NCBI GenBank assembly: GCA_951406725.2
Contig: OX597822.1
Span: 55,428,001-55,492,000 of the forward strand
Direction: 5' to 3'
Length of the DNA: 64,000 nucleotides
Origin: Octopus vulgaris
Lineage: Eukaryota
The translations under genes were made by a program, and so were the position numbers. Shown here piece by piece: positions 1-64,000 of the stretch (positions are counted from its first letter, which is position 1; every line of letters starts with the position of its first letter). A model generated the notes under the pieces. It was not told the origin of the DNA and did not search any database. It saw only the letters and a list, made by a program, of their open reading frames with translations.

Positions 1-1305
1 CATTTTCTGCTCTCTGGACTTCTCCTGAAGTTGGCGTATGGAGAATATCATATCGATAGTTGATCTGCTTCTAAAGCCACACTGCGATTCCGGATAGATT
101 CGAGAAGCAAGTAGTTGTAGCCTGGCCAGGATAATGCGGGCAAAGGTCTTTCCAACAGTGCTTAGAAGGGATATACCACGGTAATTGTTACAATCACCAT
201 GGTCACCTTTGTTTTTGTAAAGCGTAATAATGTTAGCATCCCGCATATCCTGAGGGACTGTACCTTCTTCCCAGCACTGACACAGAAGCTCATGAAGGTG
301 CCGAAGCAGGATGGTGTTTTTGCCGGCTTTGATGATCTCTGAGGGGATGCTGATTTTCCCGGAGCCTTATGTCTTGCTAGGGAGTCAACAGCCTTGGTGA
401 GCTCTGCTATAGATGGCGGACTGTCATGTTCGCACATGACTGGCAAGATCTTGACACTCTCGACTGCAGCCTCAGCCACTGTGGTCTCGCGTGAGTAGAG
501 ATCCTGGTAGTGCTCCACCCATCTATCCATTTGCTTGCTTTGATCCCTGATGAGATCTCCAGTAGTTGATTTCAGAGGGGCTGACTTGGTTGCGGATGGA
601 CCGAGGGCCTTCTTCAAACCGGCATACATCCCACGGGTGTCGCCCCTGTCAGCAGCTGATTGGATACTCTGACAGATTTCCTGCCAATACCTATTTGCAC
701 AGCGTCTGGCTGTCAGTTGGGTTTTATTTCGTGCCTTTCTGAGTTCTTCGAGTGACTTTGTAGAAGAGTCACTCTTGTATTGCACCAGAGCTGCACGCTT
801 TGCTTCGATAACTGGCTCCAGCTCTGAGAGCCCAGCATTGAACCAATCTGGGTTTTGCCTTTCTCTCATGCCGAAAGTATCCATTGATGTCGTATACAAG
901 GCTTCCCTGATACAGTCCCACCTACTTTCAGCAGAGGAGGTTGGGCAGCTACTGAGGGCAACCTTGATAGAAGCAGCAAAACATTTTGGCGGTGTTGATG
1001 CGTGGTCGGCCCACTTTCTTGGAGCGATGGACATTTTTAGGCAGAATCCTCACCCTACTTCTAATTAGTGAGTGGTCTGTGTCACAATCCGCCCTGTGGT
1101 TACTGCGGGTCAATAGAGTAGAATTCAGAAAGGATCTCCGTGTAATGATGAGATCCAGCTGATGCCAGTGGTGAGATCTTGGATGTCTCCAGGATGCCTT
1201 GTGGGATGGCTTGTTGATAAAGAATGTGTTTGTGATGCACAGGTTGTGGTATGTGCAGAATTCGAGTAGTCTCTGACCATTGTCATTGATGTTGCCAATA
1301 CCAAT
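1..1305 (-). mobile_element. RTE-clade LINE fragment (APE endonuclease C-terminus, linker, start of RT), frameshifted
   Basis: ORFs 949..1341 (NGQRLLEFC..NTFF..WRHPRSHHWHQLD..DCDTDHSL) and 162..1034 (RW.EHY..L, KAPG); an RT N-terminal KNKGD..CNNYRGISL motif lies in another frame near 165-220; cut by (TA)n at about 1305. Confidence 0.9.
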
Positions 1306-1335
1306 TATACATATATATATGTATATATATATATT

Positions 1336-1367
<32 letters not shown>

Positions 1368-1397
1368 CATAAGATCATGTATATATATATATTATAC

Positions 1398-1428
<31 letters not shown>

Positions 1429-1481
1429 TATCATAAGATCATATATATATGTATATATATATATATTATATATATATATGC

Positions 1482-1512
<31 letters not shown>

Positions 1513-1930
1513 GTATATAGCAAAATCTGTATTCCAAAAGCGAAAGCTAGGTTTCTTCGAAGACAGAAGATACATCTACGTTGAAGATGTATTCTCCCTT
1601 TTCAAGCTAAGTGGAATACTGCTTACAAGCTTGCTACGGACATTTAGATCATACTTAAAGAAAGGTCGAGTCTTCTCCATTCGATAGAACCAGCATTCAC
1701 ACGAGTACGAGCGGTCTCAACGCTAAAGATAGCAGCTATATTCCCCTCTAATCACACCCCGTTGTTTTAAAAAGGCCAAACTGTATAATCGAGGTCTGAT
1801 ACGAAACGGATATGACTGGGACGCCTTGATCATAGCGAATTCTATTCGCTCTGAGCTGATGTAGTTCATTAAAAAATCGAGTGTCTACCAACACCTCTAT
1901 CTTGTCTACCACTACTACACCTCCTCTGAA

Positions 1931-1994
<64 letters not shown>

Positions 1995-2298
1995 GTCTAT
2001 ATATATATATATATATATGTATATGCAAATATATATATATATGTATATATATATATTTGCATATACATATATTATATATATATATATAATAATTCTCTAA
2101 AAGAGATATAGACAGAAACTGCTCGATAACATAAGGGACTAAAGCCATCTGAATATGGCTAGGGACAGGGCAGGGTGGTGGGGGTGTTACTGTTGCATTT
2201 AGCCCCAGGCGAACATCGACGTCGCCAGATAGGCTTGACACCATCACGGTGTCCTTTAACCTGCAAAGGGAGATAATTCCCCGATGAAGCGGAAACCA

Positions 2299-2344
2299 CA
2301 CACGGACCATGGTTTCAAGGTGTATTGCCTATCGTCAACGTGTG
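2299..2344 (-). ncRNA. Minimal type I hammerhead ribozyme motif (C3U variant)
   Basis: Reverse complement reads CACACG-UUGACGA-UAGG caauaca CCUU-GAAA-CCAUGG-UC-CGUGUG. Confidence 0.75.
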
Positions 2345-2908
2345 GTAGGCCTCCGCTTCCTCGACGAACTCTTACTCTGCAGGATATTCATATATAGATT
2401 TTCAAGCAAAATACATTTGCTGATTTCGAAAATCTGTTCGACAGCAATAATAATTCTCTAAAAGAGATATAGACAGTAACTGCTCGATAACATAAGGGAC
2501 TAAAGCCATCTGAATATGGCTAGGGACAGGGCAGGGTGGTGGGGGTGTTACTGTTGCATTTAGCCCCAGGCGAACGAAACCATGGTCCGTGTGTGGTTTC
2601 CGCTTCATCGGGGAATTATCTCCCTTTGCAGGTTAAAGGACACCGTGATGGTGTCAAGCCTATCTGGCGACGTCGATGTTCGCCTGGGGCTAAATGCAAC
2701 AGTAACACCCCCACCACCCTGCCCTGTCCCTAGCCATATTCAGATGGCTTTAGTCCCTTATGTTATCGAGCAGTTACTGTCTATATCTCTTTTAGAGAAT
2801 TATTATTGCTGTCGAACAGATTTTCGAAATCAGCAAATGTATTTTGCTTGAAAATCTATATATGAATATCCTGCAGAGTGAGATTTCGTCGAGGAAGCGG
2901 AGGCCTAC

Positions 2909-2954
2909 CACACGTTGACGATAGGCAATACACCTTGAAACCATGGTCCGTGTG
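2909..2954 (+). ncRNA. Minimal type I hammerhead ribozyme motif (C3U variant)
   Basis: Stem I CACACG/CGTGTG (extends via GAAGCGGA/TCCGCTTC), core TTGACGA 2915-2921, stem II AGG/CCT, GAAA 2937-2940, palindromic stem III CCATGG, GTC cleavage triplet ending at 2948. Confidence 0.75.
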
Positions 2955-3123
2955 TGGTTTCCGCTTCATCGGGGAATTATTTCCCTTTGCAGGTTAAAGG
3001 ACACCGTGATGGTGTCAAGCCTATCTGGCGACGTCGATGTTCGCCTGGGGCTAAATGCAACAGTAACACCCCCATCACCCTGCCCTGTCCCTAGCCATAT
3101 TCAGATGGCTTTAGTCCCTTATG

Positions 3124-3167
<44 letters not shown>

Positions 3168-3624
3168 TTCAGAGGAGGTGTAGTAGTGGTAGACAAGATA
3201 GAGGTGTTGGTAGACACTCGATTTTTTAATGAACTACATCAGTTCAGAGCGAATAGAATTCGCTATGATCAAGGCGTCCCAGTCATATCCGTTTCGTATT
3301 AGACCTCGATTATACAGTGTGGCCTTTTTAAAACAACGGGGTGTGATTAGAGGGGAATATAGCTGCTATCTTTAGCGTTGAGACCGCTCGTACTCGTGTG
3401 AATGCTGGTTCTATCGAATGGAGAAGACTCGACCTTTCTTTAAGTATGATCTAAATGTCCGTAGCAAGCTTGTAAGCAGTATTCCACTTAGCTTAAAAAG
3501 GGCGAATACATCTTCAACGTAGAAGTATCTTCTGTCTTTGAAGAAACCTAGCTTTCGCTTTTGGAATACAGATTTTGCTATTGTGCAAAATTGCGAAATA
3601 TATGTATGTATGCATGTGTGTGTG

Positions 3625-3683
<59 letters not shown>

Positions 3684-3903
3684 GTGTGTGTGTGTGTGTG
3701 TATATATATGTATGTATGTGTGTGTGTATAATAGATGACATAGAAAATGGAAAATACAAGAAACTTTATTGGTCACAGCGATCGTTTCGACGCATTTTGC
3801 ATCGATCCTCTCGCGGGTGGGATACTGTACAACTGGTTGTGGTGTATCCCAGGATGCAGTTACAAAGAGTATCTCATTAAATAAACTGTTTCGCTAGGCT
3901 TTA

Positions 3904-4471
3904 TTGGGTTGTCCGGAAAGTTCGTGCCGATTTTTAAAAGAAAGGAAAAGGTCAATAAATACTTGCCATTACATTTTTAATCAACCAAATATGAGCCATT
4001 TTGTTGCACAATGCGTCTCCATCTTTCCTTTAACTTGCAAATACCCTCATCCCAGAAGTGAGGTGGTTTCATGGCAAAGATTTCATCAAGGTATCTTTTT
4101 ACGTCATCCAAGGAATTGAAATTTTTACCATTAAGACTATTCTGCAGAGACCTGAATAAGTCGAAATCCGAAGGAGCAATATCTGGTGAATATGGAGGGT
4201 GGGGTAACAGATCCCAGACGAGCTGCAGCAATTTTTGTCTGGTTCCCAAAGCACCAAGTGCCGGAAATGAACTTTCTTATCTTCCATTTTAAAGGGTTAC
4301 AGAATTAACACAGGTTATAGGAACATAAACCTTCTTCCACGAAAAGCTAGCTTAAACTGTGCTCTAAATGAAGGCGTAGTCAAATCCTATTTTATGGACT
4401 CAAAACCATGTTCTAAAATAAGTCGAAATGTAAGCTACTATATATCGGCACGAACTTTCCGAACAACCCAA
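3904..4471 (-). mobile_element. Internally deleted mariner element (about 570 bp, non-autonomous)
   Basis: TIRs TTGGGTTGTCCGGAAAGTTCGTGCCGAT, TA target duplications, HPPYSPDIAPSD motif; the N-terminal MEDKK.HFRHL is fused directly to the C-terminal domain. Confidence 0.95.
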
Positions 4472-5249
4472 TAATTTAGCATGCTGTTCGTGACAGTATG
4501 TTTAATCCGTTAGGCAGAAATGGTGAATGACGGATTCCGTTCATCTTATAGACAAAGACGGAGAGTAATTAAGGAAAATAAGACGAAAAATTTAAATAGA
4601 ATATAAAATAAAGTAAAACATTATTTGCATTTGTACCCACATATAATTACATCTGTACCCACACTTACTGACCTGTGTTCACACATACTCACCCATATGC
4701 GGTTAAATTGATGTTATTAATCTCTTTGATGAACATCCTGCCATTCTTGTATCACACCAACACAAACATCGGACAACTTAGAAAATACTGTGAGACAGAC
4801 AACCCCACCAGCGCAATAACTGTTAACACAGGTAAAGCTATCACCACCAGCACAACCAACACCCCCACAACCCTACCACACCCCCAAAAGAAAGCTTTCG
4901 GAAGGGTCTGTTAAATTCTCAGCCCCCGAATTTTGTGCTAGTGAGGAGAGCAAATAAAGATCTCAAGGCCTTCATAGATCCAAATAAAGAAATTGAGAGA
5001 GATTGAGCAATTCATGACACCAGCATCCTTAAAGTGCCGGAAGAGCTGTTGTTAGTGCATATACCACTAACAACATACAAAAACATTCGGTAGGTCTTCT
5101 GATACGACGTGGGGACCCCCAATATAATAGCCGCCAATAGACTTTTAAAGGGGTTCCTAGAGAAATTCCAACCAGATTCGGAGGCCACCAACAGCACCGG
5201 CAGGGTAAGTAACCTGGCTCTTTTTCTTTCTTGCAGTTCTACCGGCCGC

Positions 5250-7060
5250 TATGAGATTGATTAGAGTGGGCTGTGTAATTATTCGTGGCTTGGGGTCTCC
5301 TGCTCAACGACCTCAGGTCATAATCTATGGATGTGACAGCCGTCAGCGAAACCAGAATTTTCGACACATGCAATCTGGCCCCAATTTTCGGCGATTTTGA
5401 GATCTACACATCTCTTAGTCAGCTTGGAATGGTGGTGGTGGAGTGCAGAGTGACTGTGTTGCTTAGGAAAGGCCTGGATCTCCAAGTACGGACGACCCTT
5501 CTGGATCTGGAAGGTAAATTGGTGGTCCCGGATATAATAGCGAAGTCGGTGCTTTCAGACTAGTCGCTGTGTACGTCCCAACTGGGGCGGAGCAGCCAGA
5601 TTTCTTCAGATGTTTGGAGGTTTTCTTCGGAACATCTTGCTCTTTAGTTCTAATGGGCGATTGAAACGCCATTTTGGATGCACAACTGAATAGGGTGGGA
5701 CTAGACGATAGAAGACGGGAGTACAAAAGTTTCACAAACCTGCTCGTTCCTTTCGAATTGGCTGACAGATATCGACTGGATTTCCCGAATGCGCCAATGT
5801 GGACATGGGCAAACAACACCGGGTCTTCCCGATCATTTTTAGGTAGAATATTTTGTAGGCCAGTAGATAGAAGCAGCATAGGTTGTCCACAGTTTATAGT
5901 CGTCAACTACACAGACCACAAATTTGTGATCTGCACGGTTGACATAAATAAAATCCACAGGTAAGGCCCCGAATACTCGAAGCTGAATGCGTCTTTCCCA
6001 GCGCGTCAAGCATTCAGAAACCATTTAGTTCAGCGTAAGTTTTCGGGTGCAATCGTCAACAACCGTTGGTGGATAGCCCTGAAAAGGGCTATTGGAGTAG
6101 TGGCGGTAGGATTTAGTAAGGAAATAACTATAGAGGAATCTTGGATAGAGGGAGTGCTAGTTAGGAAGCTAGAAGAGGCATTTAGGAGAAGCATAGCCAC
6201 TGACGCGCTGCCGGTGAAACTGGCTCTTGATCAATTCTTCAATGCCAAGCACGAAGGTTGCATTGTCAGAGTTAGCGCGCATCGGATGGCAAAGGTGCAA
6301 CGTGGAAACAAAGTAACAATTCAGTCTTTGACGGGCCGGGACAGGCGCATGCTACACAAATCCAAACAGATGTGCAAGGGATTTTAGTGGCACTCCACCG
6401 AATTGTTCGGGACACAAATTATAAGATTTTGGCAAAGATGTTAGCTAAGAAGTTGGCGCTTGTCGTCGATAAGCTGATGGGTGATGCGTAGACATGCGTT
6501 ATCCTGACTAAATCTATCCACAACAACCTCCACCTCACATGCTACATCATAGAGAAAGTAGGGAAGGAACCTAGCATTTGGTGGGTTTTTGATCAATTTG
6601 GATCAATAAAAAACTTTTGACAGGGTCGACTATCAATACTTGTAGGCTGTCCTCGCGGCGGCCGGATTCGATCCCGTTTCAGAAGGTGGATCGCTGTAAT
6701 GTACAGCGACATTTGTTCGGTGGTGAAAGTAAACGGCCATTTATCGGAATAGTTTTTCATTGCTCGCTCGGTCCGCCAAGGATACTGACTCTCCCCGCGT
6801 CTGTACGTGTTGGATCACGAGCCATTACTAAGGAAGTTGATATTTCGAGGGACATTCGACGTGATCTGAGATGCGGAAGGTTCGTGTCGGCTTATGCGGA
6901 CGACGTCACCGTAATAGTATCGAACAGCTTGGAAATAGAGGTGATTGGCTCTACTTTAAAAGAGTACAAAGCGGTGACAGGAGAAAAGATTAATCAGAAG
7001 TCGGTGGGCCTGCATCTCGGTACCTGGACAGACAGGTCCATACCAACTGACAGCGTTTCT
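5250..7060 (+). mobile_element. Degenerate Tx1/L1-clade LINE (endonuclease and RT remnants)
   Basis: DVTAVSET, GD.NA, TDH endonuclease motifs; DQ.K.FDRVD, VRQG..LSP and AYADDVT RT motifs across frames; many stops. Confidence 0.85.
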
Positions 7061-7089
7061 TTTGTGAAATCCTTTATTGTTTATGTTCA

Positions 7090-9670
7090 AAATAGCTAAA
7101 ACTAAACTATTCTAATTGATTGTTGCTGTATTGCCTTTCAACTTGAAGCCCCTTTTTGTCTCGAACACTGGATTTTTTTTTTCTCTTGATCTGATTCGGC
7201 TCCTAATGAAACCGTCTCAACTATTCTCACCACAAACGTTAGATGATGCTTTTGTCACGAGATTTACTCGTCTCTCCACAACTTAGGTGTGGAACGGTAA
7301 TTTTTCCAGTTGCATCAAATGCTGCAGTTGAATGAAGGTATCGATTTCTTCATCGAAAAATGCCTATGTTAGAGGTGGTTCAGTAACAATAGTACCCTGC
7401 CAGTTAATTATATTTATGTAGTTTGAGGCAGTAAAGTATTAAAATTTCAAGCTCTAAAATTTATATCTTCGGGCTCCGCAACGCACTTGAAATTTCGAAA
7501 TTATGTGAAATAAATAGACTTTTCAACTTCGTTTTCCTTATTATTTTTAATACTAAATCACCGAATATATGTGTTACATGAGATCTAGATTGTACACACA
7601 TTAAAATAAAATTACGTGTAAACCAATATTTAATTCTTGACATATTTTGGTGATAAAAATAATTAACATTTCCAATTTATTTGAAATAGTTCCAGTTAAT
7701 TAAGCCCATGTAGTTTGAGGCAGCAAAGTTTAGGGTAGGAATTTTGAAAGGTCGCACAGATTTCCCTTTATACTATGTTCGAACCTGCTTTATGTGCCTC
7801 CATGCTAGTTCTCGAACGTGGCTCCGTTCATCGTTTATCATGGCTAGTAAAATATTTTCTGGGTGCGTAAAGAAAGGATTCCGTTGCATAACTGGAAATA
7901 CAGTCTTGTACCGCTTCAGCCATTTCTCTCGAAGACTCCACCGTCTTGGGCACATTTAGAGTCCCATTTTCCGAGGAAGTGTTGCGTTTAATTGTGAACC
8001 ACATTGGCACACAAACCTTCATTATATAAGCAACAATTAATTTCATCGTGTTAGAAGGATTCTCGATGGCAACATACAACCGTAGCACACGATTGCAGTT
8101 GTAAGCCATCGACAATGCGCTATTTTACCAGGATTCCTTAATGCCATTTCAGGTGAACATTTCCTTTCAGAAATAGACATGTGGATATCAAAAAAGTAAT
8201 TTTGATCAGTGCTTATATCGTTATTGTCTACTGATGGTAAGTCCGTTGGAATCTGATGAAATTTTGCAACACTTAGTGTTTCACATCGCTCCAGCTTCTT
8301 ACCAATTGGTCCAAGAAATCCACGAGGCCCGTTTTCCCATCGAAATCGTTAATAAGATGGCGTAAGGGAAGCTCATTTGCGTGGAGCTGACACACAAAGC
8401 AAAGCAATGGCTTCTTTAATTTATCCTCCAAAGGTCTAATGGTCCCTTCTTTTGGTCCTGTATTGACTGCTGTACCATCATAACCTACAACCATCATGTG
8501 ATTGGTTACTATTTCATTGGTTTCCAAATAATTCAACAAACCACCAGAAATAGCTTTTGCAGAATCCGTTTTAATAGCAAAGTGCCCAAGATATTGGGAC
8601 TCAGGTTCTTGTATCAATGAAATGTTTTCTTACGAATTTTTTTCCCCATTTGTTCACTTATGAAGGTTGTGACCCTCCTTCCATAAAAATACACGGTAGA
8701 CAATAGTTTATGCGGCCTACCTTCCTGCTACAGGGATTTACGTTTTCTGGATCGTTTTCACCTTACCTTCGATCTGTCTATAACGAAAGAATATTCACCA
8801 GATGCATTTGCTGTTAAGTCGCTCATGACCAAATTTGTAAGAAAAGCGGCAGCACGGTCTGATACACCGGTGCAGTCACAGGTAGAAGCTAGTTCTGGCA
8901 ATTTCATTCGTTTTATTGCTGTTTTTGAACTTACGTTTTTGCTGATGTCTTTTCGTTTCATGGAAAATGGAATTGGAAAATCTTCATCTTCGCCTGTTGA
9001 TACATTTCCAGATTCACTTTGAGGAAAACGTTGTCAATTCAGAATCCTTTGGTGGCGTAAAAGGGTTACTGTGATCTGGCCGATTCTTTCTAATCAACCT
9101 CTGAACATTCTGTTTGGATACTGCTTGATCTATTCCGCTAATAGTCATTTTTCGATATGTCCGTTGATCCTGTAAAAAATCTTGTTCTCTCTGTGGCATT
9201 TTGTTTTGTCTCTACTACAACTGCAGTTTTTAAAGGAGTTGCACCTGCAACAGGAAATGTCAAATAAATCTTTTGTTGTATTGTTTTTAAACATATTATA
9301 CTTCGTTTGAAACAATGATACATTTTTTTCTATTTTTCACAGATTTATTAATGCTTGGTACTTTAGATAAAAGTTTAAGATTTTCACTTATAATACAAGT
9401 GGTGGATTATGTATATTGACCACTTGTATTATAACTCAGTCATTATACGAGTGGTGGATGGCCTTTTGCCAAAGAAGAATCATCTTTTCTGCTACAATCT
9501 TGACAATTTGTTTAATTGAAGAATCTTTCTTGACAACGTTCTTTTCTCTTTTTTCGTTCAAATAAAACACATTTTAGTACGTCCTTGTAAGTTGGCAAAA
9601 CTCGCTCGCTAAGATCACATGGAGTACCAAATATTAGGTATTCAATATCATGACGTGTTATGGTGGGGTT
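7090..9670 (-). mobile_element. Degenerate hAT-like (hATm-type) DNA transposase
   Basis: EP.SQYLGH, DGTAVNTG, CQLHANELPLRHL, RNPFFTHPENILLAM and CD.TGVSDRAAA segments in broken frames; subfamily is tentative. Confidence 0.65.
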
Positions 9671-10075
9671 CGAAATGGCTAATCTACTACGAAATGCTTG
9701 AAAACAACCACACGGTCAATCCAGAATTTTACGTTCAGAAAATGAACTACCTAACGAAACAACCCAGTTGAAACAACCCGACCGGCGATATGGCGTGCTT
9801 CTTCTACACTACAACACTCACCCCACATCGCTATTCAAGACCTTGGCTGGGAAGTTCTGCTACACACACCGTATCCTCCTGATATAGCGCCTTCAGATTA
9901 TTACCATTTTTTGCAACTATCCAACAGTGTGCAAAGCGTTTCGTTCAGCAACGACGTACAACTGGAAATGTGGCTCGGAGTCAAAATCAGTGATTTATAC
10001 GATCAATGCCTTGACAAGCTAATGGAACGTTGACAAGAAATCACAAACATTGAAAAAAAAAAAAAATTATTGACT
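9668..10075 (+). mobile_element. Mariner transposase C-terminal remnant
   Basis: GWEVL.H.PY.PDIAPSDY-like coding at 9845-9905. Confidence 0.75.
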
Positions 10076-10454
10076 GATTTGTAGATGTAAACAAGAAAAT
10101 TGCTGCAAAGTTGCCCGATAGTGGTGTCAGACGTAGCATGCAGACTATCATATAACTGGCTTTATTCTCCTCTGCTGTTTTATTTTGACATGCGCATTGC
10201 ATTTTTATTCTTTTCTTCCGTTTTATGAATTCAGGGTGCACATATGCATTGCCTGTTCATACTTCGCTTTCCAGTTCCTATTCAAAACTTTATACATCAC
10301 AACCATCTCACGAATGTGCGTTCGCGAGGAGCGATTCGCGCTCCGATGGTTGTAGTCAACTTTGCTCTTAATTTCTTTGGAAACTTTAAAATAAAGGTTT
10401 CTTTCTTTTTTTCTTTTTTTTCCCCCGTTTTCTTTATTTCCTGGAGCCGTTTCG

Positions 10455-12046
10455 AATGGAATACATTACCTACTTCAGAAATGAGACGTAAGAAATTCAT
10501 ACTTTAGCCTACTGGATAGGTGTGTTTTAGTCTCAGGACAACTCTGTCCAGCCAACCGTATTGAAGGCAGGTAGTCGAACAAACGACAAGATGTTTCTCA
10601 CGAATCTGTTGTAATTCCTGATTATACACTACATTTGCCAAGCTGACAGACATATTTCTCTTTCCTTCATAAAGTAAATGAATTGTATGGGGTGAAACTG
10701 TGTGACTGACAATTTTTGTACGGTTGCTGTTGCTATTCTTATTTAACCATAGGTTAGCTCTGATTGAGTATTGTTATTGTTAATGGAGGTCCAGCTATAA
10801 CTACGCTGCATGTATATCAGTGACCATATTGTCCAATGTGTCCTTCTCTTTACGACAATAGTGTGTGAGTTGAAGGAAATTTATCGGCCAAGTAGAGGCT
10901 TACTTATTGGCACCCTATGGTATCTATAAAATAGGCGAGAAAAGTGGAATCTGTCATAGCGCATTGTCCCTCTGCAATTATTATAGGTGATGCATATCTG
11001 GGTATGTGTGGAGGCGCGTGGCTTAGTGGTTAGGTTGTCAGCATCATGATCGTAAGATTGTGGTTTCGATTCCTGGACCGGTTGACGCGTTGTGTTCTTG
11101 AGTAAAACACTTCATTTCACGTTGCTCCAGTCCACTCAGCTGGCAAAAATGAGTAATGCTGGGATGGACTGGTGTCCCATCCAGCTGGGGAACACATACG
11201 CCATTGGAACCGGGAAACTGAGCCCATGAGCCTGGCTAGGCTTTAAAAGGGCGCATTTATTATCTATTTATATCTGCGTATAGGCATAGTATGGCCGAAT
11301 GGTTAAGAACTATTCTTCGCAACCACGGGTTCTTGAGTTCGATGTTGCTGCAAGGCATCTTTGGAAAATAGCATTTTCTATAGCAATGAATCGATTCATT
11401 TATTGAGAGCAAAACTGCGTAAAAGGGAAACTATACTGAAGCTTGCCAGTGGATATTCAAAAGATATCGCCGAGTTACACAATGTGCTACACTGATTGTG
11501 TTTGAGAAATACGATAAGGGTGCACGTATCTATGGAATGCTCAGCTAATTAAACGTTAATTCCGGGGCAAGTAATTCAGTTGCATCATCCTCGTCGAAAG
11601 ACGGAGATCCAAAGCCACCACCACCACCACCACTACCACCACCGCATCTAGACATTATGAGGTGGGGGTTAGTGAAGTTATTTAAGTCACAGCTGCTTTT
11701 ATGCATAAGTGTTTTGAATGTTTGTCTGGGCTGCGAGGTGCAGAGAATGTTTTAAGAATGTGTCATAGAGTTGTATACATGTGTGTGCTTGTCAGTCACA
11801 CAGCTTCACCACATACAATTCATTTACTGTATGAAGGAAAGAGAAATATGTCTGTCAGCTTGGCAAATGTAGCGTATAATCAGGAATGACAATAGATTCG
11901 TGAAAAACATCTTGTCGTTTGTTCGACTACCTGCCTTCAATACGGTTGACTGGACAGAGTTGTCCTGAAACTAAAACACGCCTATCCAGTAGGCTAAAGT
12001 ATGAATTTCTTACGTCTCATTTCTGAAGTAGGTAATGTATTCCATT
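10455..12046. repeat. Inverted duplication, 258-bp arms (10455-10712 / 11789-12046)
   Basis: Arms are reverse complements with scattered substitutions; about 1.1 kb spacer contains SINEs. Confidence 0.95.
11007..11268 (+). mobile_element. tRNA-derived SINE
   Basis: A-box TGGCTTAGTGG, B-box GGTTTCGATTCC, (TTTA)-like tail, approximate TSD ATATCTG.GTAT; near-identical copy at 52220. Confidence 0.85.
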
Positions 12047-12449
12047 GACAAGGAGGGTAGAAATATACTGCAGCAATAAACAACACTCTTGATATGTCCA
12101 AGAACAGCCGCCACTACTACCATTACTATTACCTGCAGCATCGCATTTGAATGCCTGCTCCTATTTCATCGGCAGACGGAGAGTTAATTCAGGTCAGCGT
12201 ACTTAGTTTTGCTTAAAAACTTGTTTGCTGCACAATATTTCAGTCCACTGAAGGGTGGGGAGTCTCAGTGTGCATTTCTGTGTGTGCGCGCGTGTGCGAG
12301 TATGTGTACGGGGTGGTGGTGGTGGTGGTGGTAAGAAGTAACTGTATTTAGATAAATGCTAACTAAACAGTATTTCTGAGTTCAAATATTGGTGTCTATT
12401 GATAAAATAGCTAAAAATATTTAATTCGACTTTTGTTCTTTTTTTTTAT

Positions 12450-12669
12450 TCCTCTTACTTGTTTCAGTCATTTGACTGTGGCTATGCTGGAGCACCGCCT
12501 TGAAGAGTTTTCTGTCGAGCAAACCAACCCCAGGACTTATTTCTTAAGCATAGGACTTATTTTATCAAACTCTCTTGCCGAACCGCTATGTTACGGAGAC
12601 GTAAACACACCAGCACCGGTTGTCAAGCGGTGGTGGGGGACAATCACAGACACAGAAACACAGACACAA

Positions 12670-12712
<43 letters not shown>

Positions 12713-12860
12713 ACGGGTTTTCAGTTTTTGTTTACCAAATCCAATCACAAGGTTAGCCCGAGACTATAGTAGAAGGCACTTGCCCGACGCGCTACGCAGT
12801 GGGACTGAACCCAGAACCATGTGGCTAGGTAGCAAGAAGCTTCTTACCACACAGTCACGC
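12450..12860 (-). mobile_element. tRNA-derived SINE with internal (CA)n; other copies or fragments at about 26960-27390, 42600-43040, 52964-53125 and 56900-57300
   Basis: Shared GGGTTCAGTCCCACTGCGT and GGAAACTGAAAGAAGCCCGT blocks between copies. Confidence 0.75.
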
Positions 12861-13860
12861 TTCTACAGTTTCAAATCGAACCGTGTTGGTAAAATAATTA
12901 CCAATGTTGTATTAGAGTCGATTCCATCTATTATACTCACCTCTCTCTATCTCTCTCTCCTGCTCACAAATCATAATGTAAGTCAGGCTGCTGGACAATG
13001 CCAATCGATGGTAAGGTGTTTCTGGAATTGATCCACTCTATTTGGTTTCTAATGTTCTAAGCTGAATTGAAGAGGAAGGATGAGTAGCTGGAAGTAAGAA
13101 GAAGTAACGTCACGTCTGGAGACAGAAGGGAGAGGAAATAGCGTCACGTCAAGAAGCGGCGGGTTCAAACAACTCTTTTCTCACGGTTGCGTTGCGAGCA
13201 ACGGACGTGTTGGGAGCGATCGTAGGGTTGTATTCCTGTTAAGTTTTCCCGGTTTATCGTGACTTGACGCTTAGAGGAACTGTCACCGATTGTATCTCAA
13301 GGTAAGAGCAACCTTTATCTGTGCCTTACAACTACATGAATAAAAGATACAACATCCAGTTTGTCACAGGATGTGCAAGAATAGACATATTTAAGACGTT
13401 CATTTCGTAATCATTTGGCTGGTGGTCTATTTCATTGCGTAGTACGGCCTCAAGGATGTCTTTTTCTTTTTTTTTCTTTTTATTAAAACTTCGATTTTTG
13501 CAAATGTTGTGAATGTGTATATGTGTGGCAAAGATGACTTCGATGGAATCTGAATTCAGAACGTATAAACAGACTAAATGACGCTGAGAATTTTACCTGG
13601 TGTGCTAGCGATTCTACCAGCTCGCAACAACATCAACAATGATGATAATGATTTCAAATTTTGGCACAAGGCTAGCAATTTCGGAAGAGGGAGCAAATCG
13701 ATTACATCTGCTCAACTGGAATATATTACCTACTTTATCGACCCCCGAAAGGAAGAAAGGCAAAGTCGACTTTGGAGGAAATAGATCTCAGAACGTAAAG
13801 ATGGGCGAAATGCCGCTAAGCATTTTGTCCAGTGTGCCAACGATACTACCAGCTCGTCTC

Positions 13861-13861
<1 letters not shown>

Positions 13862-13931
<70 letters not shown>

Positions 13932-13956
13932 TATTATTATCATTATTATTATTATT

Positions 13957-14005
<49 letters not shown>

Positions 14006-14069
14006 GTTTAGCCAAAACTCATGTTGGGTCAGAGGAAATATTAACAATGACAAATAGTAAAAATATGAA

Positions 14070-14120
<51 letters not shown>
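13862..14120. repeat. (ATT)n/(AAT)n microsatellites adjoining a minus-strand SINE (about 13540-13860)
   Basis: Direct reading; source of the poly-I/poly-N ORF artefacts. Confidence 0.9.
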
Positions 14121-14122
<2 letters not shown>

Positions 14123-14843
14123 AAGGAAGCGGTTGGAATCTCCCCATGTCCTGATTGATGATATATTTAGTGATGGCATCATAATAAAAATACTGGTAAT
14201 TGCGCAACTTGATAATCTCTGCCTCATATGAGTGACAAGGAAAAACCAAATATTGTGAATAACGGTGGTAAAGAAAATGAAGCCCTTGATGGTGACAGTG
14301 TTGCACTCGGCAGCTCAGAGATACTAGTCGTTATCCAGCAAGGGACCAGCACATGTACATTCTTTTGTCTTGGTATAAAAGATAGGCTATAGCAAATATT
14401 CTGCTCAATACCACAGATTTGCATGTCAGTTACTTGATCTTAACCAGTTGAGCATGTCCCTTAGTGGCTGACGATACGTGCATCTCTGATCACAAGCTGA
14501 AGTAGTGGGGGAGCATCATAACCGTATGTTGAGAGGAATTCTTTGGGGTTTGAGTAATTCACTTTTGGAAACATAGGTGTTTTGTTCAACATCTTTAAAC
14601 AAACCCTTATTCAGGGATGTTTTGAGCAGGATAGGCTACTCGACCAGAAGAAAATTCTAACTGGGGCCCCACCTGCAAGGTCATGTGCTGCTTATCTTGA
14701 TATGAGAGCACCATGTCGCACACATATTGTTGTGATGCATGTGCCTAGTGTACCCTTATCAGACGGGTAGTCGTGATGGGTATACTGGGCTTCGTATATT
14801 TTACCACAGTGTCACTTTGATGGCATGCACTGCTCTCTCACTC

Positions 14844-14892
<49 letters not shown>

Positions 14893-15658
14893 TTAATAAA
14901 CCTATCTACTGTTGGTACAAGGCCTGAAATTTTGTGGAGTGGTGGGGAGAGGTAATTGACTACATCGAACCCAGCTCTCAACTGGTACTTTATTCATCGT
15001 CCACGAAAGGATGAAAGACAAAGTCGACCTCGGTGGTATTTGAATTCAACGTAAAGGCGGACGAAATGCCGGAAAGCATCTTGTCCGGCTTGCTAACGTT
15101 TCTGCTAGTTTTAACACTATTAATAATGCCGCCTTAAGCAGAAAGCCAAGAAGTTCGACTGGGCGGCAGAGTTTCCTTTAATCTACAAAATAGCCACATC
15201 TCACTGCAAAAAACTACCTCCAGAACTACACCATTATCAGCCAAAGCACGTAACCACACCGCCAGATACAGGAAAGCACACAATGACAACAATCATCAAG
15301 TGAAAAGAAACAAGAAAAATCAACAACAACAAAAATTCTAACAACGAAATCACATAAAAAAAAAACAATCCGGTTCACAGTTGTGGCAAAAACAACTGCA
15401 CAACAGTAAATTGGAGTACGTATCGCGAAACAAAGATAGTGAAAGGATTTTGCGGAGCTAATCGTCAAAACACCGACATATTCGTACTGAACTTGTCAGA
15501 CATCTAGAAGTTACTGATAAAAGATTTTTCAAACAGTGTCAGATGTTTCGCTAACAGATATAACAAAAAGATATGATAGGTCCTTTAAGTAGCCCCAGAC
15601 TCCGGAAAAACCTATCTTTCCCAATCATGTTAGTTATACTCAGAGTAGAAAGTATAAA

Positions 15659-15743
15659 TGCAATGGCCTGACGTTGCTTTGCAATGGCCTGACGTCCCTT
15701 TGCAATGGTCTGACGTCGCTTTGCAATGACCTGATGTCGCTTT
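15659..15743 (+). repeat. 21-bp minisatellite, four copies (TGCAATGGCCTGACGTCGCTT)
   Basis: Four consecutive diverged units. Confidence 0.85.
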
Positions 15744-15769
15744 CGAAGTAAGCCTACTTTCTGAACGAC

Positions 15770-17900
15770 CTCAGATCATTTGATATAGATGCAGTAACTA
15801 TCAACGAGACCCAAATTTCCGGGATAGATACATATAGATGATGACAATATGTAGGTATTCTTCTAGTCGAGTAAATCAGGATGCAAGGGGGTAGTTTTGT
15901 TTTGGAAAGGCTTAGATCTTGAGGCACAGACAAGCACCTCGGATCCGAACAATAAATCAATGGTACTGGCTGTGAGCAGTAGTAAAGACGGTCCCAATAG
16001 ACGCAAAACAATAGGATTTCTTTTGGAGTCTGAAAGATTTTTGAGGAATATATTTGTAGAAGTTTGGAAGTGTGCGAAGTAGCTAATTGGAGGGCATGTA
16101 AAAGAAGGAGATTAAAATAGAATCAATATGATTTAGCAAAGAAGTAGTGTTAAAGAAAAATAGATTAAGGGGATTGTGAGTAAACTAGAAGAGGTGATTA
16201 GAAGAGGTATTGCAACCGATTTGCCAACAGTGAGAATGGTTCTCGACTATTTTATCTGCGTGAAATACGGGTGCTATATTGTTAGAGTTAAAAGCCATTC
16301 CACAGATTCGCATGACAAATGCAGCGTGGCAAGTAAGTTTTCTCAGCTTTGAGGGAGCGTAAGGGGTGCCTGATACTCGATTCTAAAAAGATGTGTGCTG
16401 CTGTCCAGCATCACTTTCTTGTGTACTGAGGGAGTGATGGCCCTGAAACTATGATAGACTCTAGTGGGTATCTTGGCAGCCTGCTGCGGCTTCCAGCAAA
16501 AGATTCAAGTTGCTAAGAAAAGCTGATAACAGGAACTGGGAAACAGATAGGGGCAAGTGGTTGGAGAACAATCCATTATAACCTCCGCCTCGATAAAAAG
16601 AGTAATAATATGCTTGGTATCAGTGGGAGTCTGATTATTATCGATCAGCTGAACAGCTTCCGGAGGCTAGATCCCGCCATGGTGTTGTGGCATCTTACAC
16701 TGGTTGTTTTAAAATCTATGAATCCAAATCCATTCTAGTAATAAACTCAATCAGTTAAATATATCCTAATTTCTTTTGTATACCCTGAAGCTTGAATTAT
16801 TACTGCGGAAACTGGATTTGCTTAATTGCAACTGTTCTTCCTGGGACGCGAAAGAGCCATGTCAACATATGTAGACGATGTCATTGTAATGCTACCAGAC
16901 ACCTCGGAAGTTGTGCTGGTCAGTACCTTTCTAAAAGAGGCGCGATGACTGAAACAGAAATTTATTCAGACAAGTCTTGTTCGGCACCTAGAAAAGAAAA
17001 CTATTACCGTCGGACGGCGTTTAAGTTACTCGGGGTTTCGTTGGGCTTAGGCCTCTAGGTGGATAGTAACTGGGATTAGGTAACGATCAGTGCAACAAAT
17101 CTCGTCCAGAAATGAAATGAGTCGAAGCAATCGAGGAAATGGTTAGGGTACATCCTTTCCATCATATATTGCCGCCTGATTATCGTTACGTGCCATAGCT
17201 TTTGTGTGATCAGATTGAAGTGTCTGTTTTTTGCATCTTGAGCATGGGATGCGTTCCACTAGTCAGGCGGTTCATCTGCCGCCGTCAGTCTCTGTATGGA
17301 GAGTTCGGTATGTCGTGACTGATGATGCGCAGACAAGCGCTACGGTTGCAGCATCTACAAAGATATCAATACGGCGAGCAGACGTTGTTGCTCGTAGTCC
17401 GGCACATTGTACCAAAGGTTGTCCCTTTGATATGCAATTCTTGGCCATGCGAAGACGAAGGCCAAGTCCTTCTGTCTGGACTGTTATTAGGCGCTCACAG
17501 CTCTCTATCAGTCGGGTAATGTGGATGGTGGAAGTGCCATGTTGGAATTCTGTGGACTTCCAACTTGGGGAAAAGCAACGAAGTCGCAGAGAAACTATAA
17601 GCATAAACATGAATCAGCTAGGTAGTGTAGTCTGGAGAATTTTCTATTTAGTAATTTAGGATAACTTCTAGAAATACCTAATCTACCTGTGCTGTCAAAG
17701 GGCATTGCTAGTTCGAAAAGGCATCACAAATACTGAATTATTGTCAGATGGGATTGCCGGAACTGTTTCTGTACACATTTGATCAGTGTTTGAACATTGC
17801 TCGTTGTTGACTTTTGTCTAACAACTGTTGTCGCCATTGTACGGATTCCGCTATCATCTCAGTCCATCAAAAAACTACACAGTTGTCATATTTGGCTGGT
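15770..17900 (+). mobile_element. Highly degenerate Tx1/L1-like LINE
   Basis: D.V.INET endonuclease motif, SIHYNL, a YVDDV RT motif near 16870, similarity to 5250-7060 and 36860-37980. Confidence 0.6.
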
Positions 17901-18764
17901 AACAGCCGACAGTTTTTTTCCCGTACATGGTGGCTACGCACTTCTGTTCAGGTACGCAAGCGCAGCTGAACTGGAAATACCTTCCATCCACCCTGGTTCT
18001 GCTGCTGCCCGGATTTCAGGAACTTATGCATTGTTTCCATATTGAAAGCTCTTCGAAACAAACAAACTAGTTTATTCTTGACGACGCCCAGAGTTTCTCT
18101 GAGAACAGAAGCGTTCTTCTCCATTCGTTGGTTGAGAGCTGTCAGTGACAGACAATATTATAGACGCCAAGCGCTCAATCTTGGCCTTTGCTTGACCCAG
18201 GACTGGAGCTCCTTCAAACGGACGTTCACAAGGAATACGTGTATGTTAAAGAATTGTTCACCTCCAGAAATTTCTGCAGTTGCTGCACTTTCAGCACATA
18301 TATACACATCAACAGCCGCTGCACCGCAAAACCTCCAGTGGGCTGCCTGACCGATGAAATATGCGCCATGTATAAGAAGTAAAAAAACAGACTATTCAAA
18401 CTAGTCAGGCAAAGTAATATATTACAGAGAGAATATATTACTGGCTTCTCAGAGATAACTTACCCTCGGCACATTTTTTAGGTGGAAATGGGACAGTAAC
18501 CGTCTCCCGAATGAGGCTGAGCAACCTCACCTGACTGTTTGATCCAGATAGCCACAACACTGGCTGGCAGCGTGAACTTGTTTCTGCAGGTGCCTGTCTG
18601 TAAGCCTTGAGACTTATACGGGTTAATCATTACTCTTGTCACAACCTCGAAATCCTATAAAATAATGCTGACCACTTAATTATTATTATTTACTTTGCCA
18701 ACTGCAGCGACTTCCTAAAAACGCATCTCAGCATGCGCCGCACGCAGAGACGCAAGCACGCGCG

Positions 18765-18805
<41 letters not shown>

Positions 18806-18810
18806 ATATA

Positions 18811-19131
18811 CATCATCATCATCATTGTTCGACCGTGGTCGAGACAATGGAATTTACTATGTTACACCAGACTTCACGGTCCATCATAGCATTACGGAGG
18901 TCCTGTTGCTGGATGCCTGTATCCCTGGAGATTACATCAGGGTAGGAGAGTGTGCGCCCTCTGGTATTGCGAGTAGATGGCTTCCAGAGGAGAAGAGTAG
19001 AAATTACTTCTTTTTCAGCTCTACAACAATGTCCAGCAAACTGGACTCTCCTACCTTTCACAAGAGATGACACAGGTGGTAATTTCCCATATATTTGCAT
19101 TTTGGTTGGATGGCGCTTCCACGAGAGATTT
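18811..19131 (-). mobile_element. RTE-type LINE 3' end with (TGA)n tail
   Basis: ORF 18822..19100 (RRVQFAGHC.R..LLLW..GR...Y.D...AMMDREVW) followed by the tail. Confidence 0.8.
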
Positions 19132-19793
19132 TGGCGTGCACGTATGCAATATGAGGAAGAGAGAGACGAGAAATTTTAGGTTTGAGCGAATGTTTATCGA
19201 AGAAATCTTTACAAGGCTAAAGCTCACGTCACTTACTCGCGTCTTATCTGCAGCAGGACGAAGCTCGGGTGTTCGACCCTCCCAACACATGTTGCTATGT
19301 AATTATTGTAATGTTGCCGGAACATGTGCGAGGCAACCAATTTTTCTCCTTCGATCGTTCTTCTTTGAGTCCGTCTTAATTAATTATTTATTCAATCTAA
19401 CTAATTAGAATAACATGTTTCTTGAAGTCAACTAATTTTCATATCCTGTCGTTACCCCCACTTAAATTACCGCCCGGTGGTCGAAATCATTGGTCGTGTT
19501 GAATAACTTGATAACTTATTATGAACAGTTCGCAAGTTCTGAAATGTATACTTTTGTGTGTGTGTGTGTGGGGGGGGGGGGGCACGCATGTGCGTACGTG
19601 CATGTGTGTGCGTGTGTTCGTACGCACACATACACACGCAAACGCATATATCTACATACATATGTGTACACATACACGTACATGTGTGCGTGAGCGTGTG
19701 TGTATATATATAACTATGTGTGTGTGTGCGCGTGCATATTATGTGTGCATATTATGTATGCATGTATGTATCTAATACTAATATTAATATCAG

Positions 19794-19864
<71 letters not shown>

Positions 19865-19919
19865 GTCTGTCTGTCTGTCTATGTACTCGTATGTGTATGT
19901 GTGAATGAATGTGTCTCTG

Positions 19920-20155
19920 TGCATATTTATCCGTGTTACGAGACGCATGTTCTTCTGTAATTTCATTCTTTTTCCATTTCCACAGTAGGTGACTCCATAA
20001 CTAAATGTTTGAGGACTGGACAACCATCATTGACAACAACAACAACAACAACCATGAATGGATTCTCCAAATCATTCAGACTTGGTTAAGAAATTATGAA
20101 GCAATTCTTGTAATTTATGCTTGTATATTCTTCCAATTTGTGGACTTTTATTTCA
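19920..20155 (-). mobile_element. hAT transposase fragment (paralogue of 25860-26040)
   Basis: Shared TTCCACAGTAGGTGA..TGAGGACTGGACAACCATCATTGA..CTTGTAATTTATG blocks. Confidence 0.6.
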
Positions 20156-20343
20156 TCGATATCCCGTTACATAGTTGTTCGACAGAACGAGAAGATAATT
20201 GCCAAGTATTGGAGTTGATAAGGCCGATTAAAATCTATCTATGATATGCTCCAGTATGACCGTTGTCGAATAAATGAAAACAGGAAAAAATAATGCAAAG
20301 ATAATAAAAGAATGTCATATTTAAATATGGAGGGTGGGGTAAC

Positions 20344-21849
20344 AGAATATTGTTCCCTTACCTACTATGAAGCAAATGCATGTTTTCAAATTTGGTTGAC
20401 AAGCGAAAGAATTAGAAACACGGGTATATCACATCCGGTTATTTGACTAGATAGATTAGTTTTGTAAAGATGCGGTGTAATAATCAGGTGTCTGATCGTT
20501 CTGTTACTGTGCACCTTAGAAAACGTTCGCTTACTAATGCTATATCTCCCAAGCACCAATGTGAAATAGTCAAACTACTGATGATGACTGGAAATGCTGG
20601 TATGCAGAAGAGAAATAGATATAGATGAACTTAAAACAATTAAAGAGAGAAAGGGGGAGAGAGAGAAAGAGAGAAACAGACAGACAGACAGACAGACAGA
20701 GTTCTTGTCTGAGTAAGTGGAAGTCGTTGTTAGAGAAATACATATGAAATACATGAGAATAACCCATACCTGTTCACGACCATTATTTTGTCCAACGCAT
20801 TTTCATAAATTTTTTTCCCAAATCTCCATATTTGTCTTCATAATTTCAGTAAGTCCTTCTTTCATACTTTCTGAGTAGTATACTATTGGGTTGTCCGGAA
20901 AGTTCGTGCCGATTTGTAGTAGCTTGCCTTTCGACTTATTTTAGAACATGGTTGACTCCATAAAATAGGATTTGACTACACCTCCATTTAGAGCACAGTT
21001 TAAGCTATCTTTTCGTGGAAGAAGATTCCTGTTCCTATAACCTGTGTTAATTCTGTAACCCTTTAAAATGGAAGATAAGAAAGCGCATTTCCGGCACTTG
21101 GTGCTTTGGGAACCAGACAAAAATTGCTGCAGTTCGTCTGGGATCTGTTGCCCCATCCTCCATATTCACCAGATATTGCTCCTTCGGATTTCGACTTATT
21201 CAGGTCTCTGCAGAATAGTCTTAATGGTAAAAATTTCAATTCCTTGGCTGACGTAAAAAGATACCTTGATGAAATCTTTGCCATGAAACCACCTCACTTC
21301 TGGGATGAGGGTATTTTCAAGTTAAAGGAAAGATGGAGACGCATTGTGCAACATAATGGTTCATATTTGGTTGATTAAAAATGTAATGACAAGTATTTAT
21401 TGACCTTTTCCTCTCTTTTAAAAATCGGCACGAACTTTCCGGACAACCCAATACTTTCCTTTCACAAGTCCCAAGTTACTCTGGTGGTTGCCAAAAAAAA
21501 AAAAGATAAAAAATAAAAAAGAAGAAAAAAATCGGAAATATATACGATGCCCGGATGCCGGGAAATATGTTCTGAATATCACATCTGATATGCAGGACAG
21601 ACAAATGGTTAAGGTTTATTCGGACATATTACTTCCAAAATTGCAATAGAAAACACTGAGATAGAAGTTTTTTGATAGAATATGCCGACAGCATACTTTT
21701 TTTTTTTGCTTGGTGAGGAAATAGCAATTGCTAAGTAACTACAAAACTATCCTTTAGTGCATTTTAGCTGCATTTGGGCGGAGCTGTCTGTATATATGTC
21801 TATGTGTATGTCTGAGTGCGAGTGTAAGTGTTATGTGTGTGCATGAATA

Positions 21850-21881
<32 letters not shown>

Positions 21882-22535
21882 TGTGTGTGTATACATTCGT
21901 TTTGCTTTTCTTCATTTTCAACTACGATAGCGTATTATGTTGTCTTGTTGCTCCCTAGACGAAGACAGCTGTTTTGCAACTAAGTTCTTCGTCATTGTTT
22001 ATTTAACATGGCAGCAGGAACATATTCAACCAATTTGCTGAGATTGCTAAGAGATTGCTATGTTTATTTTAAATATTATGATTCATAAATTCAAAAGTTA
22101 ATTCATTAATTGATAATTAAACAGATGAGGGACTGATAATTACGCACCGTAGACATTTGTTTATCAAAGTTTAGACACACTGAAGAATTCGTTAAATTCT
22201 GTTTTTCAATGTATACTCACTGTCCGATGCTCTTAGTTTTCTTCTTCAGATATCCAGATTGCGATCTTTTATAACTTCCATTCCGCTTGTAAACATTTTT
22301 TGAATTTCAGTTAAAATTTGACCCCCAGTAGCTATAACACTGGCACGCTAACCACATATCAGATTATTCTTGAGTTTAAAATCTCCTATACTAATCCATT
22401 CTAACTCACCAGGCTACGTACATTGTGTACTCCGGCGTTGCTCCGCAAAATAATGGTCGTGAACAGGTATGGGTTATTCTCATGTATTTCATATGTATTT
22501 CTCTAACAACGACTTCCACTTACTCAGACAAGAAC

Positions 22536-22576
<41 letters not shown>

Positions 22577-22908
22577 TTCTCTCTTTCTCTCTCTCCCCCT
22601 TTCTCTCTTTAATTGTTTTAAGTTCATCTATATCTATATCTCTTCTGCATACCAGCATTTCCAGTCATCATCAGTAGTTTGACTATTTCACATTGGTGCT
22701 TGGGAGATATAGCATTAGTAAGCGAACGTTTTCTAAGGTGCACAGTAACAGAACGATCAGACACCTGATTATTACACCGCATTTTTACAAAACTAATCTA
22801 TCTAGTCAAATAACCGGATGTGATATACCCGTGTTTCTAATTCTTTCGCTTGTCAACCAAATTTGAAAACATGCATTTGCTTCATAGTAGGTAAGGGAAC
22901 AATATTCT
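20344..22908. repeat. Inverted duplication, about 450-bp arms (20344-20790 / 22446-22908)
   Basis: Nearly identical reverse complements differing mainly in (CTGT)n length; about 1.65 kb spacer. Confidence 0.95.
20886..21451 (+). mobile_element. Internally deleted mariner element, same family and same deletion as 3904-4471
   Basis: Same TIRs, TA TSDs and fusion junction (LWEPDK). Confidence 0.95.
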
Positions 22909-23590
22909 TTTCTACTCTAGGCACAGGGCCTGAAATGTTTGGGGAGGGGACCAGTCGATTAGATTGACCCCAGTACGCAACTGGTACTTAATTTATCGAC
23001 CCCGAGAGGATGAAAGGCAAAGTCAACCTCAGCGGAGTTTGAACTTAGAACGTAAAGACAGACGAAATACTGCTAAGCATTTCGCCCGGCGTGCTAATGT
23101 TTCTGCCAGCTCGCCGCCTTGGCAAGGGAACAATATTCTTTTCTACCCTAGGCACAAGGTCCGAAATTTTGGGGGTGGGGGCCAGTCGATTATATTGACC
23201 CCAGTACGCAACTGGCACTTAATCTATTGACCCCGAAAAGATGACTGGCAAAGTCGACCTCGGCAGAAATTGAACTCAGAACATAAAAACAGACGAAATA
23301 GCGTTAAGCATTTCACCCGGCTTGTTAACGTTTCTGCTAGCTCGCCGCCTTGGCAAGGGAACCATATTCTTTTCTACCCTAGGCACAAGGTCCGAAATTT
23401 TGGTAGGGAAGGGGGGCAGTCGATTATATTGACCCAAATACGCAGCTGGTACTTAATTTATCGACCCCGAAAAGATGTAGGGCAAAGTCGCCCTCAGCGG
23501 AATTTGAACTCAGAACGTAAAGACAGACGAAATACCGCTGAGCATTTCACTCGGCGGCGTGCTAACGTTTTTGCTAGCTCGCCGCCTTAG
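22905..23590 (-). mobile_element. Tandem trimer of a tRNA-derived SINE; further clusters at 28200-28950, 53615-53990 and 14900-15110
   Basis: GGCGGCGAGCTGGCAGAA A-box head and GAGTTCAAAT B-box on the minus strand, about 232-bp period. Confidence 0.85.
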
Positions 23591-24639
23591 TAAGGAAACA
23601 ATATTAATAAAGCCATGTTTGTAACAAGTATAATTTTTCGCTTACAAAAGAAGTTAGACAGGTTCAGGAAATAAGCTGGCAAGACAGAAAACTATTCAGC
23701 TAGTATTTCCTTGATGCATTATTAATGTTGAAAAGAAAGCATTAAGTCGTATGTTTTTTGCTAATATTGCTTTTGAGCTTCATTTATTACTCCTTAATAT
23801 ACTTATAGTCGTAGCAATACGAATTAAATGTTCTACTTGGTATCATGTTTTGAAACAGAAGCCAATCCCTACTTTGGTACAGCAAGAACGTATATTTACC
23901 CATCAGACCGGAAATTGTCACAATACTGAAAATGAAACCACAAGTTAAATGTGACAGTTTGTTGCCTCAGTAAGTGTTGCAGTTCTTGATACTACATGGG
24001 TCATCACTTAAAAATAGTCAGCGACATAGAACACGAGTAGAATGTTATCACAAGCAGAATGTTATCTCTTCCACTTAACCTACACAAATATCAAACTCAA
24101 ATATATCCGTACTATCAGTCACTTCACAAACCACATACACCGTTCTGGGATTCACACCACCAACAGTAGGTACAAATTACCAGCAACGTCGCCTTCTGAC
24201 GAAGTCTATTTTACCCACTTCTGCAATGATCATCATCATAACTGAGCTTCTATATTAAGGGCGGCCAAACTTGCATTGCGTAAGCGTCACATCAAATAAA
24301 GTTCAGACTTGAGAGTTGCAAGACATGAACAAAATTTACACTGTCCGCAATCTTGTATCTGTGCTTGTGTTCATATCTTGCAACTTATATTGATAAAATA
24401 AGTATCAAACTCGAAAACATAAAGTACTGGAGTTGATATGATTGAATAAATCACCTTCAGAGTGGTGCCCCAGCATGACCGTACTCTAATGGCTGAAACT
24501 AGTAAAATAAAATAAAATGGATTAATTACGACTATACATTTTGTATGTACGTGATAATATTTTTTCAGGAATTGAATGTTTTAAACTTAATCTGATTTAG
24601 CTTCAGTATATATACAAGAAGTTTTAGCATATTTAATAC

Positions 24640-25299
24640 TGATACGAGGTCAGTCGGAGAAAAAGTGCTGTGACCCAGTTTCGTGGTTTGGTGCCAGATG
24701 GACTGGGGAGACAGGTTATTTGGCTTTGTCTTGTCACCGGTAAGGGAAATTAATGAGGTTGGAAGATACCTCTGACCCTTATCCAGTCAAGCAAAGTTTA
24801 AGACAAAATAAATCTACCACCCTTTAAAAAGAAGGGAAAAGAACATTGTGACGTAAACTGTAATCTGTTGAAAAAAAGAATTGTTGAAGAGAAAAGGGAA
24901 AGACTTTAATGTGGACTGTTTTCGAACTCTGTATTGTGTTGAACATTAATGTTTTGATTATCTTCGGACGTTGCGTATTGTGCATGCATTGACTGTTGTT
25001 TTTCTTTTTAACTCTGTACAATTCGTTGAATGTTTTTCTTTAAATGTATCTGACATGTATTACGTTTCGATTGATATTGTAACAATTGTATAAACTGTTG
25101 TTAAATGTGAGCAACTGCCTTCCGCTGTATCTCTCTCTTCCTGTTGTTGTTGTTGTTATCACCGGTTACTGGTTTGTGTTCGCTGCTATTCTTCCACCGT
25201 TTTCTGTGGCGGATTTCCGATTTGGCTGAGCGTGGTCGTCGTCGTCGTCACTCGACTTAGGGTCCCGAGTTCGAGTTGAGCGACGGCAGGTTCGTAACA
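24640..25299. mobile_element. Probable solo LTR (660 bp)
   Basis: Ends TGATACGA...TCGTAACA (TG..CA, 7/8 inverted) flanked by a 4-bp ATAC duplication (24636-24639, 25300-25303). Confidence 0.7.
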
Positions 25300-25589
25300 A
25301 TACGTTAACGGACTACGGAAGCATTTTTTAAAAACATATGCGTATTTGCATTTCAGTGATATAAGATTAAACTGTTCAAAATAAAGGTGGACAGAACAAA
25401 GTAATGATATCTATCTACGTAGATATCTGGATAAAACAAAGAAGGAAATATGCAACAAAGTAAACCAATAAATTTAGAAATATTCAAATCAGATCCTACC
25501 TTACAGTCTTATCATAATATTTTAAGCGTAGACAATGCAACACATATCAGGCTATTAAAGTTGCTACTTACTGTTAGTAGAGACCTTGT

Positions 25590-26930
25590 GGGTTTTCATC
25601 TAATCGTTGAAAATCTGGCTGATATGTTGTCAAGGCGGCACGAATTAGCACCGCTAAGAGATAGTTTGTAAAGTTTGCATGAGGGTTCTATTTCACAAAC
25701 TTCATTACATAATACAGTGATTCACAATAGTATGTTGCGCTAAAAATTTAAATAAGTCGCATACAAGCTTTCTTCAGTTCAGGATACTTTATTTCTGGAG
25801 ATTGCAGAATTCAGTTATAGACTGGGATTTATGGATCATCTTTAGACTCAGGTTTTCCTGTAATTCCATTACTTCTATTTCCACAGTAGGTGATTCCACA
25901 ATTAAAGGTCTGAGGACTGGACAACCATCATTGAACCACAACACCTAAGAATGGATTCTGCAAGTCTTGGTTAGGAAAGTATGAAACAGTCCTTGTAATT
26001 TATGTTTGTATTCTTTCAGTTTGTGGTCTTTTATTTCAGATTGGAAAAGTGAATGAAATTTCTTGACAATATGTCTTTTAGCGGATTTTTAGCCCACTAA
26101 TTTAATATAATGATCGGTCGTCCTTCGATAGCTGTTAGAATCAATCCAGTGAGGAATAACAACTCGTGTGAGATTTGTGAAGACTTCATGTACATAAGGG
26201 ATTTATTTCGATCCGGGATGAGAGCGTTTACACAGCTTGTAGATTGACCTTCAATAGAACAGAATAGAATTTGATTAAGAAAATGTTTTCGTCTTGCCGC
26301 ATTCAATGACTGGTGAAGAGGATTTAAGAAAATTCAATCAACGAGATGTTATTTTGTATCAGGAATAGAGATGGAGAAAACTGTAGCTAGCTGCAGGCAG
26401 TGTGTGAGAGAAAGAGGATGTTACCTGTCTGTGTGCGTCTTTTATAGCTATGTAACGAGCACCACCCAGTTGCTAACGATGTGACATGGAAGATAAATAT
26501 AGATGATTCTCATTAAAACATAACGACACTGGATTCAAATAAGGTAGCCTCCAGTCCTTTTGAAAAAAATTTATTTTACCTTGAAAGCGAGATCAGAAAT
26601 AATCTTTACCTTTCATGGAGTGACAATTTGAGAGTTTGTAGCTGATTTATTATATCAGTAAAGAACAGATTTTGCATCCGTTAATCCTTTTCTAGTTGGG
26701 GATAAAATGTTTTCTTCAAGAAACGTAATAATAAGCTCCAACAAATCCACTGATCTACTGAATGAATTAACACTGGGTTTATCTTAAAGCTCCAGTTCTT
26801 CAGAAAAATTTGTGAACTGTCGTTGGGTCTTCCCATTTAAAAATATGAAATTCACAGTTTCAAGGACAGATTCCTACTTGAAATATCTGGCTACTAACTA
26901 TTTACGATGGATGACGAAATGATTAGGGAG
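25590..26930 (-). mobile_element. Degenerate hAT (Charlie/GTF2IRD2-like) transposase, interrupted at about 26100-26486
   Basis: Broken frames read ELQENLSLK, KYPELKK, TYYCESL..MKFVK, T.YQPDF (hAT dimerisation region) and FFTDI..L..L.L. Confidence 0.65.
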
Positions 26931-27153
26931 AAATTCTGGAAAGGTGGGATCAATTTTCTTAACAAAAGAAACCGATAAAATAAGTACCAGGTTTTGAAAA
27001 TAAAAATAGTACTAGGGTATAAATATATAATCTTTTACTTGTTTCAACGACTATTGTCAAACGGTGGTGGGAGACAAACACAAACAGAATGACACACGCA
27101 GAGATATATGCATACATAAATACATACATACATACATACATACATACATACAT

Positions 27154-27231
<78 letters not shown>

Positions 27232-27419
27232 CGGGCTTCTTTCAGCTTCCTTTACCGTATTCACATACAAGGCTTTGATCGGCCCAGGGCTATAATATAA
27301 GATACTTGTCCAAGATTTCACATAATGGAACTGAACTCAGAACCACGTGGTTGGGAAGGAAACTTCTTAGTACACAGCCACGTCTGCGCCTATAAGGCCT
27401 CGCTTGCACCTATAGACAC

Positions 27420-27975
27420 GCTTGGACAAATCATGAATGATGTTTCCTGGGGTCATTAGGTATTTAGGGCTTATCAACAACACACGTTCTAACCCAGGTG
27501 ACCCAGCCAGGTCTGATCAAGTCCCATTTTGTGTCCAGTTCGCACAACTCATTGTAGCATTACCCCTTCTAGGGCTCACACCTTCTGATCCACAATCACC
27601 TTGAAACAGCTTCTGCTGCTTCCACTGTCGACCTGATGGTCTTCTTTTATTAGTCCCTGTTATGCCAATCATGCTGTGAACCCTGTAGAGGGAATAGCCT
27701 GCAAGCCCTCTTAATTTTACCACAATGGGGTCATGCCTTACTTGCCAGCCATTGCTTTTGCACAATTCCACTAGCTTAGCATATTTTCTTCTCTTTCTCT
27801 TGTTAGCCTCTTCAATGCAGTCCTGAAAAGAAACGAAAAGTTCCAACAGAACCACGTCCTTAGATGCTTCTGAGATCAGAAACACATGCAGCCTTAGTGA
27901 TGTTGAGGCAACAGTTTCTGGGAACTTCAGCCGCTTTCCAAGGTCAGCATTCAGCTCTCACTGTTGCAAGTAGGC
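27420..27975 (-). mobile_element. R2-superfamily (Hero-like) LINE 3' end with restriction-like endonuclease
   Basis: ORF 27517..27885 has VVLLEL.V...D.IEEA..RK..KY..LV..C...GW; structured 3' UTR with GGGTCA/TGACCC. Confidence 0.75.
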
Positions 27976-28059
27976 CCTAGAGGTGAGGAGAATACTTATC
28001 AGTGGTCATCTTCTCGCCAGATTTGATAAAGGTGATAAACTTTTGCATTGGGCAGAGGT

Positions 28060-28093
<34 letters not shown>

Positions 28094-28655
28094 ATGTATG
28101 TATGGATGGATGGATGGATGGATGGATGGATGGATGGATGGACGTGTGTGGTTTATCAGCCACACAATGATTCTCTCTCTGCTCGCCACAATAATAATAA
28201 CAATAATGGTTTCAAATTTTGCCACAAGGGCACCAATTTTGGGGGAGGCTTAAGTCGATTATATCGCCCGCAGTGTTCAACTAGTACTTATTTCATCGAC
28301 CCCGAAAAGATGAAAGGCATAGTCGACCTCGGCGGAATTTGGACTCAGAATATAAAGACGGAAGAAATACTGCTAAGTATTTAGTCCGGTGTGCGTACCA
28401 TTCTGCCAGCTCTCCACCTTAATAATAATAATAATAATAATCCTTTCTACTGAAGGCACAACGCCTTGAAATTTTGAGGGAAGGGAATAGTCAATTACAT
28501 CGATCCCCAGTGGTTCACTGGTACTTAATCTATCAACCCCAAAAGGATGAAAGGCAAAGTTTACCTCGGTGGAATTTGAACTCAGAACGTAAAGTCGGAC
28601 GAAATATCGCTAAGCATCTCGCCCGGCACGCTAACAGTTCTATTAGCTCACCGCC

Positions 28656-28730
<75 letters not shown>

Positions 28731-28946
28731 GTTTCAAATTTTTGTTACAAGGGCAGCCATTTTAGTGAAGGGGACTAGTCGATTACATCAACCCCAGTGT
28801 TCAAGTAGTACTTATTTTTATCAACTCCGAAAGGATGAAAGGCAAAGTCGACCGCAGCGGAATTTGAACTCAGAATGTAGCGGCAGACGAAATACCGCAA
28901 AGCATTTCACCTGGCATGCTAACGATTCTGCCAGCTCGCCGCCTTA

Positions 28947-29012
<66 letters not shown>

Positions 29013-30116
29013 GTGATGATAAACGAAGAAATGAATAAATGGCATCGGTACTTTGGATGTTTGAAAAAGTCATGAGTCTTGGACATACAGTGCCGTATAA
29101 AACAAAAATTAAAGTATTGCAGTTTTTTAACTCTTTTGATACCAACCCGGCTGAGACAGCCTCTGGCTCTGTAGTACAAATGCCTTGTTTTCAAAAGTTC
29201 TGAATTGAAATCTTCCACCAAACCTTAGTCACAATTTATGTTCCTAACACTTCCTGAATGATAACTAATTTATTGAAAGAAATACAGAGTAACTCAAAAT
29301 AAATACAGTAACGAAAGGGTACTTATTTTTCGCTTATTATGGACCTATTATAAGTTCAATTAGCAACTTAATGATCTAACATGCAAATCTTTTAACTATC
29401 TCAATACATTTATTGAGGATGTCGGTATTATCATGTCATGTACACCATTAGAAAGAGCTCTAGCCTGCAAAAACAGCTGGCTATCTCTTTAACAAGCAAT
29501 AAGCCTGCATAATACACTGTTGTAGCTGAAAAGGAAAAAAGAAATAAAACGATTATGCTCACACAGAATCAGGCTGCATACAGACAGATACTCAGACACA
29601 TTGACGTAAAGACAGACAGATAGGTCGCTTCGCGGGAGTATGCACTTAGGCAGACGTAACTGAAATGTTCTAGGAGGTTGTTTTCTAGAAATGTTTTGCT
29701 AGTTTTAATTTCTTTGCGGTGGCGAGAAATATGTTTGCAATATATTTATACTAAGAATTTCTTTCTCAGCATTTCTTATTGCAACATACCAAGTAATCTA
29801 CCTTAAGCGTGTCCTCAGTGTTCTCTCATGATTTATGAAATATAATAACAGCTTTGCTCCAAGTGTTGCAATATTTGAGCTGTGGTGTTCTGTAAAACGC
29901 TGCAGCGTTCAAGATTGTTGGTACGCTTAACTTGACACCTCCCTGACATCTAAGAACAGCAACAGCAGCAATAAAAACAAATTCTTTTCGGAAATAAAAG
30001 CTCAGGTTTTAACTGTTGCAATTGTCATAGAAACCTAACCAGACCTAACCGGAGCCCATAACAACAGATATAGCTTCACACACACATGCACGCGCGCACA
30101 CACACACACACACATG

Positions 30117-30173
<57 letters not shown>

Positions 30174-30213
30174 ACGCACGTACACACACACATTCACTAA
30201 TTATATATAATAT

Positions 30214-30308
<95 letters not shown>

Positions 30309-30310
<2 letters not shown>

Positions 30311-30718
30311 AATAATATTAATTTTGTCCTATTGTAAAAAAAGAAATAGCCGGATACATTTATATATATAAGAAGCTTTTTTGGGAAAAGAATTTTTTTT
30401 TCGAAAAAATTTTATCCTACATTAGATATAAATTTAAGCGTTCACTTCCGGACTTAGTGTTTGCTTCTTCCATGGGTATGAGTAAGTATCTCATTTATTT
30501 CTTTTGCCACATGTATCACTGACGAAGGGAGAGCTGTTATAAGCTAACCCTGAAATCGGTCCGATATGGTAATAATGGAATTTTTTAGAAATTTCTGTCC
30601 ACTTTTTTTCGAGTAGCGTGCGTATTGTGAAAAAAAATATATGGTTAATGGACAATATGTCCAATCTTTCGGCATATTTGGCATTAGAAATTTTTTCGTT
30701 TGCCCTTATTTATGAATT

Positions 30719-30721
<3 letters not shown>
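30309..30721 (+). mobile_element. About 410-bp non-coding element between two (TA)n tracts, carrying a hammerhead ribozyme
   Basis: Sharp (TA)n boundaries on both sides; HHR at 30514-30571. Confidence 0.7.
30514..30571 (+). ncRNA. Type I hammerhead ribozyme, canonical core
   Basis: TATCA-CTGACGA-AGGG..CCCT-GAAA-TCGG T CCGA-TA-TGGTA; all three stems pair; AUA cleavage after 30566. Confidence 0.85.
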
Positions 30722-30793
<72 letters not shown>

Positions 30794-30896
30794 GAGGGAG
30801 AAAGGGAGAGAGATAAATGAAAAGAGAAAGCGGGAGAGACAGGGAGACTAAGAGACATGTGTGTGTGTGTTTGTTACATGTCTATGTATCTATCCA

Positions 30897-30943
<47 letters not shown>

Positions 30944-31639
30944 AGCTCTCGCTCCCTCTCTCTGATCTGGCCAAAGCCTTGTGAATGGACTTGTTACACG
31001 GAAACAGTCAAAAGCCAGTCGTATGTAAGTGTGAGTATGTATGTATGAATGTGCGTACGTATGCCTGTGTATGTATAAGTATACATCCCCACCTTTCATC
31101 GCCATTGCGTCTTTTTCTTGTCTTTTCTGTTGAAGTTGTTCTTATTTTCATTGTTTTGGATTTCTTTCATTTTCCTTTTATCACCCTAGGGAATTCGTTA
31201 GCTTTTTTCATTTACTTTTTTCGTTTCTTTTAAACTTATTTATGGTACACCCTCGTATGTTTTACCTCGTCTGGCTTGAAATTTTCAGTTAACATTTTAA
31301 TCAAAGTAAATAGATGGCTCATCTATGTACTTTGGCCTTAACACGGGGCCCCCTCAAATGCGGAGCCCCTCCTGCGACCGCAGAGGTTGCAAGAGCTTAG
31401 CGACGGTCTGCCCCATATGCATACATTTCTGTGATTGAGGAGAATTTATTTGCTAACAGCTTCTGTTGTCGAGGAGACTCTGGATCAAAATCAGTGCGCG
31501 ACCTCTGCACTGACATGAGTAATGATGAATCTTTTCAGGTGTATATTACTCTGAGTTGGCAATAAAATGCAGGCGGCTGGCCGGACGGATTCTTAGAACT
31601 TTCAGAACGAGTGAACAGGCAACCATGATGGTCCTCTGG

Positions 31640-32130
31640 AGGATATTTTTCCTTAGCCCTTTATACTACGGCTCCCAACTATAGCCAGCACATCGAAGCG
31701 ATCAAGCGAAGCTACGCAATGAAAATCATCTCAATACGACTTGTCAGCTACTGAAAGAGGCTGAAAAATGGAACACTCTACTCTTTAGAACAAAACCGGT
31801 AAAAACAGGTAGTGATAAACACCCTGAAAACCATGGAAGGGCATGTGCCGAACTTTGGCATCACATGTTACACAAACAGTAAAACGAGGGATCATTAGAT
31901 AGTGCTAAAGATGTCAACATCACCATCGAGATACAGGACCAGATAATGCAGCAACTTGGGTTTTAAGGACCTGCAGCTCTTCAATATCCCCTCAAAAATC
32001 CAGAGAGACCTACATGGGGTGGATGTAGGTGTCTTCAAAACAGAACTAGATCTCCTCCAGCCAAGAGTTCTATTTGAAACCACCGTGCAGCAGGAAACAC
32101 AGATGAGGCAACAAATCAAACTTTTCATTT
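31640..32130 (+). mobile_element. Decayed CR1/Jockey-like LINE 3' fragment
   Basis: SY..RL....LYSLE and QLFN.P..I.RDL.GVDVGVFKTELD motifs. Confidence 0.55.
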
Positions 32131-32239
32131 ATCAAATGCCACACGGCAGAGGAGATTTCGAGTAGTAAAAGTGTAGCTGCTCTCGAGTTCAAACTGAAAG
32201 ATAAATTCCGTCTGTAATATCTTGTGCAGGCCAGCTACA

Positions 32240-32880
32240 TACAGGGCGCACGGATTAAATTTCATAGTTTGTATACAAAGAAAAGAAACACAAAATCCTA
32301 TTCAATTACAACAGTATTTAAAAAAGTCAAATGATGTCTACCAGATTATGTTTAGGAGATAATAGTTTACTCAAAGTAGTCGCTCTCAGCTTCCACCAAC
32401 ACCTAAAGTCGGCTGCGGAATCTGGCGCATGCCTTCCCTACTGTTTCTCCAGGAAAATCTTCGAACATCCCCTTGATCTTGGCTACCAGCTCAGTTTGGT
32501 GCTGCAGTCAGAGCAGTTGGTGTCTTTCTCAAAAGCACCCCTTTATGGGATTACAATTGAGAAAATTAGGTACCCAGATACTGGAGCTGGCGAAGTCGCA
32601 AACATTTTCCGACAACCTCTCCTGACTCTTTTCGGAGGTATGGAAAATTGCCGATTCTTGCTGTTACACCTATGGCCTTCCAGCAGCAATGCTCTCCAGC
32701 TAGGGAATAACCACATTTTCAAGCAGCTTCGCATAGTTTTCTGAATTTAGCTCGGGGCTCTGTTCAATCATGTGGGGAAGCATGACATCATTCTCACTGG
32801 AGGCACACCAAAAGTCCATCACAGTTAAGGGGAACTTGGTTTTCATATCAATGTTACGTCTTACAGCCTTTTCAGTGTTC
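32240..32880 (-). mobile_element. Decayed Tc1-like transposase fragment
   Basis: TKFP.TVM, Y.KLLENVVIP, QQESA and YLI/DY-like motifs; TACAGGG end at about 32239. Confidence 0.55.
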
Positions 32881-33793
32881 ACAGAGCAATGAACAGTAGT
32901 TATGATGTCGACATTTTAATACCCAGTGCGAATCATCATGCTACAGGATTTAGATGGTTTCCAGTCGTCACTTAACTTTCTCTCAACTACAATTTTAATC
33001 TTTATCCTCTCCTACACCGTTGAATGTTCATTAATGCATCGTTGTGTTTGTACTAGTTACAGTTGAGTTCATTTTATGTATACACAGCCATAGCACTGAT
33101 AGGTGAGGATGATCTGTAAGAAGAACACATTTCTGCAAGCAGTTGTCTTAGACAACTTGGTATTGATGTCACCTCCTCCTGTAAAATTAAATTGAAAGAT
33201 AAAAAGACGAATAGATCCTGTGCCGTCATAACACACACGTTTCAGTCCCTGCTGTACATAATGAAAATAAAGATTTTTAAATAACACTGTGTAACAAATA
33301 TTTTTTTTTTGTTGTTGGTCAGTAAGTGTTATTTCCTATTTACTTCTATCTAGAAATCAAAGGAAATGATTACTATTCGCTTTAAAATTTGCTCTTGTGA
33401 CATAGATATCAATGTTTTGAAACTGACCTATTTCCCCCTACATTTCAAGCGGATTCAGCGCTGAGTTGCTGAAACGGAAATATCGTGATTGCAAATATTC
33501 TGCTCGATACCATAGATTTGCATATTGATTGCTTGACCTTAATCACTCGTGCATGTCCGTTAGTGGCTGACAATATGAGTTGTGGCGGAGCATTATAGCC
33601 AAGTGTTAATAGGGATTCGTTAATGCTTGATTATTTGTAACAAAAGCAAAGTCTGAAAGAAATATTAGCCATTCTTTAAACTTTCTCGGGGTAAGAAAAT
33701 AGGAAATAACAGTTGCTACCCACGTGTTACATAGTGCAATTAATTGTTTAATTTATATATTAAAAACATGCATATATACGAAATTATATATCC

Positions 33794-33836
<43 letters not shown>

Positions 33837-33837
33837 C

Positions 33838-34172
33838 TTCCCCAGACTTTTACGGATTCCATGGACAGTGAAACTCACCAATGGAGAAGTTCTTAACCAG
33901 ATCAAGCCGAAACTGCGCTAGAAGCTAGGACCACCAAGCATAGACTGGCATATTTTGGTCATATTATGCGGAGAAAATCCCTGGAGAAGGACATCATGCT
34001 CGGAATGGTCAATGGCAAGAGAGAAAGAGGCCGACCAAGAATCCGGTGGCTTGACACCATCAAGAGTAACACGGGAATGGCCTTAGCCAATCTGAAAGAA
34101 GTGACCCAGGATAGAACTGGCTGGAGGACACTGATCCATCGAGTAATCGAGAGTCGACTTCGACTGAGCGGA
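33838..34172 (+). mobile_element. RTE LINE 3' end between (TA)n tracts
   Basis: LLRIPWT, YFGHIMR..SLEKDIMLG...GKRERGRP.IRWLD. Confidence 0.85.
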
Positions 34173-34237
34173 TATATATATATATATATGCTCATTTACT
34201 TGAAGCGATAAGATTCGTTTCATCTTCTCATGAATGT

Positions 34238-36716
34238 TTGATATTAGGAGACTTCAACACTCCCACGATCGACTGGCCCGCATCAATTTGTACATCATCT
34301 TCCCGGTTCAGCCAGGCCCTTCTTGACGTGGCTGAAGATTGTTTTCTATCGCAACATGTTGAATCTCCGACAAGGCATCGGTCTGGGCAGCAGTCATCTA
34401 TGCTGGATCTGGTATTCTCTCGCTATCCAAGATCAGTGTCAAGCTTATCTGTGCGCGCCCCTCTTGCCAAGAGTGATCACGCGGTCCTGAAGTTCGACAT
34501 GCACACAACTTTTTCTACGCCCACAACTATTTCGCTGCCACGCAGAGTCTTCTCTGAAATCAATCTTGAAATTCTAACCGAGGCTTCTGCGCTTCTGGAC
34601 TGGCGATCCCTGATGACGATGTCCCCAGTTGACGAATTATGGTCGTCCCTCAAAGCATATGTAATCAGGTTGACTGACCAAGCAGTTCCCGTTGGGCTTC
34701 CCAAGAAGAAGAAACACAAGCCCTGGGTGATGAAGAAGGTTAAACGAGAACTTCGATTCAGAGATATTGCTTGGGCTGAATTCAAAAATCAAGATTCGAC
34801 TGCAGCTTTTGAGGTGTACAAAACTCAACGAGACCGAGCCGTGAAAATTGAAAAGGAAGAACGCTTCAGATATGAATACAGAATCGCGGCAAACACCAGT
34901 CGCAATCCAAAAACTTTCTTTGTCCATGTCCAACGAAATTCCCGCTTGAACAACCAAATTGCAACGTTGGTAGACTCAACAGGCGTATCGATTGAGGACC
35001 CTTATCAGCAGAGTCAGTTATTTGCCGAGGCTTTTTCGACAATTTTCAAACAAGATGATGGTCGTGAACCCCCTCTATTTGATAGATCGGTACCTTCAAT
35101 GCCTAGATTGGTCATCACTCGTGACGAAGTCGAACGCGTTATTCAAGACCTCGATGTCACGATGTCAACAACGGTCACGGCCCTAACTGCATACACCCAC
35201 AGGTTATTAAAGCGTTGGCTCCGGTCATCTGCGAACCTTTAACACTTCTATTCAATGTCATTGGCGACGGGTGTTGTACCTGCGGACTGGAGAACAGCGA
35301 TAATCTGCCCGATTTTCAAGAAAGGGAGCCGCGAAGACCCGCTTAACTACCGACCGGTTTCACTTATTTCAATAATCAGCAAGATGTTTGAAACCATCCT
35401 CAAGAAAAGTATGTTGCTCCACCTCCAAAACAGTCTCTATCTCTGATTCCCAACACGGCTTCGTGCCGAAGAGATCATGCTTGACCAACTTACTGGTAAT
35501 GAAAGAATTGATGACGCGTATCCTGGATGATGGTGATGCCGTTGACATCGTTTTATTGGACTTTGCCAAAGCTTTTGACTCGGTTAACCATCTCCTATTA
35601 CTTGTCAAGCTTCAAGCATATCGTTTCCATCCGGATATTGTACGATGGGTTGGTGCCTTCCTCTCAGATCGCTCCTTCCAAGTCCAAGTTAATGGTTCGC
35701 TGTCCGACGTCTCCAGTGCGAGCAGTGGCGTGCCTCAAGGTTCAGTGCTTGGCCCGCTATTGTTTTTAGTCTTCATCAATGACTTGCCCGACGACCTCAC
35801 GCAACACACCCTTCTATTTGCCGACGATGTCAAACTGGTCGCTCCTCGCAGTGATATAGATAATCTTCGTCGATGCCTCCACCAAGTTTGGAGATGGTCA
35901 AACGAATGGGACCTGTGTCTGAACGTGTCAAATTGCTGTCATCTGCCTGTTGGGTCCTCTCCTGCAACTCAACTTGATTTCGAGCCGGGTCGGCTACTGC
36001 TGGAGAAGACCGATCAAGTAAAGGACCTGGGTATCTTGGTGGATTCTTCCTTTTCGCCTTCGGCCCAATGCGACCATACTGCCAACAAAGCACGCGGAGT
36101 TCTGTTTTTGATTCGACGGTCATTCGGAATGCTCACAGCAGCCATATTCCTACCGCTCTATGTCACGCTGGTGACACCTATATTGGAGTACGGGATTCAA
36201 GCCTCTTCTCCTTATCTCTTCAAAGACATACACCATCTCGAAAGAGTCCAGAAGCTGGCTACCCGCATGGTTCTTGGTCTCAAGCATTTGTCTTATGAAG
36301 AAAGGCTGAAGACGCTCGACCTTTATTCTCTCGAAAAACGACGAGGCCGTGGTGATCTCATTCTCGCTCACAACATCATAAGTGGAAAGTGTAACCTCTC
36401 GAAAGAGCTGTTCTTCACTCCTGCTCCAGAGCGTGGGCTGCGGGGTCACTCCGAAAATCTCTATCTACGACGATTTCATCTCAATCGAAGGAGATGGGCT
36501 TTATCCGTCCGGGTTGCGGATCCGTGGAATAAACTGCCGGACGAGATAGTGAAGATGCCGACGACCGCTCGGTTCAAAGTCTCTCTTGACCAGAAATGGC
36601 CTGAACTCTTTGTATGACCACCCTCCCTGTACATAACTCCTTATCCCCCTACATGGCCTTGGTTTTTATTTTTGAGCCAATAAAAATCGAATTGAATTGA
36701 ATTGAAAAAAATTGAA
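34238..36716 (+). mobile_element. CR1-group LINE ORF2 (endonuclease and RT), 5'-truncated, two frameshifts
   Basis: GDFN, LDLV, SDH; NYRPVSL; QHGF, DFAKAFDSV, GVPQGSVLGPLLF, FADD; stop at 36617, AATAAA and (AATTG)n tail. Confidence 0.95.
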
Positions 36717-36859
36717 AAATAATTCACGTTTACTCTTTTGTTTTGTTATTTGTATTTTTGATTACTTTTCTCTTTGTTTGTTTACACTTATTTGCAGCTT
36801 AAAAGTACATGGTCATGTATTTTCAAGTCTATGTTGTGAACCAAGTAGATGACTTAGTA

Positions 36860-37985
36860 CGACGTATGCTATGTCGTTCTATTTGTTGTCAAAAGCCGTT
36901 AAAGGGTGAGTTAGGGATGCCTTGGCTGTTGATACACAAGCATGCGCTGAGGTTGAGGCATCTTTGGCTCTACCTGGAAGGTGAACGGGTGTGGTCCCCG
37001 CTCGCAAAACAGATGTTCCCCAGCTTTGCCAGTTTTGGTGGTAGAGAAACCTGGTTTCGTCGCAGACTAAGATTGATTATGTGGTATTCGGAGTGCCGTA
37101 AGGTTCTCTTATGCTTCCGCAGCTCGGGCAATGCCGGCGGCTTTGGTACCACCGCAGTGTTCTATAGCAGGTTGGTAGAGGCCGGAAATGACGATACCCT
37201 GGGAAGGACCCTGGGTCTCGATGGTAATCAGTTAGACAGCCTGTTCCAAAGGACATTCGGACCAGGGACACTGGATAATTTTCAGAAGTCCTTGGCCTGG
37301 CAATGTTACAGAGGAGCCTTACCCGTTCGAGAGAAACTCGCAAGGCATGGTCACCAAGATGCGGGTGGGATGTGGAAACAGTCCTGCACGCTATTGTTCA
37401 GTGTCCGGATATTTCGGACGTGTGGGCTTATGCCGAACACCTGTTGTCGGACGGAAGAAGAGTACATCTGTCGTCTGAGTCAATCTTAAAAATTGACCCG
37501 CCTGGTTTCAAGACGAACGAAGGTAAGCATTGCTTTCTCGAGATAGTAGCAGTTGCGAAGGGGGTTATATGGAAGACTAGAGTGAAAGGTATAATGACTG
37601 ACACCATGATCTCTGGCACCGCCCTAACGAACTTTTTTAAGTTCCATCTGAAAAGGAAGGTGGGACTAGAGAAAATGTGTCTGTCAGAGTGCGTATTCAA
37701 AAAAAGATGGATGCGTGTTGCACGGATGCTAGGTGTGAAAGACCTTGCATGAACACGCCACGATCACTTGCCAAAAGGTTTCAGTTAAAATAACAGGGCT
37801 CGTGGGGTCAGCTATCCTGTTCTTTTTTTGACTTCATATGTCCCTTTTTGTTCGTTTGTTCTTGTAACTCATTCGATTTCATTCTAAATAATTCATTCGA
37901 TTTCATTGTAAATAATTCCATTTCATCCACATGACCCCAAATCATGTTGTATTGTCCCCATCTGTGTAAACCCTTATGGGTAATA
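36860..37985 (+). mobile_element. Tx1/L1-like LINE 3' portion
   Basis: G.LGMP, W...R.ALPV, C..C..ETVLH....C zinc-knuckle region, frameshifted; AATAAA at about 37982. Confidence 0.8.
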
Positions 37986-40493
37986 AAGAAATAGTATGCT
38001 ATGTCGTTAGCACTTTTTTGAAATGTATACGTCCGTATCAAAATACGGAAATGAAGACATCATTGTTTTTATTAAAGCCGGTGACCGATATAAAAGAAGG
38101 ATGCGGATCAATGAGACAACTATCATAACACAAATACTAAACTTCCGAATGGGTAGAGTCGGATAGAATTCCTGGCAGCATTTGTTCTGATTCTCTGCTC
38201 TCTGAAAAATCAAATTCACCTTTCATTCATTCGAGTTCGATAAAAAAAAAAAGTACGAAGCCAGGTCGGTGTATTGGTAGAACAGTAAGAATGTCGGACA
38301 AAATACCTTGCAGTACTTATTCCGACTCCTTGCACTCCGAGTTCAAATGGTTGTAGACTTTATAAGTCGGCTATTTCAAGGCCTTGGATACCTTTCGAAG
38401 ATTTTATTCGGATCTTTTCGGTTGTTGTCACAGATTTAAAAATGTTAAAATAAAGCGAAATTTTGGATATTGAATTCAAATTTGGAATTCATTTATTTCA
38501 AGAAATAATTATTAAAATGTTACAGACGTTCAAAGTTTGATGATTTTTAGTCCAATCAGAAAACAAGAATCGGAAACCGGCATGTTCTGCGTGATACCTG
38601 TCAGTCATTTTGTGATAGACAGAAATCATATAGACACAAAATGATATCGCTTTTCAAAACTTGTGGTGGTGGTTGTGGTCGTAAAAGTGTCACTGTCGCG
38701 CAAGTACAGCATTCTTGTTACAATGAAAACAGGCAGGCTACAGCTTTGCTTACTACTATGGAAACAGGCACCGATGTCAGATTTATGGCTTTCGATTGGC
38801 TAAAATTATTCCAAATTTGCAATTTAACATGAATTCCGCTTTCATAATAAGCATATAAAACTAAATTGGTGAAAGCAAATTTGAAGAAATTGGAACAAAA
38901 CTGAAAAAATGCTAAATCTGCAACAGCAACTGTAAAGATCCTTCCATTCCGCTTCAAACATTCTGGCAAGACCACTCGTTTGAAGATACTTTCCTTCCTT
39001 CGACCAGTTACAGATGCTCTGTAAAGTGTCACGGATACAATATTCTTTCCTCTCTGAATTGATGAAACATGTCCATCAAAAACTGAACAAAGTACTTTGG
39101 CCAATTAAAACGTCTCTCGTTCTTCAGACTTCCCACATAGTTCTTCTGACAGTATACTGACGAAGAACGTTGAGAAAGCGATTTAACTGGTCAAAGTTTA
39201 AAGTATGTATTACACTGATTTTATTCTGTCATAAACATTTGAAGCTCTGATGAGTTTAACCATTTTCCCAGTTCTTTATGAGTAGGATTATGCTCACCCG
39301 AAATATCAGGATTGTTAACTGTGTAAGATATGTCGAACCTGTTCATCAGAATTCAGCTTGACTCCTTCAGTTGTTCAGTTATTGCTTGGAATATTAGATG
39401 AATCCTTAATAATACAAAACAACAGAAATTTATTTTTCTTATGTTTTTTTTATTTCAAAATATAAATATATATATATATGTATATACATTTTTTGTTAAT
39501 AAAAAGTAAATGAATCCAAGTCGTTTTAATTGTAAATACAAATGTAAAAGAGAAAAATTTCTTTAATGCTTGTCCGATAGTAGTGCTCCAGCATGGCCAC
39601 TTCCAGTGCTTGAACATGGCGAAAGAGTAAAGGTGAAAGTGTAATCGATAGTAAATCGATTACAAGACACGTTTCTGGAATGTCTTCAATATTTTTAGCG
39701 AATGATCAGCGGTAAACACTCATCGAAACATAGATGATAGACACATACATGGACGAGCGCACAGACACGTGCGTATACATTTGCATATGCGTAAATAACA
39801 TGTGTATATTTATTAATTACACATACACACATGGGCAGGCATAGCTATGTAGTTGAGAAGTTCGATCTCCAGTTACGTAATTTCGGGTTTAATCTAACTG
39901 CATAGGACTTGCGTGCCTTTTAGTTTAACACAGATCATGATTTTTGTGAGTGGATCTGGTAGAAAAAATTGAATGCAGCCTGTTACCATGTGCTGGTGTG
40001 TGTCTGTGTGTGCTTGCGCATGTTTGCTTCTATTTGTCTTGACGTCGCTTGATAGTAGTAACGGGCGTCACTATCATGCAATAGGTGTTATTCGTTTACA
40101 GTCTTCAGGCTGAGGGAAAATATTACCTTACCTGAAAACAGATGAGGGCTGGCGACAGGAAGGACATCCGTCCGTAGAACGAATTCCGCATGACCCATTC
40201 ATGGATTGAAAAGAGGACATTAAAACGATGATGATATTGATGATGGCGATGATGATGATGATGATTTCAGAAAACATGCACAAACACACATATATACATG
40301 AACTAAATCCGATTATCATTCGGATACGCATAACGAGTAGTTAAATGTATTCTATATATTTAAGGAAACACAAACACACTGATCTTGTCCTGCTTGAAAC
40401 AACGTCCCTAATCTACATCAACTCGTGCCAAAGCATCTTTAAAAAAGGAGGACGGATTGCATAATGTAGTTCTAGAAAAAAACAGTGTGGCTA

Positions 40494-41777
40494 CGAGGGA
40501 CGTTCAATAAGTAATCCCCCTGACCCACTTGCAGTTGTTTGATCTAGCTGAAATTTTGCATGTGCAATTATTTATATCTCCATCGATTAAGCGGCAAATT
40601 ACAGCTCTGAACTGATTGTGGTTTCTGATTTACAGGTGTTTGAACTGAGTCAAGTGTGAAATGGAGCCTGTTGAGTGTCGAGCAGTGATCCGGTTTTTGT
40701 ATTTGAAAGGAAGCACACCACGGGAGACTTTTGATGAAATGAAAGTAACTTATGATGATGATGCCCCATCATATGACCTTGTAAAACGCTGACATCGTGA
40801 ATTCAAACATGGTCGGAACTCTGTGGAAACAGCTCCCAGATCTGGTCACCCCCCTTCTGCCATTGATGAGGCATCTGTCCGTCAAGTTGAAGCTGCCATT
40901 TTGGAAGATAACAATTCGCCAAATAGCCCATGAGGTCAAGATTAGTACCGGATCTGTGGAAACTATCATTCATGACCATTTGCATATGCAAAAGGTGTCT
41001 GCCAGATGGATTCCAAGGTTGCTCACACCTTTCCAGAACCAAGAACGCGTCAAGTGCTCGAGGATGAATTTGGAGATGTGCCAAGAAGATGAGTCAAAAT
41101 TTTTCAAAAGACTGATTACATAGGATGAAACCTGGGTCCATCACTATGATCCAGAGACACAAGTCCAGTCAATGCAGTGGAAGCACCGTGACTCACCTCC
41201 TCCAAAGAAGGCAAGGGTGTAGATCTCCGCTGGCAAGGTCATGCTCACAGTCTTCTGGGACCAGGACGGAGTAGTGATGACAGATTTCCTGGCAAAGGGT
41301 ACCACAATTACAGGAGCCTATTATGCTTCACTTTTGAGGAAATTAAGAGAAGCTATCAAAATCAAGAGGCGGGGCAAGATCAGAAAAGGCATCCTCCTCC
41401 TGCAGGACAACGCTCCGGTCCACAACTCGCGTGTCGCCAGATCAGAAGCACAGGCGTGTGGCTATGAACTCATCCCCCATCCCCCTACTCTCCTGACCTT
41501 GCACCCTCTAATTTTCACCTCTTCCCAGCCATGAAGTTGTTTTTGAAAGGAAAGCGTTTCCCAGATGATGCAGCCTTGATTTCTGAAGTCACGTCGTGGT
41601 TGGAGGACCAAGCTGGGGTCTTCTACAAAAACGGTCTCCAGAGCTGCATCAAACGATGGGAGAAATGCGTAACTCTGGGTTGTTCCTATGTAGAAAAAGA
41701 CTAATAACTGTGCTAAATTTCGTTGCTCTACTGCTATGGGAAGTGGGTCAGGGGCATTACTTATTGAACGCCCCTCG
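40494..41777 (+). mobile_element. Full-length but inactivated mariner (irritans-like) transposon
   Basis: TIRs CGAGGG.CGTTCAATAAGTAAT.CCCCTGACCCACTT with TA TSDs; transposase 40661-41704 with WIPRLL, DETW, QDNA and YSPDLAP motifs, in-frame stops and frameshifts. Confidence 0.95.
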
Positions 41778-42279
41778 TAAATATAAAATACATTCACGGT
41801 TAGAATACTTTTAACCATCAGACTGGTGCTTAACTATGGGGAAATAACACTAACAACACGCAGATATGGTTCTTCGTCGGTTTGGTCAACAGAGATATTC
41901 TTCTCATTGAATTATAGTGTAAGTGGTTGAATATTCCACAGACACTTATAGCCTTCATTTAATCTTGAAGGAGAATCTCCTTGACACAGTGAGAGAAAGA
42001 GAGAGAAAGAGGGAGAGGAAGAAAGAAAAAGAGAGATAAATAGCCAATCCCTCGAATTACAGATGCAATCCCTCAGTTGACCTTCCATACATTTCTTTCT
42101 AATCTTACTAACAAGACTTGAAACGACTCAAAATAAAAAAAAAAAAAAGAAAAGAAAGCTATGATAGAATATATTTGTTTAAGATGTTTCGAAGTGAGAT
42201 CGAGCCAAGAATTTCATGAGTATTATATAAACTACTTAGCCACTAGGTCACGCTTTCATTTATATCCTTAAAAGGCAGG

Positions 42280-42328
<49 letters not shown>

Positions 42329-42720
42329 TGTGTTTGTGTGTGTACGCGAATGTACTTTATGCACGCCCACAAATTAGCACGCATGTCGCTCCAATTTTAG
42401 GAAGACATTGGTCACGACCATGTTTGTGCTTATGTCAAATGATTTATTCCAATTTATTTTTTATGCCCTTTGTTGGAATTTATTTTTTAATATACTCATG
42501 TAATTTAACGTCGCAGAAATATACTCCCGGAATTCGTTTGACGCACATTACTACTTACCACAGTCCACCCTACTATGAGTGAATTCTATACAGATGAACC
42601 ACATGGTTCCGAGTTCAGTCCCACAGAGTGGCACCTTGGGCAAGTGTCTTCTAATATAGCCTCGAGCCGACCAAAGCCTTGTAAGGGGATTTGGTAGACG
42701 GAAACTGAAAGAAGTCCGTC

Positions 42721-42790
<70 letters not shown>

Positions 42791-42799
42791 TTGTGTGCG

Positions 42800-42851
<52 letters not shown>

Positions 42852-43050
42852 GTGTGTCTGTGTTTGTCTCCCCAACATCGCTTGACAACCGAGGTTGGTG
42901 TGTTTACGTAACACAGCGGTTCGGCAAAAGAGAACCAATAGAATAAATACTAGGCTTACTAAGAATATGTCGTGGGGTAGATTTGTTCGATTAAAGGCTG
43001 TGCTCGCACGGCCGCAATTAAATGACTGAAACAACTAAAAGAATAAAAGA

Positions 43051-43118
<68 letters not shown>

Positions 43119-43127
43119 GTGTATATA

Positions 43128-43348
43128 GTAACGATTATTTGCCAGTTTAATGTGGCAGTCCCGTTTGGGACGAATGCTACTGTTGTTTAGCCCCAGGAGA
43201 CATCGTTTCCGGCTGGTTATACGACATACAATCTGTGTCCTTATATATAAAGACACAGATAGCGTCTCGTATAGCCAACTTGATGCTAAACAACAGTAGT
43301 TTTCGTCCCAAACGGGACTGCCACATTAGGTTGGCAAATAATCGTTAT
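43128..43348 (+). repeat. About 220-nt nested hairpin element next to (TA)n
   Basis: Outer arm of about 63 bp TAACGATTATTTGCC..GTTTAGC / GCTAAAC..GGCAAATAATCGTTA; inner stems TGGTTATACGA/TCGTATAGCCA and ATCTGTGTC/GACACAGAT. Confidence 0.9.
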
Positions 43349-43413
43349 TTTAAAGTACTGCTACTGAATATCTCTCGTTGAGAGATTTAGGAATAATAAT
43401 GTTTCTCTCTGTG

Positions 43414-43901
<488 letters not shown>

Positions 43902-44124
43902 TGATCGTGACTGTGGCGTACAGTTTCTCGTAATATTACATGTAAATTTTCTTTGAATTTGTTATTTAAATAGAAACCAGAGATTAAAATGTTATGCAGA
44001 TACATCCGTTGCCATTACCCATTAAAAAATTTATCCCACACCCAAATTTGAAACGTACAGGAAGAATTTACTGCTATCTTTTACCTGTTTCAGCCATTCA
44101 GTCACTGCAGCCATGTTTGTTCAT

Positions 44125-44416
44125 TGTCGAGTCACGCCTGGCTCATAAGGGCCGGTTTCCCGGTTTCTTTGGCGTATAGATTCCCCACCTGGACGGGACA
44201 CCGGTCCGTCGCAGGTGAGCTGCAAGATGCAGGAGGAAAGAGTGAGAGAAAGTTGTGGTGAAAGAGTCAGCAAAAGTTCGTCTTTACCTTCTGCCGGAGT
44301 CGCATGGAGCTTAGGTGTTTCGCTCATAAACACACACATCGCCCGGTTTGAGATTCGAACCCGCGATCCCTCGACCGCGAATCCGTTGCTCTAACCACTA
44401 AGCCATGTGCCTCCAC
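44125..44416 (-). mobile_element. tRNA-derived SINE
   Basis: GGAGGCACATGGCTTAGTGGTTAGAGC head and GGGTTCGAATCT B-box on the minus strand. Confidence 0.8.
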
Positions 44417-44993
44417 TTATACTACCATACTGTGTTTGTGTGCGTGTTTGTGTTTGCGTATGTGTGTGTGCGTGCCTCCGTAAATAGAGTGATTTCCTTG
44501 ACATACCATAACATTGTCAAAATGTATTAATATATCCCACGCATAATATATTTATCAAAATAATCTCTCTTCAGAGATATTCCTTAACAACTATGTAATG
44601 TTAATATTGAGGAAACTAATATACATAAATCTCGAAAGTTTTAAATATCAGATTAAATCAAATCTCAGAAACCCAATCTTATATGACTATGCTACCTATT
44701 CAATTTAGATCGATTTACGAAAGTTTTCAATTTAGATAATAAACTCAAAATAATCCGATTTTTACAGTCCGCATGTAGTTGGACAAAAAACATTTCTTCA
44801 CTAGAATAAGTTTCGGTTAACGTACTGCACAACATATCACACCGTTTCGAAACTTTATTGATCTAAACCTCCTATTACCCTTCCTATATTCCTATCCGTA
44901 GCAAGATATCTTTTATGAACAGCACAAAGAAAGAAAAATTATATAAATATTTTAAGTGACACATCTAACCAATTTCAATAATAGTTCGCTAAA

Positions 44994-45295
44994 TTACTGT
45001 ATCCGTAAAAGAACATGTCGCTGTTTTTCATAGGCTTTGGCACTAAATACGTATTTTCCATCATATTCATCTCGTGTTCTGTTATAATGCCATTCTGAGA
45101 GACAACGAAGCGTCATTGGCATAAAGCCCTGTTCAAATTTGTTTGCGAATAGTTTCGGCGAATTTGTTAATTGTTTCAAATCATCGTGTCCAAAAACACA
45201 AACCGATCTTAACCACTTTCCATGACAACTGTTCGGGTTAATATTTTTCCAAAGTTTAAATCTTGAAATTAAGGGCTTTTTATGAATATCCGTCC
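44994..45295 (-). CDS. GCNT-like beta-1,6-N-acetylglucosaminyltransferase, last coding exon
   Basis: TTACAG acceptor, phase 1; SRFKLW..CHGKWLRSVCVFG..DL..L...PKLFANKF; TAA stop; AATAAA on the minus strand near 44855. Confidence 0.9.
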
Positions 45296-46728
45296 CTGTA
45301 AATATAATAAATACATAAAAAAAAACATGAATAAAATGATGCCAAAAATGAAGGGTGCACAATCAAGTCGATAAAAAAAAAACAACTTAAAGTAAACAAG
45401 TTCAACTTAAATCCCATCTAATAAACTTATTAACAAAATTCAACTTTTTCTTGCGCTGGAGCTGAAACTAATCCATATTCACTAATATGGTCGCTGATTA
45501 CGAAAATCAAGTTCATTTTGAAAGGTTATCCAGTTTTTAGTTACAGAAGCACACCAGTTTTCGTTTTTTCAATGGGTTTATAGTACAATAAAGAACATAG
45601 ATTGCATCATATATTAAAAGATGGGTTATTATGTCGTTCCTTAGACTACTGCTTTGTGGGTGTTACCTCTTATGTCAAATAATGTGATTTTATTGGAACT
45701 ACATTTATCTGCTTGAAATGCCCCTCAACTTCATAAATAATCTGAACGATTCATGCTACCCCAGTGATTACAAAATCTTTAGCGTTGTTTATACTAATAT
45801 GCTTATTTCTTTGATTGTCTTCAAAAGCCAACGTAGGCAACTTTCAAAGTGATCACAGACAATCTTCTTGGAAATAAATGCACAAAGGGTTATAAAGCTA
45901 TAGTTGGAAACCTGCTCTGGACTTACCAATATCAAGGTGCGATTACCCGCTTCTTTTCCCCCTGCAAACGGTGGAGTAATGAGTGATGAGAAGATTTAAA
46001 GAGACTATTTTGTAACACAAAAAATTTAGTTTATCTTGAAAATGAGTATAATTTTTGTAATCAGCGATCCAAAATCAGTAAAGATCGGCTGGAATATTCA
46101 ACCAGTGGAATATTTTTGCTGTTGACCAGAGCTGTTAGATGGCCAAAATGAGCTGCCGTCTGAAAATAGCATGAAACTTTTTCACTTTGATTATATACAT
46201 TCTGAAAAGATTCTTATTTACCCATCATCCCTAAAATATAGATCTTTGTGTTTCGACAGAAAAGACACCACTCTTTAGATAACCTGATTAATGTGATTGA
46301 GTTGTTGGTTTTCCTGTTAGTTGCTTTAATTATTTGCTCCAATAATTACATATATTATAAGCTAAGAAGTGTATTCACTTTTATGCCGATATTATCCATT
46401 ACTAGTTGTTATTGTTATGTACAGATCCGCTCTGAATGAGAAGCCCTATAAAAATAAATCTTTCGAGATGCCTCCATCTTGTCTTTCTTCTCAGTTTATA
46501 TTACTTAAATGTGTACTTATTTATAAGACGATATTGTGTGATTTGGAGAACATTTGACTACTATTTCTAGGCTACCTCGTTGAATCGGGTTTCATCTTTT
46601 TGACCAAGCTCCCTCCTTAACTTGCCATTAGTAATGTCGTTCTCTAGTTATCTTCTTTACAAGCTATTACTACAGCAATAAACGGTTGTTAACTTGTTAA
46701 TAAATAAAATAGCTCATTGAAGACATAC

Positions 46729-46982
46729 CGTTGAAAGAACCAGGTACTCTCAGGTGTGGGTTGTGATTCATTGTTGAAAATAATGTTTCATCTGGGTTCC
46801 TTGTATCCCGGACCCAATTAATAAAATCTTGTGATCGACGATCCATGATAAGAAATTCTACATAACCACGTGATGCTGTAATGTGTATACTTCCTTTTGA
46901 AACTGTAATGTTATGTGGTGAAGGGGGTTTCAAGCCCATTCGTCGAAAGTTAACATAGCGAAATTTTGTACGAAAATCGTAA
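46729..46982 (-). CDS. GCNT-like glycosyltransferase, internal exon
   Basis: AACAG acceptor (phase 2) and GTATGT donor (phase 1); PHNITVSKGS..ASRGYVEF..PDETLFSTMN..VPGS. Confidence 0.9.
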
Positions 46983-47219
46983 CTGTTAATAGAAGAGAAC
47001 AAAAAAAAAAATGAAAAACATAATTTACTCACAAAAATAGTTATTCTTAATTTGTCAGAAAAATCACAAACTTGTCGGCGAGGGGTTGGTCTCAGTGCCT
47101 TATCTTTTATTTATTTATTTTTTTACTAGCGAAAATATGATCTGAAAAGGCTGATCCTATATTCATGAAAAGCAAAACCGACTTCAAAAGGAATTCAAGA
47201 AAATCCCAAACAGATGCAA

Positions 47220-47282
<63 letters not shown>

Positions 47283-47375
47283 CATGTACATGAGCAAAAC
47301 AGTTAATGAATGTGTGTATGACCGCTGGTCACGATGAGTTTCCTCATATTGGAATCTGTATATATATAAGGCAAG

Positions 47376-47420
<45 letters not shown>

Positions 47421-48066
47421 TGATTGTAGTTTATGCACATCCACAAATTAGCACTATGTCGCTCAAATTTTAGGAGGACATCCGTCAACATCCTATCTAG
47501 GTTTTGTCAACTTATTTTTTCCTCCGAGTCACCCCACCCGCGGATAGCGGTAAAATTCTATTTTCAACCATAGCTTTTAGCCATAAAAAATATTAGCCAT
47601 TGCTTTTTGACAGCGTCTAACAAAAAAATAAGATAAAGAAAAGTGGAAGAAAGAGGCAAAGAGTTTCACGGGAAAGACAAAGTGAGAGAGGGAGAGAGAG
47701 AGAGTAACAATTTGTCAGTGAATTACACAATATAAATGGGTACAATTTGCGAGTCTTCCACTACACCCCACTCCGTTTCAAGGACCACAAAAAAGGTTTT
47801 GTAGCATATTAGGATGCCAGAGTAGTTGATTCCACGCAAAAAAAAAACGATTATTTTCTTAGTGAAAATCGTGCGAGTGTTAATCTACAAATTTAACAAC
47901 ATTTTTCCATTCATTTCTGTTTATGAACATGTATGCATGCACAAAACATGCAATAGGTGTACGTACGTACGTGTGTGTATGTGTGTTCGTGTCTGTTGCC
48001 CATACATATTTATATTATATTATATTATATTATATTATATATATATATAATATATATAATATAATA

Positions 48067-48154
<88 letters not shown>

Positions 48155-48257
48155 GGAATAAACACATAAATGTGAAACAAGGTGGAAAAAAAGAGTACTC
48201 AAATACCAGTGGTAGAGTAATATGCTTTATTTAAAGCAGCAGAAAATTCAACAAAAC

Positions 48258-48295
48258 CTGTTACTCTGAGTTTCACGTTGCCGTTCATCGGACAG
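48258..48295 (-). ncRNA. Minimal type I hammerhead motif (U4C variant)
   Basis: CUGU-CCGAUGA-ACG GCAA CGU-GAAA-CUC A GAG-UA-ACAG. Confidence 0.75.
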
Positions 48296-48305
48296 TTAGC
48301 AAAAA

Positions 48306-48343
48306 CTGTCCGATGAACGGCAACGTGAAATTCAGAGTAACAG
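48306..48343 (+). ncRNA. Minimal type I hammerhead motif (U4C variant)
   Basis: CTGT-CCGATGA-ACG GCAA CGT-GAAA-TTC A GAG-TA-ACAG; stem I extends via CAAAA/TTTTG; AATAAA downstream. Confidence 0.75.
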
Positions 48344-48375
48344 GTTTTGTTGAATTTTCTGCTGCTTTAAATAAA

Positions 48376-48468
<93 letters not shown>

Positions 48469-51400
48469 ACCAATTTCAACGGATTTCGCCCAAATTTGAC
48501 GTCGATATTACTTAGTTTGGTTTGAAATAAAGAACTTGATTCCCTTAATAATCGTAACTTAATCCCGGGCAAGGCCGGGTTATACTACTAGTGTAAAGAT
48601 AAATTTCAGCTGGTAGCTATGGGTATATACACGAAGCACGAAGAATACAAACCTAAGTCTATCTGAAGCCACTTGCTAAAGAGTGGGTCTATCGGTGATG
48701 CGTCAAATATTCCTTTGTAGTGAAATGGTGCTGATATATATAGCCACCCATCTTCAAGTCGTACTTGGAATTACATTACGCTGATCTAGAATTTAGTATG
48801 CATACAAAAATGGCTGGATTATTCAGTCTATTAAAGGGGGTGTTGAAAAAATGTTGGTTAAAAAGGTGGGGGTGATAATTAAAAATAGCTTGAAAAACAT
48901 TAACCTAGAGAAGTGGCTCACATTAGGGGGTCATATGGCTCTGGGGATCCATATAAGATTATGGTGGGGTCTACGCAACTAAAAAATAGCAAATAATGGA
49001 ACCGCAATAATATTTAAGGGCCCTTGAAAAAATGTTGCTTTAGATGTATTTATTAGTATGTATTGCAAGAATCAGCTTGGTTACTTTCTTTAATGTTTTA
49101 CATAGTTCGAACTACACAAGTTAATGTGTGAAAAGCAAAATAGTTATTTTGAAAGAAGTTTCTATAAAACTAATTTTTAAACATCGAATACTTATGGGGT
49201 CCACCAGAATAAAATAATGATCAAAGGGGTCCTTAGATAAAAAAAAAAATGTTCGAGAACTACTGACCTAATGTAACAAATGAAAGCTACATAGAGACAG
49301 CAGAAGCAACGACAGTTGCCATACAGGAACACCAGGCATATTTATTAGAATAGCTATTATACAATATCCTGAGTTGTAGTTTGGCAGAAATGCTGGAGAA
49401 TCAAGCAAAATTCTTTGCGATATTTCTTCTAGCTATCTACGTTTGGAGTTCAAATATCACAAAAGTTTATTTAACCTTTTAACCTTTCGCTGTTGATAAA
49501 AATAAAAGCACCAATCAAGCACTGGGGTTAGTTTAATTCATTAACCCCTCTCCTGTCACGAAAAATCTGGTGTTGTGCATATGTGTATGTGTATATATAT
49601 GTATTTGTGTGTGTGTATAACGAAATGTTAGCGCTAAGCAGTGGTTAGGTATAAGCTAAATTTAGAATAGTTAAAATATATTTGCAACATATTTCAACTG
49701 CTAAACAGCAAATGCACTACTGTGGAGAAAATATCTCTCTTATGGTAAAAGGTGTGAAAACACCCGCTTTGTTCAGTGTCGCCACCTATCAGGAATCCCA
49801 GGCATCGATGTTTCGGGTTTATTGCCTAAGAGAGGCAACTCTGAATAAATTTATAAAGCAATATTCAGTCAATAACGTTGACTGATTTGCACTGTCCAAT
49901 ACCATGGTAGTGATGAATGATATTGCTTTTGGGTCGAATCAACCTCTTGCTATTGTGAATTTCACATGTAGGCACACAAAATCTTTAGGCAAATTGTAAG
50001 TAGCAGTACATATACACTTAACATAACCATGGCCGGCTTTAGGACCTAATCCTTTCAACACTATAATTATAATTGACGGCATTACTTCTTTATTCATCCT
50101 GTATCTGTTCGCCTCCTGTATCGTTACTTATGTTGAGTACCCTGATTATCCTTGTTATCAAATGCTATTGCACCATTATGTAATCCCATTCGCTTCATTT
50201 GTTCTACTTATTTCTGTTTCTTTGCCTCTATTTTAATTTATTTGCTTGACTGATAATTTAACCAAATTTTTTTTCATATTCAGGTCTATATTTTTTTAAC
50301 GCCAGTTTTATTGCTTTTTTCCCCCACATTTCTCCTGCTTTTTTTTTTTCAAATTCTATACATTCTAATGTACATCGTTATCTTTCTCAGTTACTCTTTT
50401 ATTTGAACAGGACTACAGTTTGTTTTTTCTGCTCTTAAAACTACAAAATGTGTTGCTTACTCTTTTCGCATTAAATGCATATTGAATGCTTAAAACTATA
50501 AAATATGTGTAGTTTACTTGTTTTTTGGTCATTAATGGCTTATTAAATGTTTAAAACATGTGCTATCGTTACACTGTTGATATTGTTTTGTCGTCTTACG
50601 ATTTCAGTGACGCACAAAAATGAGAGCTTTCAAATCCTGTTTTCTGACAGGGTAAAAATGATCAAACTTTAAACTTCTGAAACTTTTTTTCTGTTTTAAT
50701 TTTCTGGAACAACTGAATTTTTCATGTATCCAGCATGAAAAATTACACCAATACACCAGATTTGAAAATTTTCTCTTGATTTAAAAATTTTAAAAAGTAC
50801 TGCTAAACAGAAAAGATCCTACCTCGTTATCTTGCAAATCTTTTTTTTCAGCTATTGTCGTTTTATTTTTTAATCATATTTTCTCAATATTTCTTTCAGC
50901 GTTTTTTCCAATTTCTTTCTAACTTTTTCATTGATATCCCTACCAATATTCCTAATTTTTTTCCCCATTTTGTCTTCATCCTTATGTTATTTATTTCATT
51001 TTACTACTGGAACTATCGAACATCTCTCCAAAACAGTAGCCCGCCTTTCTTTCTTGAATTCTTTTTTTTATTTTTCTTTCTCTATTTTAGTATGTTCAGA
51101 TTGCTTCACAGCGTTACTGATAACAACTACAACCTATTGCTTTGTTGGATCCTCGGTGACAAAACCGGCAATCCCACCAAGTTTGTTTGGTGATGGGGGG
51201 GGGGGGATTTTGGACACCCTGCAGGATAAAGTAAAAACTATTTTTTCTTTTTCTTTTGGTCACTCTCCTTCCTTTTCCTCTTCCTTTCTTCCGCCCTGTT
51301 CTCCTCCTCCACCTTCTCCTCATCAATCTCAACATATTTTCTACCCATCATCACACCCTATGACAATATATAAACTCCAGCAACGCTCCAGTTACAGTTT

Positions 51401-51521
51401 GCTTGAAGGTCCTGTGTACCTACAGGTGAAACCCAAGAGTATCAACAAGCTGATTCGAATAAAATAATATGCATACATACATACATATATGTACGTATGT
51501 ATTTATATATATGTACGTATG

Positions 51522-51584
<63 letters not shown>

Positions 51585-51690
51585 ATTCTAACAGGTCATA
51601 ACAAACAACTTTCTGAATATGTTACCACTCTAATGTTTTAAGAGTGTGCTTCATTTTCGAATATATGAACTACTGACAATATGTATGTTT

Positions 51691-51753
<63 letters not shown>

Positions 51754-52219
51754 AAAGACCTTCGGTCATAAATGATCATGAGATTGCTTGTAGAAAGTTA
51801 CCATCCGAGGTACAAGTCCGGGCAAGGTTGTTTATGGAAGACTAGTAGTCGCCTATGCATACCAGCTTTCCCTCATCACGCCACCGATGTTATTGAAGGG
51901 AAAAGCAAAGCCGATACAGCTTGGCACCAGTGACGTAGCAACTCATTTCTACCGCTAAGTAAAGTAGAGCGACGTGAAATAATATTCCTTGCTCAAGAAC
52001 TCAATGCACTGCTCGGCTCGGGAATCAAACCTACTATCTCATGATTGTGAGCTCGACGCTCTAGCTACTGAGCCATGCCCTTTAACACCCATGTCCCTTA
52101 ACACACACACAAACACACATACACACACCAGTTACCTAGGCGTAGGGCTGGAAAGAACGAGACATCATATGACCACAGATGTACTAAAAACAATTTATTT
52201 AATCGGATGACCTGGAATG

Positions 52220-52481
52220 TGGAGGCGCGTGGCTTAGTGGTTAGGGTGTCAGCATCATGATCGTAAGATTGTGGTTTCGATTCCTGGACCGGGCGACGCG
52301 TTGTGTTCTTGAGCAAAACACTTCATTTCACGTTGCTCCAGCCCACTCAGCTGGCAAAAATGAGTAATGCTGCGATGGACTGGCGTCCCGTCCAACTGGG
52401 GAACACATACGCCATTGAAATCGGGAAACTGGGCCCATGAGCCTGTCTAAGCTTTAAAAAGGGCGCATTTATTATTTTTTT
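52220..52481 (+). mobile_element. tRNA-derived SINE with 13-bp TSD
   Basis: TSD ATGACCTGGAATG at 52207-52219 and 52482-52494; same family as 11007. Confidence 0.9.
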
Positions 52482-53127
52482 ATGACCTGGAATGAGTAGT
52501 TAAGATTCTTAGTTACTAAAGTGCCTGAAATTTAAGGACACACATGCGATATATAATTTTGTATCCTATAAGAGGGACATTCAGATTCACGTGATATGAT
52601 ATCAAATGATATATCTGTGCATATTAAGCAAAGGCAATGTAAAATTTGTAAATTTATAGAAGTCAATGAATCTTTAAAACAAAGATTGTATAATTAATTC
52701 ATAAATGCCGATTAGAATCACCAACAATTATGTATACGAAGAGTCGAACTACAAGAGAGAAACATTCTAGAAGGAGTTTCAAAGTTATGCTGGAAAGTGT
52801 AGCTAAACTGGATAATAGAAGAAGTAATAAGAAGTATGTTCGTTCTTACACAGAATTACGAAGTCATATAGACAAAACGTATAGTAGATTGGACTTAATG
52901 AAAACAAGTGTAGAATGACGAAGACATTGGAAGCTATAAATTGTTTTTTTAAGATAATGCAAATAGGCGCAGGAATGGTTGTGTGGTAAGTAGCTTGCTT
53001 ACCAACCACATTGTTTCGGGTTCAGTCCCACTGCGTGGCACCTTGGGCAAGTATCTTCTACTATAGCATCGGGCCGACCAAAGCCTTGTGAGTGGATTTG
53101 GTAGTCGGAAACTGAAAGAAGCTCGTT

Positions 53128-53592
53128 GTTCTGCCTCAACCTATCTCCTCTCCCCGCATGACCAGTGTTCGGTCAAGCTTGATCTTTCTTTCTTGGTTCG
53201 GCCGTCGTCCGTGCAACATCTGTGTTCCTCCCTGTGTCTGTGAAATCTTGTATCCCTACCGTAAGGCTTTATTTCCGCACAGGCCAGCTTAATTTAATTC
53301 GTCGTCAGTCGAAAGACACCTGTTGTTATGTCCTGTTATTTGTATTCGTGTAACATTCTCCGTTTTTTTCCGTCCTTGTTTTCGTATACATTCGCTGCTT
53401 TCTTCCAAGGAATCTAATGCTCTTAACTTAGTTTTTTCTTGGGACTGGCCACATTGGAGCAATCTCGAGTATAACCAGCCGAAATTGCAAAGATAATCTG
53501 GAACTCGACTGAGGAAAGAAAGCTCCGAATGACCCGTCCTTGTTTTCTTTGTACCGTCTATCTGGATGTTTTGTTGTCCCTTTTTTGTATTA
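53128..53592 (+). mobile_element. Diverged member of the repeat family at 54578-55810
   Basis: Shared blocks TCAGTCG.AAGACAC, CATTCG, TTCTTCCA, CTAATGCTC, CTTAGTTTTT, CAGCCGAAATT, GACTGA.GA and CGAATG. Confidence 0.8.
53459..53515 (+). ncRNA. Candidate non-circularly permuted hammerhead ribozyme
   Basis: GCAAT-C-TCGAGT ... CCAGCC-GAA-ATTGC ... ACTCGA-CTGAGGA. Confidence 0.6.
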
Positions 53593-54520
53593 CACACACA
53601 CATAATAATAATAATAATAATCCTTTATACTATAGGTACAAGGCCTGAAATTCTTGGAAAAGGGGGACTAGTCGATTACTCCGACCCCAATACTCAACTA
53701 GTACTTAATTAATCGACTTCGAAAAGATAAAAAGCAAAGTCGACCTCAGCGGAATTTGAACTCAGAACGCATCGGCAGACGAAATACAACTAAACATTTC
53801 GCCTGGCGTGCTAATGATTCTGCCAGCTCGCCGCCTTAATAACAATAATCCTTTCTACTATAGGCACAAGGCCTGAAATTTATGGGGAGGGGACTTGTCG
53901 ATTACATCGACCCCAGTGCTTCACTGGTACTTAGTTCATCGATCCTGAAACGATGAAAAGTGAAGTTGATCTCAGCGGAATTTGAACGAAGAAGAAGAAG
54001 AAGAAGAAGAAGAAGAAGAAGAAGAAGGTTAAATAGATACAAAGACCTTGAAATAAATTTCCTTTAGATGTCTGTATTGGTATGCATTGCAAGAAGCAGC
54101 TAAGTGCCTATTTTTTAAAGCCCGGTACTTATTCTAACGGTTTCTTTTGTCGAATCGCCAAGTTACTGGGACGCAAACACACCAATACTGGTTGTCAAGC
54201 GATGGCTTGACAACATAGGCACAAATGCACACACACACACACATACACACAAGACACACAAAGAGAGTGGGAGATACATACATGTGTGTGTGTGTGTGTG
54301 TGTGTGCGGAAGTGAGCGGGTGAGTGTAGACTGTCTGAGGTGGTGTACTGATTTGATATATTAAGTAGAAGGTAATCAGGCGTTCGATAAGTACTATTTA
54401 TTTAGTGTTTACGTCTCTTTGAGGGATTCATCATTCATGATGAATGCATTATCGGGACGAAAGCGCTAAATAAATAGTTCATGTCCCAGTTTTGATTACC
54501 TCCTTTCTCTCTCTCTCTCT

Positions 54521-54581
<61 letters not shown>

Positions 54582-54787
54582 ACACTTATTGTTTTCACCG
54601 TTAATGCTTCTGTATTTCATGTTTCTGTATTCCATTATTGTTTTTTTTTTGTTTTTTTTTTTATATCTGTCCCTTTTGCTGTCCTGGTGTTCGTATGCAT
54701 TCGATCCTTCTTCCAGGAAATCTACGCTTCCAGCTTAGTTTTTCTAATGCTCGTTGCTTAGTTTTTCTTGGAGGGCTGGCCGTGATC

Positions 54788-54850
54788 TAGTAATCTCAAG
54801 ATTAATCAGCCGAAATTACTACGATGATCCGGTTCTTGACTGAAGACTGA
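54788..54850 (+). ncRNA. Candidate non-circularly permuted hammerhead ribozyme
   Basis: TAGTAAT-C-TCAAGA ... TCAGCC-GAA-ATTACTA ... TCTTGA-CTGAAGA-CTGA. Confidence 0.65.
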
Positions 54851-55659
54851 GGGTTTCGAATGTCCTGTCCGTGTTTATTGTATCGTCTTCTAAGAGTTAT
54901 ACGTTCTTGTCCATGTTGTATTTTTCTACTTACCTTAACATATATTCCAGGCGTACCCTCTTAACATTAATGTGAGCACATATTCTTAATAATTGGTACG
55001 ACTCTCTGTTTGTCTCTCTCTCTCTCTCATTTTTACTTGATCTGTCCCCTTCTCTCTCTCTTCTCTCTCCTCTCTTTTCTCTCTACTCATCCTCTTTTTC
55101 TCTTCTCTTTCCTCTGATTCTTTGGTCTAATCTTCCACTACCCTCCTATTTCTTTGTCTCGCTCTGCACTCACAGGTCAATCTTCGACACCCATCCCTTC
55201 TCCTCTCTGATTCCTTCTTCCTCTCTCTTCTCTCTCTTTGTTGCGTTTGTCCCTCCTCTCTCTCTCTCTCTCTCTCTCTTCCTTTGCTTCTCTTTCTTTT
55301 CTTTTCTCTCTTCTCTGTCACGTGACTGCTGGCTGAAATCTGCCTTTCAGCTTCTGACCATCGTCACGTTAACATCGTTGTTTTTCGTCCGCCGCTATAA
55401 AGGCTCCTTCCAATGCGCCAGAGAAAAAATTTGTTTGCTTGTTATCAGTCGTAAGACACTTGTTGTTTTCACCGTTAATGCTTCTGTATTTCATGTTTCT
55501 GTATTCCATTATTGTTTTTTTTTTTTTTTTTTTTATATCTGTCCCTTTTGCTGCCCTGGTGTTCGTATGCATTCGATCCTTCTTCCAGGAAATCTACGCT
55601 TCCAGCTTAGTTTTTCTAATGCTCGTTGCTTAGTTTTTCTTGGAGGGCTGGCCGTGATC

Positions 55660-55722
55660 TAGTAATCTCAAGATTAATCAGCCGAAATTACTACGATGAT
55701 CCGGTTCTTGACTGAAGACTGA
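55660..55722 (+). ncRNA. Candidate non-circularly permuted hammerhead ribozyme (second direct-repeat copy)
   Basis: Identical to 54788-54850. Confidence 0.65.
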
Positions 55723-55806
55723 GGGTTTCGAATGTCCTGTCCGTGTTTATTGTATCGTCTTCTAAGAGTTATACGTTCTTGTCCATGTTGTATTTTTCTA
55801 CATACC

Positions 55807-55845
<39 letters not shown>

Positions 55846-55859
55846 TAATAATAATAATA

Positions 55860-56145
55860 TTAGGGAGTAAATCCAAACTTACAGGGAAAAATTAGATTTA
55901 GGATTAAGTCTAATTTTATAGTATAAATATATATATATATATATATTATATTAAATTAGAGATAAAACTACTATTAGGCAAATCAAACAGTGAAAATCAT
56001 AAACCAATACATAGAAATAAAATTAATTAATAAAGAATATATAAAATATAAAATTCAAAATCTAAAATATTTAAATTAAAGTTAAAATTTAGAAAATTAT
56101 TTAAATTAATAATTTATACTTATAAAATTTTAAATATATATATAA

Positions 56146-56205
<60 letters not shown>

Positions 56206-56745
56206 TTAAAATTTTTATTTTTTATTTTTAAATATAACTATCAAAAAATATTAAAAGTCTAATAGAAGATAAAGAGTAAAACTACTACGATCGTTTCATG
56301 CCCATAAACCAATTCGAATAGCAATAATTTAAATTCAATTAATAATTCGAATTATGGTTATAGTCAATCTTTAGGTTAATTATAATATTTAAATAAATAA
56401 TCAGAAATATTTAAACAATATTTTATAAAAAATAAATAAAATAATAATTTTTCTTATAAAAAGCTCTATTATCAAAGTAGAAACTTAACGATTATAATTA
56501 TGTCATACAATCGATTATAATGTTAAATATTAATTTTTAATTTTTAAGTATTAATTTTTAAGCTAAGAAATCCACAAATAATCTAATATCAGTTATAGTC
56601 AATATTTAATTGCAAAAATATTTTACAAAAAAAAATAAATTACTATTCATACTATTAAATACATATTTGAATAATATATAAATTATCAATGAAAATATAT
56701 AAATGTATATAAATATTAGAATTAAGATAATTACGATAATTTTTA
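55860..56745 (-). mobile_element. Extremely AT-rich (TA)n-associated element related to 57398-57940, retaining a half HHR at 56282-56303
   Basis: Shared TAGGGA.TAAATCCAAA.TTACAGGGAAAAAT end; minus strand reads GGGCAU-GAAA-CGAUCG-UA-GUAG. Confidence 0.65.
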
Positions 56746-56818
56746 TATATATACATACACATACGACGGACTTCTTTCAGTTTCCATCCACCAAATCCCC
56801 TAATTTAATATAATATAT

Positions 56819-56890
<72 letters not shown>

Positions 56891-57090
56891 GTGTATATTC
56901 TTTTATTCTTTTACTTGTTTCAGTTATTTGACTGCGGCCGAGCAACGCCTTTAGTCGAGCAAATCGACCCCAGGACTTATTCTTGGTAAGCCTAGTAGTT
57001 ATTCTATCGGTCACTTTAGCCGAACCGCCAAGTTACGGGGACGTAAACACACCAGTATTGGGTGTCATGCGATAGTGGGAGGACAAACAA

Positions 57091-57130
<40 letters not shown>

Positions 57131-57326
57131 CATACATACACATACGACGGGCTTCTTTCAGTTTCCATCCACCAAATCCCCTCACAAGGCTTTGGTCGGC
57201 TCGAGGTTATAGTTGAAGACACTTGCCCAAGGTACCATGCGGTGGGACTGAACCCGGGACCATGTGGTTGGAAAGCAAGCTACTTACGACACAGCCGCTC
57301 CTATATATAAAAAGCATATAGGCATG

Positions 57327-57391
<65 letters not shown>

Positions 57392-57397
57392 TAAATA

Positions 57398-57940
57398 TTA
57401 GGGAATAAATCCAAATTTACAGGGAAAAATCAGATTTAGGATTGAATCCAATTTTATAGTAAAATATTATATAATATTAATTAGAGACAAAACCACTATT
57501 TTGCAAATCAAACAAAGACTTAATCCAATACATAAAAAAATTTAATATAAAGGAAATAAATTTAAATTCGCCACTACAATTGTTTCATGTCTCTTCAAAG
57601 GGCATTCATCAGGTGGATTTCAGATCAGACTCAATATTCCATAAACAGTTATATATTAATATACATTAATAATAAATTAATTAATACAAAGAAATACCAA
57701 TTATAGCCTAACTATAATTAAAACCTAAACTACATAACTAAAGAATTATAATGGTACTCTAAACATAAAATTTATAACTATAATTAAAGTAACCTTTAAT
57801 AGGGAGCTATTAATGTTATTAAAAAATTATTATTTATCATGAAACTTATTATATAGGTAAAGTAACCTATGTCTGCATTTTATTTTGCGCTCTTCACCTG
57901 TATTAAGTAAATTATCATACTTATAAAATAAAATTTCCTT
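57398..57940 (-). mobile_element. AT-rich (TA)n-flanked element carrying a hammerhead ribozyme
   Basis: (TA)n on both sides; HHR at 57571-57616; paralogue at 55860. Confidence 0.7.
57571..57616 (-). ncRNA. Minimal type I hammerhead ribozyme, canonical core
   Basis: CCAC-CUGAUGA-AUG..CAU-GAAA-CAAUUG-UA-GUGG. Confidence 0.85.
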
Positions 57941-58071
57941 ATATATATATATATATATATATACATATACACACGTACATGTCTATATGTTCTCAAAAAT
58001 ATGATTTACGAAAAATGTAATTGAATTTGTCGAACTTCTTCCTATAATGTAAATCATATACTTAATATACT

Positions 58072-58141
<70 letters not shown>

Positions 58142-58255
58142 TCTTCTTACTCGTCCCCCTGTTTTATACAATAGTAAGAAAAACTTTCAGTTTAGGAATG
58201 CAGTATAGAAAACTGCAAAAACAGCAAAACTATACGATCAAAGAGTAATACTTAC

Positions 58256-58797
58256 TTTCCACGTACTCCAGCAATATCGTTCGCTCCTTTAAACGCTTTA
58301 GCAATACGTACAATCTGTAGATTGGTTTTCAACGGATATTCCTGTCCCGTTAAGTTTATGAAATACTTCCATTTTTTATATTTTAATAAATCCTTCATGC
58401 AGATTAACTCTGCTTCAGTTTCAGAAAATTGTCCCCATTGAACGTCGATAATGCGAGATGCAATGTAAACATTAGGTAAACACTTTGCTATCGCTTCCAT
58501 GTCACTCAATATCAAAGGATCAGAACTTTTATCAACGTGAATGCAATAATAATTGTGTGGACGGTAAATGGCCCTCAGTAAGTTTTCAACTTGATCGGGT
58601 TCTTTGTAAAGTACGATGGAATAAGCAAGAGGAAAGTCTTTTTCTTCTTTTGTAACATTATTCATAGAGATATACCTGCCACGTTTCCGAAATTCATCAC
58701 AATTTTGACACAGGTTTTTAGCATATTCTCCGTTAGGTAATGAAACATGCGGATGTAAAGTAGAGTATGTTTCTGCATTCGATGAAGCAAATTCATC
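58256..58797 (-). CDS. GCNT-like glycosyltransferase (GT14 Branch domain), main exon
   Basis: CGCCAG acceptor (phase 0) and GTAAGT donor (phase 2); EEKDFPLAYSI.LYK..LLRAIYRPHNYYCIHVD.S..CMKDLL..WKYFINLTGQEYPLKTN. Confidence 0.95.
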
Positions 58798-60671
58798 CTG
58801 GCGAGAAAAGAAAATTGATTTAAAGCTAAGCAGATGAAAGACACACACACACACACATACACACACATTCAGCAGTATCAGTGTTTAAACATAAGCAAAC
58901 TTTAGGCTAGTAAAAATACGTTTATAGCATATTTCAACTTTAAATGGCAAATTCACTGCAGTTACCACGGAGAAAATATTGTCTCTTATGGTAAAAGGTT
59001 TAAAAACACCATATCTACTCAATGTTTAACCCTGACGAATTCCCAGACGCAGTGTTTCTACTTCTTTAACCGCTGTCAATGGGAAATACTGAAGAGAGGT
59101 ATCTCTGGGCAGATCTAAAGCCATAGCATTAGCTAAAACATAGTCAACAACATTGATTCAGTTGCGCCAATAGGCCGCCAGGTTAGGAGAAATCCAAGCA
59201 TTTTTAGGCATAAGCGAACTTTAGGTTAGTTAAAATATGTTAGTGGTATATTTCAACTTTAAGGCAAATTCACTGTAGTACTGCAGCTACTGAGAAGAAA
59301 CCTAAAGTTTGCTTATATATATAAGCAGGGGGTGGTGGCGACCCCTGTTGTACTCTTTCGTCCCAACTTTCTCTCACTGTTTCTTGAGTAACGCTGCGAT
59401 AGACTGGCGTCCCGTCCAGCTGGAGGGAACACATACGCCATAGAAACCGAGAAACCGGGCCCATGATCCTGGCTAGGCTTGAAAAGGGCGCATAAATAAA
59501 ATAGAATGCAATAAGTAAACTGATATAATTGATCACATCAACTTTGGTTACCCAGCCCTTGCCAATTTCAATTGCTATGTCTACTTGTAATGTACCAATA
59601 CTTATATGCAAAATCGGACAACGACCTAGCAATATAATCTCTTTTAAGGCTATTTTGTTAGGTTGTTATCATACATCGTATTTGATATATGTTTATAACA
59701 CATTTTGCCCGTTTTTACAATGATACTGCGAAGGTGATGACAAACCAAGATTCAATGTTGGTATCAATATCTCCTGGCTGTTATCATTATATTCTTTTCC
59801 TATATATTGCGGCACGACCCAATAGGTAAGCCTATAGCACACGGTTTGTCCTTACTTCTGCAACTCATCTTGAACTTAAACAGAAGCACATTCTTCCAAA
59901 TGACTGCTTTAGTCAAGAGATCAACATTTCTGACACACATCGGCTACAACCCTCTCTCTGTTTATTTTAGAGTGTATATGGAAACTCCTTCTTGCTAATC
60001 ATGGGGAAAACTGAGCAAGAAGATACTATTTTTCTCAACATACCACGTCTGTATTTTATCTTTTTTTTTTTCAAGAGCTATTCCATATCGAGGAGCTCGT
60101 TATGAGCTACGACTGTTGCAAAAAAATTGTGCTGTTATTGGTGTTATTCATGCTACTTGTATTGGCTTTTAAACAAAAATTATTGTTTCAATTATGTCGT
60201 TTTTTTTTTGTTTACTATCGAGCACCCGTATGACCAATCCATTTAATTTTCGTTGTCTTTTAATAGTTAGAAGGCGAATTTGTTTAACCCTAATAGCAAT
60301 ATATGAGAACAAATAATTGACATATAATATTGGTGGTAATCAATGGATAATATAGGAGCTACGAGAGACACAGCAAAGAAGATTAGAGACTAATAGCATA
60401 AAAGATAAGAGAAGACCCATAAAACGTAGGAATTACTAGCAGACAACAACGATAAGAACTAGACATCAGAATTAGTCATAAATAGCGTCTAGAGTGATAG
60501 ATTACTGTACAAATTAGAAATGTTGTTTTGTTGTCGTTTAGAATGAGAAGGTAATGCCTTTTCGAAGTTGCTTCCAGATAGTTTTCAACACGAAAACGTT
60601 TGAACCTATTGTACGAAGGCTGAGGGTTTGAAATAGATGAGGTCAAAGGTTAAACAAACAAAGATATTTAC

Positions 60672-60756
60672 CTGTCTTATAAGCGCTGCACAGTCAAACG
60701 GACCCAAGGGGGGAGCATCATATGTGAGGGCATTTTCGTTTCCTGGAGGTGAATGT
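60672..60756 (-). CDS. Probable upstream exon of the GCNT-like gene (stem region)
   Basis: ATCAG acceptor and CAG|GTAAAT phase-0 donor, joining FDCAALIRQ to DEF.., as expected for the GCNT C..L..D motif. Confidence 0.65.
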
Positions 60757-62036
60757 CTGATATTTAGTAAATATAAACTCACTGAACAAATGCATAACAC
60801 AGTTAAGATAGAACTTGTTCTCTGACGGTAAAGTATGTACGGAAAGGCACAGTATTTCCTTAATCTGAATAAAAAAATAAAAATAATAAAATAATAGTGT
60901 CATTTAATTCATTGGGAAATCAATTAATTATCAATCAACTCGTAAAATAAAACCCGTGAGACTTATATTTCTTCATATTCTGTTTTATCCTTTGAAGCCT
61001 AACAGAAGTTAGAAGCATGTCTGAAGGATAATAAAGACAAAATTACGGTTTGTAATATGGAACAAGCGACATCACAATAATGTTTGATGGTATAACGTTG
61101 GGAGTAACAAAATTCAAAGGCATGGTTGTGTTGTTAAAAATTTCGTTTCCCACTTACAACATTTTGTGTTCAGTCTTCTACTACAGCTCCGGGCTGACCG
61201 AAGCCTTGTGAGTAGATTCAGTGGATGGATACAGTGAGATGACTTTATGTATTGAATTGCCAAACAAATTCATTCGTTTCTTTTTACTGTTGTTTGAATT
61301 AACACGGAAAATATTTTTATTGTAGCGTTTTATATTTTATTTGTAGCTGTATTCTTCCTCTATAATTCAAGTTTATCGTTTTTGAAATTTGAATAATTTT
61401 ACCTCTTTTCAAACATTTGACAATGGAATGGCAAGTAGAAAGGTATGAAAATTTTCGACACCTTCTTCTCATCGTTTTCAATCAAGGTTCCAAATTGCCA
61501 AAGCTGCTCGAGATATTTAGGCTACGTACAAAGAAATCGCTAATACTGAAAGAAATGCATATAAATGGCTTTAACACTTCGAGGAGTCTCTACGTTCCAG
61601 TTGAAATTTTCAGTTCAATGAGTATCGAATGAACAAGCTAATCCACCAGGATCCACACCAATCTACCATTAAATTGACCCTGTAGATAGGGCCCGTTACC
61701 TTCACTCGATGGTCGAACCGAAAATATATCTATTCAACTTGTGACCCATACAAGCATGAAAAAGTGGACGTGATGATGATGATGATGAGGATGAGGATAA
61801 TGATGATGGTGGCGGGGGTGATAGTGATGATGATAGTAATACGTGGAAAAAGTTAAAACTTTTTTTTTCTCTCGGATGGATGCGCACTCACGAAACGTGA
61901 TATTCCTCTTTTCCTCTCGACAAAATTATCTAAATTCATGAAATTCCTTATAGGTCTATAACAGAGCATGCAGAATGAAATGTAATATTGTTCATTTACT
62001 TTGATTAATTTTTGTAGATTTATTTTTACTAAACAC

Positions 62037-62203
62037 TTAGATTGGGGAGGGGGGAGGGGGTGCTTAGGCGTCGATATCGGTTCATTGTTGTTTCTATAAC
62101 GATATCTGAACAGACGGAAAGCATTGGTGACCCTATAAGACAAAACTATTAAAATTCCAAGGAGTAGGCCATGGTGTTTTTTTTTTACCTCATATAGCCA
62201 CAT
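62037..62203 (-). CDS. Tentative first coding exon (type II membrane anchor) of the GCNT-like gene
   Basis: MWLYEVKKKHH-GLLLGILIVLSY gives a basic then hydrophobic segment followed by a Pro-rich stem; the phase-2 donor GTGTTT is weak. Confidence 0.35.
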
Positions 62204-62886
62204 ATAATTTTGATTACTAGTACCGAGACAGTAAAATATCATTTAATTTTGTGTCAGTTCCAAATCAGAGCCAAAATTTTCTTTGCATATCATCCTAAAC
62301 GAAGTCGACAAAATAAATACCAGTAATACACTGTTTTCCATTAGTTTGTCTGTCTATATAATCGATTGTCTTTCATTTCAACAAATGCTTAGAAGTCAAA
62401 GTCAAATGCATAAGTTACTTAAAATTTGATGGTATTTGAACACTTCTCTCAATATGTCCCAATCATTTTCTAGAATTAATCTGTTACCCTGATCAACACT
62501 ACCACATATCCTTTGGCTAACTTTAACGGAGGCCGCTCCGCTATTAACATTTGCGTTAAGTCTCCAGTCAGAACATAATTTCTTTTCTTTTGTCTTGGTG
62601 GTTTTTCAAAGTACCGCAATCACTTTCTGTACCTTTGTAGTTTTCGGGCTCCACCATAAAAAAAGAGTTCATAAATTTCTCCTACATACATCTATATGTG
62701 AACCCATAAAACATTATTGTAAACAATAATATCTGTGTTTGCTTGTAAGTAGTCAAAATTATAAAACACGTTGACCTAATCTTGTCAGTTCAAATCAATT
62801 AAAGGAATATGTTTATTCAGTGTTCCCTGTGGCAGTCGGTGCACATAATACTTCATCAAAATTATTCCACTTCAATAACAATGTTG

Positions 62887-63570
62887 TACGAAGTAGTATC
62901 ACAAAGCTCCAGAACTATTTATGTTTAATAAAAAATAACTCATTTACTTAGTTTTAACATCATCTCCTTCGAAATATTTTCCTTGTACAGCAATACACCG
63001 TCCTCAGCTTTCCTGCTACTTTTGGAATCCGGCCTGGAAGTAGTTTTCCGTAAGCGAGCCAAGGACCTGCTGCGATTCGCTCTGGGTCTCGACAACGGTG
63101 TTAATACGGTGACCATTCAGCTGTATTTTCATCTTGGAGAAGAGATGAAAGACCGTAGATGCTAAATCTTGCAAATAGAACGGGTGCGGAAGCGATACCA
63201 TGTTGCTTTTGACGGGATACGCACGAATGATGAGAGCTCGTGAAAGAGTGCACTGTTGTCATGAAGAATCCAATTCATGGCGCTCCACATATCCGGTCAC
63301 TTTCACCGAATGACCTTCTTCAAACGCTTCAAAACGTCGCAGTAGAACTCTTGATTGGTCCTGGGGAACGAATTTTCGATGAACAATATCGCAGATATCG
63401 AAATAGACGATGAACATGCTTTTGACTAAGCTGAGGCTCTATTGTGCTTTTTGAAGCGCCACTCGAAACTGCGTACGATCCATTGCCTCGTCGCCGTAAG
63501 CTTGCTCAATGTCTCTGTAGCAGACTTGCCAAGTTTAATGCAAAATTTCACGTTGGCTCTTCGTACCTCC
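62887..63570 (-). mobile_element. Decayed mariner 3' portion
   Basis: HDN, LPHP.Y..DLA and F.KMK motifs; TACGAAG-type end near 62887. Confidence 0.7.
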
Positions 63571-63586
63571 TGCCCATGACAAAAAT

Positions 63587-64000
63587 ATTTCGTCTGCTGC
63601 TACATTCGGAGTTCAAATTCCGCCGAGGTCGACTTTGTCTTTCATTCTTTCCGGGTCGATTAAATAAGTACCAGTTACGCACTGGGGTCGATATGATCGA
63701 CTTAATCCGTTTGTCTGTCCTTGTTTGTCCTCTCTGTGTTTAGCCCCTTATGGGTAGTAAAGAAATAGGTATTTCGTCTGCCGCTACGTTCTGAGTTCAA
63801 ATTCCGCCGAGGTCGACTTTGCCTTTCATCCTTTCCGGGTCGATTAAATAAGTACCAGTTACGCACTGGGGTCGATATGATCGACTTAATCCGTTTGTCT
63901 GTCCTTGTTTGTCCTCTCTGTGTTTAGCCCCTTGTGGGTAGTAAAAAATAGGTATTTCGTCTGCCGCTACGTTCTGAGTTCAAATTCCGCCGAGGTCGAC
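63587..64000 (+). repeat. Tandem array (about 184 bp) of a partial SINE, running off the window end
   Basis: ATTTCGTCTG..GAGTTCAAATTCCGCCGAGGTCGAC at about 63588, 63771 and 63954. Confidence 0.85.

What the first reader, a model, noticed from the sequence alone, without database searches (positions are those of the whole stretch)
2086..3127. 361-bp HHR-bearing tandem unit inserted back-to-back, with the inversion breakpoint inside the ribozyme
Seen: partial-tandem arms in opposite orientation; each full unit has a minimal type I HHR with U at position 3 and a palindromic stem III (CCAUGG); the right arm starts exactly at the HHR GAAAC (2576). The unit has many local hairpins (GACACC/GGTGTC, AGCCAT/ATGGCT, GGCGA/TCGCC, CCTGCA/TGCAGG). 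Established: minimal type I HHRs with palindromic stem III work as dimers in tandem repeats and typify Penelope-like elements and animal non-LTR retrozymes. Inference: reverse transcription of a 361-nt circular or multimeric RNA.
Basis: partly seen in the sequence, partly recalled or inferred. Interest (0 to 1): 0.72.

Follow-up and report, generated by a model that had tools for sequence, protein, structure and literature searches.

The report
Two-armed hammerhead retrozyme insertion
This is one young copy of a widely scattered 361-base non-coding repeat that carries a predicted self-cutting RNA motif and lands in TA repeats as two back-to-back arms, one ending at each of two fixed sites, a footprint likely made by a Penelope-type retrotransposon enzyme copying one, probably ring-shaped, RNA twice; the break inside the ribozyme is chance.

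Summary
In detail: a 361-nt unit as two head-to-head arms (2086-2575 minus, 2576-3127 plus) in (TA)n, each with one complete type I hammerhead (HHR). It belongs to a young dispersed family (1,400 exact HHR-core matches). Of 69 other loci, 52 are head-to-head. In 46 of those 52, one arm ends at unit 186-192 and the other at 229-237; none has two like ends. This is the Penelope 'tail' footprint. Both arms share subfamily alleles (1335 of 1355 comparisons), and most run past the cleavage site, so the template was one uncut, probably circular RNA. The breakpoint inside the ribozyme is chance (14 of 121 inner ends, 16 expected). The HHR is canonical in shape, not minimal. Its palindromic stem III covaries across three sister families, but the core reads CC or UU at positions 3-4, never CU. 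No partner pLTR was found; cleavage and circles are untested. Peculiar to this locus: an inverted duplicate of 417 nt of unique flank. Earlier scan notes reported the same end rule and probably this family on other DNA.

The parts
1306..1519 (.). Outer (TA)n tract, joined to the duplicated flank through a TAT microhomology
1517..1933 (-). Inverted duplicate of the downstream unique flank (7 differences in 417 nt); specific to this locus
   Evidence: no such duplication at 52 other inverted loci
1934..2088 (.). (TA)n target tract, left; contains a small internal fold-back (TGCAAA...TTTGCA)
2086..2575 (-). Left arm, 490 nt (u103-361 + u1-231), ending at the long 3' site B
2086..2125 (-). One-sided 'tail' (u192-231), the stretch between the two fixed 3' ends
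   Evidence: u191-235 is 80% identical (36 of 45) to the same stretch of sister family 2
2298..2345 (-). Complete type I HHR motif of the left arm; predicted cut after 2305
2575..2576 (.). Blunt head-to-head junction of the two arms' 5' ends (u103 / u1)
   Evidence: inner ends are scattered in the family
2576..3127 (+). Right arm, 552 nt (u1-361 + u1-191), ending at the short 3' site A
2576..2594 (+). 3' half of an HHR (GAAAC-CAUG-GUC plus stem I 3' strand) left by 5' truncation
2732..2749 (+). Hairpin AGCCAT/ATGGCT just upstream of site A; kept in all three sister families (second copy 3093-3110)
2908..2955 (+). Complete type I HHR motif: core UUGACGA 2915-2921, stem II 2922-2936, palindrome ACCAUGGU 2940-2947, predicted cut after C2948
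3125..3164 (.). (TA)n target tract, right
3165..3581 (+). Unique flank, presumed original copy; only these two matches in the genome search

Best explanation
The locus is one copy of a young, protein-less 361-nt hammerhead repeat of the non-LTR retrozyme kind, likely written into a (TA)n tract by a Penelope-like RT/GIY-YIG enzyme acting in trans. Inferred steps: tandem transcripts are cut by dimeric hammerheads and ligated into a 361-nt circle. The enzyme makes a staggered cut of about 10 bp in (TA)n. Both 3' ends prime on the same RNA, one at site A (u188-191) and the other at site B (u229-236), about 44 nt further 3'. Each cDNA runs on through the ligated cleavage site and stops at a random point, and the two cDNA ends are joined in the middle. 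Shown by the sequences: head-to-head arms, the one-A-one-B rule, the TA target, about 10-bp target duplications where visible, shared alleles in both arms, and random inner ends. This copy is probably a dead end as an RNA source: each strand has only one whole HHR, and a read-through transcript would fold into about 450 bp of double strand. The inverted flank duplicate is likely a separate fold-back repair at the TA tract.
For: Dispersed and young: 1,419 first-look candidates, best full-length units 96-100% identical; 1,400 exact core matches. Of 69 loci (70 examined, 1 degenerate dropped), 52 are head-to-head, 17 single-armed, 0 tail-to-tail. 46 of 52 are A+B, 0 A+A, 0 B+B, 6 have one end elsewhere. 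108 of 114 fixed ends run into (TA)n. The rule holds in the 30 loci picked by position on one contig: 20 A+B of 23 inverted, the other 3 with one odd end. Target duplications of about 8-12 nt are visible at 6 loci where the target is not pure TA; A. vaga PLEs have 8-10 bp (PMC3846280, passages). The tail equals the stretch between two RT start sites in a purified PLE, which nicks both strands of AT-rich DNA and is predicted to be a dimer (PMC11167929). Inverted 5'-truncated copies, a one-sided 30-40-bp tail and (TA)n bias are PLE hallmarks (PMC8557442). Three Neptune-type RT/GIY-YIG families in this genome end in (TA)n; two show two clear 3' ends 30-35 nt apart, and one has many intact 781-aa frames. 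One template: arms agree at 1335 of 1355 diagnostic comparisons against 67% for random pairs, and 6 locus-private alleles occur in both arms. Uncut template: 102 of 114 arms pass the cleavage site, and arms reach 3,281 nt. HHR structure is kept: four different 8-nt stem III palindromes across three families about 60-75% alike, compensatory changes in stems I and II, 95% of cells paired. Rare variants are fewer in the HHR than in the rest of the unit (0.23% vs 0.63%).
Against: No autonomous partner was identified. No pLTR homologous to the unit turned up in 89 PLE-bearing loci, and the tail's likeness to the 781-aa family's tail is not significant (p 0.28-0.62). The core is never canonical in this family: CU 0 matches, UU 149, of about 1,400. 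U4C lowers activity in vitro (PMC3088659), and 8 of 9 Xenopus dimers tested did not cleave (bioRxiv 2026.07.22.740005), so cleavage cannot be assumed. In vitro the PLE showed no strand difference in start site and did not need its HHR. Most private alleles lie in one arm only (163 vs 6), this locus's own arms differ at one polymorphic site (u309), and L048 has discordant arms. Allele sharing would also follow from a homogeneous multimeric transcript or later gene conversion. The covariation counts are not corrected for relatedness. 39 of the 69 loci were chosen by similarity to this copy.
Confidence: 0.78

Rival explanations
1. Same Penelope-type double priming, but the template is a linear uncut multimeric read-through transcript of a tandem array. 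The hammerhead is a weak or vestigial passenger and no circle is involved.
For: The core is non-canonical in every copy examined. The PAc element inserts from unprocessed RNA and HHR mutants do not affect insertion. Long arrays that could serve as sources exist.
Against: No pile-up of 5' ends at any start point. Some locus-private alleles sit in every unit of both arms, e.g. 5 of 5 in L014 and 4 of 4 in L146. The unit folds as a closed rod-like circle (z -5.9). The palindrome and stems are kept by compensatory change.
Confidence: 0.3
2. The unit is simply the pseudo-LTR of an autonomous Penelope-like element not yet found, and the locus is a pair of 5'-truncated stubs.
For: Anatomy identical to PLE inverted insertions. 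Only 150 of 6,136 GIY-YIG candidates were scored.
Against: Perfect head-to-tail arrays of up to about 9 units with no ORF between units. No PLE protein match in 900 nt upstream of the 17 single arms. Three sister families show the same ORF-less unit.
Confidence: 0.08
3. The inversion is a DNA-level or self-primed fold-back of one cDNA, triggered at the palindrome or the cut site of the ribozyme.
For: A few junctions are near-symmetric or use short palindromes (L010, L139, L142). This locus has a separate fold-back-like duplication of its flank.
Against: Most junctions join two unrelated unit positions with 0-5 nt overlap. Inner ends are not enriched in the HHR. A fold-back of one cDNA gives no reason for the second arm to stop at the other fixed site in 46 of 46 classifiable loci.
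Confidence: 0.06
4. A LINE (RTE or L1/Tx1) mobilises the unit like a SINE, with L1-style twin priming (mechanism recalled, not from a call).
For: LINE remnants lie nearby (window 1-1290 and about 5200 onward). Twin priming gives the same head-to-head polarity.
Against: No poly(A) or simple-repeat tail, two fixed internal starts, and the same footprint as the genome's own PLEs.
Confidence: 0.03

Closest known systems
Metazoan non-LTR retrozymes (Cervera and de la Pena 2020, PMC7229834, parts 2-4 of 6 read; Li, Clavereau and Pollet, bioRxiv 10.64898/2026.07.22.740005, parts 1-3 of 5 read)
   Same: ORF-less unit of 150-450 nt in tandem, GC under 50% (45.7%), type I HHR with weak palindromic helix III and U-U at the base of helix II like axolotl HHR_Amex2, highly self-paired predicted circle, coexisting PLEs.
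   Different: Copies are mostly two-armed head-to-head insertions in (TA)n with two fixed 3' ends ('inverted' does not occur in PMC7229834). The core is CCGANGA or UUGANGA in all copies examined. No homologous pLTR was found. Cleavage and circles are not shown.
Insertions of endonuclease-bearing Penelope-like elements: Neptune, Penelope/Poseidon, Hydra, Naiad (PMC8557442 passages and section 11; PMC3846280 passages; PMC11167929 parts 1-2 of 4)
   Same: Partial tandems, an inverted 5'-truncated copy head-to-head, a 30-45-nt tail at one end, AT-rich or (TA)n target, 8-10-bp target duplication, HHR in the repeat.
   Different: No RT/GIY-YIG ORF, so non-autonomous. The repeat unit is the whole element. 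The one-short-one-long rule is near strict here, whereas the papers say 'often' or 'optionally' at one end.
Canonical versus minimal type I hammerheads (PMC4209133 parts 1-2 of 4; PMC3088659 section 8 and passages)
   Same: Helix I about 6 bp, short helix III with palindromic loop, predicted dimer mode. U4C and the U10.1-U11.1 mismatch are known natural variants.
   Different: Not the min-HHR of PLEs (helix III absent, long helix II). U3 with G8 kept (a wobble, not the U3-A8 covariation those papers describe) and a CC/UU dimorphism without the canonical CU.

Membership tests
Non-LTR retrozyme | Short (150-450 bp) unit in tandem copies, low GC, no ORF, no LTR/PBS/PPT | tested here: met
   361 nt, 45.7% GC, stops in all frames; arrays up to about 9 units. 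PBS/PPT not searched explicitly.
Non-LTR retrozyme | Type I HHR in each unit | tested here: met
   182 of 190 extracted motifs align with a near-invariant core and covarying stems. The core is a variant, and Rfam gave no HHR hit.
Non-LTR retrozyme | [quoted passage not shown] | tested here: inconclusive
   Met by many family loci; not met by this locus, which has one whole HHR per strand.
Non-LTR retrozyme | Self-cleavage in vitro | not testable with these tools
   Needs a transcription assay; the variant cores make the outcome open.
Non-LTR retrozyme | Expression as monomeric circular RNA | not testable with these tools
   Only contigs were available; predicted circle z -5.9.
Penelope-like element (autonomous) | ORF with PLE RT and GIY-YIG endonuclease | tested here: not met
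   No ORF in the unit; none upstream of 17 single arms.
PLE-mobilised insertion | Head-to-head inverted 5'-truncated copy | tested here: met
   52 of 69 loci.
PLE-mobilised insertion | 30-40-nt tail at one end (two RT start sites) | tested here: met
   Ends u186-192 and u229-237 paired in 46 of 52; same ends in family 3.
PLE-mobilised insertion | AT-rich/(TA)n target and about 10-bp target duplication | tested here: met
   108 of 114 ends; duplications readable at 6 of 69 loci, hidden in pure TA elsewhere.
PLE-mobilised insertion | Sequence homology to the pLTR of an autonomous partner | tested here: inconclusive
   None in 89 loci; the PLE census is far from complete.
Minimal HHR of metazoan PLEs (PMC4209133) | Helix III reduced to the core, helix II 7-8 bp, helix I 4-5 bp | tested here: not met
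   Helix III 2 bp plus tetraloop, helix II 3 bp, helix I 6 bp plus extension.

The most novel reading that the evidence does not exclude
A dimeric Penelope-type enzyme grips a single 361-nt ribozyme circle at two fixed sites 44 nt apart and primes one cDNA from each strand of one staggered cut. Both copies roll round the ring and are joined head to head. The family's hammerhead has been detuned in two ways (CC or UU, never CU) because a stable ring retrotransposes better. This would explain both the inverted, one-tailed insertions of Penelope elements and how animal retrozymes spread.
Probability: 0.35. Interest if true: 0.75.

Novelty: new variant of a known kind. Interest (0 to 1): 0.52.

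Why it matters
That Penelope-like enzymes mobilise animal retrozymes is proposed (PMC7229834) and supported by pLTR homology in Xenopus (bioRxiv 2026.07.22.740005). How PLEs make inverted, one-tailed insertions is stated as unresolved (PMC8557442). A young, short, ORF-less family with over a thousand HHR copies gives insertion-level evidence: a near-strict pairing of the two RT start sites, and one template for both arms. It also supplies a 361-nt substrate for the existing in vitro PLE assay. The CC/UU core dimorphism offers a natural test of how ribozyme strength trades off against mobility. The locus itself is an ordinary, probably inactive copy.

Tried and rejected
Rfam scans: only microsatellite-driven miRNA hits and no hammerhead model. 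Enrichment of inner ends at the HHR or cut site: none; the contig-1 subset is biased against breaks in the core because it was found with a core pattern. Partner search: GIY-YIG scan and 89 PLE-bearing loci gave no homologous pLTR. The hit in L119 was a solo copy of sister family 2, not the end of the PLE there. The Neptune RT fragment abutting family 2 in L174 led to a family with an unrelated 3' end. Tail likeness to the 781-aa family is not significant. Hybrids with PLE sequence at the cut site: not seen in 17 single arms. Hydra-clade partners could not be searched, as no sequence was in hand. RNA: no RNA holder listed. Contigs of four runs only guessed to be RNA cover the unit and mostly carry the CC core, two are 390 nt long, but contigs cannot tell circle from tandem or RNA from DNA; not used as evidence. 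Flank as a repeat, TIR or PLE remnant: 2 matches only, no protein or DNA hit among fetched loci; a Pfam scan of it was not obtained. Flank as 3' transduction: rejected because the left arm ends at B, not A, and the TA tracts differ. Order of flank duplication and insertion: unresolved (7 mutations in 834 nt vs 5 in 1042 nt, p=0.39). UU vs CC total insert length: p=0.052 on a biased sample, not claimed. Literature searches that found no description of this footprint for retrozymes; one search found nothing. Supplements were not read and may list related families.

Full report
Observation. The window holds a 361-nt unit (2576-2936; positions below are u1-u361) as two partial tandems. The right arm 2576-3127 (+) is u1-361 + u1-191, and the left arm 2086-2575 (-) is u103-361 + u1-231; they are 99% alike and join bluntly at their 5' ends. 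Both outer ends run into (TA)n. Each arm has one whole type I hammerhead motif (2908-2955 +; 2298-2345 -) with core UUGACGA, stem II closed by U-U, palindrome ACCAUGGU and a predicted cut after C2948; 2576-2594 is a 3' half motif. Rfam has no matching hammerhead model. The unit folds at z -5.2 as a linear monomer and z -5.9 as a circle, against -3.2 for the other strand. By the definitions in PMC4209133 (parts 1-2 read) the motif has the canonical metazoan layout, not the minimal one.

Family. The genome (2.8 Gb, 227 contigs) gave 1,419 first-look candidates, 40 scored, with full-length units 96-100% identical, and 1,400 exact matches to a 26-nt core pattern. I examined 70 other loci: 39 chosen by similarity and 31 from the first pattern hits on contig 1; one degenerate locus was dropped. 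Of 69, 52 are head-to-head, 17 single-armed and none tail-to-tail. Arm 3' ends fall at site A (u186-192) or site B (u229-237). 46 of 52 inverted loci have one of each, none has two alike, and 6 have one end elsewhere. 108 of 114 fixed ends are followed by (TA)n. In the contig-1 subset 20 of 23 are A+B. Target duplications of about 10 nt are readable at 6 loci with impure targets.

The breakpoint. Inner ends are scattered round the unit. 14 of 121 fall in the 48-nt hammerhead (16.1 expected) and 4 within 3 nt of the cut site (2.3 expected). Here the right arm begins 12 nt upstream of a cut site, so that site was uncut in the template.

Template. 102 of 114 fixed-end arms run past the cleavage site and 91 of 121 exceed one unit, so a linear monomer is excluded. 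The two arms of a locus agree at 1335 of 1355 comparisons at subfamily-diagnostic sites, against 67% for shuffled pairs (this count includes the window's locus). Six locus-private alleles occur in both arms, some in every unit, while 163 occur in one arm only and L048 is discordant. This favours one RNA read twice, most simply a ring. A homogeneous multimer or later conversion is not excluded.

Ribozyme. In 182 motifs the core positions 3-4 read CC (127) or UU (55). Genome-wide, with exact flanks, UU has 149 matches and CU none, so CC is inferred to be most of the 1,400. Two sister families were found. Family 2 (2,645 candidates) has the canonical CUGAUGA. Family 3 (566 pattern matches) has UUGACGA, the same two ends and the same head-to-head form. 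Stem III is always a palindrome but differs: ACCAUGGU and ACCUAGGU, ACUCGAGU, ACUAUAGU. On 46 of 49 distinct motifs (3 cut by junctions left out) 95% of cells pair and 6 of 13 pairs change on both sides, including both palindrome pairs (not corrected for relatedness). This fits selection for dimer-mode folding. Activity is open: U4C lowers activity but is tolerated in a viroid (PMC3088659), and 8 of 9 Xenopus dimers failed to cut.

Mechanism. The footprint matches endonuclease-bearing Penelope-like elements: an inverted truncated copy, a 30-40-nt tail at one end and (TA)n bias (PMC8557442), with 8-10-bp duplications (PMC3846280). In a purified PLE the tail is the stretch between two internal RT start sites, both strands are nicked and extended, and the protein is predicted to be a dimer (PMC11167929). 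This genome has Neptune-type RT/GIY-YIG families ending in (TA)n, one with many intact 781-aa frames, and L119 shows the same inverted one-tailed form; the clade name rests on the zinc-finger-like linker described. I infer a double priming event: each strand of one staggered cut starts a cDNA, one at A and one at B, and the cDNAs are joined where they stop. The strict pairing means the two starts are coupled, which the in vitro work did not see. The partner was not identified. This copy probably yields no monomer RNA, having one whole ribozyme per strand and 450 nt of 99% complementarity between arms.

The flank. 1517-1933 is an inverted copy of 3165-3581 with 7 differences in 417 nt. The stretch has only these two matches in the genome, and none of 52 other inverted loci has such a duplication (its one hit was a direct repeat). 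The outer join is a TAT microhomology into a TA tract. In one public run a 440-nt contig stops exactly at 3581, a weak hint that both copies exist in reads. A fold-back from a break in the self-complementary TA tract is the likely cause (inference; TA cruciform fragility seen only in a search listing). Its order relative to the insertion is unresolved.

Comparison and verdict. It works like, and meets the testable features of, a non-LTR retrozyme (PMC7229834), and its insertions are PLE-type. It is not an autonomous PLE and its ribozyme is not a min-HHR. Searches found no paper describing this footprint for retrozymes; supplements were not read. Earlier notes of this scan describe the same end rule and probably this family elsewhere and call the host a cephalopod, which I did not test; they are not independent support. 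Verdict: a new variant of a known kind. The locus is ordinary, and the family-level rule is mechanistically useful and testable. Interest 0.52.

Noticed in passing
window 10455-10712 and 11789-12046: A second local inverted duplication (258 nt, 96%) around a 1.08-kb spacer; could be terminal repeats of a DNA element or another fold-back event.
   Followed up: no
window 1-1290 (continues in L152 6600-9290): Decayed LINE on the minus strand, resembling the RT fragment translated in L222; clade label RTE is recalled.
   Followed up: no
window about 5200-6000: Decayed endonuclease-like region of a LINE, read by eye and labelled L1/Tx1-like from recall; earlier scan notes report Tx1 LINEs targeting retrozymes.
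   Followed up: no
L152 5000-6015 (about 2-3 kb upstream of the window): Truncated Penelope-like RT fragment on the minus strand, read by eye, next to a TA tract.
   Followed up: no
L106-L115: Young Neptune-type family with identical-length 781-aa RT/GIY-YIG frames, an upstream 220-479-aa open frame, two 3' ends and a candidate hammerhead with a U3-A8 core and an AACAUGUU palindrome.
   Followed up: partly
L119 2295-5480: Neptune-type insertion with inverted pLTR and one-sided AC-rich tail in (TA)n; its hammerhead core reads CCGAAGA here and CUGAAGA in L117 and L123.
   Followed up: partly
L174 1000-1735: A family-2 arm whose 5' end abuts a co-oriented Neptune RT fragment: template switch or insertion into a PLE copy.
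   Followed up: partly
L221-L224: A 1.38-kb segment containing a family-3 arm and a LINE fragment, tandemly amplified at least four times.
   Followed up: no
L022, L045, L046, L129: Retrozyme copies beside 3' ends of the 574-aa Neptune family in shared TA tracts.
   Followed up: no
L048: The two arms carry different subfamily alleles, a possible two-template event.
   Followed up: no
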